A stretch of DNA of 64,000 bases from a virus. Of the stretch, positions 1 to 64,000 are shown in pieces. The stretch spans positions 4,944 through 68,943 of IMG/VR virus record IMGVR_UViG_3300042880_000321. One strand, 5' to 3'. A program made the position numbers and the translations under genes. How positions within the stretch are numbered: the first letter of the stretch is position 1; each line of letters begins with the position of its first letter. The notes under the pieces were generated by a model. That model did no database searches and had not been told where the DNA came from. It saw only the letters and a program-made list of their open reading frames with translations.

Positions 1-2
1 CA

Positions 3-596
3 ATCGCCAAAAAGCTAGGCGCGAGCCGCGCCGAAGTGCACATGGTCGTCAAAGAAGTCTTCCCCGAGCTGTTTGCACAGCTCCAAGAAGTCGGATTAGT
101 AAAAATCCCGCATTTCGGTAAGTTCCGCTTCAAAATTCCCATCAATTCCGGCCATCCTCGCCCTCTGATTACCTTCCGGCAGAGTCCTACATGGTCAAAA
201 TGGGCTAAAGCCACCATGAAAGACCCCAAATACAAGCCTTTCATCGAATTTATCGTCGAAAGAGATACCGCTGCTCACGATATCATCGAAAATCGCCGTG
301 TACGGCGGGTTGAATGGATCAAAGGCATCCGACAAGCCGCCTGGGATCGTGAGCGAGTTCGCATTGCGACCAAGCTCGGAGAAATGCTAGGGCAGACTAT
401 CGATCCGAAAACCATCCCCCAAGAGGCGTTGACGCCTCCTCGCATCCGTTACATCCGGCTGCCGGATCATCCGGTGGGGCTACGTGACATACTAGTAGCT
501 CACGGAGTGTTGGAGCCGCTTGATCCACCCGTCCCTGAGAATCCAGAAGACGCCAACCAGCAGAATCTCCAACCAGTTGAAAACCCTCCCGAGTAA
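3..596 (+). CDS. HU/IHF-like DNA-binding protein with C-terminal extension (5'-truncated by the window edge)
   Basis: The frame is open from nt 3. IAKKLGASRAEVHMVVKEVFPELFAQLQEVGLVKIPHFGKFRF..ITFRQS follows the HU pattern (two helices, VxIxxFGxF, terminal Fx strand) with a shortened arm. Confidence 0.6.
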   Translation: MAKKLGASRAEVHMVVKEVFPELFAQLQEVGLVKIPHFGKFRFKIPINSGHPRPLITFRQSPTWSKWAKATMKDPKYKPFIEFIVERDTAAHDIIENRRVRRVEWIKGIRQAAWDRERVRIATKLGEMLGQTIDPKTIPQEALTPPRIRYIRLPDHPVGLRDILVAHGVLEPLDPPVPENPEDANQQNLQPVENPPE

Positions 597-900
597 CCAT
601 TCTGTCCAGTTCCTCGAAAGCCGGGAAGAACTTCACCCAGTCGGTATCCACCGACGCTACTATGTTAATCAGATCAAAGGCCAGACGAGCACAACTACCA
701 TGCCGGCTCTCTAAAAGCTGGCGAATGGCTAGCATCTCCGCTTCGCGGAGTTCAAGTCGGGTGTACTGTGTCCGCATACCGGTAATCGGCTTACCTTCCA
801 TCTTGTTCAGAAGGGCAGTGGCCCTTCTCTCGATAGATGCCAAATACTTTTCAGTGACTTTCTGATCCGGAACGAATTTAGCCATTATTATGCGCCTCAA
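397..900 (-). CDS. hypothetical protein
   Basis: 167-aa ORF divergent from the terminase; overlaps the HU-like ORF antisense by 200 bp. Confidence 0.5.
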   Translation of the reverse strand: MRRIIMAKFVPDQKVTEKYLASIERRATALLNKMEGKPITGMRTQYTRLELREAEMLAIRQLLESRHGSCARLAFDLINIVASVDTDWVKFFPAFEELDRMVTREGFQLVGDSAGWRLLDSQGRVDQAAPTLRELLVCHVAPPDDPAAGCNGCEEASTPLGGWFSDR

Positions 901-949
901 GTTAGATAAGAAAACCTTATCTTAACCAAAGTAGGGGTACTGTTCAACT

Positions 950-2374
950 ATGCAAATTGACTACTACAAAGAAAAGGCGGACTTGTGCCGCCAAAGCTAC
1001 TTTCACTTTGTGAAAGCATTTTGGCCGTATGTCTCTACCGAGAAGCTACAAGTCAACTGGCATATTCCCTACCTTTGCGACGAAATCCAGCGAAATACCG
1101 AGCGAATCTTCGAAGGAAAGCCGAAAGAAGCGGATTTAATCTGCAATATCAGCCCCGGAACCTCAAAATCCTCGATTTTTACGGTCCTCTATGTCCCTTG
1201 GGTATGGACCCGGATGCCGGGATTTCGGTACATCGGAACTAGCTTTGCTGAAGATTTAGCCTTCGAATTGACCGTAAAAAGCCGCCGAATCATCCAATGC
1301 CCCCTATATCAGAAGCTATTTCCGGAAATAGTCCTCAGAGAAGACCTAAATAACAAGTCCATTTGGTCAAATACCCTCGGCGGCGACAGATACGCCGCCG
1401 GTACGGGCGGTAATATCACAGGTCGCCACGCTCACTGTATCGGCATTGACGATCCTATCGATCCAAAAGGCGGGTGGTCGAAAGCAAAGCTGCTGGAAGC
1501 AGCCAAATACGTCTCAGAAACGCTTCCTAGCCGTAAGGTAGACAAAGCCGTCTCTTGGACGTACCTAGTGATGCAGCGAATCTCGATCATGGACCCGACA
1601 GAGGTGATGCTAACCAAGTTCCCGAACATCAAGATTATCTGCCTCCCAGGCGAAAAGACCAGTGCTATCCATCCGCCGGAGCTAGCTGCTTATTATAAGG
1701 ATGACTTATTTGATCCAGTTAGGTTAAGTAGAAGTGTTCTTAACAGTATCAGGCAGGAATTAGGGGAATATGGCTACGCCGGTCAGATCTTACAGCAACC
1801 GATACCGCCCGGAGGCGGTGCCATCAAGGTAGATAGGATCATCACCGACCATATCGCGGCACCGGCAGACCGGGATTTCAAGAAAATCGTCCGAGCATGG
1901 GATAGAGCATACCTCACCGAAGGCGGCGATTACACGGTAGGAGTAAAGCTAGGCATCCTAGAGAACGGTCAAGTATGGATTTTAGATATCAAACGGGGCC
2001 AATGGAGCACAGATGAACGAGAAAAGATCATCTTGCTGACGGCACACACAGATGGTAAATCCTGTAGAGTAGGCATGGAGCAAGAGCCCGGCTCCGCCGG
2101 GCAAGAAGCCGTCATCCACGCTAGCCGCCGGCTAATGGGCTTCATTGTCAACGTCGAGCGGTCATCCGCTCGCAAGGACATTCGGGCCGATTTATTTGCC
2201 ACGCAAATAAATCTAGGCAATGTCCACACCGCGATACGCGGGAAAGTGTGGGACGAATACGTCGAAGAACTAAAGCACTTCCCAGACGGTATCCATGACG
2301 ATCAGGTTGATGCCAGCTCGCTGGCTTTTCAGATATTGACCAAGCCCACTGTACGCCTGGGCGTACTTAGGTAG
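950..2374 (+). CDS. terL: terminase large subunit
   Basis: Walker A-like ISPGTSKS, Walker B IGIDDP, coupling motif VMQR, nuclease residues AWD, GDYT and HDDQVD. Confidence 0.93.
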   Translation: MQIDYYKEKADLCRQSYFHFVKAFWPYVSTEKLQVNWHIPYLCDEIQRNTERIFEGKPKEADLICNISPGTSKSSIFTVLYVPWVWTRMPGFRYIGTSFAEDLAFELTVKSRRIIQCPLYQKLFPEIVLREDLNNKSIWSNTLGGDRYAAGTGGNITGRHAHCIGIDDPIDPKGGWSKAKLLEAAKYVSETLPSRKVDKAVSWTYLVMQRISIMDPTEVMLTKFPNIKIICLPGEKTSAIHPPELAAYYKDDLFDPVRLSRSVLNSIRQELGEYGYAGQILQQPIPPGGGAIKVDRIITDHIAAPADRDFKKIVRAWDRAYLTEGGDYTVGVKLGILENGQVWILDIKRGQWSTDEREKIILLTAHTDGKSCRVGMEQEPGSAGQEAVIHASRRLMGFIVNVERSSARKDIRADLFATQINLGNVHTAIRGKVWDEYVEELKHFPDGIHDDQVDASSLAFQILTKPTVRLGVLR

Positions 2375-2582
2375 GGTCTTCGGGAGGCGACAACAACGTC
2401 GTTATGATGGCTCCGGCAGCTACCGTAGCCAGTATCGGCCAAGTCAGAGCCATGCAGGCGGCAACCGTATGCCGCACGGCGGCATTCACCCACGGCTCTC
2501 TGCCGGTGACATTTAGCACCCGCTCCAGCCTCAAGTACAGGAATACAACCCCAACCGCATAGACAAAACCAAATAATACCAT
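2367..2582 (-). CDS. small membrane protein
   Basis: Two hydrophobic segments; directly follows 2584..2814. Confidence 0.55.
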   Translation of the reverse strand: MVLFGFVYAVGVVFLYLRLERVLNVTGREPWVNAAVRHTVAACMALTWPILATVAAGAIITTLLSPPEDPT

Positions 2583-2583
2583 G

Positions 2584-2814
2584 CTATTTGGACTCCAACA
2601 GTGATTTAGCTATTCCCGTCAATATAATTCCCAGCACTGTAGCAGGGACATACACCCAGTACAACACCCAAGCCCAGACAGGCAGAGAGTCGCCAAGGGC
2701 TCTCAAAATCGAAAACAATAGTACAAGCCACATAGGAGCGGTGACAAACAGACTCCACGACACCATAGCACAGCCCAGCAAACCATTGAATGCTTTCTGT
2801 TCTTCTTGATCCAT
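2584..2814 (-). CDS. small membrane protein
   Basis: Two hydrophobic segments; a minus-strand TGnTATAGT -10 element lies upstream near 2861-2869. Confidence 0.6.
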   Translation of the reverse strand: MDQEEQKAFNGLLGCAMVSWSLFVTAPMWLVLLFSILRALGDSLPVWAWVLYWVYVPATVLGIILTGIAKSLLESK

Positions 2815-2897
2815 ACCAGCGTCCTCTACGATAAGCCTCCAAAATACCAGTTCTGCCTACACTATAGCACAGTCGAGGCACCTTGGTAACGGAAAAA

Positions 2898-2926
2898 TTG
2901 CACATTAACCCTTGTTCTGTTACAAT
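2898..2926 (+). promoter_or_regulatory. sigma70-like promoter upstream of the portal gene
   Basis: TTGCAC-17 bp-TACAAT with a TGn extension. Confidence 0.6.
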
Positions 2927-2960
2927 GCAGAATCAGAGTTCCTAATCCAAGGCAGCCGCA

Positions 2961-4454
2961 ATGACACCGACTTTCCAATTCTTAACGAATCTATACGACC
3001 GTGCATTGGCAGGCATTCCCGTCATGGACGGGATCGACGGCACTCGGGATCTGGATAAAGAGTGTGGCTACCAGAACTTCATCCAAGACAACGACTACAT
3101 GCGTATGTTTCGGCGAGGCGATGTCGCCTCCCGTGTTGTGACGCTGGAACCGGATGAGTGCTGGAAAGAATACCCCAAGATATACGAGACGGAAGAGGAA
3201 CGAGATACCGAGTTCGAAAAGGCGGTAGACCGCCTAGAAGCCAAAACCCGGTTTTTCTCTTACCTTCACCGTTTAGACCGAATTAGCGGTATTCTCCGTT
3301 ACGGCGTGATGCTCATCGGCATGGACGATGGGGCATCCCTGGAAATACCGGCACCCGGCTACGACGAGCATAAAATGCTCGACGGTCCTGGCACCGACAC
3401 AAATATTATCTACTACCGAGTCTTCACAGAGGCTTCCGTCAGCGTATTGGAGTGGGAGACAGATCCTACCAATCCACGGTTCAATCATCCTCTGTATTAC
3501 AACCTGAACTTCAACGAAGTTACCAATTCAAGCAACACGTCATACACGACGGAGAGAGTCCACTGGTCCCGTATCCTCCATGCCGCAGACAATTTAATTG
3601 AGTCTGAAATCCTCGGCCAGCCGAGAATGGAGAATGTCTGGAACCGGTTGATGGACTTACGCAAAGTCGCCGGAGGTTCCGGCGAGATGTTCTGGAAGGG
3701 CGGCTTCCCTGGATTATCGTTCGAAGTCGATCCAAAGCACGGTGAATTCTCTACCGAAGAGCGGGACGCTCTCCGCGAAGACGTGAAGATGTATGCAGAG
3801 GGACTTCAGCGGTACATTACTATGGTCGGCGTATCGGTCAAGTCTATTGCTCCGCAGATTGCGGACCCTACGAGCCACACTGACAATCTTCTAAAACTGA
3901 TCGCCATGACGAAGGCGATCCCTATGCAGACTTTTATGGGCTCCCAGCAAGGGCAGCTAGATAGTCCACAGGACACGATCACATGGCGTGAGCGCATTAT
4001 GCTCCGAAAGGAGCGATACGTCACACCATCTTTGATCCGGCCATTCATCGACCGGCTAATCCAGATCGGTGCTTTACCTACTCCAGTACCCCAAGAAGAT
4101 CAACCGTTGCCTTACATGGTCAAGTGGGAGCCGATGGCTCCTCTTAACATCATGGAACAGGCCAAGGTCGCTAAGGACTTCTCCGAAGCCTTAGCCCGGT
4201 ATGCTACTGCCGGTGCCGAAGCCATTATTCCGCGAGCGGAATTCTTAGGCAAGGTAATGGGATACTCTGGTCAACAGGTACAGGCGATAGAGTCGGCTCC
4301 GCCGACTGAGCATTCGTTGGTATTCAAGCAACTTGAGGGCATGACCGGCTCCGCCGGTGGAAATGCCCCTAGTTCTATACCAAAGGTGCCGAAACCAGGA
4401 AATCGCAAAGACCCCGGAAAAACACCTACCAACACCGTACAGAGGGCAAAATGA
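2961..4454 (+). CDS. portal protein (DUF1073/HI1409-like)
   Basis: Lies after terL; motifs RYGVMLIG, VHWSRILH, GSGEMFW and IP..FMG are typical of this portal family. Confidence 0.85.
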   Translation: MTPTFQFLTNLYDRALAGIPVMDGIDGTRDLDKECGYQNFIQDNDYMRMFRRGDVASRVVTLEPDECWKEYPKIYETEEERDTEFEKAVDRLEAKTRFFSYLHRLDRISGILRYGVMLIGMDDGASLEIPAPGYDEHKMLDGPGTDTNIIYYRVFTEASVSVLEWETDPTNPRFNHPLYYNLNFNEVTNSSNTSYTTERVHWSRILHAADNLIESEILGQPRMENVWNRLMDLRKVAGGSGEMFWKGGFPGLSFEVDPKHGEFSTEERDALREDVKMYAEGLQRYITMVGVSVKSIAPQIADPTSHTDNLLKLIAMTKAIPMQTFMGSQQGQLDSPQDTITWRERIMLRKERYVTPSLIRPFIDRLIQIGALPTPVPQEDQPLPYMVKWEPMAPLNIMEQAKVAKDFSEALARYATAGAEAIIPRAEFLGKVMGYSGQQVQAIESAPPTEHSLVFKQLEGMTGSAGGNAPSSIPKVPKPGNRKDPGKTPTNTVQRAK

Positions 4455-4801
4455 AAGACTTCAACACACTAGCCGCATTATCAATGGCAGCCGCTCTCCG
4501 TCAAGGGGATCGTAGGGAGGCTTTAGCCTCCGCGTTGGACATTACCGATGACCTCGATGTGGTGAATTCAGGTATTGAGCCAGGGAAAAAGTACAATGAT
4601 ACTGAATTAGCTGACCTTATCGAGTCACACATGCGACAAATCGAGAAGGGCAACGCCAATATGAATTGGGCACTCTATATCCCCACCGTTGTCGGTGCTG
4701 TAGCTGCCTGGGTAGAAGATATCGCCACTGGAGAATCTGATGGAAAAGCTGATAGCCAACCTTTCGAACAAAGTCCAAGAGAAGACTCTTCAGGGTCGTA
4801 G
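4451..4801 (+). CDS. hypothetical protein
   Basis: ATGA overlap with the portal stop codon. Confidence 0.55.
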   Translation: MKDFNTLAALSMAAALRQGDRREALASALDITDDLDVVNSGIEPGKKYNDTELADLIESHMRQIEKGNANMNWALYIPTVVGAVAAWVEDIATGESDGKADSQPFEQSPREDSSGS

Positions 4802-6005
4802 CTACCTCGTAGCTCCGGTTTCGATGTTGGTTGAAGGCGTTTGGCCCGGCTCCGCCGGGCCTGTGCTTTATGAAGAAAAAGACATCACCGCTTCTATTTC
4901 TGCTTGGAACGCTCGTCCGATTACCATCGGACACCCTGAAGATAATTCAGGTAACAAGGTTTCCGGATGCACGCCCGAGATGCTAGATAGTCGATCTATC
5001 GGCATGGTACTTAATACTAAGTACAATCGGAAGACCAAAAAGCTACAAGCCGAGGCTTGGTTCGATGCCGAGAGACTCAGCAAGGTCAAAGGGGCCGAAA
5101 TAGTGCATTCTGCACTCTTGGCCAATACCAAGCTCGAAGTCAGCACCGGCTTGTTTGTCGAGGCTTTAATGGCTAATGGCAACTACAACGGCAAGGATTA
5201 CATCGCCAAGGCCACAGCATTCAAGCCAGATCACCTAGCGATCATTCTTGAAGGTGAAGGGGCTTGTTCGCTCAAAGACGGAGCCGGACTACTGGTCAAC
5301 AAGTCGGCCAAGCCGACTAGGCCAGAGAGGCTACCGGTATTGATCGACAACGCCAAGTCGTTGATGAATCAAGTACATGAAGTCCGCGAAGCCGTTGTCG
5401 AAGCCTACGAAATGTACAATCCTGAAGGTAATTCGACCTGGGCATATATCGAAGATATCTACAACGATTCCGTTGTTTTTTCGCTTTCGACGAACGGTGA
5501 ATCTGAATACTTCAAACAAAATTATGAAATTGAAAATGAATCAGTTAAACTAATAGGAGAAAAGGTCAAGGTGACCCGCAAGGTATCCTATTCCGTTCAG
5601 AACCAAAAAGAGAAGATGGAAACACAAGAAACCCCAGCCGCTCCAGCGGCACCTGTCGCAGAAGCCAAGCCGGTGAAGCTAGTGTGCAATTCGGTTGCCG
5701 AGCTACTCGAACATGCCGCACCTTCCGTTAAGAACCAAATCGATGATGCAATGGCAGTAGTCGCGAAGAGTCGCGAAGAACTGATTAGCAAGATCATCGC
5801 TAACAGCAAGGACACTTTCACTTCCGACGAACTCGCATCTTTGCCTACGGCACAGTTGCAAAAGTTCGCAAGTGTTATCAGTTCTGCCGTAGCTCCAGCC
5901 GCTCCTGCTAAAGCACCTGTCTACGCAGGTGAAGCGTTTGTCGGCAACCAAGCTGCTCCGGCCAAGGTCGAAGTAAGCCCCCTTGTTCCACTCTCCACAT
6001 TCTAA
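4740..6005 (+). CDS. capsid maturation protease/scaffold (DUF2213-like)
   Basis: PITIGHP, EVSTG, PDHLAI and GACSLKDGAG motifs; Ala/Pro-rich scaffold-like C-terminus. Confidence 0.8.
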   Translation: MEKLIANLSNKVQEKTLQGRSYLVAPVSMLVEGVWPGSAGPVLYEEKDITASISAWNARPITIGHPEDNSGNKVSGCTPEMLDSRSIGMVLNTKYNRKTKKLQAEAWFDAERLSKVKGAEIVHSALLANTKLEVSTGLFVEALMANGNYNGKDYIAKATAFKPDHLAIILEGEGACSLKDGAGLLVNKSAKPTRPERLPVLIDNAKSLMNQVHEVREAVVEAYEMYNPEGNSTWAYIEDIYNDSVVFSLSTNGESEYFKQNYEIENESVKLIGEKVKVTRKVSYSVQNQKEKMETQETPAAPAAPVAEAKPVKLVCNSVAELLEHAAPSVKNQIDDAMAVVAKSREELISKIIANSKDTFTSDELASLPTAQLQKFASVISSAVAPAAPAKAPVYAGEAFVGNQAAPAKVEVSPLVPLSTF

Positions 6006-6035
6006 TTTCCAGAACCAGAGGAATTTGATACTACT

Positions 6036-6500
6036 ATGGCATTAGCAGCAGCAAACACAATTTTGAAGGATTCGTTCGGTCTGGATGTTCCTGACGTAGA
6101 ACGACCTATCAGCGCCGGAACGACAACCGCTCCGCTCAAGCCGGGCAATCTTGTCCGAGTTTTGTCAAACGGGTCGTATGATCTCCAAAACACAGCAATC
6201 GGCCAAGCGGCTACGATTTTGTTGTGCGAAGACAAGTTCCAAGGCGACCACACAACCGGCGGTGGTGTAGATCGAATCTACGCATCCGGAGCACGAGCGA
6301 GAGCAGTGCATCCAATGCCCGGTATGCTCGGTTACGTCCGAGTACCTACATCCCAGACTGTGAGCGTAGGTAGTGAAATGATGTACAACAACGCAGGTCA
6401 GTTGGTCGTAGCCAGCGGTTCTCCGTTGAAGATCGTAGCTATCTCGGAAGAAGCGATCACAACCACAGCCGAAGACCTCGTACTCGTTCGCTTCGCGTAA
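6036..6500 (+). CDS. head decoration/capsid cement protein
   Basis: About 150 aa, beta-rich, between the protease and the major capsid gene. Confidence 0.65.
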   Translation: MALAAANTILKDSFGLDVPDVERPISAGTTTAPLKPGNLVRVLSNGSYDLQNTAIGQAATILLCEDKFQGDHTTGGGVDRIYASGARARAVHPMPGMLGYVRVPTSQTVSVGSEMMYNNAGQLVVASGSPLKIVAISEEAITTTAEDLVLVRFA

Positions 6501-6533
6501 ACCACAATCAAGAAAGAACCAAAAACAAGAATC

Positions 6534-7655
6534 ATGGAAACACAAGTTCAAGTTGATAGCGGATTCTCGGCAACGGACAACGGCTTGATTGCCAACGGTT
6601 CCGTCGCCCAGAGACTCCTTTCCACCGGCGGGAATTACGATGCCCTTCGACCATACGTTGGCGAAGACGGAAAGTCGTACATTTCCGTGCATAACGGAAA
6701 GTACGACAACAACGGCAAGCCGTTATACGAAGCAAAGTTCATCGGTAATGCCGGTGCAGTTCTTTCGAAGAACGAATGGCAATACCTAGATGCCGCCGTT
6801 GTTCGCGTAGCGAAGCCTCGGTTGCAGTTGGTAAACTCTATGCGTGCCGCTGGGATGACTGAATCCTTCGCGAACGCATACAACTTCGGCGTATATCAAT
6901 ACGAACGAGTAAGCGACATCGACCAAGCGTCGGTTTCGATGAGTCCAAAGAGCCGTGCGACGATTGATCGGCCTACGACCGATATCGTCAACTTGCCTTT
7001 GCCTATTGTCCACAAGGAATTGTCCTTCGAAGCTCGCGAATTGGCTATCAGCCGAAATCGCGGTCAAGCAATCAGCACAACCGCCTTGGAATTGGCTTCT
7101 GAACGAGTTGCTGAAACCATCGAAAGAATGGCATTGGGAACTTGGGGAACGTACACATACGGCGGCGGAACACTGTTCGGCTTGACGAATTTTCCAGGTC
7201 GCCAAACAGGAGCGTTCTTGAACCCAACAGTTGGCGGATGGACACCTCAGATGTTGTACAACAGCGTCATTGAGATGGTCAAGAAGCAACAAGATCAAAA
7301 CCAGTTCGGTACATACGATTTGTACTTCAGCACTGGCTTGATGCAGTACATGCTTCGGGATTACTCTGCTAACTATGCAGGAAGCAACTTGCAGAACAAG
7401 ATTGCCGAACTTTCGGTTATCAACAGCGTTCAACAAATTGACTACCTCACTGGCAATCAGTTGGTTTTGGTTCGAAGAAGTGCTCAAACTGCTTCTATCC
7501 TTGTCGGAATGGACATGCGATTGGTTCAGTGGAACACAGACGGTGGCGAGACACTCAACATGCGATTGATGGCTTTGATGGTGCCTTTGATCCGTCAGGA
7601 TCAATCGGGGCAGTCAGGTATCGTCCATTATACCGGCAACGCAACTACTGTCTAA
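6534..7655 (+). CDS. major capsid protein (HK97 fold, linocin/encapsulin-like subgroup)
   Basis: EWxxLDxAV, PLPIVHK and GLTNFPGR motifs; gene position; followed by a strong terminator. Confidence 0.88.
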   Translation: METQVQVDSGFSATDNGLIANGSVAQRLLSTGGNYDALRPYVGEDGKSYISVHNGKYDNNGKPLYEAKFIGNAGAVLSKNEWQYLDAAVVRVAKPRLQLVNSMRAAGMTESFANAYNFGVYQYERVSDIDQASVSMSPKSRATIDRPTTDIVNLPLPIVHKELSFEARELAISRNRGQAISTTALELASERVAETIERMALGTWGTYTYGGGTLFGLTNFPGRQTGAFLNPTVGGWTPQMLYNSVIEMVKKQQDQNQFGTYDLYFSTGLMQYMLRDYSANYAGSNLQNKIAELSVINSVQQIDYLTGNQLVLVRRSAQTASILVGMDMRLVQWNTDGGETLNMRLMALMVPLIRQDQSGQSGIVHYTGNATTV

Positions 7656-7687
7656 TCAGTAGTTGAAAGTTGACCAGTTTTCAATCG

Positions 7688-7728
7688 AACCACTCGGTAT
7701 AAGCTATAATTATACCGAGTGGTTTTTT
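7688..7728 (+). terminator. intrinsic terminator after the major capsid gene
   Basis: 15-bp inverted repeat AACCACTCGGTATAA / TTATACCGAGTGGTT followed by a T run; loop GCTATAA. Confidence 0.85.
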
Positions 7729-7751
7729 CTTACGTCTACGGGTAATTTCTA

Positions 7752-9050
7752 ATGGCCGATACAATTCGAATCAGACGGGGCACTACAAGTGCCTGGAATG
7801 CCGCTAATCCAGTGCTCGCCTTAGGCGAGCAGGGGTATGATACGACGACTAAGCAGTATAAAGTCGGTGACGGTACGACGGCTTGGACTTCGTTGGCGTA
7901 TTCTACGCCTGGGCATATCGCAGCGGGTACGGTGCTGGCGAATCCTAGCGGGGTGCTTGCGAATCCTGTCGGGGTGGATGCGGCTGGGATGAGGACGTTG
8001 ATAGGTGCTGATGCCGTTGTAAAACGCAGACCAGTCAATCAATGGAAGTCAGTCTCATCAATCGGTAATTCTTTGTTTGAGAACAGCCTGGGTTTGTCAC
8101 GCACAGCTATCGGATTCCTTGGAGTTCCGATGCACAAAAACTTCGGTGTAGGTGGTGCTGCAACCTCAGCATTGGCGGCACAAGCGGCTAACGTACCTAC
8201 TGGCACAGCATGCTTGGTGATGGAAGGGACTAATGACGCAGCAGCAGGAGTTACAGTTTCGACGCACATCGCAAACATGAAAGCTGCTGTGGCTATTTTA
8301 CTTTCTCGTGGAGTGACACCGATCGTAATCGCATCACCACCAAGAGACACGACAACAGCCTTAATAGATTCTTACTCAGTTGCTGAACGCGTGTGGTGTA
8401 TCGACGAGGGATTGTACTTTTGCGATCCGTGGGGAAAGCTGACAGATACTGATGGTACTTGGACTAGTGGTGCGTCTAGCGATGGAGATCATCCAACAAA
8501 TGCAGCCTACTATACCGCAGGAAAAATGATTGCGGATCAGTTGTTAGGTATCGAGTCAAACTATTGGGTTCCTCGAACAAATTCAAACGTACTGTCGAAT
8601 CCACTTTGTCTAACTGATGGGGATACAAACAACAGGCCAGACGGTTGGGCTGGTTTTTCTCTGCCAACATTTTCAGCACTTGCTACAGGTACGCATCCGA
8701 TTCGAGGAAATAGAGCTTTAGCCGTAATAAGCCAATCAGCAACGATGGAGTTATACCACCAAGCATCGGTTTCACCTGGTGTGCTTCAAGTTGGTGACGA
8801 GATTTTAATAACAGGTCTGATGTCACTTGCAAACATGAGCAACTGCCTGATGCGAGTTTATAGTCAAGAAAATTCATTTTTTCTGACACAAGCCAATCAA
8901 CCGACTGTTATAGGACTACAGTCGAGATTTGTGGTCACAGGTAATGTTCAGGTGTGGATCGAAGCTAGAAGTCTTGCTGGCGGGGCGTTTACCTGCGATC
9001 TTACGTTTGGTTGCTTTTCGATTTTGAACTTGACACGAAATAGGTATTAG
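7752..9050 (+). CDS. fibre/spike protein: Mtd_N-like attachment domain plus SGNH (GDSL-type) esterase plus C-terminal beta domain
   Basis: N-terminus IRIRRGTTSAWNAANPVLALGEQGYDTTTKQYKVGDGTTAWTSLAY; SGNH blocks IGNSL, GVGG, EGTND and DGDHP. Confidence 0.8.
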   Translation: MADTIRIRRGTTSAWNAANPVLALGEQGYDTTTKQYKVGDGTTAWTSLAYSTPGHIAAGTVLANPSGVLANPVGVDAAGMRTLIGADAVVKRRPVNQWKSVSSIGNSLFENSLGLSRTAIGFLGVPMHKNFGVGGAATSALAAQAANVPTGTACLVMEGTNDAAAGVTVSTHIANMKAAVAILLSRGVTPIVIASPPRDTTTALIDSYSVAERVWCIDEGLYFCDPWGKLTDTDGTWTSGASSDGDHPTNAAYYTAGKMIADQLLGIESNYWVPRTNSNVLSNPLCLTDGDTNNRPDGWAGFSLPTFSALATGTHPIRGNRALAVISQSATMELYHQASVSPGVLQVGDEILITGLMSLANMSNCLMRVYSQENSFFLTQANQPTVIGLQSRFVVTGNVQVWIEARSLAGGAFTCDLTFGCFSILNLTRNRY

Positions 9051-9199
9051 CCCCCATGCTAAAAGGTACTTCCATGCATCAATCAATCAATACCATTCGC
9101 GACCGAAGGCCGACCGTAGCCAAAACCCCCTCTACGCCCAAGGCGTAGCTATAATAGTATACGTTTCCAATTCCACCCTCTAGCCTTCTTAAAAGTATT

Positions 9200-9394
9200 A
9201 TGGCAAAAGAAGTAGAAAAAGCCGCGAAGCGAAAGTTTGAACTTCTCGGTGGTTTACACCACGTCGGAGATAAAACTTTCAAAGCTCCCGCAGTGGTCGA
9301 AAGCGACGATGACCTCGTCAAGATTTACGGACCTGAAAAGTTCCGCGAAGCCTTCGCACCTGTAGTGTCGGAACCAGTAAAGGAACCTAGCTAA
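9200..9394 (+). CDS. hypothetical protein
   Basis: TATAAT at 9150-9155 upstream; coupled to the next gene by TAATG. Confidence 0.6.
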   Translation: MAKEVEKAAKRKFELLGGLHHVGDKTFKAPAVVESDDDLVKIYGPEKFREAFAPVVSEPVKEPS

Positions 9395-9666
9395 TGTTCG
9401 GTCGTAGAGCCAACAGGCTATCCAATTCCGAGCGCCTCCTAGCAGTTCGCGTAGCACGCGAAAAGCTAGCCGCTGCTGGCGGAAATAGCGTCGAATTCGA
9501 AAGGCTTGTAAAATCAGATGCTCGGACACAAGCAATTGATCCGGCATTAGTCGCACTGTTCATCCAGATAGCGATAGCTGTGTTTAAGTATTACATGAGT
9601 CGTAACGCCGCAGCATCGGCTATTGCCGATGAGACAGATGCTCAACTTTTGAAAAAGGTAGCCTAA
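9394..9666 (+). CDS. hypothetical protein with one hydrophobic helix
   Basis: IDPALVALFIQIAIAVF segment; translationally coupled. Confidence 0.65.
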   Translation: MFGRRANRLSNSERLLAVRVAREKLAAAGGNSVEFERLVKSDARTQAIDPALVALFIQIAIAVFKYYMSRNAAASAIADETDAQLLKKVA

Positions 9667-9669
9667 ACT

Positions 9670-9993
9670 ATGGATTATCAACAAATCATTACGTGGGCAG
9701 GAGGCTTGCTAATTGGTTCCGGTGTTCTTTGGAGTGGGTGGAAGTTTCTTAAACCGTTTCTTCCAGTCAACAAGGACCGCGATGCGGTCATCGAAAGACT
9801 GATCCAAGGTCTAAACGACCGAATCGTCGGTCCCGAAACCAAAGATGCCGTCTCGGTCCCTGACCGAGCTACAGCCTTGGCTTACTGCGAAGCAATTCTC
9901 CGTCACCTTGAAAAGAAACCTGACCCCAAGAAAGGCGTAGACGCCTTGATTGTTGTCATGTCCCAAATAGCGGCTCCCGCTCCGAAGGAGTAA
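9670..9993 (+). CDS. membrane-anchored hypothetical protein
   Basis: N-terminal transmembrane segment. Confidence 0.65.
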   Translation: MDYQQIITWAGGLLIGSGVLWSGWKFLKPFLPVNKDRDAVIERLIQGLNDRIVGPETKDAVSVPDRATALAYCEAILRHLEKKPDPKKGVDALIVVMSQIAAPAPKE

Positions 9994-9998
9994 TTGCC

Positions 9999-10382
9999 GT
10001 GAAAGAGTTATTCCCGAAAGGGGCTATGATACTAGGTGGTCTGTTGTTGATAGCGGCAGGCCGCTTTCCTGCGACTGGGCCTAGTGGTCCTGTAGCCACA
10101 TTCAAGGATCATACGTTGTTTGTTCTCTACGAGAAACAAACACCAACGGTCGATCAAGTGATCGCTATCCGAGGAGCAAAGGATTTCGTTTCCTCTGCCG
10201 GATTTGCAGGTTATTTATTGATCGACGACGATAACACCGCTTTCAGCGGTCTAATCAACAAAGCCAAGGAAAGGGGCGTAGAGCCTCCATTTTTGGCTGC
10301 CGGAAAGCCGGAAGCCGGGAAGATCAAAGAGTTTAAGAAAGTAGTGCCGTGGAAAACTGGATTCGAGGATATCCTGAAATGA
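9999..10382 (+). CDS. membrane-anchored or exported hypothetical protein
   Basis: N-terminal hydrophobic segment and Pro/Gly linker; ATGA overlap with the peptidase gene. Confidence 0.6.
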   Translation: MKELFPKGAMILGGLLLIAAGRFPATGPSGPVATFKDHTLFVLYEKQTPTVDQVIAIRGAKDFVSSAGFAGYLLIDDDNTAFSGLINKAKERGVEPPFLAAGKPEAGKIKEFKKVVPWKTGFEDILK

Positions 10383-11293
10383 ACGACGAACAAGAACCAT
10401 TGCAATTGTTCGACGGGGCTGCTGTCGGCACCGGGCTTCTTATGCCCACTGCCGAGACTGTCAAGGAATCCCTCAAAGCAGAGGAATACCCGGAAGACTG
10501 GTTCCTCGAAGATAAGGACATCGAAAAGTCGCTCAAAGGCGACACATACAAGACTTTTCGCAGAATGCGAAGTGGTTTAATCATTAACCAAGGGTCAATT
10601 GGTAAATGCAATGCAAGTGCAGTTGTGGCTGCTATGCATAACACCCGTATGCGAGACGGCATGACCGGCACCTTGTTTGCGGATAGCCATCTCTACATGA
10701 ATATTAACCGAGGCGTAGACGGAGGCTCTCAGTTAGTAGACGCATTGCATTGGTTGACATCCAAGGGCGTATCTCCCGTCAATCTCCAAGTCGGCGGACG
10801 GACTGTTAAGTTCCCTCTGACGGCTTTTAGCCGTCGCCAAGTCGCTCCAGCGGTCCTACAAGCAGCGGACTCCGCTGCTCCGACCTTTCAGACCTGGGAG
10901 CCGTATCGCGTGCCTGTAAGCTCTTACGAGCGATTTAACAGGGCCGTAGCGTCGGCCTTAGCCAGAGATCACCAAATTATCATCGCGTTACACGCGAGCA
11001 ATGCCTTTATGTCGTTAGATAGCAAAGGTTACATTCGCCAAGGTCAAGGATACGGGAACCATGCCCTAGTCGCACATAGTGCGAAGTGGGTAGGTTCCAA
11101 GGACGATCTAGTCCATCCCGACATCCAGAACTCTTGGGGGCCGGCTAAGAATCCAGATCTAGGCCGCGTCGGCGGCCAAGGGTGGGGGGAAGACGGATTC
11201 GGACTAATCACGATGCGCAGCTTGTGGCAATGTGCCAAAACCCACGTATTCTGGGTCTACACTGGTTCCAAATTCAATCCAGGTGCCGCATGA
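10379..11293 (+). CDS. papain-like (C1-family) cysteine peptidase
   Basis: NQGSIGKC (oxyanion Gln and catalytic Cys), GNHA (His), QNSWG (Asn) and WGEDGFG. Confidence 0.85.
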   Translation: MNDEQEPLQLFDGAAVGTGLLMPTAETVKESLKAEEYPEDWFLEDKDIEKSLKGDTYKTFRRMRSGLIINQGSIGKCNASAVVAAMHNTRMRDGMTGTLFADSHLYMNINRGVDGGSQLVDALHWLTSKGVSPVNLQVGGRTVKFPLTAFSRRQVAPAVLQAADSAAPTFQTWEPYRVPVSSYERFNRAVASALARDHQIIIALHASNAFMSLDSKGYIRQGQGYGNHALVAHSAKWVGSKDDLVHPDIQNSWGPAKNPDLGRVGGQGWGEDGFGLITMRSLWQCAKTHVFWVYTGSKFNPGAA

Positions 11294-11844
11294 AATATTT
11301 GCTACTTTTCCTTTGTCTGCTGTCAGTAGGATGCATTCCTGTTGTTGCCGACAACCCGCTCGTCCTAGACGAGCCTATTGTTCTGACTTCCGATACGCCG
11401 GTTGCTCCTGAAGTTACCCCGCAAGTTACCCCGCAAGTGGAGCCGCCTAAATCCAAAGTAGAGCCGGTAGTCGTCAAGCCTACTTATCGTTGGACGTATC
11501 CGGGCGACCTAGGTACACATCTACGAAGTGTACACGGAGTAGATGTAATCGGTATGTCGAAGTCTGAGATGCTGCAAATGCACGACGATCTCCACAATTC
11601 GCAGCTAGCAGTAAAAGCTCCGGTAGCTAAGGCAAATGTCGTAATTCAGTATACAATAGATTCTTGTAGTTGGTGCAAGTACGACGAGAAGAATATCTTC
11701 CCTAAATGGGCAGCCCAGGGATGGAATTTCCAAAAAGTTGATGAAACGGCTAACCCGCGAGGCGTTTACCCTCGCTACGAGATCCGGTGGGCAGGCGGTA
11801 AGACGGCGACACACTCAGGCTCTTTGAGCACCTGGAAGAACTAA
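11290..11844 (+). CDS. putative lipoprotein with a His-rich module and a thioredoxin-like CxxC domain
   Basis: MKYLLLFLCLLSVG-C lipobox-like signal; HLRSVHG..HDDLH module; YTIDSCSWC followed by a cis-Pro-like GVYP. Confidence 0.65.
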   Translation: MKYLLLFLCLLSVGCIPVVADNPLVLDEPIVLTSDTPVAPEVTPQVTPQVEPPKSKVEPVVVKPTYRWTYPGDLGTHLRSVHGVDVIGMSKSEMLQMHDDLHNSQLAVKAPVAKANVVIQYTIDSCSWCKYDEKNIFPKWAAQGWNFQKVDETANPRGVYPRYEIRWAGGKTATHSGSLSTWKN

Positions 11845-12236
11845 TGCCAGCAACGACAACCGAAGAAGCAGTACAAAGAATCATCCAATACGATGCGTCC
11901 GTCATCCCTGATGTACAGCCGTTTATTGATGATGCTATTTTGATTGTGAATGCGGTTATCGGCACAAGTTCATCGCTGTCGGATGCTCAGTTGGAATTGG
12001 TGACCCGATATACCTGTGCACATTTAATGGCCGTAACCGACGTTCGGGTATCGATGGAACAGGTCAAGAGTCTGATGGTTCGGTACAACCAGCACCTAGA
12101 CAAAGGCTTAGGGATCACGACTTACGGCACTACGGCAATGTTGCTGGATACTACCGGCAAGCTAGCAGCTTGGAATAACCGAGTTATTACAGGCGGGGGC
12201 ATGAAGCAATTCTTCTGGGCAGGAGAAGCATCGTAA
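11844..12236 (+). CDS. head-tail adaptor
   Basis: Size and position; RYTCAHL and TTYGTTAMLLDTTG are typical of DUF4054-like adaptors. Confidence 0.7.
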   Translation: MPATTTEEAVQRIIQYDASVIPDVQPFIDDAILIVNAVIGTSSSLSDAQLELVTRYTCAHLMAVTDVRVSMEQVKSLMVRYNQHLDKGLGITTYGTTAMLLDTTGKLAAWNNRVITGGGMKQFFWAGEAS

Positions 12237-12704
12237 ATGCAAATTATCAAAACCGCCCAAAAGGATAGTCTTGTCTATTGGCCGTATGCCGGTGCCGATA
12301 TGTACGGGCAACCGATCTACGGCGCTCCGGTCGTCATCAAATGCCGATGGGACGAATGCTTGAAACAAGTATTCGACGCTGACGGTTCCCCGGTATTCTC
12401 TAAGATTGAACTTATAACCCAGATTCGGTTAGCACCGAAAGGGTTAATCAAGAAGGGCAAAACGATTCCGGTAGACGATTCCGGCTACAACGGTGAAACC
12501 CCCAGCTCCGTCATGGACGGAGACGTGTTAGACGGAGGCGGCCCTAGCGACCCGTCTACTGCTACTTATGACGGCGGAGAGCCGGATACCATCGTCTATG
12601 CATACAATCCCCGAAATCATCCCGATGTTTTCGAGATCATAGCAGTGGACGTTACGCCAATGCTACGACGCCGAAACGTAACATTATTTGAGGCATACGC
12701 ATGA
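12237..12704 (+). CDS. head closure protein with an acidic DGG-repeat insertion
   Basis: VYW..G.D.YGQP.Y..PV.I.CRW motif; insertion of about 38 aa at about 12474-12587. Confidence 0.65.
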   Translation: MQIIKTAQKDSLVYWPYAGADMYGQPIYGAPVVIKCRWDECLKQVFDADGSPVFSKIELITQIRLAPKGLIKKGKTIPVDDSGYNGETPSSVMDGDVLDGGGPSDPSTATYDGGEPDTIVYAYNPRNHPDVFEIIAVDVTPMLRRRNVTLFEAYA

Positions 12705-13360
12705 CATGGCTAAATCAACTAAAAGGATGCGACGATCTCAAAGCGTTTCTACATCACATGCAGGTTTGTGTGATCGTATCGAAGCCCGGCGGAGCTATTT
12801 TGTGGGTAAACAAGGCTTTCGAAGAATGGAGTGGTTATTCTTCAGATGAATTAGAGAAAGCAGGTTGGAGGCAAATAGTTATACCCGGTGCCGATTTTGA
12901 CCGAGATCCTGATTGCCCCGAACAATGGGAAGCGTATTCCCCGATATATAATATACGGACCCGATACAACCGCAAAAACGCATCACCTTGCTGGGGAACC
13001 TTAACCGCTATGCGGTTCCCTCCGATAGGTGACATTGAGTTTTGTGTGTGTACGTGGATTCCTCATCAAGAAACAACCAATGCGGCGTTAGACGCTGCCT
13101 TAATTGCCATCCAGAAATCAGAGAAAGCCACCAAAGAACTAAGTGATTCTTTTACAACCTACTCACAAATAAGCACGGAGCAACGATTTATCGTGACCGC
13201 AACAGAACTAGCTAAGAAGTACCCGAAAGTTACGTGGGCTATCATAGCTTTCGGTTTCGGATTGTTTGGGTTGAACAATGCTCTAGAGATCCTCAAAACC
13301 ATCCATTTAGTGCCGCCCGTCGTCACTTTGACGGCACCGGCCAATCCACAAAACCCATGA
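12701..13360 (+). CDS. PAS-domain protein with coiled segment and C-terminal transmembrane helix
   Basis: ILWVNKAFEEWSGYSSDEL is a canonical PAS start; RYNRKN....W is PAC-like; TM segment WAIIAFGFGLFGL. Confidence 0.75.
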   Translation: MTWLNQLKGCDDLKAFLHHMQVCVIVSKPGGAILWVNKAFEEWSGYSSDELEKAGWRQIVIPGADFDRDPDCPEQWEAYSPIYNIRTRYNRKNASPCWGTLTAMRFPPIGDIEFCVCTWIPHQETTNAALDAALIAIQKSEKATKELSDSFTTYSQISTEQRFIVTATELAKKYPKVTWAIIAFGFGLFGLNNALEILKTIHLVPPVVTLTAPANPQNP

Positions 13361-13746
13361 AAATAAAAGCCAAGGTCGAGGGTATAAAGGAGCTGCGAGC
13401 AGCTCTGGCAAAATACAACAAAGACTCGGCTAAGGCATACCGGGAAGGGCTAGCTATCGTAGCTAGGGAATTGCTCCGCAATGCCCAGTTCAATACTCCA
13501 GTGGATACCGGAGCCCTCAAGGCGTCCGGGCAGTGGTGGATTATGGGTTCTGGGTGGAATTCAGTAGCCGTAGTCGGCTTTGGTAACCCGGTGACCGGCT
13601 TTGTGAAGAATGGACGCCCCCGCGTCCCTGCGGACTATGCGGTTTTCCAGCACGATCTCCCGTATGAGCGAAAATATCTAGAAGAGGCCGTAAACGACAT
13701 CGAAGACAGAGCAACCACCCTTTTCTGGCAAATTCTAGCAGTATGA
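13357..13746 (+). CDS. neck protein (HK97 gp10-like)
   Basis: TPVDTGALKAS, YAVFQH and KYLEEAV motifs. Confidence 0.8.
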   Translation: MKIKAKVEGIKELRAALAKYNKDSAKAYREGLAIVARELLRNAQFNTPVDTGALKASGQWWIMGSGWNSVAVVGFGNPVTGFVKNGRPRVPADYAVFQHDLPYERKYLEEAVNDIEDRATTLFWQILAV

Positions 13747-14138
13747 CAATTCGCACCCCAGCGGAAGTATTCCGCTCCGTAATTCTGACTAGAGCCACCC
13801 AATTGGGATATACGGTTTACGTCAACCACATGCAGGATACCCCCGACAAAGCCATTGTCGTCGTAGACGAAAGAGGGCTCCTCGACCAACGCACTCTCAG
13901 AGACACACAAACGGCCCAGGATCGCGTCGAAGTCCAGGTACGTGCCCAGAGCCACGTTGACGCCGGGAACGTGTTACCGACGCTCTGGGAAGACGTATTG
14001 AGGCACGTTTCCGCCACGTCCACTTATGGCGGAATCGTGCAATGTATCACGAAAGCTAATACAATGGGATGCATGGGGCAAGAGCCACAAACTCGCCGCT
14101 GGCGATTCAATCAAGCGTTTTTCATGGTGATATCTTAG
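13743..14138 (+). CDS. tail terminator (minor capsid 3-like)
   Basis: MQDTPDKAI and VQVRA motifs; gene position. Confidence 0.65.
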   Translation: MTIRTPAEVFRSVILTRATQLGYTVYVNHMQDTPDKAIVVVDERGLLDQRTLRDTQTAQDRVEVQVRAQSHVDAGNVLPTLWEDVLRHVSATSTYGGIVQCITKANTMGCMGQEPQTRRWRFNQAFFMVIS

Positions 14139-14139
14139 T

Positions 14140-14595
14140 ATGTCGAACACAATCCTTCGTAACGGCCATCGTACCTTAATCGAAATCGTCGGTTTGACTG
14201 CCCGATTCGAAGAAGTTTCGCTCAACCCATTCGGGGTTGAGGCGGACGATTCGGTCGAACAGACCAACATGAGGACGAACAACTGGCGAGGTTTCCTCGG
14301 CGGTGCTCTTTTGACTGCGACCGAAATGTCGGTCAAGGTGCATTATGCACCCGGTGCTATCGAGCAACTAGTTCCTATTCTCCGAACTAATCGCGCCATC
14401 AGAGTGATTTTCCCAGACGGTGCCAACGTGCTTGTTTACTGCATCGTCCAGTCGTTCGTCCCAGACGAACACACAACCAACGAAAAGCCAACGGCTACGT
14501 TGACCTTGCGTCCGTCCAACCTCACAACCAGCAACCCACCTGCCGAAATTGGACCTGTTTACGCTACCGGAACTACAACTACTGTAGCTCCGTAA
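14140..14595 (+). CDS. major tail (tube) protein
   Basis: About 150 aa, beta-rich, immediately before the chaperone pair and tape measure. Confidence 0.7.
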   Translation: MSNTILRNGHRTLIEIVGLTARFEEVSLNPFGVEADDSVEQTNMRTNNWRGFLGGALLTATEMSVKVHYAPGAIEQLVPILRTNRAIRVIFPDGANVLVYCIVQSFVPDEHTTNEKPTATLTLRPSNLTTSNPPAEIGPVYATGTTTTVAP

Positions 14596-14616
14596 TCTTT
14601 TCTCTTTACGGACAGT

Positions 14617-14976
14617 GTGATGTTAAAGTTTAGTGCTAAGACCAAGTTTGAGGAAGTAACCTTGGAGAGTGACGCTGGCGAAGTGGTTTACACCATTCAC
14701 CAGCTTACCGGAGCCCAAGCTGACGACTACAGAGCCGCCCAGGCGGCTAAGTTGAAGTTAGACGGTGCCGGTAACGTGATTGAAATCACCGATTTCAAGG
14801 GTCAGTTCACGGAGCTTCTCAAGCGATGCGTCAAGGGGCCAGATGGCAAGTTAGTCGAGTTCTCGACTCTCGGCGGATGGCCTGATGAGACGCTTCAAGG
14901 GCTTCACGCAATAGCCATGACGATCAACAAGATGAATCAGGACAAAGACGAGGAAGTTGACCCAAAAAAGTCCTAA
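14617..14976 (+). CDS. tail assembly chaperone (gpG-like)
   Basis: Gene position; ends at the slippery heptamer A AAA AAG. Confidence 0.75.
   Translation: MMLKFSAKTKFEEVTLESDAGEVVYTIHQLTGAQADDYRAAQAAKLKLDGAGNVIEITDFKGQFTELLKRCVKGPDGKLVEFSTLGGWPDETLQGLHAIAMTINKMNQDKDEEVDPKKS
14964..14970 (+). promoter_or_regulatory. -1 programmed ribosomal frameshift site
   Basis: A AAA AAG in the correct phase; the -1 frame reads KKVLSDSEYLWYY straight into ORF 15003..15284. Confidence 0.85.
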
Positions 14977-15002
14977 GTGACTCAGAGTACCTTTGGTACT
15001 AC

Positions 15003-15284
15003 GTGGCACATGAAACAGGCTGTCCAAGTGTCCAAATCCTCAAGGAGTATCTTACTTACGAGGATCTGGAAAAATGGATGGCCTATTTTTATAGACGGAA
15101 GCAGGAACGCGAAAAGCAGGACTGGTACTTAGCGTCTATTGCTCACATAGTAGCATGTACGATGGGTCAGAGTAAAACGAAGATCGAAGACCACTTACTG
15201 AAATTCAGCAATGAAACTCCAGCCCCTAACCCCGACGCCTCTAAGGCGATGTGGTTGAAGGCTCTAGGGATTAAAGAAATATGA
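15003..15284 (+). CDS. tail assembly chaperone frameshift extension (gpT-like)
   Basis: Open in the -1 frame from 14970; directly precedes the tape measure gene. Confidence 0.75.
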   Translation: MAHETGCPSVQILKEYLTYEDLEKWMAYFYRRKQEREKQDWYLASIAHIVACTMGQSKTKIEDHLLKFSNETPAPNPDASKAMWLKALGIKEI

Positions 15285-17596
15285 GCGGCCCATCTCGCGA
15301 ACTACCTCCATTAGTCGTAAAGATTACGGCGGATCCGTCTGTATATCTCAAGGCGTTAGATAAAATGGTCCGGGCTACGCAGAAAGCAGCGGCCCAGATA
15401 GAGAAGAGTTTGGGCAAGGCGGCTAAAGGCGGAGGTCCGGGCGGCCCTCCGCGAGGTCCAGGAGGCGGAGGTAAGTTAGGTTGGCGAACAGAGGTTAAAT
15501 GGCTCGGCAAGCACTTAGACGGCAGACGTAAGTTCGGTCAAGATTTATCTAAGATGATCGACAAACAGACCAGAGAGCAAGCCCAACAGCACTCCAAGAA
15601 CCTCGGAGACGAGATATCCCGCGAACTCAAAGCTCAGCGCAGTCGCAAACAGATATCCGATCAGCGTGCCGCTGAAGAACACCGGCAGCTCCGTCGCCAA
15701 CGGATGCGACAAGTAAGCCGTCTGAAGGAAAAGGGAGTTACCGGACGCAAGGCCCGCATGGCGGGCGGCGGGCGTATGGGTGCCATGATGCAGGGTCTAG
15801 ACGGCGGTAGTATGATGGGTGCCCGTGCTGATATGTACATGCATAAGCAGTCATTAGGCGGCCTTTTAGGCGGTGTGGCTAGCTTCCTGAAACCAGCAGC
15901 GGAGATGGAAACCTACGCCATAACAATCGGTCAATTTTCTAAGAATGCCGAAGAAGCTAAAGCCACCTTAGCTGAGATGCAGGAATTTGCATTGATATCT
16001 CCATACTCTATGGAATCCGTAGTCCAAGGCACATCTCTGATGATGCGATACGGCATGGCTGCTGGTGATGCTGTCAAGATGACTAAGATGCTGGGTGAGG
16101 TAGCCGGAGGCAATAGTGCCAAGATGGAACTGTTGGCTCTCGCAGTCGGCCAGACGACTTCTATGGGTAAGCTAATGGGGCAAGAACTCCGTCAGATGAC
16201 GGAGCACGGCTTCAATCCGCTACAAATTGCCGCCGAAGCGATGCTGGGACCGAACGCCGATCCTAAAGCCGTCAAAGCTAAGGTGCTGGAACTCAGCAAG
16301 CTGATGCGACAAGGAGCCATTGATGCGGGATTGGTTACAGCCGCATTGGAACTATCCACATCGAAAGGCGGTAAGTATGCCGGTCAGATGGCGAAACAAG
16401 CCAATAGCGTATCTGGATTAACTTCTCAGATTGTAGAATCCCTTAAAATAGCCGCTGGCGTAATTGGTAAGATTTTCGAAGAGGATACTAAGAAAGTATT
16501 GAGGACTGTTTTAGATCAGGTCGGTAAACTCATTAAATATCTACGCGCTCCGGAGAATATGGAATTTATTAAGGCATGGGGATACTTCGTCATTAAAGTA
16601 ATTGCCGCTATAGCTGCGTTTCACGCACTAGGATATGTTATAGCTAAGGTCAAATGGCTTTTCGGGTCATTGGTAATGGTGTTGCAATTGTTGCTGCCGT
16701 TATTCAATTTACTTAAATTTGCAATAATGGGAATAGCTAGAGCTGCTATCGGCCCTGTAGTAGCCTCATTCTTTACTATGTACGGGGCTATTGTTGCAAC
16801 AACTGTCGTTGCATTAGCATTAGGGGCGGCTCTCGCCTATGTAATGTATCATGCAAACGCAGACATCCAGAAATACAATGAAGAGCTAAAGAAATCCAAT
16901 GAACTAACAGATAAGTTATCCAAGCATCATGCATCAAAACACGTACAAACGATGCTTGAGATCCGCACCGAAAAAGATCCTGCCAAACGCAAGGAGCTAG
17001 CAGAGAATGCCTTGAAATCGGCCAAAATAGAACTACAAGGCAAGGAGAGCCAGATATCGCAACAAGAGCAGCTAGTAGCCAGCTTAGAGCCTACGATAGC
17101 GTCAGCATATCAAGGTGGACGTAAAGTATGGGAAGGAGAATCCGCTACTTTAGAGCAACTGAAACAACAGAGAGAAGCCCAGGCTAAACGAGTCGCAGAA
17201 CTACAAGGCATTGTATCACCAGCCGCCCCCGGTGCCGGAGGATTGGTGACCCCGGATGCCCCAGACTGGGCTAAAGACCCAGCTAGTGCCGCAGCACACT
17301 TCAAGTCGTTCCTTGGAGGAGGGGATGCCGAAGACGGCGATAACATGCCCAGTACACAATCTGCTTACCGTAGAGGATCAAGCGAGCACGCTCTAGCCCT
17401 ATACAACCACGATGCGATGAGTATAGGTGAATCTGCTGCTGCTCGCGAAGAAGCAGAGAAGAAGCAGAAGGAAAAAGAAAAGATCGATTTACTACAGCAA
17501 ATCGCAACTAACACTAAAATACAGGCTGGATTAAATTCAGTAGGTACGGTAGCCGGTGACATGGTCGCTGGTTTCCTGTCCGGAGGTAGAAAATGA
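15281..17596 (+). CDS. tape measure protein
   Basis: 771 aa, helical; tape-measure domain motif GKLMGQELRQMTEHGFNPL; hydrophobic middle region. Confidence 0.88.
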   Translation: MSGPSRELPPLVVKITADPSVYLKALDKMVRATQKAAAQIEKSLGKAAKGGGPGGPPRGPGGGGKLGWRTEVKWLGKHLDGRRKFGQDLSKMIDKQTREQAQQHSKNLGDEISRELKAQRSRKQISDQRAAEEHRQLRRQRMRQVSRLKEKGVTGRKARMAGGGRMGAMMQGLDGGSMMGARADMYMHKQSLGGLLGGVASFLKPAAEMETYAITIGQFSKNAEEAKATLAEMQEFALISPYSMESVVQGTSLMMRYGMAAGDAVKMTKMLGEVAGGNSAKMELLALAVGQTTSMGKLMGQELRQMTEHGFNPLQIAAEAMLGPNADPKAVKAKVLELSKLMRQGAIDAGLVTAALELSTSKGGKYAGQMAKQANSVSGLTSQIVESLKIAAGVIGKIFEEDTKKVLRTVLDQVGKLIKYLRAPENMEFIKAWGYFVIKVIAAIAAFHALGYVIAKVKWLFGSLVMVLQLLLPLFNLLKFAIMGIARAAIGPVVASFFTMYGAIVATTVVALALGAALAYVMYHANADIQKYNEELKKSNELTDKLSKHHASKHVQTMLEIRTEKDPAKRKELAENALKSAKIELQGKESQISQQEQLVASLEPTIASAYQGGRKVWEGESATLEQLKQQREAQAKRVAELQGIVSPAAPGAGGLVTPDAPDWAKDPASAAAHFKSFLGGGDAEDGDNMPSTQSAYRRGSSEHALALYNHDAMSIGESAAAREEAEKKQKEKEKIDLLQQIATNTKIQAGLNSVGTVAGDMVAGFLSGGRK

Positions 17597-18609
17597 CGAC
17601 AACCCCACTCCCAACAACGACGTTTCCGCCGTTGCCGTTTAATCCACTAATTACACCCAGAGTCGTAGGCCCGCTAGCCACTCGCTTCCAGCGAGACGAA
17701 GACGGCCACCGCACCTACGAAATCGACTGGCACGTACAGACGGCGTTATATGAGCATAATATAGCTCATATTCTAGCTAACTGGCCGTTGTTTGGAGTTG
17801 GGCATCCGTACCAATTATCGCCATTATGGCCAGAAAGCATCGGCGTAGATACCTGGGCGTTCTTGACGCCCACTCTCAACATCGCCCCGCATCCCGACGT
17901 AGCCGAGTATTCGAAATGTCGTGACTGGGTAGTCACGCAGGTGTGGACTACGAAGCATTCATGGCGGTGTAACGTATTCCCAGTGGAGAATCCCCTTCTG
18001 GAGCCTGTTCATTTAACAGGTGATTTCGTTCACGAAACCCGAGAGATGACGGTAGACAAAGACGGTAAGCCGCTACGATTCCCGAACTTCGAGCCGATTA
18101 CCGGCCCTCTTACTGAGAATAGAATATCCTATCCTACGCTCAGTATTACATTCAACTCTGCCGGACTGCCTATCACAACGTACACCCTATTGATGAATAA
18201 CGTCAATGATGCGGTACTTTGGGGCTTACCTCCGCGATGCGTTCGGTTTGTGGATGCTAAGTGGGAACGAAAGGTGTACGGTCGCTGCGGCTACTATTTC
18301 ACAATCACCTACACATTTGAAATAAATCAAAACACATTCGACAATGAGATTCCGGCTCAAGGTTCTATGGAAAGGGTCAACTTGTCCGCTGACTATATGA
18401 ACCCAGAAAGTTTCATCCGAGCCAAGTCAAAAAGTGGAGAGAACATTTCTGTTCCGTTGGATATCAACGGAAGCCGCCTTGAAAAGATAGGTATGACTCC
18501 GGGCGGCGATCCTATCTGGAGATACCCGCAGCACATCCTTAAACCAAAAATCTACAAGGAAGGTAACCTACTTCTCCTTGGCATTCCATCGGATATTTCA
18601 AGTCTATAA
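17593..18609 (+). CDS. tail tip/hub protein (unassigned family)
   Basis: First gene after the tape measure; ATGA-coupled. Confidence 0.55.
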   Translation: MTTTPLPTTTFPPLPFNPLITPRVVGPLATRFQRDEDGHRTYEIDWHVQTALYEHNIAHILANWPLFGVGHPYQLSPLWPESIGVDTWAFLTPTLNIAPHPDVAEYSKCRDWVVTQVWTTKHSWRCNVFPVENPLLEPVHLTGDFVHETREMTVDKDGKPLRFPNFEPITGPLTENRISYPTLSITFNSAGLPITTYTLLMNNVNDAVLWGLPPRCVRFVDAKWERKVYGRCGYYFTITYTFEINQNTFDNEIPAQGSMERVNLSADYMNPESFIRAKSKSGENISVPLDINGSRLEKIGMTPGGDPIWRYPQHILKPKIYKEGNLLLLGIPSDISSL

Positions 18610-19088
18610 TGTCACATCATGAATCCGTCAATCCGTCTCAAATAGGTGCTTCCGGCGACCGGGCTACTTTCATCCTGAAAGCCGTTTACCAAGAATACGC
18701 CACCTCGCGGGCGATATCCGTCACACATGCTTACGACTTCGTAAACGAGGACGAGGAGTCTGCTTGGCAGACTGTACAGCGTATCAGTCCGTCGAAAGAA
18801 CAACCGATCAATTTAGGGCATCTAGAAGGAAAGTATCCTATACTGGTACTTTCCCACGACTTACCGAAGCTCGCTCCAAATACCCCGGATATCCTCAAAA
18901 ACGCACAGGAAGCCAACACCATCGTCCTCACCAACGCCGATGGCGTTGTTGTCGGACTGTTACGGGCAAAGCGGTCTACGGTAGTCGAATATCCATTTCC
19001 AGTATTCGCCAAGTCCACTACGGCGACCACCCTTTTAAGCATTACTGCGATCCCGGTGAAGCCGTATGAAAACATACCGACTAAGTGA
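18609..19088 (+). CDS. hypothetical tail-region protein
   Basis: Coupled ORF in the tail cluster. Confidence 0.6.
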   Translation: MSHHESVNPSQIGASGDRATFILKAVYQEYATSRAISVTHAYDFVNEDEESAWQTVQRISPSKEQPINLGHLEGKYPILVLSHDLPKLAPNTPDILKNAQEANTIVLTNADGVVVGLLRAKRSTVVEYPFPVFAKSTTATTLLSITAIPVKPYENIPTK

Positions 19089-21561
19089 AGCGGATCGCCT
19101 GCTATTAGAAAATTTACTTAGACAAGATGGCGCTGCGCCTCCTACTCGTCCACGCGGCGATAGCGAGATAGAGGTAGCGGTAGACGAGAACGAATACTGG
19201 GCAAAGCCGCCTGCTGGTTCCGGTATTCCGGGTGCCGTGTCTGTCGGAGGCACAGTGACGCCCTCCGGAGTCTATTGCGCCATCTACAAGCGGAGACTAG
19301 GCGAACCGAATCTAGTTCAGATGAAGTACCCGGACAATACTCCGGTACTTCGCCCCGTCTACAACTATTCTCCTGTCGGTGTTATGGATATGTCTCCCAT
19401 ATCCCAACACAACGACGGGACTTGGGTTGTAGGAGCTACTCCGGTACGCCCATCCCGCAACTGCGGCTGTTCGGGCTACGGAGTTTGGGTCGCCAACTCT
19501 AATTTGATTTGGGAATGGCCTACCGGTCAGTGCGGTGACGCTACGACTACTGCCGCACCCGGAACTACGGCAGCACCGTCTTCAACAACAACGACTACTA
19601 GCCTTCCTGTTCCTACGACGCCTAGTTCGTATTGCCAAGACTATCGGTGCATGCTGGTATGCGGCACACCGTCGCCGCCTACGGCGGCCCCTACGACCAC
19701 AGGAAGCGGAACAACCAGCGAAGCCCCTCCGACTACTACATTCGCTCCCGGATTGATCTACTACTTAGCGTCAGGAGCATCCTGTCCTGGTGGCTGTACC
19801 TGCTACGGTTTAGGAGATCCTTGTTGGGAAGAAGCGGCGGAAGTGTTATCTGTCTGCGGCGGAGTCATTACTACGCTTCCTCCGACTACCTGGAATCCGT
19901 CCGATACTGCCTGCCAGTGGGCGGTAACGGCTATCGGAACTATCCCGCCGCTCACGCGGCGATACGCCCATAAGATGCCGGATGAGGCATGGGCACTATG
20001 CGGCCCGACGCTCACATCCTACGGTGAGATCTATCCGCTCGGGTTCGATCAAGCCGGCTACCAGAAGCACAATAATCAAGATAAAGTAGGTATCTACCAA
20101 ACCGGTTACGTCTTGATGGCAGCGAAACACAGTGCCGTCACCGACAAGAAGCTAATCTACGCCATGTCCTATTCAGGACAAACGGCTAGTTGGTCAGGTA
20201 GCCCATACATCATCACAGATGCCGCCACCGGCACTTACCGAGTCTATTGGGAATCCACAGGCGAATCTTTACGGCCCATCGGGCACCATGTGCCTCCGGT
20301 ATGGCTACCCCAAAGCCCATCCGCCGACTACCTCAAAAGTGTTGGGATCACGCAAATCAATTCATCCGTCTACGCCTTTGACGCCAGCTTCGCAGGCGAA
20401 GGGCGATACGGCGATGAGGTATTAGCGGAAGGGTTCCTACAGACGCCGGTGCTTACTCAGCCGCAGTTAGCGAGACACGCTACCGTGTCGAGCCCAGGTA
20501 ATTGCGGCTTCGTGCGTCCTGATTTCTGTCCTACTGCCGCCGGTGAATGCTGGGTAGGTCCGTGTGCTCCCGGCGCTAACCACCTGACTCCTACCGATCA
20601 GATTTGTTTCCTAGATAAGTGGCCTAGAGGTACGACTACTGGCGGTCCTTACTTAAATCCATGCGTAGACGTAGACGGTAATATTTGCAACTGCCCTACG
20701 ACCTTCCCGCCCGCTGCTACGTCGGCGTGTCCGCCGACTACTTCCCTCGGGCCGGTGCCGTGTGCCGGTTACTGTGAGTACCTAAGTGACGGTATCCGAT
20801 GGAACTTGACGAAGCCGGGATGCTCTAGTGAGCTTTCGTGGTGTGGGTGCGCTCAGCCTAGCTGCGAAGTCGCAGCACCTAATTCTAAAACTTACACCCT
20901 GTGCTACGATACCAGGACACCGACTACCTCTGCCCCGACGTGCAAATGTTGCACGCCGACAACCACTATCGGTCCTACCTGCTCCCATTCGCTCTGTCAT
21001 TACGAAGTATCCGCAGGTAAATGGACGCTAGTTACGGCCAAAGGCACCTGTCCGCCTGAATGCCCTTGCCCTGAACCGGAAACCCTGTTACCGCCAATCC
21101 ACTCTTGTAGCAAACTAAAGCTGAGGTGCGGACCCGCACCAGATTACCGGGAAATCAAAGTCGATTTCATCGACTGGATAGAGGAAACCGACGCTAAGTC
21201 GCCTTTCTTCGGTAAGAAGAAAGCACGCGGGACCGTATTCTGGGCGACCAATGTGAAGTTGCTTGGCAAGACGGTAACTATGTACGATCATTGGTGTATC
21301 CTAGATTTACCTAGCGATGATCTAGTAAATTTCAGAATGATTGCATCGTGGGGAGTCACCGAATCTACAGCGTGTAACGCTGCCCCTGGCGATCCGACTC
21401 CGTTTCACTGGTCGCTAACTGACCGATGCTGTGACGCATCGCCAGAAGCAGCGGCGACATATGATGGAGGAAGTCCTGGTGACTCTATGATCGCCGGCCC
21501 AGACGGCGGTGCTCCTGATTCCGCTATGGACGGAGATAATATCAACGGGGGAAGCCCATGA
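19066..21561 (+). CDS. Cys-rich, Thr/Pro-rich (mucin-like) tail-region protein with C-terminal DGG repeats
   Basis: About 44 Cys by manual count, in repeated modules separated by TTT/PP linkers. Confidence 0.7.
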   Translation: MKTYRLSEADRLLLENLLRQDGAAPPTRPRGDSEIEVAVDENEYWAKPPAGSGIPGAVSVGGTVTPSGVYCAIYKRRLGEPNLVQMKYPDNTPVLRPVYNYSPVGVMDMSPISQHNDGTWVVGATPVRPSRNCGCSGYGVWVANSNLIWEWPTGQCGDATTTAAPGTTAAPSSTTTTTSLPVPTTPSSYCQDYRCMLVCGTPSPPTAAPTTTGSGTTSEAPPTTTFAPGLIYYLASGASCPGGCTCYGLGDPCWEEAAEVLSVCGGVITTLPPTTWNPSDTACQWAVTAIGTIPPLTRRYAHKMPDEAWALCGPTLTSYGEIYPLGFDQAGYQKHNNQDKVGIYQTGYVLMAAKHSAVTDKKLIYAMSYSGQTASWSGSPYIITDAATGTYRVYWESTGESLRPIGHHVPPVWLPQSPSADYLKSVGITQINSSVYAFDASFAGEGRYGDEVLAEGFLQTPVLTQPQLARHATVSSPGNCGFVRPDFCPTAAGECWVGPCAPGANHLTPTDQICFLDKWPRGTTTGGPYLNPCVDVDGNICNCPTTFPPAATSACPPTTSLGPVPCAGYCEYLSDGIRWNLTKPGCSSELSWCGCAQPSCEVAAPNSKTYTLCYDTRTPTTSAPTCKCCTPTTTIGPTCSHSLCHYEVSAGKWTLVTAKGTCPPECPCPEPETLLPPIHSCSKLKLRCGPAPDYREIKVDFIDWIEETDAKSPFFGKKKARGTVFWATNVKLLGKTVTMYDHWCILDLPSDDLVNFRMIASWGVTESTACNAAPGDPTPFHWSLTDRCCDASPEAAATYDGGSPGDSMIAGPDGGAPDSAMDGDNINGGSP

Positions 21562-22142
21562 GCACGAAGCGATGTTGCTGTGAATGCCCTCTAATAGCTA
21601 AACCGTGGAGACGGGCTAGCCTGAACTTCCTGGGAATGGATTTCGAAGTCGAATTTCCGGAAGAACCGAACGAGGCTTGCTGCCAGCAAGAGATTAGCGT
21701 TTGTAAGGATATCGGGCCGATGTTCATCGGCGATTGTTATTCGGGTCTGGATATCGCATACGGCTATTGGTATGAGGATATGTCTCCATATCTAGCCATT
21801 CCGCCAGGAACTCCTTGGTGTGATTGGCCTTTAGTTGTGGTGCCCAACACAGCGGTTGATTCCTGCTGTGGGTCTTGGAATTGGAGGGCTGAGCAATATT
21901 GGCGATGGCGGATTCGGTTTTGGGTATGGATTCAGGCTAGAGTTAAGTTCATTATTTGCTACTGCCGCACAGAAGACGGGAAACCGGGCTATCGAATGCG
22001 CATTGAGATCGATTGGAAAATGATACGGATAACCAACCGTTCTGAGCTACAGAAGATAAGATGGCGTAAGTACACTCGCGTTTGTTGCGAAGAATCTGGT
22101 GGCGGTGGCGGCACCACTACCGAAGCTCCTCCCCCTCCATAA
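21558..22142 (+). CDS. Cys/Trp-rich tail-region protein
   Basis: Starts RCCCEC; ATGA-coupled; ends GGGGGTTTEAPPPP. Confidence 0.65.
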   Translation: MSTKRCCCECPLIAKPWRRASLNFLGMDFEVEFPEEPNEACCQQEISVCKDIGPMFIGDCYSGLDIAYGYWYEDMSPYLAIPPGTPWCDWPLVVVPNTAVDSCCGSWNWRAEQYWRWRIRFWVWIQARVKFIICYCRTEDGKPGYRMRIEIDWKMIRITNRSELQKIRWRKYTRVCCEESGGGGGTTTEAPPPP

Positions 22143-22159
22143 AGCGTAGCAGAGTATTT

Positions 22160-23374
22160 ATGAGCTGTAGTGGTAATTGCCTTGCATATTGGGACGGTGT
22201 CGGGTGGTCGATAGAGCTAGGCACTGAATGCGATAGTCTCTGCCAGTGTTTTCCCTCCGGCACGCCGGAGATCGGCACCTATAGTTTTCCTTGTCTAAGC
22301 ACAGAGACGACGACACCGGCTCCTACGACTACACCGGCTCCCACGACGACGCCGGAGGCGACGACTACACCGGCTCCCACGACGACGCCGGAGGCGACGA
22401 CTACACCGGCTCCCACGACGACGCCGGAGGCGACGACTACACCGGCTCCTACGACGACGCCGGAGGCGACGACTACTGAGACTCCCACTACGACGCCGGA
22501 GGCGACGACTACTGAGACTCCCACTACGACGCCGGAGGCGACGACTACTGAGACTCCCACGACGACGGCTACGCCGACGACGACACCGGCTCCCACTACG
22601 ACCGAAGAGCCCTGGACGACTACTTCTACAACCACGACAACAAAACCCCCGACGACGCCGGAGGCGACGACTACTGAGACTCCTACTACCCAGCCACCGA
22701 CTACCCAGCCACCGACTACCCAGCCACCGACTACCCAGCCACCGACTACCCAGCCACCGACTACACCACCGGGCGGGACTACGACTTGTGAGCCGGGCTC
22801 ACAAGTCTGCGTAGCAGAACCACCAGAACCAGCATGGATCGATTTAAGCGGCGACTTTGTGCCGCCCGAACCTTTCCTATGGTGGCCGGTACTAAGTGGC
22901 CCTGCGGGTTGCACAACCCGACCGGCCTTTAGTCCTACGTTTGCTCCTGCGTGCATCGGGGATTGCCCAGAAATCCCATTAGTTCCTGGATGCTTAGACT
23001 CTCTACCCTACCAAGTAGAGAACTATTGTGACATAGAACAGACAAACACTTGTTTAGGTTTAAGTGATTTTTTCCGAGGGCATCGTTGGACGATCAACGG
23101 GTACTCAGGGAGAGGATCGACTGTCATCGGCGGCGAGGGCGGGGTCTGGGAGTCAGGCGTCATAGCCTTGACTCCTAACTGCGAGGAAGACGTAGGGGCT
23201 AATCCTATGGTTATCCGAGTATCGCGACCGGCACAAGAAATAATCCTGTCCACGGGTGAGAACTGCCACGATGTCTACGGCAACACACAAGGACCGGTCA
23301 AACTAGTATTACCCACCATCATACCCGTATGCGTCGTCCGCGATGGGACGACTTCAGGCCCATGTCCAGTCTAG
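22160..23374 (+). CDS. mucin-like protein: 6-Cys module, TTTPAP/TTTPEA/TTQPP repeats, Cys-rich C-terminal domain
   Basis: Likely start MSCSGNC at 22160; about 160 aa of Thr/Pro repeats. Confidence 0.75.
   Translation: MSCSGNCLAYWDGVGWSIELGTECDSLCQCFPSGTPEIGTYSFPCLSTETTTPAPTTTPAPTTTPEATTTPAPTTTPEATTTPAPTTTPEATTTPAPTTTPEATTTETPTTTPEATTTETPTTTPEATTTETPTTTATPTTTPAPTTTEEPWTTTSTTTTTKPPTTPEATTTETPTTQPPTTQPPTTQPPTTQPPTTQPPTTPPGGTTTCEPGSQVCVAEPPEPAWIDLSGDFVPPEPFLWWPVLSGPAGCTTRPAFSPTFAPACIGDCPEIPLVPGCLDSLPYQVENYCDIEQTNTCLGLSDFFRGHRWTINGYSGRGSTVIGGEGGVWESGVIALTPNCEEDVGANPMVIRVSRPAQEIILSTGENCHDVYGNTQGPVKLVLPTIIPVCVVRDGTTSGPCPV
22305..22790 (+). repeat. coding tandem repeat array (18-bp units, then 15-bp units)
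   Basis: ACGACTACACCGGCTCCC / ACGACGACGCCGGAGGCG units; CAGCCACCGACTACC five times from 22691. Confidence 0.95.
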
Positions 23375-23730
23375 ATGATTACGTTCGCGGTAAACTAGGA
23401 AACCGAGCTAGGGTATCCGAAGAGATTTATGTTGAGTCTCCGGCACCGGCTTCGCCGGTGATGGGGGAACTTGGGCCGGTGCTGTGGAGAGAGTTATTTC
23501 TGGCTGTGTTTACACAGCAGGAATTCGAGGCTTGGAAATCGCGCGTACCTCGTTACGGCTGTGCGTGCTCTAGCTTTTTAGGTGTTTGGCTAAAGTTAAA
23601 CCGGCCTACGTTTCCGTTACCTTTCTCTTTTAAGTGGGCATTAAAAAACGCGGTAAACCAGAAGCTCGGTCAGCGGATGCTGACCTTGGAAGCGGCACAA
23701 GAATACTGGTCAACCCAAACATTGACGTAG
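23362..23730 (+). CDS. divergent Erv1/ALR-like sulfhydryl oxidase
   Basis: GPVLWRELF ... PRYGCACSSF ... WALKNAVNQKLG..LTLEAAQEYW matches the Erv order GPxxWxxxH, CxxC..F, HNxVNxxLG. It has CxC instead of CxxC and both His are replaced. Confidence 0.6.
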   Translation: MSSLDDYVRGKLGNRARVSEEIYVESPAPASPVMGELGPVLWRELFLAVFTQQEFEAWKSRVPRYGCACSSFLGVWLKLNRPTFPLPFSFKWALKNAVNQKLGQRMLTLEAAQEYWSTQTLT

Positions 23731-23750
23731 GCTGGGACATTAGCTATACT
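23722..23750 (+). promoter_or_regulatory. sigma70-like promoter for the glycosyltransferase gene
   Basis: TTGACG-17 bp-TATACT, followed by AAGGA before the ATG at 23783. Confidence 0.75.
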
Positions 23751-23782
23751 GATCCTTTCTACTTCTACAACAAGGATAGCTT

Positions 23783-25807
23783 ATGCCTAAAATAACTTGC
23801 GCCATGGCCACATTCGACGATTTTCACGGATGTTGGGCAACGATACAGTCTCTACGTATGTATCAGGATATGGAAGATGTGGAGATTGTCGTGCTCGACA
23901 ACAATCCAAAAGGGCCACACGGCCAAGACCTACGGAATCTCGTTAACAATTCACAGAACGCTTCTGTTCCTATTCGTTACCACGAATTTGCAAATAGCGT
24001 CGGCACGTCGGCTACTCGGCACAAGTTGTTCGAATTGGCCGAATCTCCATTTGTGATTATCCTAGACTGCCACGTTCTCCTGAAAGCCGGTGCCATCGCC
24101 AAGATGAAGCAGTTCTGGGAGTCTGCGGACGCCGACATGCAAAAGAATCTCTTCACCGGGCCTCTGCTCATGGACTGTATGCAACACCATCAGACCCACT
24201 TCGAGTGCAAATGGCGTGCCGAAATGTGGGGGACGTGGACTGCTGCGTGGAGAAAAGAAGGAAAATATTGGATCGCCCAGGAAGCCGAAAACGGCACCAA
24301 AGTCCAAATGCGAGAACTCCTAACCGGTAAACTCGGTTTTGAGTTCAAGCATCCGTGGTCCGGTCACGAGCACGCAGCGAAGAAGCTCGGCTTCGAGTTG
24401 GCCGGTTGGGGTGACGATAATGATATCTTCGAGGTGCCGGCACAAGGGCTTGGTATGTTCGCTGCCGCGAAAGAACACTGGTTAGGGTTTAACCCACACC
24501 ATAAACACTTTGGAGGTGAGGAGTGTTACATCCACGAAAAGTACCGGCAAGCCGGTAGGAAGACCTATTGCCTACCTTGGATGGCATGGCAGCACCGATT
24601 CGGTCGCCCCGAGGGACCACGGTATCCGATTACCCGCGAAGGAAAGATGCGGAACTACGTGCTTGAGTTCCAAGAGCTAGGGCTTGACCTAGAGCCAATT
24701 CGGCACCACTTCATCGATGAGATCAAACTCAAGCCGGAGTTATGGGATAAGCTAATCGCTGATCCCATTAACTTTGACCCCTATTCTGGGTGGGCGGCCA
24801 ACACCGCCCCCGAAACCATGAAGCCAGTATTGAAGTCGAATTTCGGTATGCCGTTACCGTTAAACATCGACGATCTTAACAGCATGGCAGTTGAGATTTC
24901 CGCTAATAAGCGGGATCTAGAAAACCACTTCCAGAAGTTCTACGAATACGGCGGACTGTGCAGTTCGGCATTAGAAATCAGCAAGCGTCGTGAAACGACG
25001 ATGTGGCTGGCTGCTGCCTTGGTTCAGGGAGCCAAACGCTGTGATCGCACTAAGTGCGATAAGGAGAAGTGCGATAAGCAATGCCGGATGCCTCGGCTAG
25101 TGTCGTATCAAGCGGAGCGAGATACGCTCCTGCAATTGATCGCAGAAGCCGTCGAAGGCAAACTTCAGTACACGGATGTTGATAATCCAATCACCAATCC
25201 AGTGCCGAAGGTAGAAGGTAGGTTTGATTGTCTGTATATTCACTCCCGGCATACCTTCGCCGACTTGTCGGCGCAGTTGGCTGAATTCGGTCCCCGAATC
25301 GATAAGTACATCATGCTTAACGGTACTTCTGGTAGCGGAGGATCCGGCATCAAAGGCGAGGATGGAAAGACGCCATCGATGCTACATGCCATCAAGATGT
25401 TCGTCAAGACGAACCCAGAATGGTTTGTCGTCTATCATACGGAAGCCCAGTATGGTATGACGGTGCTGTCTAGGGTGCAAGAGGACCGTGGAACGGTCAT
25501 TACGCCTTGGCCGATGACGGATGATAACGGGGTTGCATGTGGTCCCGGCGCAGAGCTTAAAAAGATCCTAAAAACGATAGGCATCGAGTCTACTGCTGAT
25601 TGCGCCTGCAACCGACATGCGGCTAAGATGGACGCAGACGGGCCTGATCTATGCGAGAAAAACATAGAAGAAATCCTCGATACTTTGAAGAAGGAAGCTG
25701 ATAACCGGGGACTGGGAGCAGTCTATGTTAAACCATTCGTCAAGATGGCAGTCATGCGAGCTATTAAGAAAGCTCGCAAAAAGATTGCTTCCGGTGAGTG
25801 TGGTTAG
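23783..25807 (+). CDS. GT2-like glycosyltransferase fused to a degenerate SAM-methyltransferase-like domain and a C-terminal CxC domain
   Basis: EIVVLDN, IILDCHV and GF.P....FGGEE in the N-terminal half; FDCLYIHSRHT..L..QL...KYI resembles Methyltransf_24; C-terminus GPGAELKKIL..GI..DCAC. Confidence 0.75.
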   Translation: MPKITCAMATFDDFHGCWATIQSLRMYQDMEDVEIVVLDNNPKGPHGQDLRNLVNNSQNASVPIRYHEFANSVGTSATRHKLFELAESPFVIILDCHVLLKAGAIAKMKQFWESADADMQKNLFTGPLLMDCMQHHQTHFECKWRAEMWGTWTAAWRKEGKYWIAQEAENGTKVQMRELLTGKLGFEFKHPWSGHEHAAKKLGFELAGWGDDNDIFEVPAQGLGMFAAAKEHWLGFNPHHKHFGGEECYIHEKYRQAGRKTYCLPWMAWQHRFGRPEGPRYPITREGKMRNYVLEFQELGLDLEPIRHHFIDEIKLKPELWDKLIADPINFDPYSGWAANTAPETMKPVLKSNFGMPLPLNIDDLNSMAVEISANKRDLENHFQKFYEYGGLCSSALEISKRRETTMWLAAALVQGAKRCDRTKCDKEKCDKQCRMPRLVSYQAERDTLLQLIAEAVEGKLQYTDVDNPITNPVPKVEGRFDCLYIHSRHTFADLSAQLAEFGPRIDKYIMLNGTSGSGGSGIKGEDGKTPSMLHAIKMFVKTNPEWFVVYHTEAQYGMTVLSRVQEDRGTVITPWPMTDDNGVACGPGAELKKILKTIGIESTADCACNRHAAKMDADGPDLCEKNIEEILDTLKKEADNRGLGAVYVKPFVKMAVMRAIKKARKKIASGECG

Positions 25808-26334
25808 AGATCTTCTTTCTTATATCGGAGATCGAGCAGCAATTGCTGCTCATCTCCAAACTCAAACTGGTTGTCGTTACACAGTCGCCCGTAAACCGCA
25901 AACTCTTCTATCCTATCAATAGCTCGTAACGCGATCCCGTCGCTGACAACATCTCCGACGTTCCAACCGCGAATACGGCAGACTTCCGCCGAACTGATAT
26001 TGTAAGCATCTGCGATTACCGTAGGGTTATCCGCATCGATCAAATAGACCGGCTTGCCGGTCTTCATAAAAGACGCCTGGAACGGCATAGGAAACCCTCC
26101 GTAGGCTATCCCTACTACAACATCTATATCCTTTGCAATAGTGAATGTGAGTTCAAAAGGATGCACTTCGTACCGATTCCGTAAATGCCCTTTAGCTACG
26201 TCTTTCATTCCGGCTAAGTGATAGACGGTTTTGATCTTATCGGCGAACGGCAGCGAAGCAAAGGCCGCCGTCGTGGCGGCCACTTGCTGCTTGAACGGTA
26301 GATTGCAGATATTGCCGGTTAGCAGGATTTTCAC
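25804..26334 (-). CDS. hypothetical protein (possible degenerate SLOG/YspA-like N-terminus)
   Basis: MKILLTG start and GKPV; only a weak resemblance. Confidence 0.45.
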   Translation of the reverse strand: MKILLTGNICNLPFKQQVAATTAAFASLPFADKIKTVYHLAGMKDVAKGHLRNRYEVHPFELTFTIAKDIDVVVGIAYGGFPMPFQASFMKTGKPVYLIDADNPTVIADAYNISSAEVCRIRGWNVGDVVSDGIALRAIDRIEEFAVYGRLCNDNQFEFGDEQQLLLDLRYKKEDL

Positions 26335-26774
26335 TTGTCTAATCCCTTTAGCTTCCGGTATACAGCCATCTCTCCGGAGGTGAGACGACGAATATTAGTA
26401 GGCACGACTAGACTACTCGTAGTCCATGCGTCCTTGCCGTCCACGTAAATGCTAGGCTCCTCGCCTCGGTTGTACCCAGCGAAGTATCTACGATACCAAG
26501 TGCCGCAAGCTAATTGAACCATGACCGGTTCTCCGGTTACGAACTTCGGCTCCGGCCTAGCCGGATTCGGCCAGTCTTCCGGCTTCACTTCGTTGTGGAA
26601 CAACGTAGGAAGAACGTCATTGGATCGTTCCTTGCCGTCTTCGGTGTAGGTAATAGTAACTGACCTGGGAAATTCTGCGATTAGCGGATAACATACGCTT
26701 GGACCCCGCCTCTCAATTTCTCCCCACCCATACTGAGGACTCCAAACCTTATCCCCTACTTCAAATTTACTCAC
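26331..26774 (-). CDS. hypothetical phage protein
   Basis: FEVGDKVW-type start; coupled. Confidence 0.6.
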   Translation of the reverse strand: MSKFEVGDKVWSPQYGWGEIERRGPSVCYPLIAEFPRSVTITYTEDGKERSNDVLPTLFHNEVKPEDWPNPARPEPKFVTGEPVMVQLACGTWYRRYFAGYNRGEEPSIYVDGKDAWTTSSLVVPTNIRRLTSGEMAVYRKLKGLDK

Positions 26775-27508
26775 TTCATACCTCCTCGAAAAATAGAAGC
26801 CATCTCATAAATGCTTTTCATAACAGCACTATAGCCCGGTTTCACCGGGCCAGTGACCCGAGCTTCCGGAATTTCCCGATATTTCCAGACGCCTGCGTCA
26901 ATATGTCCGGATGAATGGTTGTCACCGGTAGCTTCCCAGTTGTAGATATAGCTAGGATACTTCTGTTGCTTAGGACCGCCGAAGCGGTCTTGTAGCCGTT
27001 GGAGGAAATGCGTATCGAAGTCCGCTCGCAGGGTATCTTGGTTCAGATACCCTCCGATCTCCTCTAAGGCATCAGTGCGGTACGCACTACTCGCCCAGAA
27101 GCGACCGCCGGATTGCTCTATCTGCATCCGTCCGCCCCAGGACGAGAACACCTCCTTCGGATACGACCACGGGTGATCCTTTAGGATCGCTGCGTGCTGG
27201 GAGAGATGGTCCGGTAGGTATCCGTCGTCATCGTCCATGACGCAGACGTAATCGTAGTGCAGCCCTACACTGTTGAAGCCTAGATCATACTTCGCCATCA
27301 AGGAGGGTGCTCGCATTGCCATAGGCTCGAAAAATACTGCCCTGCCCTTTACATCCATCATCGCTTTATCCGGCAGTGGATTCACCCGGTCGTCTACGAC
27401 GACCAAGGTAGCCGGGCCGTCGTAATCCTGATCGTAGAATGCCTGAATCAAGGATTCCAGCCATTCTTGGCGATGGTTGTAAACTGCCGTCAAACATAAG
27501 AAGCTCAT
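26771..27508 (-). CDS. GT2-family glycosyltransferase
   Basis: TAVYN, QDY, VVVDD, MDDDDGYLPDHL and IGGY motifs. Confidence 0.8.
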   Translation of the reverse strand: MSFLCLTAVYNHRQEWLESLIQAFYDQDYDGPATLVVVDDRVNPLPDKAMMDVKGRAVFFEPMAMRAPSLMAKYDLGFNSVGLHYDYVCVMDDDDGYLPDHLSQHAAILKDHPWSYPKEVFSSWGGRMQIEQSGGRFWASSAYRTDALEEIGGYLNQDTLRADFDTHFLQRLQDRFGGPKQQKYPSYIYNWEATGDNHSSGHIDAGVWKYREIPEARVTGPVKPGYSAVMKSIYEMASIFRGGMK

Positions 27509-27807
27509 AAATACTTTTCTTTCAATAGGGTCGCGTTGATGCTTTCCAGCAAGGTGCCGGTAGCCGGAACCTTGATGCCGAGTCCTTCAAACCCGTTCAC
27601 ATCGAGCGGATTGAAGATTGGTTCGTTGCGAGATGCCCGTAGCCGGTAGACTTCTACCCTAGCCTTGCTGCCGGGTATCGTGTCTGTGGGTTCCTGGTAC
27701 AGAGGCAGCTCCTCGCTGCCGATTGTACCGAACACTAGCAAGGCTTCCGCCTTGCTGGCTGGGATATGCCGTTGGTGTGTAGGTAGGAAATCGTGATGCG
27801 TTGGCAT
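27505..27807 (-). CDS. hypothetical protein of a family I associate with Planctomycetota
   Basis: PTDTIPGSKARVEVYRLRASRNEPIFNPLD pattern, recognised from memory. Confidence 0.55.
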   Translation of the reverse strand: MPTHHDFLPTHQRHIPASKAEALLVFGTIGSEELPLYQEPTDTIPGSKARVEVYRLRASRNEPIFNPLDVNGFEGLGIKVPATGTLLESINATLLKEKYL

Positions 27808-28391
27808 TAGAGTTCGATTACATTTCCTTTGGAGAATTCAGGGAAGTGGGTTACCATGATTATCTGGAATCCGGTTTCTTGGCACAAGGACTCTAGTAGA
27901 TTTACTAATCTAGGCCGGTGCCCGGCAGATAGGAACCTAAAGGGCTCATCCAAGATGAGCACTTTGCTCGGTTGCGGTACGCTTAGGATTAGCGTAGCTA
28001 ATCGCAGAGCGAATGATATCACATCTACTACTCCACCGCCACAGGCGGTGAGTGGGTCGTATTCGTTACCGGCAGCGTCATTAAGAACGCAACGGGCTTC
28101 GGTTTGTTCTCGCTTCTGCTCGAACACCAAAGCAAACCGGTAGCGGTTCTCGGGGAATACGGCTTCCAGACAGCGGGTAACCAAGGCAGATATGGAGTGC
28201 TGGCACTCCTGTTGGCAGGCGACCGCTATATCCGTTACCTTTGATCCTACGGCGGCCAGAGCGGTCTTCCGCTCTTGTAGCTGAAAGATATCGGTTTCGG
28301 TATCCTGCATCTTCTGGAGCAGGGCGTCTCTGGCCGCTACCTTAGTCGCCAAGGCGACTGCTTCGGTTTTGAGGTAGTGTTCGAGTTCCAT
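27807..28391 (-). CDS. SbcC/Rad50-like ATPase, C-terminal half
   Basis: Signature-like CGGG, Walker B LILDEPF and His-loop MVTH; N-terminal coiled coil. Confidence 0.85.
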   Translation of the reverse strand: MELEHYLKTEAVALATKVAARDALLQKMQDTETDIFQLQERKTALAAVGSKVTDIAVACQQECQHSISALVTRCLEAVFPENRYRFALVFEQKREQTEARCVLNDAAGNEYDPLTACGGGVVDVISFALRLATLILSVPQPSKVLILDEPFRFLSAGHRPRLVNLLESLCQETGFQIIMVTHFPEFSKGNVIEL

Positions 28392-28613
28392 CTAGACGAT
28401 AGCCCGGTATTCGTTTCGGAGGCGGACTATTTCCTCACTCAGTTGATCTAGCTCCTTCTCGGCCTTGCCGATTTCGGCTACAGCCTCTTCAAGAGACTGA
28501 ATGCCAAATTCGGTGTCTAGTCGCTCCATGAGCGACTTCTGCCTACCGATAATCTGGTCCCGTTCTGACTTGAGCTGTTCCAGCTCCTTCTTGACTTTAT
28601 CCAGGCTTTCCAC
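28392..28613 (-). CDS. small coiled-coil protein
   Basis: Heptad-rich 73 aa; abuts the Rad50 C-half gene. Confidence 0.65.
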   Translation of the reverse strand: MESLDKVKKELEQLKSERDQIIGRQKSLMERLDTEFGIQSLEEAVAEIGKAEKELDQLSEEIVRLRNEYRAIV

Positions 28614-28773
28614 AACCGCAATCCTGTTTGACTAGGGTACACTTACCGTTATGTTTGAATGGACAAGGTATCGACCTAGCCATAGGTATCTCGCAGGTCG
28701 CTTTAGCGACTACTTCGAGGCATTCTACGCAAATGACTTCTACTTGGAAATCGGGATTCGGTTTATTTCCCAT
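28597..28773 (-). CDS. small Cys-rich protein (58 aa, not in the ORF track)
   Basis: MGNKPNPDFQVEVICVECLEVVAKATCEIPMARSIPCPFKHNGKCTLVKQDCGCGKPG fills the gap and overlaps both neighbours. Confidence 0.5.
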   Translation of the reverse strand: MGNKPNPDFQVEVICVECLEVVAKATCEIPMARSIPCPFKHNGKCTLVKQDCGCGKPG

Positions 28774-29656
28774 TTACCAAATGCTCCAATAGATCGACGT
28801 AGACGACTCGCTCCTGTCCGGTACTGTGCCCCACCTGAGCAGCAAGCTGCTCCCGGAAGCTGGCTTTCGTCACCTGTAGCGTAGCTAGAGAATCGGTAAC
28901 CGATTCTTCTGCCTTAGCCGTTACGCTCTCTTGCCACTTAGGCTCTAGCTCAGGGAAGCGTACCGCTTCGTAGGAGCCGTCTGCGTAGACTAGCCCCAGC
29001 AGCGGTATGTGGTCCTGCTGTGCTGACGTGGTCGCAAATAGCGACCCGTGGTTCAAGAACTTACCGGCTTGCCATGCAATATGGTTATCGCCTACGGCGA
29101 TCAAGTTAAAGTATTGCATCAATTCGGTAGCCTTGCTGACGTTGCTCTCGTCGGTTACACCGACGTAGGCATTGGCAGCCGTTGCCCACATATATTTGTG
29201 GATCAGACAAATGGCAGGTACTCCCTCTAGAGCAGGCTCGCCCGGAGGCGAGTAGTGCTCCCAGGGCATACTGAACAAGGCTACGGCATTCCGCATGTTG
29301 CCTATCACGCGCCAAGTGTTGGCCGGTATGTCGAAGACAATACCGGCTTTCACTAACGCGCCGTAGGCTCCTTGCATACGGTCTTCGTAGCGATGGTTGA
29401 TGAGGTCGTGCTGACCGGGTATGACGTATAGCTCGAAATCCTTGAGGGCGGAGATTGCCCAGGAAACAAGGGAGCTAGGCGTATCAGCACGATCAAAGAG
29501 ATCGCCGGCGACGGCAATCGGGATGGACGGGTAGGCGGTACGGAGTTGATAGAACCGGGCTTCCATTACGTCGTACCAAGACTTCTCGGCCCGTGAAACG
29601 GGGGTGACAGATCTTAAATGCCAGTCGGAAGTCGTGATTAGGATTGGGGTTTTCAT
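28763..29656 (-). CDS. SbcD/Mre11-like nuclease
   Basis: SDWH, AGDLFD, PGQHD, GDNH and NHGS metallophosphoesterase motifs. Confidence 0.88.
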   Translation of the reverse strand: MKTPILITTSDWHLRSVTPVSRAEKSWYDVMEARFYQLRTAYPSIPIAVAGDLFDRADTPSSLVSWAISALKDFELYVIPGQHDLINHRYEDRMQGAYGALVKAGIVFDIPANTWRVIGNMRNAVALFSMPWEHYSPPGEPALEGVPAICLIHKYMWATAANAYVGVTDESNVSKATELMQYFNLIAVGDNHIAWQAGKFLNHGSLFATTSAQQDHIPLLGLVYADGSYEAVRFPELEPKWQESVTAKAEESVTDSLATLQVTKASFREQLAAQVGHSTGQERVVYVDLLEHLVNGK

Positions 29657-29877
29657 TCGCCGTACTCCTCTGGCCAAATCAGACTGTATTTAGCCGTGCT
29701 TCGTTCCCATTCACTTAAAACATACTCCAAACTAACAGTGCTGGTCATTTGCCAGAGGTGAGCAGAGTCTAATACCCAAGTACACCAACTGCCTATTCCT
29801 AGATACATAAATTTTCTAGGAGCTTCTCCTCCGGAAAAGAATAATATGAATATCTCAGGCAAGTCTTCGGCTTTCAT
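29653..29877 (-). CDS. hypothetical protein
   Basis: Coupled ORF; likely start MKAEDL. Confidence 0.45.
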   Translation of the reverse strand: MKAEDLPEIFILFFSGGEAPRKFMYLGIGSWCTWVLDSAHLWQMTSTVSLEYVLSEWERSTAKYSLIWPEEYGE

Positions 29878-30089
29878 GGTACTTTCGGTGTCTCCGGTAA
29901 CGGCATCCAATGAGTGCAGGGATACCATCCGTCGTGTGTTTCCATTGCGATAGCATCACCCTCTGTTTTGTGTCCTTCGTACCAACCAAACTCAACGTCG
30001 CCAAATCCTTCTTCGTCGATGTGGCAGCAAAACAAAACGAACTCGTGCTCTTTTGGTAGTTTTTCGGTTATAGGTATCCAGTTGTTCAT
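29874..30089 (-). CDS. DUF551-like protein
   Basis: WIPITEKLP ... THWMPLPE motifs. Confidence 0.8.
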   Translation of the reverse strand: MNNWIPITEKLPKEHEFVLFCCHIDEEGFGDVEFGWYEGHKTEGDAIAMETHDGWYPCTHWMPLPETPKVP

Positions 30090-30259
30090 TGTCTATCCTT
30101 ACTGAGTTCGTACCAGATGAAAAAAGCATTGGCCAAGGAATAACAAAACCACGCTCCCGCGTGCGGGTAGTCCTTGTCCAAGTAGTTGCCAACGGCAACT
30201 ATCAGATAGAGGACTATGGAAATTGCCATAGCTGCCGTGGTTAGGGTTGCTGTGTTCAC
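30086..30259 (-). CDS. small membrane protein
   Basis: GTGA-coupled start; two hydrophobic helices. Confidence 0.55.
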   Translation of the reverse strand: MNTATLTTAAMAISIVLYLIVAVGNYLDKDYPHAGAWFCYSLANAFFIWYELSKDRQ

Positions 30260-30549
30260 GTAGTCACCTTGAATTTGATCTGGGCTCGGAGTTGATCTAA
30301 TGCTACTTTTCGCACTTCGTAGGTAGGTGCCGGACAATGAAGCCGACTGACTCTATGATCTAGCCGGTCCCAACGATCTACCGATTTGAATTTATGCCGC
30401 TTAGATGATCGCTGGTATGCGACCCATGTATCGAGTACGACCCCTAGCTGCTCGCACCAATAGAATTCCCATCGGAAACCAGAAAGACCCGTTAGGTCTT
30501 CTACGATATTACCTGCTTCGTCTACGAAGACTACCGTACTTAATCCCAT
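30256..30549 (-). CDS. hypothetical protein
   Basis: Coupled ORF. Confidence 0.55.
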   Translation of the reverse strand: MGLSTVVFVDEAGNIVEDLTGLSGFRWEFYWCEQLGVVLDTWVAYQRSSKRHKFKSVDRWDRLDHRVSRLHCPAPTYEVRKVALDQLRAQIKFKVTT

Positions 30550-30552
30550 ACT

Positions 30553-31770
30553 TTACTCCGCAGTAAATCCGTCAATTTTAGTAAAACAACCGGCAGGATT
30601 TGCACCTGCGAATTTAGTCTTGTCGATCTGCCTAATGCTTCCGGCTTCGGTTGTTGGAACCCACCCGCACCGTTCACACGGTGCCGGTTTACTTAATTCC
30701 CTGACCGATTCCTCGGTCTTCCGAATCCGGTTGTCTAAATCACCATAGGAAACCCCCCGGATCGTTTCGACGATCCCTTTAAGCACCGAAATCTTTTGTT
30801 TGGATGGCATTACTATAGCGTCCAATCCGGCCAACGTATCCAGAATTTGGCGATTTTTCGACATAATTTGGATGCCGGCTTCCTGGTGATCGGAAGCAAT
30901 GACAGCTAATCTATCTCGATAGCTTCGCACCCCGATAAACCCCTCTAGCTTCGCGATTCTCGCGTCCAAAAAGGGCAGTGAGTCAAAGGCCGCCTGGGCG
31001 GCCAGGATCGATTCTAGCCCCTGTTTTGTGGCTTTACGGGCCTCTACTGCTGCTGTATATGCTCTGATGGAATCTAGGCACTGAATCTTGGCGTTTAGGA
31101 GCCGTATCGACCACGCATAAGTCTCGCATTCGGTATTCGCTGTTGCCAAATCGGCACGCCGATTACTTAGCTCCGACTCCCGTTTCGCCAAATCCTGTAA
31201 TTGCTTTAGCAATTCCTGCTTCCGATCTAGGTTTTGGTACGGCAGCAGGTCAGTCTTGCATCGGATTAGCTTATGTTGTTCGCTGTCAATTAGAGTTCCT
31301 AATTTGGCAGACTGCGTCCGGAGCCAACTAATCGACTTGTCGATGTCGTCGAGGGCGACGATGCGGTTTATTTCACGAGCTAACTGGCCGCCGGTCAACG
31401 CCAACAGGAATACGGAATCCATCTGACTTTGGAAATTGACTTCCGTTAGCATTAGCCTATCTGATACTGCTTTCGGCTGCTGCTTGGCACAGGCTAGGAA
31501 TTTTTCCTGTCCTACCTTGTAGCCGTATTCCTTGGCGTTCTTGAACCGGATAACCCCTCCCTGGGGCGTCAAGACGCCCACTTGGAGCGAGGTTTCGCCG
31601 TGGGTGACTAATCCGCTTGCGGATTCATGCAAAGCGATAAACCTCAAAGCACGAATAATAGCCGATTTCCCGGTATCGGAGGCACCGACCACTACGTTAA
31701 GTCCTGGGTTTACCGTCAGCAACAAATCCCGGTGAGCCTGGAAATTGACTAGCTTGATCTGGCGAATCAT
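30553..31770 (-). CDS. SbcC/Rad50-like ATPase, N-terminal half ending at a zinc hook
   Basis: NFQAH, Walker A GASDTGKS, Q-loop FQSQ, coiled coil and CERC. Confidence 0.85.
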   Translation of the reverse strand: MIRQIKLVNFQAHRDLLLTVNPGLNVVVGASDTGKSAIIRALRFIALHESASGLVTHGETSLQVGVLTPQGGVIRFKNAKEYGYKVGQEKFLACAKQQPKAVSDRLMLTEVNFQSQMDSVFLLALTGGQLAREINRIVALDDIDKSISWLRTQSAKLGTLIDSEQHKLIRCKTDLLPYQNLDRKQELLKQLQDLAKRESELSNRRADLATANTECETYAWSIRLLNAKIQCLDSIRAYTAAVEARKATKQGLESILAAQAAFDSLPFLDARIAKLEGFIGVRSYRDRLAVIASDHQEAGIQIMSKNRQILDTLAGLDAIVMPSKQKISVLKGIVETIRGVSYGDLDNRIRKTEESVRELSKPAPCERCGWVPTTEAGSIRQIDKTKFAGANPAGCFTKIDGFTAE

Positions 31771-32987
31771 AGGATTTCCCCATATTGGTAGTAGCTCTGT
31801 TTCGGTAGGTTCCGTGTCCAGAAGGCTTTTTGGAGCCCCGCTTCGTACATCTGCAAGATTCCCAGATCCAATTCGGCTAGGGAGTCGATGCCGTTGTACA
31901 GCATCAACTCCCGGCGGTTGGCCAAGTGTACCTTGTTCAGGCCGTAGGTGTCAGAGTCCTCGAAATACTTATCTACGTTGTGGGCGTAAAACGCCTGTCC
32001 CAGGCGAGCAAACGCCTGAAACTTCAAACCGGCTACGCCCGGTTGCGGGTCGTGCATGTGGGCAGCGATCACGTTATCCCAAACCCAGTTCTTAACCGTT
32101 ACCCCGTATTTCGTTCTCGACCATCGGTCTTCGAACTTCAAGTTAGCCGCTATCTTCCGGCAGTCGGAAGTCAAGTACGCCTTCCAGGCGTCTACTAAGG
32201 CATCCGTCATACTGAATGCTACGCACCTAGTCTCGTCTCCGACGAGCCATGCTACCGAAGCCGTATAGACTTTGGAAGCCTGCCTCTCCGGCTTCAAGCT
32301 ATTGGTTTCGTAGTCGAATGCCGTAAGCGGCGATAGGCTCGCCTCGGCGAGCAGCTCTTTGATCTCGGCTATCGACTCTGGCATCTGAACCATCTTGGCG
32401 TAGTCGGCTATGTGGTCGCCGTAAGGGCGACCCTCAGAATTAAACGCCTTTAGCATTTGGCGGGTATGGTAGATTTCGCTGACGGCTGGATTCTTACCTA
32501 ACGCTATTCTGCCAATAGGGAATACCCAGGCATTCAGTTCCTTGCTAGGAATCCCTTGCCAAAACCATCGATCTGGCATCTCGGCATTCTGATCCCATAG
32601 CCAATGGATGACGGATTTCAATGCCGTCTTCCCCCAGATCAATACCTTCTCCGGTTGCAGGCGTTTGATCTCAGAGATTAGTAGCGGTTGGCAATGTTTC
32701 CAGGGCTCCTCTCCGACTGTGTCGGATTCGGAATAGCAGGCTTGGGCCGGAACGATCACTAATTCGCGTAGCGAATGTCCGATCTTTCGCAGGTTGCCTT
32801 CTATCCGTTCGTATTGTGCTGGTGAGATGTTGCGGTCGGCACTAGGTTTATCGACCACTATGACGGCTTTAGCCGTCCCTGGTCTGGCTTTCTGCATCCC
32901 GTGGGTGCATTTGCGGAGCAGGCCACATGCTCCGCAGGCTGGGGCTATCGGTTTCGATTTGGTGTGTTGGGTGAAGAATGTGAACAT
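31767..32987 (-). CDS. N-terminal part of a split family-A DNA polymerase: UDG-like domain plus 3'-5' exonuclease
   Basis: CGACGLLRKC and later Cys as in family-4 UDG; ExoI FDYET, ExoII ANLKFE, ExoIII YNGID. Confidence 0.8.
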   Translation of the reverse strand: MFTFFTQHTKSKPIAPACGACGLLRKCTHGMQKARPGTAKAVIVVDKPSADRNISPAQYERIEGNLRKIGHSLRELVIVPAQACYSESDTVGEEPWKHCQPLLISEIKRLQPEKVLIWGKTALKSVIHWLWDQNAEMPDRWFWQGIPSKELNAWVFPIGRIALGKNPAVSEIYHTRQMLKAFNSEGRPYGDHIADYAKMVQMPESIAEIKELLAEASLSPLTAFDYETNSLKPERQASKVYTASVAWLVGDETRCVAFSMTDALVDAWKAYLTSDCRKIAANLKFEDRWSRTKYGVTVKNWVWDNVIAAHMHDPQPGVAGLKFQAFARLGQAFYAHNVDKYFEDSDTYGLNKVHLANRRELMLYNGIDSLAELDLGILQMYEAGLQKAFWTRNLPKQSYYQYGEIL

Positions 32988-34022
32988 TTATGACTGGATC
33001 ACCTCCGCACTGACGCAATAGCAGCAACCGTCACTCTTTACCCGAATCATGGTTTCGCATACCTCTATCGGAGCTGCGTACCGCAGCACATTAGGTAGGA
33101 CTTCCGGGTTGGTTTTCACCAACAACGTAGGGCCGGTATAGTCTAAATCCCTATCCTCTTCAAACCAACCGCTACCGCTGTCTGCCCGAACTAACAGGTT
33201 TCCGTTTGACAGGGTAAATTCAATCTGCTTTCCTTCTGCCTTCTCTGCGACGAACGGCATCGCCCTGGCGATGATATCAGCAACGGATACCGGCAGCAAT
33301 ACAGACTGCTTGGCAGTCTCCGTAAAGATGGTGCCGATGTTAGGGTATGCCTCGGCTATTAGCCGAACTGATACTATGACGCCTGCATAAGTCCTGAAGT
33401 GAACCCAGTTATCGCCATAGGCGATGGCCGCTAGCCCTAATCCATCTAATCCTTTCAGGCTTTCGGCTCTCACTAGCACGGCTCCCTCTTTGCGACCTGT
33501 CGCAACTAGGAACCGGATTGCCTGACGGCAATCGGTAGCCTGGATGCCCTTGGGGCCAAATGCAACGCAAGTCAAGGCAAACGTAGCCGAATCCTTTGCC
33601 GCACAGGGTGCGACCCTGGCTATGGCTTCCCCAAAGATCGGCGGAAGATCGACGTATTCGGTAGCTTGCTCGACTTCTTCGAGAGGCAGAACGATATCGT
33701 CCATCTTTGGGATCTGTTGTTTACGGCGGTCGGAGCCGCCCTTTAGCTTGATCTTAGCGGCTTCGCAGGTAATCTCGATTTCGTCATCGGGAGATTTGCG
33801 TAAGGTTTGCAGTAGGGTTTTCGAGGGAACGGCACCGTAGCAGTCAAAAGGAACGCCCTCGGCGTTCGCTAGGGGACTGGAGCAACATATCTCTCCGTTG
33901 TAGGTATGGACAATTCCGTTCCGGAATACGAAACAGGAACTTTGCTCCATGTTGTCCTTGCTACTTAGCCCCAGCGAACACGCTTCCAGCGTGCGTAGCA
34001 AATCAGCTCTAACGAACTTCAT
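32988..34022 (-). CDS. beta sliding clamp-like protein
   Basis: 344 aa; LTCV, QATD..., RLIAEAYPN pattern of DnaN. Confidence 0.7.
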   Translation of the reverse strand: MKFVRADLLRTLEACSLGLSSKDNMEQSSCFVFRNGIVHTYNGEICCSSPLANAEGVPFDCYGAVPSKTLLQTLRKSPDDEIEITCEAAKIKLKGGSDRRKQQIPKMDDIVLPLEEVEQATEYVDLPPIFGEAIARVAPCAAKDSATFALTCVAFGPKGIQATDCRQAIRFLVATGRKEGAVLVRAESLKGLDGLGLAAIAYGDNWVHFRTYAGVIVSVRLIAEAYPNIGTIFTETAKQSVLLPVSVADIIARAMPFVAEKAEGKQIEFTLSNGNLLVRADSGSGWFEEDRDLDYTGPTLLVKTNPEVLPNVLRYAAPIEVCETMIRVKSDGCCYCVSAEVIQS

Positions 34023-34524
34023 CAGGTGGGCTCCAGCGAAATGTAATTGCGTTCGCGTTATCCAAATCCGGATACTTGCCGGGCTTTATAGGAAGCTCGG
34101 CCATAAAGCCGAGCGACCGGAAAAACAATTGCATCTCGGTGTAGTCTTCTGGAACATCGGCTTCGTATTCCTGGATGCCGTGTAAGTTGCCGGTTGCGTA
34201 GAGCGGCAATAGGATTCGGGTGCCGATACGGTTACGACGTACTTCTGGGTGAATAAGGATTCGGGCTATCCGAATCACGGGGCGGTTAAGCACCGCCGCG
34301 ACCACTACTCCGACGATGTTGTTGGTAGCGCCGTGAACGGCGACGACAACTATGTACCGGTTACGCTCATCCTCAACATCTAGCTTCGATGCCCACCATC
34401 TACGGGTTTTCGGGGCTTCGGAGAACAAATGGTCGAACTCCTCGATACCGGGGAGATCGACCATTTGGGCCTCTCTGTAGTGCGCAAAATCGCTGAGACT
34501 TGGCTTATCGTCTTCCATTTTCAA
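34009..34524 (-). CDS. GNAT acetyltransferase (RimI-like)
   Basis: IHPEVRRNRIGT acetyl-CoA motif and QLFFRSLGF. Confidence 0.75.
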   Translation of the reverse strand: MKMEDDKPSLSDFAHYREAQMVDLPGIEEFDHLFSEAPKTRRWWASKLDVEDERNRYIVVVAVHGATNNIVGVVVAAVLNRPVIRIARILIHPEVRRNRIGTRILLPLYATGNLHGIQEYEADVPEDYTEMQLFFRSLGFMAELPIKPGKYPDLDNANAITFRWSPPDEVR

Positions 34525-35026
34525 TCGCAGATTTGAGTAGTAGTCGTATCTTAGAATCGGTTAAGAACAGGTCGTAATTATGTACTAGGAAGTCATCTTC
34601 CGCCCGTATATCTAAGCTGCTATAGATGTGTAAGGCCGCCGCCGGCATCACGATTACGGCGTCCCGGCGATCTCGTTTATGGATGACGGCCCAATATGGA
34701 GTACCTGCGACGGATGCCGACTTCTTAGCTTGGTCGATGAAGTTCCAAAAGCCGCCCGAAGTCTTCTCATAGAGATCGGCTACGCTTACTAAGGGATATC
34801 CTTTTTTGGCTTCTATGCAGACGTAATCTAGAAGGACTTGTCCTTCCTTTGTCATGGCTGCAATGTCTCCGGCGGCATTAGCCGTCTTCTGTCCTTTCTT
34901 AGCCCGTTGAGTAGCTCTGCCGCCCGACTGACTGGATCTCCAGAACCAATCATCATTGGTTCCGTCGCTCCACCATAAAGAAAGCTGACGGCATAAGTCT
35001 CTTTCAAACTGCTGACCTTTACCCAT
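34505..35026 (-). CDS. Holliday junction resolvase (Hjc/T5 D14-like)
   Basis: KGQQFER, SGG, GDI and IEAK (PD-(D/E)xK). Confidence 0.8.
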   Translation of the reverse strand: MGKGQQFERDLCRQLSLWWSDGTNDDWFWRSSQSGGRATQRAKKGQKTANAAGDIAAMTKEGQVLLDYVCIEAKKGYPLVSVADLYEKTSGGFWNFIDQAKKSASVAGTPYWAVIHKRDRRDAVIVMPAAALHIYSSLDIRAEDDFLVHNYDLFLTDSKIRLLLKSAIENGRR

Positions 35027-35028
35027 TG

Positions 35029-35370
35029 TTACTCTCTTTCCTGCATGACTGCGAAAGTACGCATAGCCAGCCATTGTTCTTTGGTAATAGTAAGCGGCTT
35101 CGCATACTCCGCATGGCGGAGTTTATTGTAGCCGCAGCCCCAACCTTCTTCCGTGTATCCACACAATGAGCAAATCAACCAAGGTCTATCTGCTTGAAGC
35201 CATTCGTGTTGTTTGTATGGGAGTTCGTAGATAGCCTCTAACGGATGACTGCAACCGGCGACAGTGTCTTGGATAAGAGCTACTCGTTCGGCCTTTACAG
35301 CGGCAAGCCGCTTATCGATTTCTTCCAATCGGTCGGCTATTAGAATAGGGCGAACAGAGTTAATTTCCAT
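35029..35370 (-). CDS. hypothetical protein
   Basis: CxH and CxxC putative zinc site. Confidence 0.55.
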   Translation of the reverse strand: MEINSVRPILIADRLEEIDKRLAAVKAERVALIQDTVAGCSHPLEAIYELPYKQHEWLQADRPWLICSLCGYTEEGWGCGYNKLRHAEYAKPLTITKEQWLAMRTFAVMQERE

Positions 35371-35665
35371 TCTTAATTAACTCCCACTTAGCCTTCAGTT
35401 CTGGTTTCTGCTCGATCAACTGCTCGATCATCTCCCGTCGGTACACGGAAGCATAACGAGCGTGGTTACGCTCACTCAGCGTCCCGCAAAGGAACTGAAG
35501 CAAGTGCCGGTCCTTGATACGCATTACGTGCGTAATCATCTGTGGCCGAGGCTGTTGTTTTTTCTCCAGCTTATTCCAAATGCGTAGGTTCCGGCGAACC
35601 TGCGCCTTCAATTTGATTTCATCCTGCTTTCGGATGATTTCCTTTAACCGTTTCTTCTCATTCAT
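35360..35665 (-). CDS. hypothetical protein
   Basis: Coupled basic ORF. Confidence 0.5.
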   Translation of the reverse strand: MNEKKRLKEIIRKQDEIKLKAQVRRNLRIWNKLEKKQQPRPQMITHVMRIKDRHLLQFLCGTLSERNHARYASVYRREMIEQLIEQKPELKAKWELIKNGN

Positions 35666-36500
35666 AGCTAGGCATTCCTAATTCGTAAAATGCGCCGATG
35701 TTATCGGCTAGTCGCAACCATTGAATCCTGCTAGTCTGCTCGACCAAAGGTTTGATCTCCGCACCCTTGAGCGGCAGGTATACCAGCGGCATGTTCTTAC
35801 TATAGACCGATAAGTTGTCTACAAAGGTCTTGTATTTGGAATTTTCTTCCTTTATTTGACCCCGTAGCCATTTGCAGGCGGTCTTCTCCGCAACGCCCGG
35901 CAAGCCGGGCACATTGTCACTATCGCATCCTGCCCATGCCTTAGCACTTGCCCACTGTACCGGCGGAATGTCCCATTCCGTAATGAAATCGACTTCGGTG
36001 TAAAGATTACCCTTAACCAGATTGTAGAGCCGAACATTCGGCTTTAAGCATTGATATAAGTCCTTGTCGGACGATACCATAACAAATTCTAATTCCGGAT
36101 GCTTTTGGATGGCTGCCGCCATCATGTCATCGGCTTCGTAACCCCTCTGCATCAGAAGGTTCTTAGCACCCATCATGTGCAATAGGCCAGGAAGCTGATC
36201 GATTTGCTGATACATCCCTTGACGCTTCTCAGCGTCACTAGGACTCTCTTGGGCTCGCTTGGCTTCCCGGTTGCCTTTGTATTCCGGGTATAATTCCTTC
36301 CGTTTGCTGTGTTTGGAATCGAAGCAGAATGCAAGATTCCACGTATTGAACCGCCGCTCTAACTGTTCGCAGGTCTTCCATATCTGGAAGAGAGCACCCG
36401 TGAAACGGGTAGGGTCATCGGGGTGCGTCAAATCGCCAACGGTATGCAACGCTCGGTGCCCAAGATTGTTCACGTCGATTAGGATAAACGGTTTACGCAT
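35658..36500 (-). CDS. 5'-3' exonuclease/flap endonuclease
   Basis: YPEYKGNR, YEADD, SSDKDLYQ and DSDNVPGLPGVAEKTA. Confidence 0.9.
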   Translation of the reverse strand: MRKPFILIDVNNLGHRALHTVGDLTHPDDPTRFTGALFQIWKTCEQLERRFNTWNLAFCFDSKHSKRKELYPEYKGNREAKRAQESPSDAEKRQGMYQQIDQLPGLLHMMGAKNLLMQRGYEADDMMAAAIQKHPELEFVMVSSDKDLYQCLKPNVRLYNLVKGNLYTEVDFITEWDIPPVQWASAKAWAGCDSDNVPGLPGVAEKTACKWLRGQIKEENSKYKTFVDNLSVYSKNMPLVYLPLKGAEIKPLVEQTSRIQWLRLADNIGAFYELGMPSYE

Positions 36501-37305
36501 AGTTACCCCACAAGGCTTCGGTCTTAATGTCTTTGATTTCCTTGGCACTAGCACTGTTGGGTATGTCTTTGTAGTCTACCCACCAACAATGCTCCTTGGC
36601 ATAGCTGCTATACAGTTCACTGGGATAACCACTGAGCAGGAACATACCGATTACTTTGGTGAGGCAATCTAGTAGTCGCGTATGGTCGGCTTCCGTCATC
36701 TCACATTCGTAGTCGTTTGTAGTGACTCTCGTTTCGTGGAGGTATGGAGGATCTAAGTAGAACAGGGCTTTCGGATGATCGTATTTCTTGATGAAAGCCA
36801 CGGCATCCATGTGTCGAACTTCGACACGTCGAAGCCGTGCATGTGCTTCTGGCAGCCCGTCTACCGCTGTCAGCCAAGCAGACACATTCTCGTTCATACC
36901 TCTCCGAACCCTAGTTGTCGGAGTACAGTAGTCTTTTCCTAGTCCTTGGCGGGACTGCCGGTAACGAATAAAGAAAGCCGTCGCCCGTCGCACTCGGTCG
37001 CTGTCGGCGGCCATTTGCGCCTGGGAGTCTATCCAAACTTGCTGTGACAAAGGAGTGCCCCACAACTGCCGCAGCATCCTGTCCGGGGTATGGGATAGTA
37101 CGTCCCAGAAGTTAAATAAATCTCCATTTAGATCGTTCACGGCTTCTGATTTGCCTTCCGGGTTGTGGGCGAACAGCACAGACAATCCGCCAGCAAACGG
37201 TTCGTTGTAGTGGGTATAGCGGTTTCGGTTAGGAAAATGCGATAATATCCACGGAGCTAGATATGACTTACCTCCATGCCATTTAAGCGGCTGTATCTTA
37301 CTCAT
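36493..37305 (-). CDS. DNA adenine methyltransferase (D12 class)
   Basis: WHGGK, EPFAGG, ND and YLDPPY. Confidence 0.9.
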   Translation of the reverse strand: MSKIQPLKWHGGKSYLAPWILSHFPNRNRYTHYNEPFAGGLSVLFAHNPEGKSEAVNDLNGDLFNFWDVLSHTPDRMLRQLWGTPLSQQVWIDSQAQMAADSDRVRRATAFFIRYRQSRQGLGKDYCTPTTRVRRGMNENVSAWLTAVDGLPEAHARLRRVEVRHMDAVAFIKKYDHPKALFYLDPPYLHETRVTTNDYECEMTEADHTRLLDCLTKVIGMFLLSGYPSELYSSYAKEHCWWVDYKDIPNSASAKEIKDIKTEALWGNYA

Positions 37306-38362
37306 ACCTGGATTTCCTTATCACTTGCATTTGGCTCATGTAGTCCGTGAAGCTGGCTGTCAGGAGATCCTGAAGCTGTGCTTCCTTATCTTCGGATTCA
37401 ATGCGAGCGATCAACTCTTCTCGGTAGTAAGTCTTCTCGCCGAACAGCTCCGGTATCTTGTACCTTCCGCCGGTAATGTACTTATTATCGACCAGCCATT
37501 TGAGGGAGCTGCCGATATTGTCGATACCGTGCGTCGGGTAGAACTCTTCGTCGAAGATTAGCTTCATGCCGTTTATTCGGTTCTTATGGACCTTGACAGA
37601 TACGTCGTCCCCAATTTGGACTTTCTTTCCGTTGATTTCCCTCTCGATCTTAGTCTTTAACTTGGTTTCGAGTTCTACGTGAGCCCAGAACTTGATAGCC
37701 CGTCCGCCCGGTACAACGTCCTTCGGTGAGTAGGGGTTGGCTTTCTGTACGTTATCCCGGTGTTGACTAATTCCTATCAAGATAGAATTAGTCTTAACTA
37801 GCTTCGGCACTAGTAACCGCAAGCGGTTAGAGTGGATTTTGCCGTGTTCCATTGCGTAGGAGCCGTCTGGATCTTTATCCTCTGCCCGTTTCTTGCTGTC
37901 CTCTCCGATCTTTTTGATCGCAGACGCCGGTAGCCATGCTTCGAAGGAATCGACCACGATTACAGAAGGAGTCTTGATGATCTCATCTAACGCATCGTAG
38001 AGGTGATCTAGGCTCTTTGCTTCCATCGCCTCTAGCTTCGCAGCTAGTTTCGATCCGAAAAACTTCTCGCAGTTGAAGTTCGACCCGTTCTCCCCGTCGA
38101 ATATGACGCAGCGATGATCGGCGTAGAGCGGCGAGTTCGCCGCCTCCGCCATTAGCATCTTGGCGTGAAAGGATTTACCGCTGCCGGAATCCCCATGCAA
38201 CCAGACGAACATGCCCGGAGATACGGATTTACCGATCTGGCCGGAGACGTGGAGATCCATCACGTCGCAGCCGAGGCTTAGGTCTGGGGATGACAGTGCC
38301 GTCGTGGACGGCATCGCGGCGACGGCGTCTTCTAGTTGTTCGATATTTGATTTCTTAGCCAT
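37298..38362 (-). CDS. RecA/UvsX-like recombinase
   Basis: GDSGSGKS, VVDS, ISQHR, PGGRAIKF and KNR. Confidence 0.88.
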   Translation of the reverse strand: MAKKSNIEQLEDAVAAMPSTTALSSPDLSLGCDVMDLHVSGQIGKSVSPGMFVWLHGDSGSGKSFHAKMLMAEAANSPLYADHRCVIFDGENGSNFNCEKFFGSKLAAKLEAMEAKSLDHLYDALDEIIKTPSVIVVDSFEAWLPASAIKKIGEDSKKRAEDKDPDGSYAMEHGKIHSNRLRLLVPKLVKTNSILIGISQHRDNVQKANPYSPKDVVPGGRAIKFWAHVELETKLKTKIEREINGKKVQIGDDVSVKVHKNRINGMKLIFDEEFYPTHGIDNIGSSLKWLVDNKYITGGRYKIPELFGEKTYYREELIARIESEDKEAQLQDLLTASFTDYMSQMQVIRKSRYE

Positions 38363-38561
38363 TGTTTTCCTCTACCAGTCTGATTAAGCCTTCTTCCAAG
38401 GCAGTTGGGATATGGACGTGTTTATTAAAGCTGTCTTCCGGGTCGTCGTAGCATGCCTTGTCGTCCACTAGTCCAGGAAACCATCTACCCTTCCAATGGA
38501 ACATATCAGGGCGTTTCTCTAGCGGAGCACCTGTAGCCGCCACAACGTATTTCTTTTCCAT
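38355..38561 (-). CDS. hypothetical protein
   Basis: GAGG ribosome-binding site then MEKKY. Confidence 0.5.
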   Translation of the reverse strand: MEKKYVVAATGAPLEKRPDMFHWKGRWFPGLVDDKACYDDPEDSFNKHVHIPTALEEGLIRLVEENNG

Positions 38562-38573
38562 AATTTCCTCGAT

Positions 38574-38608
38574 AAAAAAAGCCGCCTGCCTATTCCTAAG
38601 CAGGCGGC
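38574..38608 (-). terminator. intrinsic terminator after the SSB gene
   Basis: GCCGCCTGC stem followed by 7 T on the minus strand. Confidence 0.8.
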
Positions 38609-38641
38609 CCAACCCACCAACACACAACTCACACAGTTGTA

Positions 38642-39475
38642 CTACTTATCCCAGTCCGCGTCAAACGGTGCCGAGTCATCGGCTGTGGCGATAGCCGCCA
38701 CAGCCTCTTCCTTAGCGGCCTGAACCGCTTTGCTCTGTCCTGCTGCTGCCATTGGCGAGCAGTCAATAAATCGACTCTTAGCCTCGTCATACGGTAGCTT
38801 CTTGAGGCAGGCATCCAAGTCAACGGCATCCTTAATAAGATCCGACACCTTGACCGTTTTACCAGTAGACAAGGTAATCGAGCCGCCGTGCTTGTCAAAA
38901 TCGAACGATGTAGCCTTATAGAACGTCTTGCCCTCGAAGCTAGCAGCTTCCCAGTTGAAGGTAACTATGCTGCCTTCAGTCGGATGCATGAAAGCCTTAG
39001 CATGCTGTTGATTCGGGCGCTTCGCCTTGTTGACGGCGGCCTTCATCAGTTCTTCGGTAAAGTTGCGGTACGAGTGATCGAGTACCAGCAACTTCTCTAC
39101 GGGCGTGTCGTCGTAAGTGATAACAAAGACGTTGAACATCCCCAAACGCTGTGCGCGTTTCTTGATGTTGTGTGACCGAAGATAATCTTCGATAGGACAT
39201 CTCTCGCCGAACGTCTGAACACAATCGAAGTAGCGGTTCTTGCGATCTGGTCCCAGATCCCGGTGCAAGTAGCAATCTCGCGTGTAGTACAACTTTCCCG
39301 GTTCCGTCCGTGGGGAGTTCGTCGTGACGTAAGGCACGACGACCAACTGAACTAAACCCGCCTTGTCTACCTTCCATCGGCGATCCTTGGGAATATCGAC
39401 AGGGTAATAGCTCTGTCCTCCTCCCATACGAGAAAGTTCGCCTTCTAAATTCAAATCATCAAATTCGTTACTCAT
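38642..39475 (-). CDS. single-stranded DNA-binding protein (gp32-like)
   Basis: H..., C....GERCPI zinc motif; acidic aromatic tail DDSAPFDADWDK; next to RecA. Confidence 0.7.
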   Translation of the reverse strand: MSNEFDDLNLEGELSRMGGGQSYYPVDIPKDRRWKVDKAGLVQLVVVPYVTTNSPRTEPGKLYYTRDCYLHRDLGPDRKNRYFDCVQTFGERCPIEDYLRSHNIKKRAQRLGMFNVFVITYDDTPVEKLLVLDHSYRNFTEELMKAAVNKAKRPNQQHAKAFMHPTEGSIVTFNWEAASFEGKTFYKATSFDFDKHGGSITLSTGKTVKVSDLIKDAVDLDACLKKLPYDEAKSRFIDCSPMAAAGQSKAVQAAKEEAVAAIATADDSAPFDADWDK

Positions 39476-39881
39476 CAGAGTCAACTCCGTATTGGCCGGT
39501 TGTAAATCCACGAATCACCAGTTCGGCCAAATACTTACTGGCGCTTCGTTTAACGTCGAGTGCGTTAACAATAGCTTTTGTGCCGTTCACGGCAAGTTTA
39601 GCTTCGATGACTGCATCTGTCAACGCAACCACCTGAGCATCACATTCAATTCGGGAAGCGATGCCTCCCTCAGTGACTTTCGCAATCCCGTATTCAATTG
39701 GTGCGGCACGCACCTTCATTTCCAGTTGGGCCTTGAACAAGCTCAAGGCTTGTTCGGCCTTGTGCAACTTGTACAGGTCATCAGCAAGAGACGATTCCCA
39801 TGCTCCTGTGTCGCTAGCTAGCGACGAGAGAGCTTCGGGTAACTTGTCTACGGTAAGGTCTAAATCTACTGTTTTCGTCAT
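39468..39881 (-). CDS. UvsY-like recombination mediator
   Basis: Helical 137 aa with KVTEGGI; next to SSB and RecA. Confidence 0.55.
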   Translation of the reverse strand: MTKTVDLDLTVDKLPEALSSLASDTGAWESSLADDLYKLHKAEQALSLFKAQLEMKVRAAPIEYGIAKVTEGGIASRIECDAQVVALTDAVIEAKLAVNGTKAIVNALDVKRSASKYLAELVIRGFTTGQYGVDSDE

Positions 39882-39933
39882 TGTATCAATCCTCTTGGAC
39901 TAGGTTGGTCATAGGCTAACGGTAATACTATAG

Positions 39934-40875
39934 CTAACGACTTGCCCAAGCAAGGTAATAATTTGCTAAAAATCCCGGTTTCTTTGAATCGAAGAACGGG
40001 GCTTTCATTGCCGTGATGACTTTCGCCGCCCTGGCGGCATTCTTACTGCATTTCATGCAAGTCGCTGCGTACCGCAGCAGCATCCACCGGGCAGTCTCGA
40101 CTTCGTCGTCCGTCATCTTGGATAGGTAGTCGGTGTAGATGCTTTCCCACGACTCCTTGCCCGGCCACATGACCGCCTTGCAGATAGGGAACAGGTCATG
40201 GGATTCATCGCTGTCGATAGCACAGATCCGTTTCACGGATTCGACTTCGAAGCCGGCGGCGATACATTGTTCTAAAAGCACTAATGCTCGGCGTGCCGAG
40301 CCCTGTGCGGAAGAGGCAATTACCTGTAGCGTCTCTCCGGAAAAGTCGTTAGCTCGGGCTTCCGTCTCCAGGACGCGTTGCATTAGATCCACTAATTCGG
40401 CAGTAGTTAAATTAGCTAACGGCATACCGGTGATCCGCGAGCGGATCGCCTTGTCGATTTTCTCCGGTTGCGAGGTGCAGACGAAGAAGTAGACGTAGGC
40501 TGGGGTGTCTTCGAACACCTTTAGAAGCCCCTGGAACGCTTGCTTAGAGCACGAGTGGAACTCGTCGAGAATATACACCCAAGGGCCGCCTCCGAGCGGC
40601 TTATAGGCCATGTTGTCCTGGATCGACCGGATATCGTCGATACCGGTCTTCTGGCCCATGTTCATTTCGATTATGTTTCTAGGGTCGGTGCAACCGACCT
40701 CTGCTGCCATAATCCTAGCGAGCGTCGTCTTGCCTACGCCAGGCTCCCCGTAGAAGCCGAGAACGTGAGGCACGTTCTTGTCCTTGATGAACTGCTTCAA
40801 CTGACTGACGGCAACGGCTTGGCCGATGACGGCATCGAGGGACTTTGGCCGGTATTTTTTGTATAGTTCAAGCAT
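39934..40875 (-). CDS. clamp loader (DnaX gamma/tau-like AAA+)
   Basis: LYKKYRP, GEPGVGKTTLARI, ILDEFH, LLKVFED and GSAR. Confidence 0.88.
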   Translation of the reverse strand: MLELYKKYRPKSLDAVIGQAVAVSQLKQFIKDKNVPHVLGFYGEPGVGKTTLARIMAAEVGCTDPRNIIEMNMGQKTGIDDIRSIQDNMAYKPLGGGPWVYILDEFHSCSKQAFQGLLKVFEDTPAYVYFFVCTSQPEKIDKAIRSRITGMPLANLTTAELVDLMQRVLETEARANDFSGETLQVIASSAQGSARRALVLLEQCIAAGFEVESVKRICAIDSDESHDLFPICKAVMWPGKESWESIYTDYLSKMTDDEVETARWMLLRYAATCMKCSKNAARAAKVITAMKAPFFDSKKPGFLANYYLAWASR

Positions 40876-41461
40876 ACTCTCTCCAAAACAAATAGGCATC
40901 AATTACTCGTTCTAGTTCCGCTTCTAAGTCTAGAAGCGTACCGTCGTTCCGTATAATGTAGTCGGCTTCCTTAGCCGGGTCTATAGCTACCTCGGATTCG
41001 TGTGCCGGGTCAGCAGGCTGTTCTCGCGTGCTTTGCACGCATATCAGCAGGCTGTCGGGTTGTGCTCGAAGGAAGCATACTTCGTTCGGAAAACGTATGC
41101 CCTGGATCGCTGTCCTTTCATCTAGTCGCATTCGGGTATCCATTATCTTTAACCAGCAATCTTCGCCGTGGAAACGGCGACCGCATTCGGTGCCCAGGAG
41201 CCGGAGATAACGGCGAACGTCATCTGAATGACGTTTGACGTAATCGACCCCGAACACTGACACTAATGTATTGTATTCCGCCGCCGCATCGGAGCGAAAG
41301 CCAATGACTTTTAGGACAGGGTTCAATATAGCTAGTTGCTCGTATACCGGATCACTGAAGCCCCGAACGGTGAAGTTGTATTTCTTATGCAGGATCTTGC
41401 AACACTCGTCTTTTCCTGCATTCCGGTTACCGCAGAATCCGATTACTTTGGGTAGGTTCAT
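40868..41461 (-). CDS. deoxynucleoside monophosphate kinase
   Basis: IGFCGNRNAGKD, LGTECGR, RFPNE, HESE and NDGT. Confidence 0.85.
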   Translation of the reverse strand: MNLPKVIGFCGNRNAGKDECCKILHKKYNFTVRGFSDPVYEQLAILNPVLKVIGFRSDAAAEYNTLVSVFGVDYVKRHSDDVRRYLRLLGTECGRRFHGEDCWLKIMDTRMRLDERTAIQGIRFPNEVCFLRAQPDSLLICVQSTREQPADPAHESEVAIDPAKEADYIIRNDGTLLDLEAELERVIDAYLFWREYA

Positions 41462-42855
41462 ATCTCTTTCCCGGTGTAGGCTACTTTGTCGCTCCAGCTA
41501 ACGTCGCTGACTTCTACTTCTACCTTTAGATCCAGAATCAACCAAGGCCATTTTTTCCTGAGCTTAGTTGTCATAATCTCGCTGGCCATGCCAACGTATT
41601 CATGCAACTCTGCTCTCGGCACTAGGGCCAAGAGCGAATCGTGGATCTCCATAAACGGACGCGATAGCATCTTCCTCTCCTCAATCTCCTTCTGGATATC
41701 GATGATGGATTGGAGTAGACAGTGAAAACTGCTGCCCTGAACCGGGGCATTGATAATGAAATTCCGTGTCTCTACGCCCCGCCAAAGGAATCCGGTCAAG
41801 TTGTAAAAGTACCCCTTAGCCAGATACTCCCGATACCAGTCTTTCTTCCACTGTGCATACGTCCGATACCGTTTGCCCCAGAAGTCGTCTTCGACCGACT
41901 TGATATGCGAGACGAAGGTGTCACTGTCCATGTTAGCCACCCATTTCTGTTCGCCTTCGTCGAACTCAATGCCCAGTCGCTTGATGCCCACAGACGAGAG
42001 ATGCTCCAGCATCCCTGTCTTCCCTGCCGTCTTCCATAACCTCCTAGCCACATCAACGTAATAATTGCCGTAGAACCACCCGAACACTGCATCTCCTTTA
42101 GCTGCGGTACGCAGCGTTTTGGCTAATGCCTTGTTCTCGGCGGCCCAGTTATCATCATATCTGAAGCACTGCTTCGCGGTAGCCGAATGCATATCGAAAC
42201 CACTTTCGAGGTTATCGATCATCGTTGTGTCTTTGTGGTAGCAGGCAGCTACGTGGACTTCTAGAGCTGAGTAGTCGATTTCGACTAAGTACCACCCTTC
42301 TGGGGGGCATACGCATCCCTTGACGTATCGCGTAACTGACTTGTTTCTGGACGGTAGGTTGTTGAGGTTCGGGCTATCCGCCGAACCTCTGAATGATTTC
42401 ACGTTGTGTAGGTTTAGGAACCCATGCACCCGCCCCTTAACGCAATCGCGTTCTAGGGCATCGAGGTAGGTTCCTTTCAGCTTGTAGAGTTTTTGTAACT
42501 GCAAAAACTCAGCGACGTAGTCGGAGTCGAGAAGTAGCAATGCATCCTCATCGAGAATGTATTTCTTCGACTTCTTCGACTTCTTAGCTCCCGGTAGCTT
42601 TAGATGGTCGTATAAAACCCATCCTAGTTGATCTCTGGAATTCAGATTGCATTCGGCACCGTATTTCCTCTGCTGCGTCTCGAAAATCGAGTGCTTACGG
42701 AGCTTGGACTCTCTATCCCGTATCTCAGCCTGGACTTCGCGTTGGGCTACAGCGAGCTTGTTTGTGTCTACTGGAAGCCCTTCCGATTCCATCTTCGACA
42801 AGGCGATTACGCCTTGATGGAACAGTTTGCTAGCCGAACGTGTTGCAGGTTTCAT
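41458..42855 (-). CDS. family-A DNA polymerase, polymerase domain (split gene)
   Basis: PNLNNLP; motif A DYSALE; motif B RTAAK..VFGWFYG; NAPVQG; motif C IHDS. Confidence 0.9.
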   Translation of the reverse strand: MKPATRSASKLFHQGVIALSKMESEGLPVDTNKLAVAQREVQAEIRDRESKLRKHSIFETQQRKYGAECNLNSRDQLGWVLYDHLKLPGAKKSKKSKKYILDEDALLLLDSDYVAEFLQLQKLYKLKGTYLDALERDCVKGRVHGFLNLHNVKSFRGSADSPNLNNLPSRNKSVTRYVKGCVCPPEGWYLVEIDYSALEVHVAACYHKDTTMIDNLESGFDMHSATAKQCFRYDDNWAAENKALAKTLRTAAKGDAVFGWFYGNYYVDVARRLWKTAGKTGMLEHLSSVGIKRLGIEFDEGEQKWVANMDSDTFVSHIKSVEDDFWGKRYRTYAQWKKDWYREYLAKGYFYNLTGFLWRGVETRNFIINAPVQGSSFHCLLQSIIDIQKEIEERKMLSRPFMEIHDSLLALVPRAELHEYVGMASEIMTTKLRKKWPWLILDLKVEVEVSDVSWSDKVAYTGKEI

Positions 42856-43112
42856 ACTTCAGGCCACCCAAGCAATGTCCTTAATTTATTCCTTACAGAA
42901 GAAAGCCTAATCAAATCCTTTTCGTAAGACTCGGTAACGAATTTCTCTCTTTTTTGTCGATAGGAATTTTGTGATCTCAACGACTGCAAACACTCATGGG
43001 TGTTCTCAATCGCTGTATCGCACGCAACTATTGCCTCGCGTATGATTTCTTCGTCAACGCTAACGAATGTAGGTTGATGCCCTTGCATGGTTATAAATGG
43101 GTGTCCTTCCAC
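42852..43112 (-). CDS. hypothetical protein
   Basis: Coupled ORF. Confidence 0.55.
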   Translation of the reverse strand: MEGHPFITMQGHQPTFVSVDEEIIREAIVACDTAIENTHECLQSLRSQNSYRQKREKFVTESYEKDLIRLSSVRNKLRTLLGWPEV

Positions 43113-43114
43113 GG

Positions 43115-43345
43115 CTATTTCTTTCCTATCTGCCCGCGTGCGTTCCGCACGGTTGCCGTGTTGCCCTTCACCGTGACGCTACCTGCCAGACGCCCTCGGG
43201 CGTCCCTTAGCTGGATCGTCGATTGCTTTACGGTAGCCGTGGCGATGATTCGACCTTGGCTATCACGGAAACGGATTCGGTCATCGGCGGATGCCGATGC
43301 TGTGAATAGTATCACAAATGATACAAAAGTGATTAGTGTTTTCAT
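43115..43345 (-). CDS. small exported protein with three RDxxGR beta repeats
   Basis: Signal peptide ending ASA; repeats RDSQGRI, RDARGRL and RNARGQI. Confidence 0.65.
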   Translation of the reverse strand: MKTLITFVSFVILFTASASADDRIRFRDSQGRIIATATVKQSTIQLRDARGRLAGSVTVKGNTATVRNARGQIGKK

Positions 43346-43701
43346 CAGTATTTCTTTCCTCCGACCTTGGCCCGATTCTCGGGCTTGTGGTCAAGTCGCT
43401 GTTGGTTGTAGGCTGCCTTTTCTTCTAAAATCGTGCCGAGAGGTATGCCTAAGAACCCGGCCAGATCGAATACACGGATCAAAACGTCGGCAAGTTCTAC
43501 GGCGACCATCTCCCGGTGCGGGAGTTTGTCGTCTTTAAGTCCTTTGCGATGCCCTTCGAGAGCTTCCGCACATTCGCTGACGATCAATGCCAACTTGGTT
43601 GGCACCACTAACGGATTGAACTCTTGGTCCCACCAACCGGCTTTACGGTTGCTCTCGTGCGTCTCGACGCACAGTTTGTCTAATACTTCTGCTGTATTCA
43701 T
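43345..43701 (-). CDS. MazG-like NTP pyrophosphohydrolase
   Basis: SECAEALE, ELADVLIR and EKAAYN. Confidence 0.85.
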   Translation of the reverse strand: MNTAEVLDKLCVETHESNRKAGWWDQEFNPLVVPTKLALIVSECAEALEGHRKGLKDDKLPHREMVAVELADVLIRVFDLAGFLGIPLGTILEEKAAYNQQRLDHKPENRAKVGGKKY

Positions 43702-44387
43702 AGTTTCTTTCTTTTCTTTACAGGTGCTAAAATTCTAGTCATATCCCACCCTTTCCGAAATCTAGCATAAATAGTATCGTAGTCAATCCCTACTTCCTTG
43801 GCCCATGCCGCAATGCATTGTGTTTTGCCTTCATGCGTCAGAAATACATTACGTGCAGTGTTTCTATTTTGCTCGGTTAAGGTAGCCCATCGGCAGTTAC
43901 CTGGTTCGTAGTTACCGTCTCTGTTCGGGTGTCTGTCTAGGGACAAGTCTTTGGATGGGCGTTCGCCCATATCGGAGAGGAAATTTATAAAACCCTGACC
44001 GTTTGGTTCTAACCATCGGTCGCAGACGCGGATTCCGCGTCCTCCGTACCTATGGTATTTTTTGTTACTTTTAATATAGCACCGCCGTATCATATTAACC
44101 CAACAAATATATTCGACCGAACCACATCCTAGGTGCCTGCTACTTATTCTTTTTATGGACTCTGATCGGGCGCATCCACAACTGGTTGTTCTGTGCGGTC
44201 TTAGCGTGTTGGATTCAATCACTTTTATTTCGCCGCAAACGCACTGACAAACCTGAAACGAGTGGTGCGTGTCTTTCGTTCCTACCGGCAACAGAAACTT
44301 AGGACCAATGGTCGTGAGACGACCGTTTGTTTTAGGTTCGAAAGACTTGGCAATACGGATACCGTGTACTACAATAAATTCAGACAT
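43698..44387 (-). CDS. HNH-type homing endonuclease-like protein
   Basis: CxC...SCGC, YGGRGI.VC.RW, SLDR...GNYEPGNCRWAT..EQNRN; C-terminal HTH; locally AT-richer. Confidence 0.85.
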   Translation of the reverse strand: MSEFIVVHGIRIAKSFEPKTNGRLTTIGPKFLLPVGTKDTHHSFQVCQCVCGEIKVIESNTLRPHRTTSCGCARSESIKRISSRHLGCGSVEYICWVNMIRRCYIKSNKKYHRYGGRGIRVCDRWLEPNGQGFINFLSDMGERPSKDLSLDRHPNRDGNYEPGNCRWATLTEQNRNTARNVFLTHEGKTQCIAAWAKEVGIDYDTIYARFRKGWDMTRILAPVKKRKKL

Positions 44388-44388
44388 C

Positions 44389-44462
44389 GATGACTCCTTG
44401 ATAGTCGTTGTGTTCAGAAAAGCCGAAAGGGTGAACACCTTTCGGCTTTTCGCATTATAGCA
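44389..44462 (-). promoter_or_regulatory. structured 5' leader: TATAAT, 14-bp hairpin, possible pseudoknot, RBS
   Basis: Minus strand GCTATAATGC GAAAAGCCGAAAGG TGTTCAC CCTTTCGGCTTTTC TGAACAC AAC...AAGGAG. Confidence 0.65.
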
Positions 44463-44481
44463 GGTAATATTGATTTATGCA

Positions 44482-45867
44482 TCAAATAAATCGACTGACT
44501 AGGTGGAATCTGCCTCGATGCGGAGAACCGGCTACTGCTATATGGCGACTAGGAAGATCTGCGAGAAATTCCATCTCTCTCAAGACTATGTAGTTTAGTC
44601 TACACACCTGCGATTCGCGTTCGTACTCATTCATGTTGATACCGATAGCCGCATTCGCATGTGCCCAGATGCCTTTAGAACCGGTGAAATTGACTTTCCC
44701 CAACCAGAAGCTAGAATATGCTTCCTTATTCACCTGACTTGCCGTCAGCAATAGTATCTTGAACTCAGAACTGATTGCCCGTAGGTTCTTCCAAATATGA
44801 TCGTGGGCTTCGTGTCCTTCTGTATGCGGGGATTTGGCGATCAATCCTGCGTAATCCACGCCAAGAACGTCAGGCACCCACCCCTTGTCGGCCCATGCCG
44901 ACAACTTACGCCGGATATCCTCCACCGTCATCGTATCTGCCGGTGTCGAATGCAACCGGAACCGGTTAGGCTCGCCTCTAGCGGCCATAGCCGCCCAGGC
45001 GACCTTTGCTTCCTCTACCGTATACCCGGAACTGTAATACTGCTCCTGGAACTCTACCGTAAGCTCCTTAGCTTCGTTGTAGTCGATCTTGGTCGGTATC
45101 TTAACCTTACCCGCCCTGGCGGGTTTGCCTAACCATGCCGTTGACCAACGCCGTAAGACTTGTTCCTGGGATAAGTCGCCGATGTTGAAATAGGCTACCC
45201 GAAGTCCTTGAATGAGAGCACGCTGGCATAAGCCCGCTAGGTGCGAACTTTTCCCGGACTTATCTGCCCCGCACAGGATAACCAGTGCATCTCTATGGAG
45301 CGTAGGGCCAAGCCATTGGCCGAGCGCTGTGTCGGCGGGGAACTTGATAATGGATTCGTATTGTGTCTTTTCGAATGCCGTTTGCACCGCATCCAAAGCC
45401 GTGAACGGCTCTAGATAGTCTACCCGTTGGGACAGCTCCGGTAGCTTGAAGGATTGAATGGCATTAGTTGCGGCGGTTATGTTTCCATTGCTGATTGCAG
45501 CCGTGATGTTGTCTGCTAGCTGTTTGGCTGCCGTGCGGGAAATCAACTTATGTATCAGTTCGACGACATAATCGGCTCGCATGGTTACCGGCTGCAAGGA
45601 GCCGAGAAAGCGACCGACTAAGTCGGTCGAGGCTTTGTCGGCGGACCTTGCCCAGTCCGAATAGATGGCAGTTAAGACTGCCGGTCCAGGGGCTTCACCG
45701 AACTGCTTGAAATGGTTTAGGCACCATTTGACTACGATATTGCTGAACTTCGAAGGAAAGCAGTTGTCGGGCAATAGGGTCGCAACGCGACCGAGGGTTT
45801 CGGTATCTAGGCATAAAGCAGCGATAACCAGACGCTCATCTTGGCTGTCGTATGTTTCTATCTGCAT
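44482..45867 (-). CDS. replicative helicase (DnaB-like)
   Basis: GADKSGKS, VDYAGL and TASQ. Confidence 0.8.
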   Translation of the reverse strand: MQIETYDSQDERLVIAALCLDTETLGRVATLLPDNCFPSKFSNIVVKWCLNHFKQFGEAPGPAVLTAIYSDWARSADKASTDLVGRFLGSLQPVTMRADYVVELIHKLISRTAAKQLADNITAAISNGNITAATNAIQSFKLPELSQRVDYLEPFTALDAVQTAFEKTQYESIIKFPADTALGQWLGPTLHRDALVILCGADKSGKSSHLAGLCQRALIQGLRVAYFNIGDLSQEQVLRRWSTAWLGKPARAGKVKIPTKIDYNEAKELTVEFQEQYYSSGYTVEEAKVAWAAMAARGEPNRFRLHSTPADTMTVEDIRRKLSAWADKGWVPDVLGVDYAGLIAKSPHTEGHEAHDHIWKNLRAISSEFKILLLTASQVNKEAYSSFWLGKVNFTGSKGIWAHANAAIGINMNEYERESQVCRLNYIVLREMEFLADLPSRHIAVAGSPHRGRFHLVSRFI

Positions 45868-46734
45868 TTATTCACCGAATACAAACTTTCTGAGCTTCCT
45901 GACTTCCGCTTCTGATGCTTCCCCTGGGTCCGCAGCATCTAATTCTATCCGCACCGTTTCGCCAGGAAACACGGCTAGCTGTTCAGCTAGAACCTTAGCC
46001 CTAGCCTGTGCCTGCGGACTGCTATCAAAAACAATAACCCGTTTCCAGACGCGAGCAATTTCAGCTAGCTGAAATTGCGTTACCGCTAGCCCGAACGTGG
46101 CTACCGCTCCCCGACCGACGCGAATCGCGTCCAGCGGACCCTCCACTACTATAGCCGTATCCCGTATGTACTGGTTGCCGAAAAGCAAATGTTTTTCATC
46201 AAAACATTTCTGATAGGCTTGGGCCGTTTGGTATCGCGGCTCCTGGCCGCACGCGGCCCTAGCCGTCCACGATACCGGCCTACGGTTCAAGTAGACCGGA
46301 ATGAATGCTCGCATCGGGTAATCGGAGAACGGACCCGTCGCCTGGATGCCCCAATACTTCTCTAGGTAGCCTAGATTGAAGCCACGTCCTCGGAGATAGT
46401 CTGCAACTGCCGGTACTTCGGCTATCGGCATTAAGTTAGTCGGGGGCGTGTAACGCCCGAGGGATTTGGGGGTTTCTTGTTGGACGTAGGCTCGGTCACC
46501 GAGCAGTTCGTTAATCGCAGACCACGGGGCATCCGTAAGCTCCTTTAGGAGCTTACGGATGTTCCAGTTGCCGCAGGTATAGCAGTTTGCCCAGCTTAAA
46601 TCGTCCTTGATGCCGAGATGGTAATTTTCATTCGTACATCGGCCACATCGCTGTATTTGCGTCCAGCCAGATCTTGAATGTTTGTCGGTTTTCGACCAAG
46701 GGACCGAGAATCGGTCGAGGAAATCGGTTAGCAT
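45868..46734 (-). CDS. DNA primase (zinc finger plus TOPRIM)
   Basis: CGRC..H..CYTC, YLRGRG, VVEGPLDA and VFD. Confidence 0.85.
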   Translation of the reverse strand: MLTDFLDRFSVPWSKTDKHSRSGWTQIQRCGRCTNENYHLGIKDDLSWANCYTCGNWNIRKLLKELTDAPWSAINELLGDRAYVQQETPKSLGRYTPPTNLMPIAEVPAVADYLRGRGFNLGYLEKYWGIQATGPFSDYPMRAFIPVYLNRRPVSWTARAACGQEPRYQTAQAYQKCFDEKHLLFGNQYIRDTAIVVEGPLDAIRVGRGAVATFGLAVTQFQLAEIARVWKRVIVFDSSPQAQARAKVLAEQLAVFPGETVRIELDAADPGEASEAEVRKLRKFVFGE

Positions 46735-46737
46735 ACA

Positions 46738-46965
46738 TTACTCTTCCACCCACCCACTACTTGCACTTGCTCGCCACTTAGCCCCCGAGAGCGTCGTGAC
46801 GCTCCCTGTAGCCACTTCCGTTATCCGGCCATTTCCTAAAACGGCACACTTAAACTTCCTGCCCTCTCGAACCTGAAGCAAGGCTTTGCTCCCTACTATA
46901 ACGGCAGCCAAATACCCCTGTACAAAGTAGTCTTGCTGTTCTTCATCATACTCCAGCTTGAGCAT
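46738..46965 (-). CDS. hypothetical protein
   Basis: Short ORF within the operon. Confidence 0.45.
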   Translation of the reverse strand: MLKLEYDEEQQDYFVQGYLAAVIVGSKALLQVREGRKFKCAVLGNGRITEVATGSVTTLSGAKWRASASSGWVEE

Positions 46966-46966
46966 A

Positions 46967-47212
46967 TCAAACCTCGAACTCCCGTAGCCCGTCAATTGCC
47001 TTGTGTGCCGCATCTAAAACGCTAGCGAGATCCGAAGCGGCGTTTATCGACCATCCAGTCGATGAACGCAGCACCATAAATGTTTCGTCGCCCGGTAACT
47101 GGTTTTCGAACGATATGTCTAGGATTTCCGTCTCGTCGGTGCTTCCTAGAGTATTACCGTCTTGGGTCAATTGGACTTTGGCTTCTGATAGCCTTATTTT
47201 GTAGTCTTTCAT
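46967..47212 (-). CDS. hypothetical protein
   Basis: Short ORF within the operon. Confidence 0.55.
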   Translation of the reverse strand: MKDYKIRLSEAKVQLTQDGNTLGSTDETEILDISFENQLPGDETFMVLRSSTGWSINAASDLASVLDAAHKAIDGLREFEV

Positions 47213-47214
47213 GC

Positions 47215-47760
47215 TTACCCTCGCTCCGCAAATCGACGGATATCCGTCAGATACTTCTTCCACTTCGGATGCTCCAGATGGAATACCCGCATTCGCGGGC
47301 TACCATAGACTGCCAGCACCGTGAACCACTCGTAGACGAATTCCCTCGCCGTAGGCAAGAAGCTATGCTCCCTGCCTTTGGCTACCTGAAACAAGTATTC
47401 GGTATACCGAATCAATGCATCGGCGACGTATTCCGGATCGATATCGTTACCGGCTTCCGCTATCCGCTCGCTTACGTCTAAAGCCATCTGCGATACCGGC
47501 ACCTTCCTCGCCACCGGATCAAACTGCATTTCATGCAGTAGTTCCGAGAGGCGACTGACAACGGATTCCGACTTCATTTGGAACGGTTGCCGAGCTAGGT
47601 AATTCTGAAGCTGGATAGCTTCGTCGTAAGAAATCCGCCGCAGAACTTGCTTCCACGACTCAATTTTGGATTTACCACTTGTTAATTGAGTATACCTGGA
47701 ATGCAAGACTGCGGCGGGTGTGCCTGTTTGTTCTGTGTGTCTGAGTTGACCGAATGTCAT
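47215..47760 (-). CDS. hypothetical protein
   Basis: ATGA-coupled to the protease gene. Confidence 0.55.
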   Translation of the reverse strand: MTFGQLRHTEQTGTPAAVLHSRYTQLTSGKSKIESWKQVLRRISYDEAIQLQNYLARQPFQMKSESVVSRLSELLHEMQFDPVARKVPVSQMALDVSERIAEAGNDIDPEYVADALIRYTEYLFQVAKGREHSFLPTAREFVYEWFTVLAVYGSPRMRVFHLEHPKWKKYLTDIRRFAERG

Positions 47761-48425
47761 TTGTTTATCACCGATTCGAGCATTTGCTTTAGTCTGCTGC
47801 CGGCCCCGCACCTTGCTGGCCATGTGACGTTACGCTTGCCGTCTTCTGCTGGATACCAAGCACTTCCGCCTGAGATGATACCGACGATCTTATCGTCGAG
47901 TATCATCGCCCCGCCTGACATACCCGGCATAACAACAGCATCACTATAGACTTCATTGCTATGAACAAAGGAAACAATTCCGGAAGTTTTCCGAAGTTTT
48001 CCGGAAGCGAAGCCGATAAAAGAAGCGCGTACCGTAGAAGGGGCGTATTCTACGCCAATAGTCGATACGCCGTCTACCGGCGATAACGGCAGCACGGTGT
48101 ACTTATGCTTGCCTGTGGGGCTCTCTAGCAACGCTATATCGGCGTCGAAATCGACGTTGGTGACCTTAGCCTGCGGAATGTCGTCGGTCGCATCGTTACC
48201 TAGCTTGTAGGCATAACCGGCGTAGACGGTTTTGTCTTTTAGCTGTACAACATGCCACGCTGTTCCGTAGTAGGTTGTCTTGTCGTCTTGGTGAATGACG
48301 ACGGCGGTGCCTTGGGCACCGTCTGGGGTATAAATACGGAAGATGCCGTTCTTCGTAGGATCTATGGCGAATAGATCCGAAGTGATGAAAATCAGGACAA
48401 GGATTGACATAATTCGCGCAACCAC
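47757..48425 (-). CDS. trypsin-like serine protease with a signal peptide
   Basis: Catalytic triad motifs TAWHV, DIALL and PGMSGG. Confidence 0.85.
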   Translation of the reverse strand: MVARIMSILVLIFITSDLFAIDPTKNGIFRIYTPDGAQGTAVVIHQDDKTTYYGTAWHVVQLKDKTVYAGYAYKLGNDATDDIPQAKVTNVDFDADIALLESPTGKHKYTVLPLSPVDGVSTIGVEYAPSTVRASFIGFASGKLRKTSGIVSFVHSNEVYSDAVVMPGMSGGAMILDDKIVGIISGGSAWYPAEDGKRNVTWPARCGAGSRLKQMLESVINK

Positions 48426-48610
48426 TTTGGGATTCCTTTTTTGAAGATGTCGTTTCGCTGGGTCGTAATCGGCAGAGCGAGGCTAATGTCTTCCTTTATA
48501 GCACGTCGCATCAAGAAGGTCAAAAGTTCTTCTTCGGACCAATCGTTATCCTTGCACATCCGGCTAAAGGCAGCCTGGACAGGCTGAGGGATTTCGCGGA
48601 GGATTGTCAT
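48392..48610 (-). CDS. small protein, possible ribbon-helix-helix regulator
   Basis: Short beta strand followed by two helices. Confidence 0.45.
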   Translation of the reverse strand: MTILREIPQPVQAAFSRMCKDNDWSEEELLTFLMRRAIKEDISLALPITTQRNDIFKKGIPKWLRELCQSLS

Positions 48611-49950
48611 TTGTTTTCCTCTATCATTTGCTCTAACATTTTATGCAAAGGTAGGCTGTTTGTCTTGGTTCCGTTTATCACTTGATCGTGTATCCCTGCC
48701 TTAGCTTGGATTGTCTTGCAGAGTTTTTCCTCAATTGTGTTTTCGGTGAGTAGGAAGATTACATCGTTGTCCCTCGTCTGTCCAATACGATCCGTTCTGC
48801 CGGAAAGCTGTACAACTGCCCGGCTCGTCCAGGGGAGTTCTGCTACCGCAATCGTCTTAGCCGCCGTCAGTGTAATCCCAGCCGCCCCGGCGGCTATGTT
48901 GATTACTGCCAGACGTTTCTTAGGATCATTCTGAAAATTGTCTACGGCAATCGTCCTCTTGGCTGCCGGTACATCACCCTGGATGACTACTACCTCGTCC
49001 TCGTCGATAGCTCGACGTTTGACTACGTCAATCATCTGTGTGTGGGTACAAAAGACAATCAGCTTCTCGTTCGGGTTATCGGCAAAGAACTTCCGAATCC
49101 ACATCACCACGCCTCTTGCCTTAAGACGGGAAACCAGCATCAGGAGTTTCGTCAAAAGGGTCAGCTTGTCGATGCCTTTATTCTTGTAGAAATTAGCCCC
49201 GCGAACGGCACCAACATATTGACTATGCAACATGTCGTACTTTTCCTTGTGGTCTAGTTCGACGAAGTCGATCTTAACCTTCTGCTGTGGTAGGTTTAGG
49301 ATAGCCTTGTCTCGCTTGAGCATGAACGGTTTGATCCGTTCATGCAGCTCCTGGAGATTAGTAGCCCCTTGGTAAGACCAACCAAACCGGGGATCGTACT
49401 GCGGATCGCAGTACTCCCATAGATATTCTCTAGCAGAAGGAAATAGGTCAGGCCTAATCATGTGGAGGATGCTATAAAAACAGGATGGTCTATTAGCCAC
49501 CGGGGTTCCGCTCATCCCCATCACTCGTGGGCACCGTTTGGCGATAGCCATAGCAGCTTTCGTCCATCTGGTTTCGCGGTTAGCTAGTTTGTCGCATTCA
49601 TCGAAGATGATGAATGCGAAACTTTGTTCTACCAACCACTCTCGCTGTGCATCCAGGATATCGTAGTTTATGATGACGGCGTCGTGCTGTAGCTCTCCTT
49701 CGCAAAGCGTCTTACCGCGAATAATAACCGCCTTGCGGTTCAATTCAGATTCAAACTCCCGCTTCCATGCCCCTAGTACGCTAGGAGGGCATACAATGAG
49801 TATCGGCCATTTATCTAATTTTTCAGCATAGAGCACGCAACTGAGCGTTTTTCCCATGCCTACAGCGTCGGCTATTAGTATGCGGCCATCGTTAGCCACA
49901 GCAAAATCCACCGCTTCTAGTTGATGTGGTTTAGGGGTTTTTCGGGTCAT
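48607..49950 (-). CDS. SNF2-family helicase
   Basis: GMGKT, FDEC, SGTPVAN, GITLTAA and Q..GR.DRIGQ. Confidence 0.9.
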   Translation of the reverse strand: MTRKTPKPHQLEAVDFAVANDGRILIADAVGMGKTLSCVLYAEKLDKWPILIVCPPSVLGAWKREFESELNRKAVIIRGKTLCEGELQHDAVIINYDILDAQREWLVEQSFAFIIFDECDKLANRETRWTKAAMAIAKRCPRVMGMSGTPVANRPSCFYSILHMIRPDLFPSAREYLWEYCDPQYDPRFGWSYQGATNLQELHERIKPFMLKRDKAILNLPQQKVKIDFVELDHKEKYDMLHSQYVGAVRGANFYKNKGIDKLTLLTKLLMLVSRLKARGVVMWIRKFFADNPNEKLIVFCTHTQMIDVVKRRAIDEDEVVVIQGDVPAAKRTIAVDNFQNDPKKRLAVINIAAGAAGITLTAAKTIAVAELPWTSRAVVQLSGRTDRIGQTRDNDVIFLLTENTIEEKLCKTIQAKAGIHDQVINGTKTNSLPLHKMLEQMIEENK

Positions 49951-49951
49951 A

Positions 49952-50416
49952 TTAACTGATTACGACTTTTCTAACTCTTCGCCGTTCTGCGACCTTATCT
50001 ACGAGTCCATTAAGAATCTCGGTCACCGTTTTCTCGGGCAAGCCGGCTTTGTCGGCCAGTCCTTTGACCGTGGTAACCATACACCGGCTACCGACCCATG
50101 TATCTACGATAGCCTGCTCGTCGGCATCTAGTGGAATATTTACCGAAACATCTACCAATTCGCGGGATGCTGTCTTCCGCTTGCGTTGCTGGCGGTTCAT
50201 GTAGGAAAAGGCGCAAATCTTCGCAAATGCCATCGGCGACCCTCTGCTAGCATCGTATCTATCTTGATAAGTAAGCCAGTAAACACAAAAACCAGCGAAA
50301 TAATCAGAGTATTCTAGCTGCATTTTATGGAACGCGCGCCATTGCCTATGTAGAATAGAGTGCACGAATAACGCACAGCCGTTAAACTCTTTCGGATCGA
50401 TCTGAATGTCTTGCAT
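49952..50416 (-). CDS. sigma-factor-like protein (region 2 plus HTH, divergent)
   Basis: RYDASRGSPMAFA resembles sigma70 region 2.3; C-terminal LADKAGLPEKTV is HTH-like. Confidence 0.5.
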   Translation of the reverse strand: MQDIQIDPKEFNGCALFVHSILHRQWRAFHKMQLEYSDYFAGFCVYWLTYQDRYDASRGSPMAFAKICAFSYMNRQQRKRKTASRELVDVSVNIPLDADEQAIVDTWVGSRCMVTTVKGLADKAGLPEKTVTEILNGLVDKVAERRRVRKVVIS

Positions 50417-50466
50417 AGTAACTGGTGTCCTTCTGTTGGTGTTGGGTGTCGGAATGACGGTGCCTG

Positions 50467-50494
50467 ATTCTAGCCATCGGCCTAGCCGATGCAA
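50467..50494 (-). promoter_or_regulatory. promoter for the leftward replication arm with a palindromic spacer
   Basis: TTGCAT-16 bp-TAGAAT; CATCGGC-N3-GCCGATG at 50475-50491. Confidence 0.55.
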
Positions 50495-50524
50495 GGTGCC
50501 GGGCAACTAAAAAGGGGAAATAAT

Positions 50525-51199
50525 TTGGCGAGAATACTTGTTACTTCTTGTAGCCATGCGCCGTGTATGCTGCCGCAGTTTCCTAAATTTCTTGAAAAGG
50601 TGTACGCCAAATACAATTGCAACCGGTTTATTCATCTAGGTGATTTAGTAGATAATGCTGCTATTTCTTACCATGAGAAACATCCAGGGCTGTCTAGTGC
50701 CCCCGAAGAGTACAAGAAAGCAAAGAAACAGATCCAGGAGTTAGTCAAACGGTTCCCTAAAGCCGACTTGCTTTTGGGGAACCATGACGCTCTAGGCGAG
50801 AGGCAAGCGAAGACTATTGGGCTACTGCCCGAGTGGCTTCGAGATTTCAACGACATTTGGGGCTTACCTAAATCCTGGACAGTGCATCCTCGATTCCATG
50901 AGCTAGAAGTCGATGGAACGATTTTTATGCACGGAGATTCAGGTAAGGGAGGGCAGTTTGGTGCCATAAAGACGGCTATGGCTAAGTTCCAGAACGTGGT
51001 CGCCGGCCATTTGCACGGAGAAGCCGGGGCATGGTACTACGCCAACGGAAACGCTCGCGTTTTCGGTATGAACGCCGGTTGCGGAGTCGATCATAAAGCC
51101 TTGTCGCAGGAATACGGTCGCAAGTTCACCAAGAAGCCGATAGTCGGCTGTGGGGTGTTGTTGGACGGTCTGCCCTGCTTCATTCCGATGGAAATCTAG
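50525..51199 (+). CDS. calcineurin-like metallophosphoesterase
   Basis: GDLVD, GNHD, HGD and GHLH; the first motif reads CSH instead of DxH. Confidence 0.85.
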   Translation: MARILVTSCSHAPCMLPQFPKFLEKVYAKYNCNRFIHLGDLVDNAAISYHEKHPGLSSAPEEYKKAKKQIQELVKRFPKADLLLGNHDALGERQAKTIGLLPEWLRDFNDIWGLPKSWTVHPRFHELEVDGTIFMHGDSGKGGQFGAIKTAMAKFQNVVAGHLHGEAGAWYYANGNARVFGMNAGCGVDHKALSQEYGRKFTKKPIVGCGVLLDGLPCFIPMEI

Positions 51200-51496
51200 A
51201 TGCCGGATATCCACCCCAAACGCATAAAAATCAACGGTAAATACTGGACTTTGGTCAGTGCGGTGATACCCGGCTACGACGGGTTGGCGGAAAATAACCC
51301 TAAAACAACCAAAAAGCACATTTGGATCAATTCAAATACAAAAGGACTCGATCTTCTGGACACCATCATTCACGAATGCACCCATTGTGCCGTTCCCCGG
51401 TGGTCGGAGCCTGCGGTACTGGAGTTCGCAAGCGATCTAGCAAAAATACTGTGGGATCTCGGCTACCGTTCCACAGAACTGGGTGATGAGGACTGA
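51200..51496 (+). CDS. small HExxH zincin-like protein
   Basis: DTIIHECTH followed by a downstream Glu. Confidence 0.7.
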   Translation: MPDIHPKRIKINGKYWTLVSAVIPGYDGLAENNPKTTKKHIWINSNTKGLDLLDTIIHECTHCAVPRWSEPAVLEFASDLAKILWDLGYRSTELGDED

Positions 51497-51555
51497 TGAG
51501 GTATAATATACCTGTACCCGGCACCTTGATACTCTAACCGCCAGAAAGCCAGCTA

Positions 51556-52212
51556 ATGGCACGTAAACGACGATCTTCTGATCCAGTTGAGCAAGTTGAT
51601 GAGCATCCTGTCCACGTTTCTAAGAGGCTCCGGCTCAATGGCTCGCAGGAGCGAGCGTGTGAGGCGGTAAGGGAGTACCCGGTATCTTGCTTTATCGGAA
51701 ACGCAGGCCCCGGTAAGTCTTTTGTGGCCTTGTATATGGCCCGAGAACTACTACAGAACGGCGATGCCGTTAAAGTAGTGGTAGTCAGATCGCCCTTAGA
51801 AGTCTCTAGAGGTAAGTGTGGCTACATCCCAGGCGACCTTGCCGCCAAGATGGCACCTTGGGCCGCTAGTTCTTTCGCTATCGCGAAAGAACTTGGCATC
51901 GACAAGAACTTGGAGATATTCCCGCTGTCCTTTATTCAGGGAATGACGTTTACCGATACGGTAGTCATCGTAGAAGAGTGCCAGTCCTTGACTTTGCCTG
52001 AGTTCGAAGCAGTCGTTACACGACTAGGACTCGGATCTACGATGATCTTTACCGGCGACCCTCACCAAGATTTAGCCCGGAGCAACGGATTAGTTCCGTT
52101 TTTGGAGAGGATGGAAAACGTCCGAAGTGTGGCTATCGTCCGCTTCGATCCAAAAGACAACCAACGGCATCCGGTGGTAAGGGAAATTTGCGAAGCCTTG
52201 TGGAACGATTGA
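51556..52212 (+). CDS. phoH: PhoH-family ATPase
   Basis: GNAGPGKS, GYIPGD, QGMTF, EECQ, TRLG, TGD..Q.D and RHPVV. Confidence 0.9.
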   Translation: MARKRRSSDPVEQVDEHPVHVSKRLRLNGSQERACEAVREYPVSCFIGNAGPGKSFVALYMARELLQNGDAVKVVVVRSPLEVSRGKCGYIPGDLAAKMAPWAASSFAIAKELGIDKNLEIFPLSFIQGMTFTDTVVIVEECQSLTLPEFEAVVTRLGLGSTMIFTGDPHQDLARSNGLVPFLERMENVRSVAIVRFDPKDNQRHPVVREICEALWND

Positions 52213-52312
52213 TTCCGGTGTACAATTACGGATCTAAGCACTCTAGCGAAGATACCTTATACTTAGGTAAATTTGGTTCGATTAACTTTATTTGATTTAG
52301 GGTACGACAAAG

Positions 52313-52990
52313 ATGGGAATGATTACTGAATTGGATCTCCAAGACCAAGTTGTCATCGGCGGAGAAAAGATCGCTGTCCATAAGTGGCAGCTAAACAATC
52401 AGCATTTGCAGCAATTCTGCTACGTGCTGAGTCGATTGCAGATGGCAATCCTTGAGATGGACTCGAACAACAGCACCGGTCAAATGATCGGAGATGACTC
52501 GGAAGCGATCAACCAAGATTGGAAGCGAGCGAAGCTAGAATGGGACTTGGCCAAGAAGTATCGAAATTTAGCGCCAGCTTCGCAGGAAAAACTCTTGACC
52601 GTTTTGGCTATCACCGATAATGAGCAACTCCGCACAGTAAACGTCAAGTGTCGCCGTGTAATCACTGCCATTGCAACTTTGTTGCAAAAAGTTTTGTTTA
52701 GTGACTCCGCTAAATTGCAATACGGCATCGGAGATCGGGATATCAAGCGCTTCGAAGAGCACATGCTTTACGTCGAAGAATTGGTTGTCATCTACATTGG
52801 AGATGGTACCGACAAGAACACAGGCTTGAGCATCCCTGCTCACGAGCACCTCGGAATCGTGATTCCACCTATCAACCTGCACGAAGCGGTTGTTTCTGAG
52901 CCTTCGCCGGGAGCTGTAGGTACTCCAAGTCAAGATGCCGTGGATACACCGTCTACCGTCCCTGCTTCGGGTAGCAACACGAAGAAGTAA
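52313..52990 (+). CDS. hypothetical helical protein with an internal duplication
   Basis: Own putative promoter (TTGTGG-17-TACAAT at 52198-52226) and a downstream terminator. Confidence 0.7.
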   Translation: MGMITELDLQDQVVIGGEKIAVHKWQLNNQHLQQFCYVLSRLQMAILEMDSNNSTGQMIGDDSEAINQDWKRAKLEWDLAKKYRNLAPASQEKLLTVLAITDNEQLRTVNVKCRRVITAIATLLQKVLFSDSAKLQYGIGDRDIKRFEEHMLYVEELVVIYIGDGTDKNTGLSIPAHEHLGIVIPPINLHEAVVSEPSPGAVGTPSQDAVDTPSTVPASGSNTKK

Positions 52991-53027
52991 TGCGGGCTAG
53001 GCCTAGGGAATGGCAAGTGCCGTTCGG

Positions 53028-53053
53028 AAAGACCCGCGAAAGCGGGTCTTTTT
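53028..53053. terminator. intrinsic, probably bidirectional, terminator
   Basis: AAAGACCCGC GAAA GCGGGTCTTTTT between convergent genes. Confidence 0.85.
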
Positions 53054-53279
53054 ATTCGATCTCCGGTTCTTCCGCCACCGCGAGGATTCCTGAACAGAAT
53101 CCTCGCAACCATGCGGACGGCTCCGGAAATAGAAGCGGCCTGCCCGTTAGCTTGGCTATAGCGTTACACAAATGCGGCCATTCATCGCTGGTTCCGCTAA
53201 TACAGCCGCGTGCGGCTTGGTCTATCTGTAGCCAATCATGTGGCGTAAGGGAAGCTAGGCGTTCTTGTGGAGTGCTCAT
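53052..53279 (-). CDS. hypothetical protein
   Basis: Coupled ORF. Confidence 0.55.
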   Translation of the reverse strand: MSTPQERLASLTPHDWLQIDQAARGCISGTSDEWPHLCNAIAKLTGRPLLFPEPSAWLRGFCSGILAVAEEPEIE

Positions 53280-53737
53280 TCGCCGTTCTCTTGTTTTTTC
53301 CCATTGCGTCGTCTCCGACGACGATGCTGCTCGGTACTGATACCCTGAAGCATGGGAATAGTTGATGGTCGCATGGTACGGACCTCCCGTAACACGTCTT
53401 CATTACTGCCCGACAGCCACAGCAACGGCACGCCGTTGGGGCTAATCAGAATCCATTGCTGCGTCAGCTTGTTGATTTTTCTATGAAAAACCAACTCTAA
53501 GCCCGTCACCTTGGTTACCTCTTTGACCCATTGCGGTACTTCCGGCACCGGTGCCGGGGGATCAACCGGCTTCGGCCTTAGCCGAGGACGGTTCATCAAT
53601 ACCTGCTTCACAAGCCGGATATCGTAGCCAGTCATTTCGACCAACTTATCCCAGTTGCAATCATCGCCTAGCAGCCTAGCAGCGGCCATGATGGCTTGGA
53701 CGGCTTTGAGGTTAGGGCGAAGAAGGTTACGGGGCAT
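53276..53737 (-). CDS. hypothetical protein
   Basis: TAATG-coupled to the GT11 gene; Arg-rich tail. Confidence 0.55.
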   Translation of the reverse strand: MPRNLLRPNLKAVQAIMAAARLLGDDCNWDKLVEMTGYDIRLVKQVLMNRPRLRPKPVDPPAPVPEVPQWVKEVTKVTGLELVFHRKINKLTQQWILISPNGVPLLWLSGSNEDVLREVRTMRPSTIPMLQGISTEQHRRRRRRNGKKQENGE

Positions 53738-54531
53738 TAGATTCCTACCCATTCTGGGTACATAAGTTCCGGGGCGGACGAATGCCGTGTCCACTGGTTA
53801 GGGTAAATTACGTTGCTAGACTTGGAAAACCTAGCTCCCCACCAGCTAAAGGAACTGTTCGCTATGATGTGCGCATCGCACAAACTCATAAGGGCTAACG
53901 TGTCCATTGCGTCCATATCCACTACGTGAGTGTTATACGGCCCTCTGGGGATGTAGGCGTGAAGGTTGTCTCGGACGTATTCTACGTCCTCGGTAGCAAC
54001 AAACACAGAGGTAGGGGAATATTTAGCCATAACTTGCATAGCAAGTTGGTAATAATCTTCGCCAAGTACCCCATGATGGGCGAATGCATTCGGGTTGGTG
54101 ACGTAGTCGCCTCTTCTGATGTGCACCATCACCGAATAGCCGGGTTTGGATAGACCTGGCTGCCTTTCTAGGTGCATAATTCTGCGGTCGAGCAATCGGC
54201 TCAAAAACAAGTCAGCAATTTCATCGGTTACGATGTCTTTGTTCTGAAAATAGCCGTGAAGAATGTAATCGTCGGAGACGATTCCGTTACGGTCGATAGA
54301 GTTCCACTCCAAACGTGTTGCAGAGGCCGTAGCGGCCCCGCAGACAGCACCAAACGGTTCAAGGGCATAATCACGGGGTGTGATGCCCGGAGTGTTCTTG
54401 AGGGCTTCTAGCCACGTAGGATCGCAAATAACATTGTCGATGTTATTTTGCTTGGCAAAATTGAGGGCGGCGGCGTACTGGAAAAGAGTATTTCCCAGGC
54501 CGCCTATGATTAGTGGATAGACGGTACTCAT
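53737..54531 (-). CDS. alpha-1,2-fucosyltransferase-like protein (GT11)
   Basis: GGLGNTLFQYA, GYFQ, HIRRGDY and ANSSFSWWGA. Confidence 0.9.
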   Translation of the reverse strand: MSTVYPLIIGGLGNTLFQYAAALNFAKQNNIDNVICDPTWLEALKNTPGITPRDYALEPFGAVCGAATASATRLEWNSIDRNGIVSDDYILHGYFQNKDIVTDEIADLFLSRLLDRRIMHLERQPGLSKPGYSVMVHIRRGDYVTNPNAFAHHGVLGEDYYQLAMQVMAKYSPTSVFVATEDVEYVRDNLHAYIPRGPYNTHVVDMDAMDTLALMSLCDAHIIANSSFSWWGARFSKSSNVIYPNQWTRHSSAPELMYPEWVGI

Positions 54532-54683
54532 TTTCGTATCGGCTTTCTGACGGGTAACAAAATAGCCGTCTCAGTGGACCATCCTTTACTTAATCGGTAT
54601 GATAACAAACGCGCAGGGATGCCTTTTTCTTTAGCCCAATCTGCTAAGATCCCGGCGGCTAAATTACCTAAATTTTCTTTCAT
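54528..54683 (-). CDS. stand-alone HTH resembling the C-terminus of the HNH protein (51 aa, not in the ORF track)
   Basis: LADWAKEKGIPARLLSYRLSKGWSTETAILLPVRK; ATGA-coupled on both sides. Confidence 0.6.
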   Translation of the reverse strand: MKENLGNLAAGILADWAKEKGIPARLLSYRLSKGWSTETAILLPVRKPIRK

Positions 54684-54880
54684 TTTTTCACCGGCTTCCT
54701 CTGTTTCCCCGCCCCCGAGCGGAAACCGCTCATGGCGACCTTGCCTTTGACGACGGCGTCATCGAACTCAGTTTGCCGTCCTTCTTTCTTGATTTTAGCA
54801 ATCAGGTTGCATTCCTTGCAAGTGCGCTTGTAGTCTAGTTCGGCACGAACGCCGCATTCGCGGCAACGGGGTATGTTCAC
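54680..54880 (-). CDS. small zinc-finger protein
   Basis: CREC...CKEC. Confidence 0.55.
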   Translation of the reverse strand: MNIPRCRECGVRAELDYKRTCKECNLIAKIKKEGRQTEFDDAVVKGKVAMSGFRSGAGKQRKPVKK

Positions 54881-55062
54881 ACTCGCACCTTTTTGATAAT
54901 TGGGTAATCGAACAGGCTTTTGTGGTCATTCCATCGATTAACGTCACCGTTAACATTCAGATAGTATTCGCCTGTCCGTATTTTTCGGTATTCCCCGGTG
55001 TACTCATACCCTGCCGGTAGCTCCGGTAGCTCCATATTCACAATAATTTTTTTAGCACTCAT
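54877..55062 (-). CDS. hypothetical protein
   Basis: PAGYEYTGEYR..GEYYL phage motif. Confidence 0.55.
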   Translation of the reverse strand: MSAKKIIVNMELPELPAGYEYTGEYRKIRTGEYYLNVNGDVNRWNDHKSLFDYPIIKKVRV

Positions 55063-55151
55063 AGTTTTTCCTTGCATTCGGCGTATAGGAATAGGCCGAT
55101 AAAAGTCATCACGATAAAAAAGAAAACGGTGTAAAGGATGTCGTAGATCAA
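55059..55151 (-). CDS. 30-aa membrane peptide (not in the ORF track)
   Basis: RBS then TTG start: MIYDILYTVFFFIVMTFIGLFLYAECKEKL; ATGA-coupled. Confidence 0.45.
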   Translation of the reverse strand: MIYDILYTVFFFIVMTFIGLFLYAECKEKL

Positions 55152-55169
55152 GTTAATCCTCTTCCTGTG

Positions 55170-55409
55170 TTAGTAATTAAACCAAGGATGATCTCCATCC
55201 TCGTCACAATCATTGCAGATACCTAAAGTTACGCCGTCTCCGGCATAGCCGGATTTATCAGAAGGTGCCCCGCAATACATGCACACATCGCTGGCATCCA
55301 CATCTGGATCAGGGTCGCATGCGTCGCAGAAAAACTTCTTCACGTTGTTTGGCTCACATAGCCAGCCCCTAGCCTTATTTCCGCAAGGGCAGAGATCGTC
55401 ATTGCTCAT
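55170..55409 (-). CDS. small acidic double zinc-finger protein
   Basis: CPC, CDAC, CMYC and CNDC; TATAGT -10 element upstream near 55455-55460. Confidence 0.55.
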   Translation of the reverse strand: MSNDDLCPCGNKARGWLCEPNNVKKFFCDACDPDPDVDASDVCMYCGAPSDKSGYAGDGVTLGICNDCDEDGDHPWFNY

Positions 55410-55468
55410 AGTACATTCCTGGAATACGGTAAAAGGGTTTCTCCTCGCCTACCACTATAGCTATTTCC

Positions 55469-55531
55469 TAATGAATAAAGGGTGGAATTCATTAAAAAAT
55501 TTGTAACAAATAAAGGGTGGTATTTGTTACA
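55469..55531. repeat. two tandem hairpins with the same loop
   Basis: TAATGAAT-AAAGGGTGGA-ATTCATTA and TGTAACAAAT-AAAGGGTGGT-ATTTGTTACA. Confidence 0.85.
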
Positions 55532-56639
55532 GGATTTTCTCTTTTAATTTCGGATTCAGGCCGAATTTACCAAATTCTTTCTGCATTGCCTTGGTAGCCC
55601 TGCCTACGTCTTTAGTCGGCAAAATGATTTCATCATGGATAGTGATGATGTTGGTCTTATCGAGATGCGGGACGACCTTCTGTATTAGCAAATCTGATTC
55701 AAATCGTTGACAACTGTGTGCCACAGTCTGGTAGCCGTTACTTTGTTTGGCGTGGGTTAGGTAAGAGGCGAAGGATGGGAAGTGTTTTTCCAGGACGTGG
55801 AACTCGTCCATCTTCTCCATTTTATGGGTTCTTTCGAACAGCATCCTAACAAAACCATTCTTCACTTGGTCCCGTATCTCCGGCGTCACAGATAGGCCCA
55901 TTAAGGCCCCTAGCTCTGCGTATAAATCGCTTTCTTGGCACAAGGCTATCCAGTGTCGTATATCCGGGCGGTCGCCGTAGGCGGACAATAAGACGGCTCC
56001 TAGACATAACGGCTGACAGGCCGTTATGTCGATGGCGGAAAGTGGGTAGGCTAGCTTGTGCTGGAGAAGGTATCGGTGTTTGAAAGCGGTGAAGTTGGAA
56101 TGCCATCGACCGAAATCACAGTAGCCTGCATAGAAGTGTTGGGAGCGGATACGCTCCCAGGTATAGGCTTGCCAGAAATTGTCGAACTCGGGAGCCTCAT
56201 CCGGTAATTTGAACCGGTAGAAGTCGGCTACTAACTTATTGCCGACTGCTCCATAGTCCTCGTCGAGAGGACAAGGGAGCCGAATTTTCCGTTTAAGGGT
56301 GTATAATTCAACTTCGCCGGTGCGATATTCATCGCGAAGGCGGACGGATTTCGGGAACTTGTTGCCATCGAAGTTGGAATACCGATCATTGAAGTCGAAG
56401 ACATGGGAGTAGTCAGTGGCGGCTCTGCGACGAATTTTGTCCCAGTGGCCACCGAACAAGGACCGCCCGTGTGCTTGAGAAAATGGTATGTAGTAGCCGT
56501 AATCCCGTCTTTTTTCGCTGGTGACGGTCATCTGCATCAACTGGAAAGAGAAGCGAGCCAGTTGATCGGCAAATTCCCCGGTGAAGTTGCTTCCCTTCGG
56601 TACGGGAATATTGCAGCATTGCGTGCTTTTGGTTACCAT
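55527..56639 (-). CDS. minimal family-A polymerase-like protein
   Basis: GRWHSNFT; motif A-like IDITACQP; motif B-like RDQVK..F..MLF; CQRFES; motif C IHDEI; no exonuclease domain. Confidence 0.6.
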   Translation of the reverse strand: MVTKSTQCCNIPVPKGSNFTGEFADQLARFSFQLMQMTVTSEKRRDYGYYIPFSQAHGRSLFGGHWDKIRRRAATDYSHVFDFNDRYSNFDGNKFPKSVRLRDEYRTGEVELYTLKRKIRLPCPLDEDYGAVGNKLVADFYRFKLPDEAPEFDNFWQAYTWERIRSQHFYAGYCDFGRWHSNFTAFKHRYLLQHKLAYPLSAIDITACQPLCLGAVLLSAYGDRPDIRHWIALCQESDLYAELGALMGLSVTPEIRDQVKNGFVRMLFERTHKMEKMDEFHVLEKHFPSFASYLTHAKQSNGYQTVAHSCQRFESDLLIQKVVPHLDKTNIITIHDEIILPTKDVGRATKAMQKEFGKFGLNPKLKEKIL

Positions 56640-56725
56640 AATTAGAATCTTGATTTAGGTTGTTTGGGAATCTGAATCGAGCTAGGAAAGCCGGCGTTGC
56701 AACACGTCGGCTTTCTGCATTTACG
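56640..56725 (-). promoter_or_regulatory. structured 5' leader similar to the one before the HNH gene
   Basis: Minus strand ATGCA GAAAGCCGACG TGTTGCAA CGCCGGCTTTC ... AAACAAC...ATCAAG. Confidence 0.55.
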
Positions 56726-56849
56726 GGTTAAATTCTACCAGCTTTTCGTAGAGTAGCCGGTTTTCGCGTTTTGGAAAACTGTTTCGTTTACGAAATTTGA
56801 AAATTTGCTAAAGATACCCAGGCCTGTTCCAGGCCCCCCCCAACCACCA

Positions 56850-56940
56850 AACCTAGGAACCCTATACACTGTACCAGGTACCCAGTACCCTGCACCAGGT
56901 ACCCAGTACCCTGCACCAGGTACCCAGTACCCTGTACAAC
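56850..56940. repeat. heptamer array with three 21-bp higher-order repeats (iteron-like; candidate origin or terminus)
   Basis: G(T/C)ACCAGGTACCCAGTACCCT at 56871, 56892 and 56913, in a non-coding strand-switch region. Confidence 0.85.
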
Positions 56941-57177
56941 ACCACCTGGAAGGTATAAACCTCTCTTCCATTATGTACCCCAGACAAATTCACTTTTTGC
57001 AGATTTCCCAGGGATTACAGCACAAAAACCACTGTTTTTAGTGCAGTGGGTGGCACCACAAAACGGGCATAAATAGGCACCCGCTAACGGGGTGCGGAAC
57101 GCACCCCGGTAACCTCAAATCCCAGCACCCGGCAGCCCCTTCCAGTAGAATTACTTATTCAACAAAAGGAACTACAG

Positions 57178-57735
57178 ATGGCAGACCGCGTAATTACCTG
57201 GGCACTATCCACGCAATATCGAAACGGATTGTACAACTCCACGTTCCGTTTTGACATGATACAGGCGGCTTTCGACCACATGGCCAAATACTGGCAAGTC
57301 TCGTTCCCCCGCGTCTCTCGCGGGGCGAGAGTCTCCATAGTACAGGCCAACACTTCTAAAAACCCCACCTGGGCCGCTTGGACCAGCGGCAATACGATTC
57401 ATATCTCCCCTACGTTCAATTTCGCACGAGATCCCAGAATTTGCGCTAAGGTCATTCTCCATGAGTTTTGCCATGCCGCCGGGGGCGGCAGTCATTCCAG
57501 TAATCCGGCAGCTTTAATGGCTCCAAATGGAGGGACTAGCGATGGATGGGTACAGGATGATCTCCGATGGCTCCGAGCCTATAAGCTCCGTGGCGGCCTG
57601 CCGCCAGTAGGCTCGTTAAATGAATTTAGGAACGCCACGACAAAAGGACTGGCATCCGCATATGCGGATGAAGTAGAATTGGCTTTTGGCTGTAATCACT
57701 GGTCTATTTTCGATTGGTTCAAAAAAGCCCCTTAA
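57178..57735 (+). CDS. matrixin-like zinc metalloprotease
   Basis: HEFCHAAGGGSH followed by Met-turn ALMAP; AAFDH and ISPT segments as in M10; AAGGA RBS. Confidence 0.7.
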   Translation: MADRVITWALSTQYRNGLYNSTFRFDMIQAAFDHMAKYWQVSFPRVSRGARVSIVQANTSKNPTWAAWTSGNTIHISPTFNFARDPRICAKVILHEFCHAAGGGSHSSNPAALMAPNGGTSDGWVQDDLRWLRAYKLRGGLPPVGSLNEFRNATTKGLASAYADEVELAFGCNHWSIFDWFKKAP

Positions 57736-57737
57736 TT

Positions 57738-59069
57738 ATGAGCATTGCGTTTGTATCGACTTGTAAAAACCGTTGGCAGCATCTAAGAGAGACTCTTCGA
57801 CAGAATCTCTTAGACAATAAACTAGAAGATACCAAGTTCGTAGTCGTTGACTACAACTCTGCGGATGAGATGGCCTACGAGATCCACAGGGATTATCAAG
57901 ACGAAATGGCCTCCGGCAAGCTGACTTACTATCGCTATTTTGGCCAGCATACTTTCCGGATGGCACATGCCAAGAACCTAGCTCACCGTCTCGGTATCCG
58001 AGAAGGAGCTAATGTTCTCTGCAACCTGGATGCAGACAACTACACAGAGACTAATTTCGATGCTTACATTCGTAATCATTTCGCTACTGATCGGAGAGTT
58101 CTTCTTTGGGCGAATATGGTCAAAGGAGTCATGCCCAAAGGCATCTCGGGGCGAATAGTTTGCTCCAAGGACGCTTTCCTCCTGGCAGGAGGCTACGATG
58201 AGAAATATTCCACCTATTCCCCTGATGACAAGGATTTCCGCGCTCGGTTGATCAGAATGGAAAATGAGCCCATCGAGATTGACCCTACGTTCCTCAATGC
58301 CATTCGGCATACTGACAAGATGCGGTTCAAAGAATATCCAGAAGCAGCGGATTCAGACGCCGAAGAGTTTTCCATTAGCCAAACTAATAGAGTCGTGAAC
58401 AACGGCTACTTCGGTTGTGGGATGGTTCACAGGAACTTTGTGCCAGAAGCCATCGAACTGAATCCATTGCCTACTCGCATTTTCGGCATCGGAGCCCACA
58501 AGACAGCGACCACGTCGCTGCATAATGCCTTCCAAATACTAGGCTACCCATCAGGACATTGGAAAAATGCACATTGGGCAAAGTCCATTTACAACCAGAT
58601 CCTCCAGGAAGGACGGTCCCTGACGCTAGAAAAGTGCTATGCACTTTGCGACCTGCCGATTCCGTTCTTATTCCGACAACTTGATGTCGCCTATCCTCGC
58701 AGCAAATTCATCTTGACTACACGTCCCGAGAAGGAATGGCTAGAGTCGGTCAGAAAGCACTGGAATCCTGAATTTAATCCGCAACAAGCGTACTGGAAGA
58801 ACGATCCGTTCACTAAGATCATCCATAGGGCCGTGTACGGCCAGAACCACTTCGATCCCGAAGTGATGATCCAAAAGTACCGCCAGCACAACGCAGACGT
58901 GCTAGAATACTTTAAGGATCGTCCCGACGATCTGTTGGTGATGGATATGGCAGACACTTCAACGAGCCCTTGGGCAAAGTTATGTCCGTTTTTAGGCGTC
59001 CGGGTGCCGAATTGCCAATATCCAACTTCCAACGTAGCCCCGGAAAAACAAACGGAATATGCAATATGA
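57738..59069 (+). CDS. glycosyltransferase (GT2/GT7-like) fused to a sulfotransferase
   Basis: VVVDYNS, NLDAD and GGYDE..Y..DD.D; sulfotransferase 5'-PSB GAHKTATTSL and 3'-PB ILTTR....WLES. Confidence 0.85.
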   Translation: MSIAFVSTCKNRWQHLRETLRQNLLDNKLEDTKFVVVDYNSADEMAYEIHRDYQDEMASGKLTYYRYFGQHTFRMAHAKNLAHRLGIREGANVLCNLDADNYTETNFDAYIRNHFATDRRVLLWANMVKGVMPKGISGRIVCSKDAFLLAGGYDEKYSTYSPDDKDFRARLIRMENEPIEIDPTFLNAIRHTDKMRFKEYPEAADSDAEEFSISQTNRVVNNGYFGCGMVHRNFVPEAIELNPLPTRIFGIGAHKTATTSLHNAFQILGYPSGHWKNAHWAKSIYNQILQEGRSLTLEKCYALCDLPIPFLFRQLDVAYPRSKFILTTRPEKEWLESVRKHWNPEFNPQQAYWKNDPFTKIIHRAVYGQNHFDPEVMIQKYRQHNADVLEYFKDRPDDLLVMDMADTSTSPWAKLCPFLGVRVPNCQYPTSNVAPEKQTEYAI

Positions 59070-59206
59070 TGAGATATTTCCAAACGCTTTGGCTATCGGT
59101 CTACTTTTTCTTTGCCGATGAGCTTGGTCTATCTCCACATCGGGCTAGACCAAGCGTCCGCCGTCGTAAGAAAAAGACGCGGCGGAGCCGCAGAGCGGCT
59201 TTGTGA
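59066..59206 (+). CDS. small basic protein
   Basis: ATGA-coupled; Arg/Lys-rich tail. Confidence 0.35.
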   Translation: MMRYFQTLWLSVYFFFADELGLSPHRARPSVRRRKKKTRRSRRAAL

Positions 59207-59248
59207 CGCAAATCGGAAACCTATCTGATTTCTGGGTAAAATTAGCCT

Positions 59249-59626
59249 ATGACTACTCCTGCCAAATTTGCATACGACGTGTGGGTGGGGAATCACAAGA
59301 CGTTCCATTGGCGATTCGCAACTTACCTAGACGACACCGAAACCTCAACAACAGCCTACCCTTTGACCGGGGTAGCGGTGTTTTTTACCGTTTTCAATGC
59401 AGATACGAAATTGGTCGAGAAATCGACCACGGCAGGAACAGTGACGGTTTCCGGCAACCAAGCGTCGGCTACGCTGACGCCGGCAGATACTCGCCTTATC
59501 GGCAACGCCGTCTATGAAGACGGCGTTAAGCCGACTTACGAAGTCGAGTTCCGGCAAGCCGGAATAGAGACTACGTGGCTTTACGGTAAACTTAACTTGA
59601 AGGGAGGAGATAACGAAGATGCCTGA
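59249..59626 (+). CDS. virion structural protein (BppU N-terminal-like beta sandwich)
   Basis: YPLTG, LTPADT, YEVE and LYGKL pattern. Confidence 0.55.
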   Translation: MTTPAKFAYDVWVGNHKTFHWRFATYLDDTETSTTAYPLTGVAVFFTVFNADTKLVEKSTTAGTVTVSGNQASATLTPADTRLIGNAVYEDGVKPTYEVEFRQAGIETTWLYGKLNLKGGDNEDA

Positions 59627-59780
59627 TGTTATCGTAATTCCTGATACAACTAACGGTCCTGATGTAATTGTCATTGTGCAAGAAGGTCCAGTTGGACCGT
59701 CAGGCACGGTGATTACATTCGGAACAGCTCCACCATCTGGCGGAAACGACGGCGACATCTACTTACAACACTCCCCATAA
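59619..59780 (+). CDS. small fibre-associated protein (53 aa, not in the ORF track)
   Basis: GGAGG RBS; GPVGPSG and GTAPPSGGNDGDIYLQ motifs of fibre proteins. Confidence 0.6.
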   Translation: MPDVIVIPDTTNGPDVIVIVQEGPVGPSGTVITFGTAPPSGGNDGDIYLQHSP

Positions 59781-59791
59781 AGGAAAAAAGA

Positions 59792-60220
59792 ATGGCTATT
59801 CAATTTAATGTTGCGACACGCAACGCACGGCTTGACACAATCGAATCGACGAACGGAACATCCTGTTCGCTGGAGATTCGTTCGGGTACTGTTCCTGCAA
59901 ACTGTGCAGCAACACGGACTGGAACAGTGCTTGCAACCATCAACTTACCATCGGATTGGATGGCCGCTGCGGGTACACCAACGGCTGGAGCGAAAACAAT
60001 TTCTGGAACATGGCAAGATTTGTCTGCGGATGCTACTGGTACGGCAGGTCATTTCTGCGTCTATAACTCGCAAGCAACAAAGGACGGAACAACTTGTTTT
60101 ATCCAGGGAACAGTTACAGCAACTAGCGGCGGTGGTGACATGGAAGTTTCTTCGACTTCATTCACGGCAGGTCAATCTTTCACGGTCAATACGTTTACCC
60201 TGACAGACGGCAACGCTTAA
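59792..60220 (+). CDS. virion structural protein
   Basis: RNARLD...LEIRSG..P...GT.LA...ADATGTAG pattern typical of phage structural proteins. Confidence 0.65.
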   Translation: MAIQFNVATRNARLDTIESTNGTSCSLEIRSGTVPANCAATRTGTVLATINLPSDWMAAAGTPTAGAKTISGTWQDLSADATGTAGHFCVYNSQATKDGTTCFIQGTVTATSGGGDMEVSSTSFTAGQSFTVNTFTLTDGNA

Positions 60221-60222
60221 CC

Positions 60223-60714
60223 ATGCAACTAACAACAGCACAGCAAACGACGCTTCGCAACTTCGTTCTAGCCGATCCTGTTTTTTCGGTTCAGCCACAA
60301 ACTAACAGCGGTGCTCTGTTCATTGCCGAGGCATTGAATCAACCTACCGAACCAGCGTTCATCGTGTGGAGGACATCTGTCTCCGTTGACGAGATTATGC
60401 GAAACGGCATGGACTGGGCACGAGTCGATAATCTTTCAGTAGGTAAGGCAAGAATCTGGGATTGGATGAGTCGTCTTGGTTCGTTCGATGCAAGTAAGCC
60501 GAACGTACGAGCTGGCATTGACGCTTGCTGGGTTGGTACAGCGGCAGATTTGGCAGTACGTGCATCTGTTTATGTCCACTGCAAACGAACAGCTAACGGC
60601 GTTGAAAAGCTACTAGCCACAGGCACGGGTAGTAATGCTGTTCCTGCGGTTACTTCAGCCGAAGGAACGCTATCGTACTTAGACGTAGTTCAAGCTATGG
60701 GTTGGTTCTACTAA
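60223..60714 (+). CDS. hypothetical protein (probably virion)
   Basis: Tightly packed in the cluster. Confidence 0.65.
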   Translation: MQLTTAQQTTLRNFVLADPVFSVQPQTNSGALFIAEALNQPTEPAFIVWRTSVSVDEIMRNGMDWARVDNLSVGKARIWDWMSRLGSFDASKPNVRAGIDACWVGTAADLAVRASVYVHCKRTANGVEKLLATGTGSNAVPAVTSAEGTLSYLDVVQAMGWFY

Positions 60715-60715
60715 T

Positions 60716-61222
60716 ATGCCAAGTAAAGTTTATAGAGCAGTCGAGACTCCAGTCGTCTTTCGGGAATCGGGCGGAGACGTTGTACTCAGCTTAGCGGTAT
60801 CGGGCACTGGATTGGGTATCGGTGCTGGCAGGATATCAGCACGATATGATCGTGGTGCTGGAAGCGTAGCACAGTCGCACGAAGTCAAAGCTGTGATTCA
60901 GGCTGCGGCTTCTGGATTCGCTGTAGGTGACGCCGTTGAACTGTATTTGTTCCAGTCCGATGGAACCTACATGGATGGCACACTCGGTACTTCGGACGCT
61001 GCACTAACAGCGGACAAGAGACGCAACGGAATACTCATCGGTGCTGTGATTGTAGACACGACATCGACAGCCACGGATATCATTGCACGGTTCCAGAACG
61101 TACCAATCACTAGTCGATACTATTCCATCGGTGTCTGGAACGCTTCGGCAGGTGACAACTTAGAGAACACCGCGAACGCTTCTAGAGTCATCGTAACTCC
61201 AATGCCACCAGAGGCTCAATAA
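60716..61222 (+). CDS. hypothetical beta-rich protein (probably virion)
   Basis: Tightly packed in the cluster. Confidence 0.65.
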   Translation: MPSKVYRAVETPVVFRESGGDVVLSLAVSGTGLGIGAGRISARYDRGAGSVAQSHEVKAVIQAAASGFAVGDAVELYLFQSDGTYMDGTLGTSDAALTADKRRNGILIGAVIVDTTSTATDIIARFQNVPITSRYYSIGVWNASAGDNLENTANASRVIVTPMPPEAQ

Positions 61223-61223
61223 C

Positions 61224-62534
61224 ATGCTGCTGACATCCACCAGCGATAAAATCCGATTGGTCACTTCCGTGGCTGGTGATGTTCGCGTGCAAGCTAGCTA
61301 CGTGGACCTCTCTGGTAGTACGGTTACACCGGGACGGCTTAACAGTTCTATCAGCACAGCTACGACGACCGATATAGTCGCAAGTCCTGCGAGTAGCACG
61401 CAACGAAAAATAAAGTACGTCTCCATTTGGAACGACTCTAGCAGTTCAGCCAATTCGGTTACAGTGCAACACACTGACGGGACGACAGTCGTCGATATTT
61501 ACGTCGTCAGTCTGCCAAGCCAATCAGGATTGACCTACGTCGATGGGCAAGGCTGGACTGTAATCGGCAATTCTAGACCGACAAACATTCAAACCTTTTC
61601 CGCAAGTGGCACATGGAACAAGCCGACCAGCTTCAACCCGGGCGTTGTTATGGTTCGCGTCTGGGGTGCAGGTGGCGGTGGCGGTGGGGGTTCGTCTCTG
61701 GCAACTGCGACCGTTACCAAGGGTGGCGGTGGCGGCGGCGGGGGTTGCTTTGTTGAAAGAATTTTCAGAGCATCTGACCTTGGCGACGACGTATCGGTGA
61801 CCATCGGTGCAGGAGGCTCAGCGGGCACGGGTGCAACGGCAGGCGGCTCCGGCGGCGATGGTGGCGTCGGCGGCAACACGACATTTGGCTCACTGCTGAC
61901 CGGCTACGGTGGCGGCGGCGGAAGAGGCGGGCAAAACTCTGCGCTTGCGACTGGCGGTGGCGGCGGCGGTGGCGGGCACTCTGCCGGTCAAACAGCCACC
62001 GCAGCGGTGGGCGGCAACGGGGGGCAGCCAATTTCGTCCGGGCCGGGTTTTGACATTCAAGGCATCACGGGGGCGGTTGGCTCGGGTAATAGTTATTACG
62101 GTCACTTCGGCGGGGGCGGCGGTGGCGGCTCGACAAATGCTGCCGCTTCAACCTCTGGCGGCGGGTCGCTTTTTGGCGGCGGTGGCGGCGGCTCGGGCGG
62201 TGGAACAAGCGCAGTTCCTGCGGCAACCAGCCCGACGACCGGCGGCGGTTTTAGCTCGTCTGTTGGCGGCGGGGGAGCGGCGGGCGTCTCAGCGGGTCCA
62301 TCAGGCCCGTCACCTCTGCCCGGCGATGCGGGCGGGGCAACCAACGGCACAACGGGTGGCGCGGGTGGCGGCGGTGGCGGCTCGACTGTGCAGGCTTCCG
62401 CCAACGGCGCAGCGGGCGGCGCAGGCGGGCTCGGCGGCGGCGGTGGCGGTGGTGGCGGGCGTGGCAGCAATCCGGGTCTTGGCGGCGCTGGTGGCATCGG
62501 TGGCGCTGGATACTGTGTCGTAATCTCTTGGTAA
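61224..62534 (+). CDS. glycine-rich adhesin/fibre-like protein, paralog 1
   Basis: N-terminal beta domain, then F..SGTW.KP...WGAGGGGG through GGAGYCVVISW. Confidence 0.75.
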   Translation: MLLTSTSDKIRLVTSVAGDVRVQASYVDLSGSTVTPGRLNSSISTATTTDIVASPASSTQRKIKYVSIWNDSSSSANSVTVQHTDGTTVVDIYVVSLPSQSGLTYVDGQGWTVIGNSRPTNIQTFSASGTWNKPTSFNPGVVMVRVWGAGGGGGGGSSLATATVTKGGGGGGGGCFVERIFRASDLGDDVSVTIGAGGSAGTGATAGGSGGDGGVGGNTTFGSLLTGYGGGGGRGGQNSALATGGGGGGGGHSAGQTATAAVGGNGGQPISSGPGFDIQGITGAVGSGNSYYGHFGGGGGGGSTNAAASTSGGGSLFGGGGGGSGGGTSAVPAATSPTTGGGFSSSVGGGGAAGVSAGPSGPSPLPGDAGGATNGTTGGAGGGGGGSTVQASANGAAGGAGGLGGGGGGGGGRGSNPGLGGAGGIGGAGYCVVISW

Positions 62535-62540
62535 TAAAAA

Positions 62541-63839
62541 ATGTACCTAACGTCAACCAGCGACAAAATCAGAGTCACAACAAGTTTATCGAACAGCGTC
62601 CTAGTTCACGCTTCCTATGTGGACCTGTCCGGTAGTACAGTCACACCAGGCAGGCTCAACACGAGCATAGCAGCGGCAACCACAACTGACGTAGTGGGCA
62701 GCCCTAGTGGGAGCGATAGCCGAGTCGTAAAGTTTCTATCGGTATGGAACGACCACAATTCAGCGGCTCAGACAATTACAGTGCTGCATACGGATGGAAC
62801 AACGACGGCGGATTTGTGGAGCGGTAGCATTCCTGCCCAGTCAGGATTGATTTTCGACGAAGCAAGCGGGTGGAAGGTGTCATCTCCGTTCCCTTCGGCG
62901 GACATTAAGACTTTTGATGCCCCGGGTGGAACGTGGACCAAGCCGACCGGTCCTCGCACCGGGCTGACCCTTATCCGGCTGTGGGGCGGCGGAGGCGGCG
63001 GCGGAGGCGGCGCGTCTCTGGCAACTGCAGTTGTCGCTAAAGGTGGATCGGGCGGCGGCGGGGGGCTGTGCGCCAGTCAGATTTTTCCGACCGATTCTCT
63101 GCCCGAAAAATTGACTGTCGTGATCGGATTGGGCGGCGGCGGTGGTGGCGGCGGCACGGCTGGCGCAGCGGGCTTGAGCCCGCTTTTTGGATCCCCGTCG
63201 TATGTTCGGGCAACGACCTACACGCTACTTTTCGCCCATGGCGGGGCTGCGGGGACGGGTGGTGCGATCAGCGCCGCGACTTCCAACGGCGGCACCGGGG
63301 CGGGCACTCATGGCGCCAACCTAGGAGCCATAAACAGCGCGGGGGCATCGGGACAGCCTATCAACGGCAGCAATTCGACTGCGTTTGGCCCTGCTTGGGA
63401 AGGCGGCGGTGGCGGTGGCGGGTCCAGCAACAGCGCAACCGTGCCTCTCGTAACTGCGGGTAGCACTGCCCGGTGGGGTGGCGGCGGTGGCGGCTCTGGC
63501 GGGTGTCACAGCAGCACCCCCACCACCATCGATGCATCGGCAGGCGGCGGCACAGGCAACAGCGTTGGCGCTACGGCGGGCGGGCTTGGCGGTGCAGCGG
63601 GCACGAGCGGTGCATCGCCTACGGCAGGCGCAAACGGCATTGACACTACCGGCATCGTAGGCGGCACAGGCGGAGGTGGTGGCGGAACGACTGTCACGGC
63701 ATCTACTGCGGGCGCGGCTGGCGGCAACGGGGGCAAAGGTGGCGGCGGTGGTGGTGGTGGCGGTGTCGGCATGAACCCCGGCGTCGGTGGCCGGGGTGGC
63801 AACGGAGGCAACGGCTATGGGATCATAATATCATGGTGA
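62541..63839 (+). CDS. glycine-rich adhesin/fibre-like protein, paralog 2
   Basis: Same architecture; shares LTSTSDKIR and ASYVDLSGSTVTPGRLN with paralog 1. Confidence 0.75.
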   Translation: MYLTSTSDKIRVTTSLSNSVLVHASYVDLSGSTVTPGRLNTSIAAATTTDVVGSPSGSDSRVVKFLSVWNDHNSAAQTITVLHTDGTTTADLWSGSIPAQSGLIFDEASGWKVSSPFPSADIKTFDAPGGTWTKPTGPRTGLTLIRLWGGGGGGGGGASLATAVVAKGGSGGGGGLCASQIFPTDSLPEKLTVVIGLGGGGGGGGTAGAAGLSPLFGSPSYVRATTYTLLFAHGGAAGTGGAISAATSNGGTGAGTHGANLGAINSAGASGQPINGSNSTAFGPAWEGGGGGGGSSNSATVPLVTAGSTARWGGGGGGSGGCHSSTPTTIDASAGGGTGNSVGATAGGLGGAAGTSGASPTAGANGIDTTGIVGGTGGGGGGTTVTASTAGAAGGNGGKGGGGGGGGGVGMNPGVGGRGGNGGNGYGIIISW

Positions 63840-64000
63840 CACGTTGGGCGTTACTGACAGCATCAGGTCAAGTCTTTAACGTGTGTGTTTGGGATGGGGT
63901 CGAGGCTTGGACTGCGCCGGTCCATCTCACTGTTATTGTGTGTCCCGATTACGCTGGCCCTGGTTGGCAATACGTCGATTCGGAGTGGTCTCTGATTCCT
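63833..64000 (+). CDS. small fibre-associated protein (3'-truncated by the window edge)
   Basis: MVTRWALLTASGQVFNVCVWDG...AGPGWQY, typical of small genes that follow Gly-rich fibres. Confidence 0.55.
   Translation, partial: MVTRWALLTASGQVFNVCVWDGVEAWTAPVHLTVIVCPDYAGPGWQYVDSEWSLIP

Follow-up and report, generated by a model that had tools for sequence, protein, structure and literature searches.

We found that a tailed phage has a gene for a divergent member of the Erv/ALR superfamily of four-helix-bundle proteins, with a likeness to these proteins that goes beyond chance. Erv/ALR enzymes are the textbook disulfide-forming catalysts of eukaryotes and giant viruses. The gene (23362..23730, + strand, stop included; recognised by ORF call, family profile and predicted model) lies in the window, by which we mean the whole 64,000-nucleotide stretch of viral DNA analysed here, and its 122-residue product, P0001, belongs to a large CxC family whose members, in the loci examined, are carried by phages. 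Judging from its sequence and its place among the tail genes, P0001 is probably (roughly 60%) a thiol-disulfide catalyst that the phage itself supplies for the very cysteine-rich distal tail proteins encoded just upstream.

Sequence, predicted fold and distribution of P0001

The + strand ORF spans 23329..23730 and offers in-frame ATG codons at 23329 and at 23362. The start at 23362 gives the 122-residue product, five close database relatives being equal in length with the same first residues, and gives the gene a 13-nt overlap with the end of the ORF before it. The motifs that the sequence-only reading had picked out were all found by translation in the order and at the positions it gave: GPVLWRELF on helix 1 (residues 38-46, 23473..23499, + strand, confirmed in the family alignment), GCACSSF (residues 66-72), WALKNAVNQKLG (residues 92-103) and LEAAQEYW (residues 109-116). 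The CAC (C67-A68-C69, 23560..23568, + strand, codons TGT GCG TGC) holds the sole cysteines of P0001. F46 stands at the position of the Erv helix-1 His, four residues after W42, which is invariant in the family. On helix 4, KNAVN (K95-N99, 23644..23658, + strand) aligns with the HNxVN site of Erv enzymes; K95 takes the site of the adenine-stacking His, and N96, V98 and N99 are retained.

P0001 alone had no match in Pfam, PHROGs or PDB sequences (best PDB phmmer hit at chance level, E 1). The Pfam Evr1_Alr model, PF04777, had no match in the entire virus record at E<=10 and none to P0001 at E<=1, leaving P0001 short of the curated cut-off of 27.6 bits. Because the Pfam model does not detect P0001, homology was shown through the family's own profile instead. 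A phmmer search of 1.84 billion representatives returned 140 relatives at E<=1e-3, and we built a 106-sequence profile from P0001, four close relatives and 101 of these representatives. This profile matched human and rat ALR (E 3e-13 to 1.5e-12) and ASFV pB119L (7e-12), as well as Erv1, AtErv1 and Erv2. PF04777 matched 84 of the 106 members at E<=1 (best 5e-12), and some relatives with both His (the H/H form) exceeded its cut-off, such as P0060 at 37.4 bits; among members with Phe and Lys at these sites (the F/K form) it matched just 9 of 28 (best 0.0046). A profile made from F/K members only still reached ALR at 6e-4, and comparison of the F/K and H/H profiles gave 99.9% with E 1.6e-33. The ESM Atlas contains the P0001 sequence, with no model there and no usable feature match.

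An AlphaFold2 model of P0001 built on the 106-sequence alignment had a mean pLDDT of 79.1, with values above 90 across most of residues 41-120 (96, 96, 73, 92, 97, 95, 93 and 93 by block from residue 41); the single-sequence model was poor (pLDDT 42.7). The alignment-based model has helices at residues 32-48, 52-61, 69-79, 88-102 and 109-117, a predicted Erv fold of four-helix bundle plus fifth short helix. The sequence-only reading had proposed a Foldseek search as a check, and with this model the top 23 matches were all Erv/ALR chains (probability 0.96-1.00), with no other fold among them. VIA-align placed the model on 3gwl_B (ASFV pB119L) with Z 10.8 and an rmsd of 2.3 A over 86 residues, and on Erv1, ALR and Erv2 with Z 8.6-9.2, the next unrelated chain scoring 3.6. 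A BFVD search returned giant-virus sulfhydryl oxidases as top matches (E 7e-4). Complex prediction with two copies of residues 30-122 and two FAD gave 0.59, 0.63 and 0.54, scores that, with one unrelated control at 0.42, speak neither for nor against a dimer. We infer that P0001 would bind a flavin, be redox-active and form a dimer.

Besides the predicted helical bundle, P0001 shares with Erv1, ALR and Erv2 the order of its motifs: helix 1 carries G-x-x-x-W, helix 3 opens with a Cys pair, helix 4 carries x-N-x-V-N-x-K-L-G, and a terminal W follows. It differs from them in having CxC rather than CxxC and Phe and Lys rather than two His, in lacking both the CX16C structural disulfide and the shuttle Cys pair, and in the location of its gene, which is part of the tail-gene block of a tailed phage. 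ASFV pB119L and other large-DNA-virus oxidases, which include the best structural match to the model, are likewise small stand-alone viral Erv domains, and passages of one study describe a virion morphogenesis role for them (PMC10598087). Those viruses, however, have eukaryotic hosts and their enzymes keep CxxC and both His, whereas the P0001 gene is tied to one cysteine-rich partner gene in a phage whose bacterial host we infer to be a member of the Pirellulaceae.

Profile and fold matches, together with matches to terminase, portal, capsid and tape-measure proteins in the genome, bear out the view that an Erv/ALR-like protein is present in a tailed phage. The statement that such enzymes are characteristic of eukaryotes and large eukaryotic DNA viruses proved too restrictive, since the H/H form of the CxC family is present on at least 499 phage-like contigs of IMG/VR. 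A tblastn search of 50,697 GenBank phage records with P0001 and the H/H member P0043 gave no match at E<=1e-3. Related loci were searched with clade alignments. P0001 falls in a monophyletic F/K subclade found in Pirellulaceae prophages, and the family is sporadic in Pirellulaceae chromosomes; its profile was found in 1 of the 301 genomes of a phylum sample and 2 of the 201 of the G001 family sample. PF04777 is described in PMC10598087 as scattered among a few bacterial groups, Pirellula included. Our literature search, which covered the main text of that paper, found no phage Erv members, no flavin-adjacent CxC and no link to tail proteins.

The cysteine pair and the putative flavin pocket

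P0001 has no CxxC; in the alignment with ALR, its CAC falls opposite the FAD-proximal CxxC, with a gap of one residue. The earlier reading had described "CxC and loss of both His" in this gene. The residues are as it described them (CAC, F46 and K95), but the CxC is no private oddity of P0001, as 99 of the 106 family members have this spacing (CxxC in 3, CxxxC in 4). C67 is conserved in 105/106 members, C69 and W42 in all 106, V98 in 102/106 and N99 in 97/106. CxC redox motifs are known from Erv2p (its CGC tail) and from Mia40 (its CPC), which means that two Cys in this spacing can function as a redox-active disulfide in the Erv pathway, and several H/H relatives of P0001 read CPC. In Erv2p and Mia40, however, the CxC is a shuttle or substrate-facing site, whereas the phage CxC is the pair that lies next to the flavin in the Erv bundle.

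Both His of the W-x3-H and H-N-x-V-N motifs of Erv enzymes are replaced in P0001. A survey of His conservation in homologs, suggested with the sequence-only reading, found H/H in 74 of the 106 members, F/K in 29, F/R in 2 and Y/H in 1. Mixed H/K or F/H forms were absent from these 106, and the two sites covary perfectly. When the tree was built without the two His columns, the F/K and F/R forms (31/106) made up one clade (SH-aLRT 92) and the swap mapped as one change, so that what had looked like a loss is a clade-wide coupled swap and not decay. Such coupling is expected because, according to passages of PMC3616962, the helix-4 His of Erv enzymes contacts the helix-1 His and the adenine of FAD has both imidazole rings stacked on it.

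The FAD contacts of yeast Erv1 include R92, the helix-1 His, F137, H162, K171, F174 and R182, as far as passages of PMC4721541 give them; in P0001 these correspond to P39, F46, L73, K95, Q104, L107 and Y115, respectively. The F/K subclade has more pocket changes at K91, S/N96 and H/Q104. The residues on the isoalloxazine side (W42, Y65, C67 and C69) are retained in P0001 and those on the adenine/phosphate side are altered. As the isoalloxazine side is kept and the His-His platform is exchanged for F46 and K95, the nucleotide end of the putative cofactor pocket appears to be remodelled in the F/K clade, not lost. This clade might work with another flavin or pass its electrons to another acceptor. 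Our literature search found no flavin-binding or activity measurement for any member of the CxC family.

The same changes can be read in another way, as those of a flavin-free pseudo-enzyme in which the Erv fold serves as an assembly chaperone or a minor tail-tip part, holding the cysteine-rich protein, perhaps via mixed disulfides at the CxC, with no catalytic turnover. The altered adenine-stacking His pair and the several changed phosphate- and adenine-contact residues of the yeast Erv1 type would fit such a protein and count against an oxidase, as do the failure of the Evr1_Alr model on P0001, its mere two cysteines with no second "shuttle" pair, and the lack of an encoded redox partner, the thioredoxin (PF00085) and glutaredoxin (PF00462) models having no match in the virus record. 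The position of the gene, last in the tail-gene block and overlapping the end of its partner, would also suit a structural or chaperone role. However, the replaced sites are fixed across a deep clade (F46 31/31, K/R95 31/31, K91 30/31), in which N99 and K101 are likewise kept in 31/31, and W42, V98, N99 and K101 are invariant; these fixed swapped sites and invariant pocket residues suggest that selection still acts on a ligand pocket. Most of the family, moreover, is of the H/H form and keeps the full Erv signature except for the CxC. We therefore regard the pseudo-enzyme as unlikely, although it is the strongest competitor of a catalytic P0001.

Cysteine-rich partners and glycosyltransferase neighbours

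The tail-gene block of the window is marked by a tape-measure gene (TMP_3, 0 Cys; 15281..17596, + strand) and ends with the Erv-like gene. Three genes past the tape-measure gene lies an ORF for an 831-residue protein that contains 44 Cys (5.3%) as well as stretches rich in Thr and Pro (19066..21561, + strand), for which we found no Pfam or PHROG family. It is followed by an ORF for a 194-residue protein whose 15 Cys (7.7%) include an N-terminal CCCEC cluster (21558..22142, + strand) and, directly upstream of the Erv-like gene, by a 430-residue ORF with 18 Cys (22082..23374, + strand), in keeping with the earlier mention of upstream Cys-rich proteins. The 430-residue ORF contains a Thr/Pro-rich repeat linker and a Cys-rich C-terminal domain (residues 240-428); tandem DNA repeats at 22307..22764 (+ strand; a 36-nt unit x 8.2 and a 15-nt unit x 5.3) encode its TTTPEATTTPAP and TTQPP linkers. 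Two related loci, L010 and L011, have a single 362-residue partner instead. The 194-residue protein resembles the N-terminal half of this partner (58% identity), and residues 240-428 of the 430-residue ORF are 52% identical to the C-terminal half of the partner in L010.

This arrangement recurs in the family, in many uncultured phages. A same-strand ORF with at least 4% Cys lies directly upstream in 68 of the 91 loci that have enough upstream DNA, compared with 16 of 471 background ORFs (3.4%). After dereplication at 60% identity, 18 of 27 lineages have the Cys-rich neighbour (12/12 F/K and 6/15 H/H), for which the binomial tail at the background rate is 1e-20; gene order thus backs the proposed link to the upstream proteins. 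Pairing is not universal, since 9 of the 15 H/H lineages are without such a neighbour. The upstream protein has 4-9% Cys in these 18 lineages; it is typically 460-490 residues long with 34-45 Cys, and the ends of the two genes touch or overlap. In 17 H/H-type partners, whose median identity is 21%, Cys is the majority residue of 35 columns; 14 of these reach at least 90% conservation, and the start Met is the one other column at that level. Ten partner proteins from other loci had no Pfam match at E<=0.01 (DUF6259 at E 0.096 is chance level) and no PHROG match. As the partners match no known family, we call them tail proteins from their gene position: the pair comes after the tape-measure gene both in the window and in L041. 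The adjacency suggests that these phages may carry their own disulfide-forming enzyme for the Cys-rich protein.

A scan of 18500-28500 gave fewer promoter-like sites than shuffled sequences. The number of terminator-like sites differed from the mean of the shuffles by no more than about one standard deviation, and none lay on the + strand between the partner, Erv-like and GT2 genes. The latter gene (23783..25807, + strand) encodes a 674-residue protein with a Pfam GT2 glycosyltransferase domain at its N-terminus (residues 18-118). The CAC that had been spotted in its C-terminal part, which has no assigned family, and put forward as a possible partner is indeed there (residues 607-609, nt 25601-25609), and this GT2 adjacency occurs in only two near-identical contigs, L001 and L002. 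A 245-residue protein further on (26771..27508, - strand) has a weak, sub-threshold GT2 match (E 0.0014). Some relatives of P0001, though not P0001 itself, are fused to a GT8-like C-terminal domain. The profile of this fusion type (A5) matched glycogenin-2 (E 1.1e-3) and the pneumococcal GT8 5gvv (E 0.049) around an invariant D220-x-D222, and a Pfam GT8 match to P0060 (E 0.0033) fell short of the cut-off. A second fusion type (A6) has a C-terminal domain without a PDB relative by sequence, its likeness to the GT8-like type ending about 40 residues past the Erv domain. Longer family members carry a CxC..GxCxRH..HLC motif.

These neighbours raise the question of whether P0001 is a redox enzyme with another target, either host thiols or proteins, in takeover or counter-defence, or the neighbouring glycosyltransferases. 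The H/H lineages that lack the Cys-rich gene, the fusions to a GT8-like domain with its invariant DxD and the GT2 gene that comes next in the window would fit such a target. The pairing nevertheless holds in every F/K lineage, including that of the window, the paired gene ends touch or overlap, and the P0001 gene sits within the late structural block and not among early genes; a different target is accordingly improbable, and more so than the pseudo-enzyme. Cys-rich proteins can also bind metals rather than form disulfides. A Zn or iron-sulfur site in the tail tip, built from the CxC and the partner Cys clusters, is very unlikely even though the CCCEC of the partner and the CxC..GxCxRH..HLC of the longer members resemble metal ligands and a lambda tail-tip protein reportedly holds an iron-sulfur cluster, because 34-45 Cys per ~470 residues far exceed the needs of metal sites and the CxC aligns with the flavin-proximal redox pair of a disulfide-making enzyme family.

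Proposed mechanism and significance

If P0001 is the thiol-disulfide catalyst that we favour, C67 and C69 would be joined in a strained, redox-active disulfide at the bundle mouth. This disulfide would draw electrons from Cys pairs of nascent tail proteins, its presumed substrates, in the reducing host cytoplasm, and the electrons would then pass to the bound flavin and on to oxygen or another acceptor. For the F/K subclade, F46 and K95 would take the place of the planar His-His platform on the FAD adenine. A comparable engineered system is CyDisCo, in which, according to PMC5471842, disulfide-bonded proteins can form in the cytoplasm of E. coli once a sulfhydryl oxidase (Erv1p) is expressed there. 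The phage module would be its natural counterpart, with the difference that CyDisCo adds a disulfide isomerase, whereas the searches of this virus record yielded no thioredoxin-fold gene.

More tentatively, we propose that tailed phages of planctomycetes and other bacteria might carry a self-contained oxidative-folding module, made up of a CxC Erv oxidase and a disulfide-knotted tail-tip protein and sometimes fused to, or followed by, protein glycosyltransferases. Such a module would mean that a disulfide-rich, possibly O-glycosylated, "extracellular-style" receptor-binding organelle is built inside a reducing cytoplasm. It would show a route by which a bacterial virus can obtain disulfide-rich virion parts there, and would be a natural minimal version of the engineered cytoplasmic disulfide systems. 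Two natural variants of the Erv site, the CxC and the Phe/Lys in place of His/His, would become available to enzymology, and the tail proteins with 34-45 Cys would be candidate receptor-binding structures of a new class. The origin of the eukaryotic and giant-virus Erv enzymes is another question on which the phage family might throw light.

An Erv-like fold beside the tail genes of a phage

The source virus record is uncultured, 68,943 bases long and rated 98% complete, and the window covers most of it. The encoded proteins include a portal, a tape-measure protein and an HK97-type capsid protein, together with a sub-threshold match to a terminase, which makes this a tailed phage. Just after the capsid gene, 7752-9050 encodes a 432-aa protein in which the N-terminal domain of a major tropism determinant (Mtd_N, E 3.6e-14) is combined with a GDSL/SGNH lipase-acylhydrolase domain (E 8e-13). 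The tape-measure gene (15281-17596) is followed by ORFs of 338 and 159 aa and then by three Cys-rich ORFs of 831 aa (44 Cys), 194 aa (15 Cys) and 430 aa (18 Cys). The Erv-like ORF (23362-23730, plus strand), encoding the 122-aa protein P0001, shares its first 13 bases, the ATG included, with the end of the 430-aa ORF, and after a gap of 52 bases the next gene encodes a 674-aa protein that has a GT2 domain at its N-terminus. The C-terminal part of the latter, for which no family was found, also carries a CAC (25601-25609, residues 607-609), followed by NRHAAKMD, and has three further Cys within its last 90 residues.

The sequence-only reading had proposed an Erv/ALR-like protein from the motifs WRELF, CAC, KNAVNQKLG and a terminal YW, all of which we found in P0001 (CAC codons TGT GCG TGC, 23560-23568). 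By itself P0001 fell into no Pfam or PHROG family and a sequence search of the PDB gave no relative, the PF04777 model found nothing at E<=10 in the whole virus record, and the five close database relatives have no Pfam domain; two of the five are named, both as ‘hypothetical protein’. Exhaustive phmmer searching with P0001 returned 140 representative relatives (E<=1e-3). The family alignment of 106 sequences combines P0001, four close relatives and 101 of the 140 representatives, omitting 12 of 292-439 aa and 27 others, mostly of about 150-240 aa. Its profile matched ALR (E 3e-13) and ASFV pB119L (E 7e-12) as well as Erv1, AtErv1 and Erv2, and PF04777 matched 84 of the 106 members at E<=1.

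An AlphaFold2 model of P0001 based on this alignment has a confident core. The top 23 Foldseek matches were all Erv enzymes, the BFVD neighbours were giant-virus sulfhydryl oxidases, and the model scored Z 10.8 against pB119L and 8.6-9.2 against Erv1, ALR and Erv2; the first unrelated chain scored 3.6. With Erv enzymes as its only structural neighbours, the modelled fold is Erv, as had been proposed, so the outcome that the sequence-only reading had named as a refutation, a predicted structure other than the Erv four-helix bundle, did not occur, and P0001 is almost certainly an Erv-fold homologue.

The CxC motif and the paired His replacement

The Cys spacing is CxC in 99 of the 106 family members (CxxC in 3, CxxxC in 4), so that CxC defines the whole family. 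At the helix-1 and helix-4 His positions (F46 and K95 in P0001) the residue pairs are H/H in 74 members, F/K in 29, F/R in two and Y/H in one, and they covary without exception. In a tree built with both His columns removed, a branch with SH-aLRT 92 separates the 31 F/K or F/R sequences from all others, making the swap a single change; the deeper forks lack resolution because only 84 columns remained. The CxC and the loss of both His, which the sequence-only reading had singled out, are thus real in P0001 but are features of the group and not peculiar to this gene, and most of the family has kept the His pair.

PMC3616962 describes the helix-4 His as touching the helix-1 His, both imidazoles jointly stacking on the FAD adenine, which explains why the two change together. 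K91 is fixed in the F/K clade (30/31), whereas H/H forms have T, S or G there; position 96 is S in 22/31 of the clade versus N in 60/74 H/H members, and position 104 is H or Q versus K or R. Conserved across both clades are W42, Y/F65, C67, C69, V98, N99 and K101. Judged by its residues, the pocket has therefore retained its isoalloxazine end, and its adenine and phosphate end has been remodelled and then fixed throughout a deep clade, a pattern that argues for a changed ligand pocket still under selection. The odds that a flavin is bound in the F/K clade appear about even. P0001 deviates beyond its own clade at P39, L73 and Q104 when set against the yeast Erv1 FAD contacts listed in PMC4721541.

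A conserved Cys-rich neighbour

In IMG/VR there were at least 499 matches to the H/H pattern; the F/K scan gave 16 IMG/VR loci and 4 cellular-genome loci. The directly upstream same-strand ORF was examined in 100 loci (L001-L016, L018-L021, L028-L107), the H/H loci being the best 80 of the at least 499 matches and skewed to one abundant lineage. ORFs in these loci were called simply, as the longest frame from its first start codon; this overlooked some upstream ORFs and makes the partner counts conservative. Upstream sequence of at least 1300 bases was available in 91 loci. Of these, 85 have a directly upstream same-strand ORF, and in 68 it had at least 4% Cys, typically with 460-490 aa and 34-45 Cys; among other ORFs of at least 150 aa only 16 of 471 reached this level (median 1.2%). 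Because many loci are near-copies, the Erv-like proteins were clustered at 60% identity. A Cys-rich direct neighbour occurs in 18 of 27 lineages (12/12 F/K and 6/15 H/H, one H/H cluster holding 52 loci), against 16/471 background ORFs, which supports the proposed link to the upstream Cys-rich proteins.

The nine exceptions are mostly 231-238-aa Erv-like proteins of the H/H type that read CPC (L066, L071, L080, L085, L092-L095 and L100; CPC confirmed in L066, L080, L092 and L093) and follow an ordinary protein of 423-438 aa with 0.7-1.9% Cys (1294 aa in L092). Another group lies behind a 1914-aa Cys-free ORF, and L089, a contig labelled as a giant-virus metagenome bin (GVMAG), encodes a 92-aa H/H-type relative with no Cys-rich neighbour.

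No Pfam or PHROG family was found for the partner proteins of the window or for ten from other loci. Among 17 diverse H/H-type partners (median identity 21%), 35 columns have a Cys majority and 14 of these reach 90% conservation or more, a level reached by no other column except the start Met. Judged from the alignment, conservation confined to Cys in this way marks a scaffold held by disulfides or metal. A tape-measure gene precedes the Erv-like/partner pair both in the window and in L041; two other candidate tape-measure ORFs, in L063 and L065, gave no match.

In L010 and L011 the partner is one 362-aa protein (L010 4504-5592), whose first half resembles the 194-aa ORF of the window (58% identity) and whose second half resembles residues 240-428 of the 430-aa ORF (52% identity). 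In the window (at 21558-23374) and in L001 (136-1973) the 194-aa and 430-aa ORFs instead overlap in different frames, and Thr/Pro-rich repeats separate the two conserved halves. The arrangement may reflect a genuine gene split, programmed frameshifting or an assembly feature common to both records. The mucin-like linkers, TTTPEATTTPAP and TTQPP, are encoded by tandem repeats at 22307-22764 (a 36-nt unit x 8.2 and a 15-nt unit x 5.3), and a 225-aa minus-strand ORF (22279-22956) is probably a mere shadow of them.

Fusions, host and proposed role

In 16 longer relatives the Erv-like domain is followed by 200-250 more residues. In one fusion type a DxD is invariant, and its matches to GT8 enzymes are weak though consistent (glycogenin-2, E 1.1e-3; pneumococcal GT8, 0.049; Pfam GT8, 0.0033 in P0060); the C-terminal domain of the other has no PDB relative by sequence. 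Considered alongside the GT2 gene downstream of P0001 and the Thr-rich partner repeats, the GT8-like fusions, although weakly matched, suggest that disulfide formation and O-glycosylation of a tail protein may go together. A conserved motif, CxC..G.C.RH.V.KT.HL..LC, opens the longer members ahead of the Erv-like domain (relatives P0023 and P0031, and alignments of both fusion types, e.g. L009 5839-7065 and L012 3400-4614); it could be a shuttle Cys pair or a metal site, and P0001 lacks it. The gene after the Erv-like gene in six scanned H/H loci matched a calcineurin-like metallophosphoesterase in five, above the Pfam cut-off in L041 (6098-7246) and L060 (6161-7258) and weakly (E 0.004-0.007) in L065 (6158-7171), L073 (6203-7132) and L075 (6257-7132), and an integrase in one.

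All four cellular F/K loci are in Pirellulaceae or Pirellula records, pointing to Pirellulaceae as the probable host of this phage; at >=60% identity L019, one of the four, falls in a cluster with the viral contigs L007 and L008. Among 301 genomes sampled from the phylum, only the query genome itself matched the family profile, and 2 of 201 did so in the query genome's family, a sporadic distribution that fits prophage cargo. P0001 and one H/H member had zero matches in 50,697 GenBank phage records. PMC10598087 places PF04777 in a few bacterial groups, Pirellula among them.

The best-supported reading is that P0001 would be a dedicated thiol-disulfide catalyst for Cys-rich tail proteins; we put the probability that such a role is aimed at the upstream partner at roughly 0.65. 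P0001 would act like the Erv enzymes of large DNA viruses, most like stand-alone oxidases of the pB119L type, with the CxC as a redox pair beside a flavin. CxC serves as a working redox pair elsewhere in the Erv pathway, in the Erv2p tail and in Mia40; we know of no precedent at the flavin-proximal site. Against a catalyst count the several changed FAD contacts of P0001, its lack of a shuttle Cys pair, and the thioredoxin and glutaredoxin models, which found nothing in the virus record. The main rival, a flavin-free chaperone or structural protein retaining only the fold and the Cys pair, would accommodate these points; the clade-wide fixed pocket residues argue for a ligand site still under selection. 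A redox enzyme with a different target, set against the recurrent Cys-rich neighbour, and a metal site, which the Cys-only conservation of the partners would also suit, are lesser rivals.

P0001 is best placed as a variant of the known Erv kind and not as an ordinary member, since it departs from the Erv/ALR family in three defining sequence features, the curated model, the CxxC and the His pair. Erv1p has been used for engineered cytoplasmic disulfide formation in E. coli, according to PMC5471842, showing that a bacterial cytoplasm allows the kind of job proposed here.
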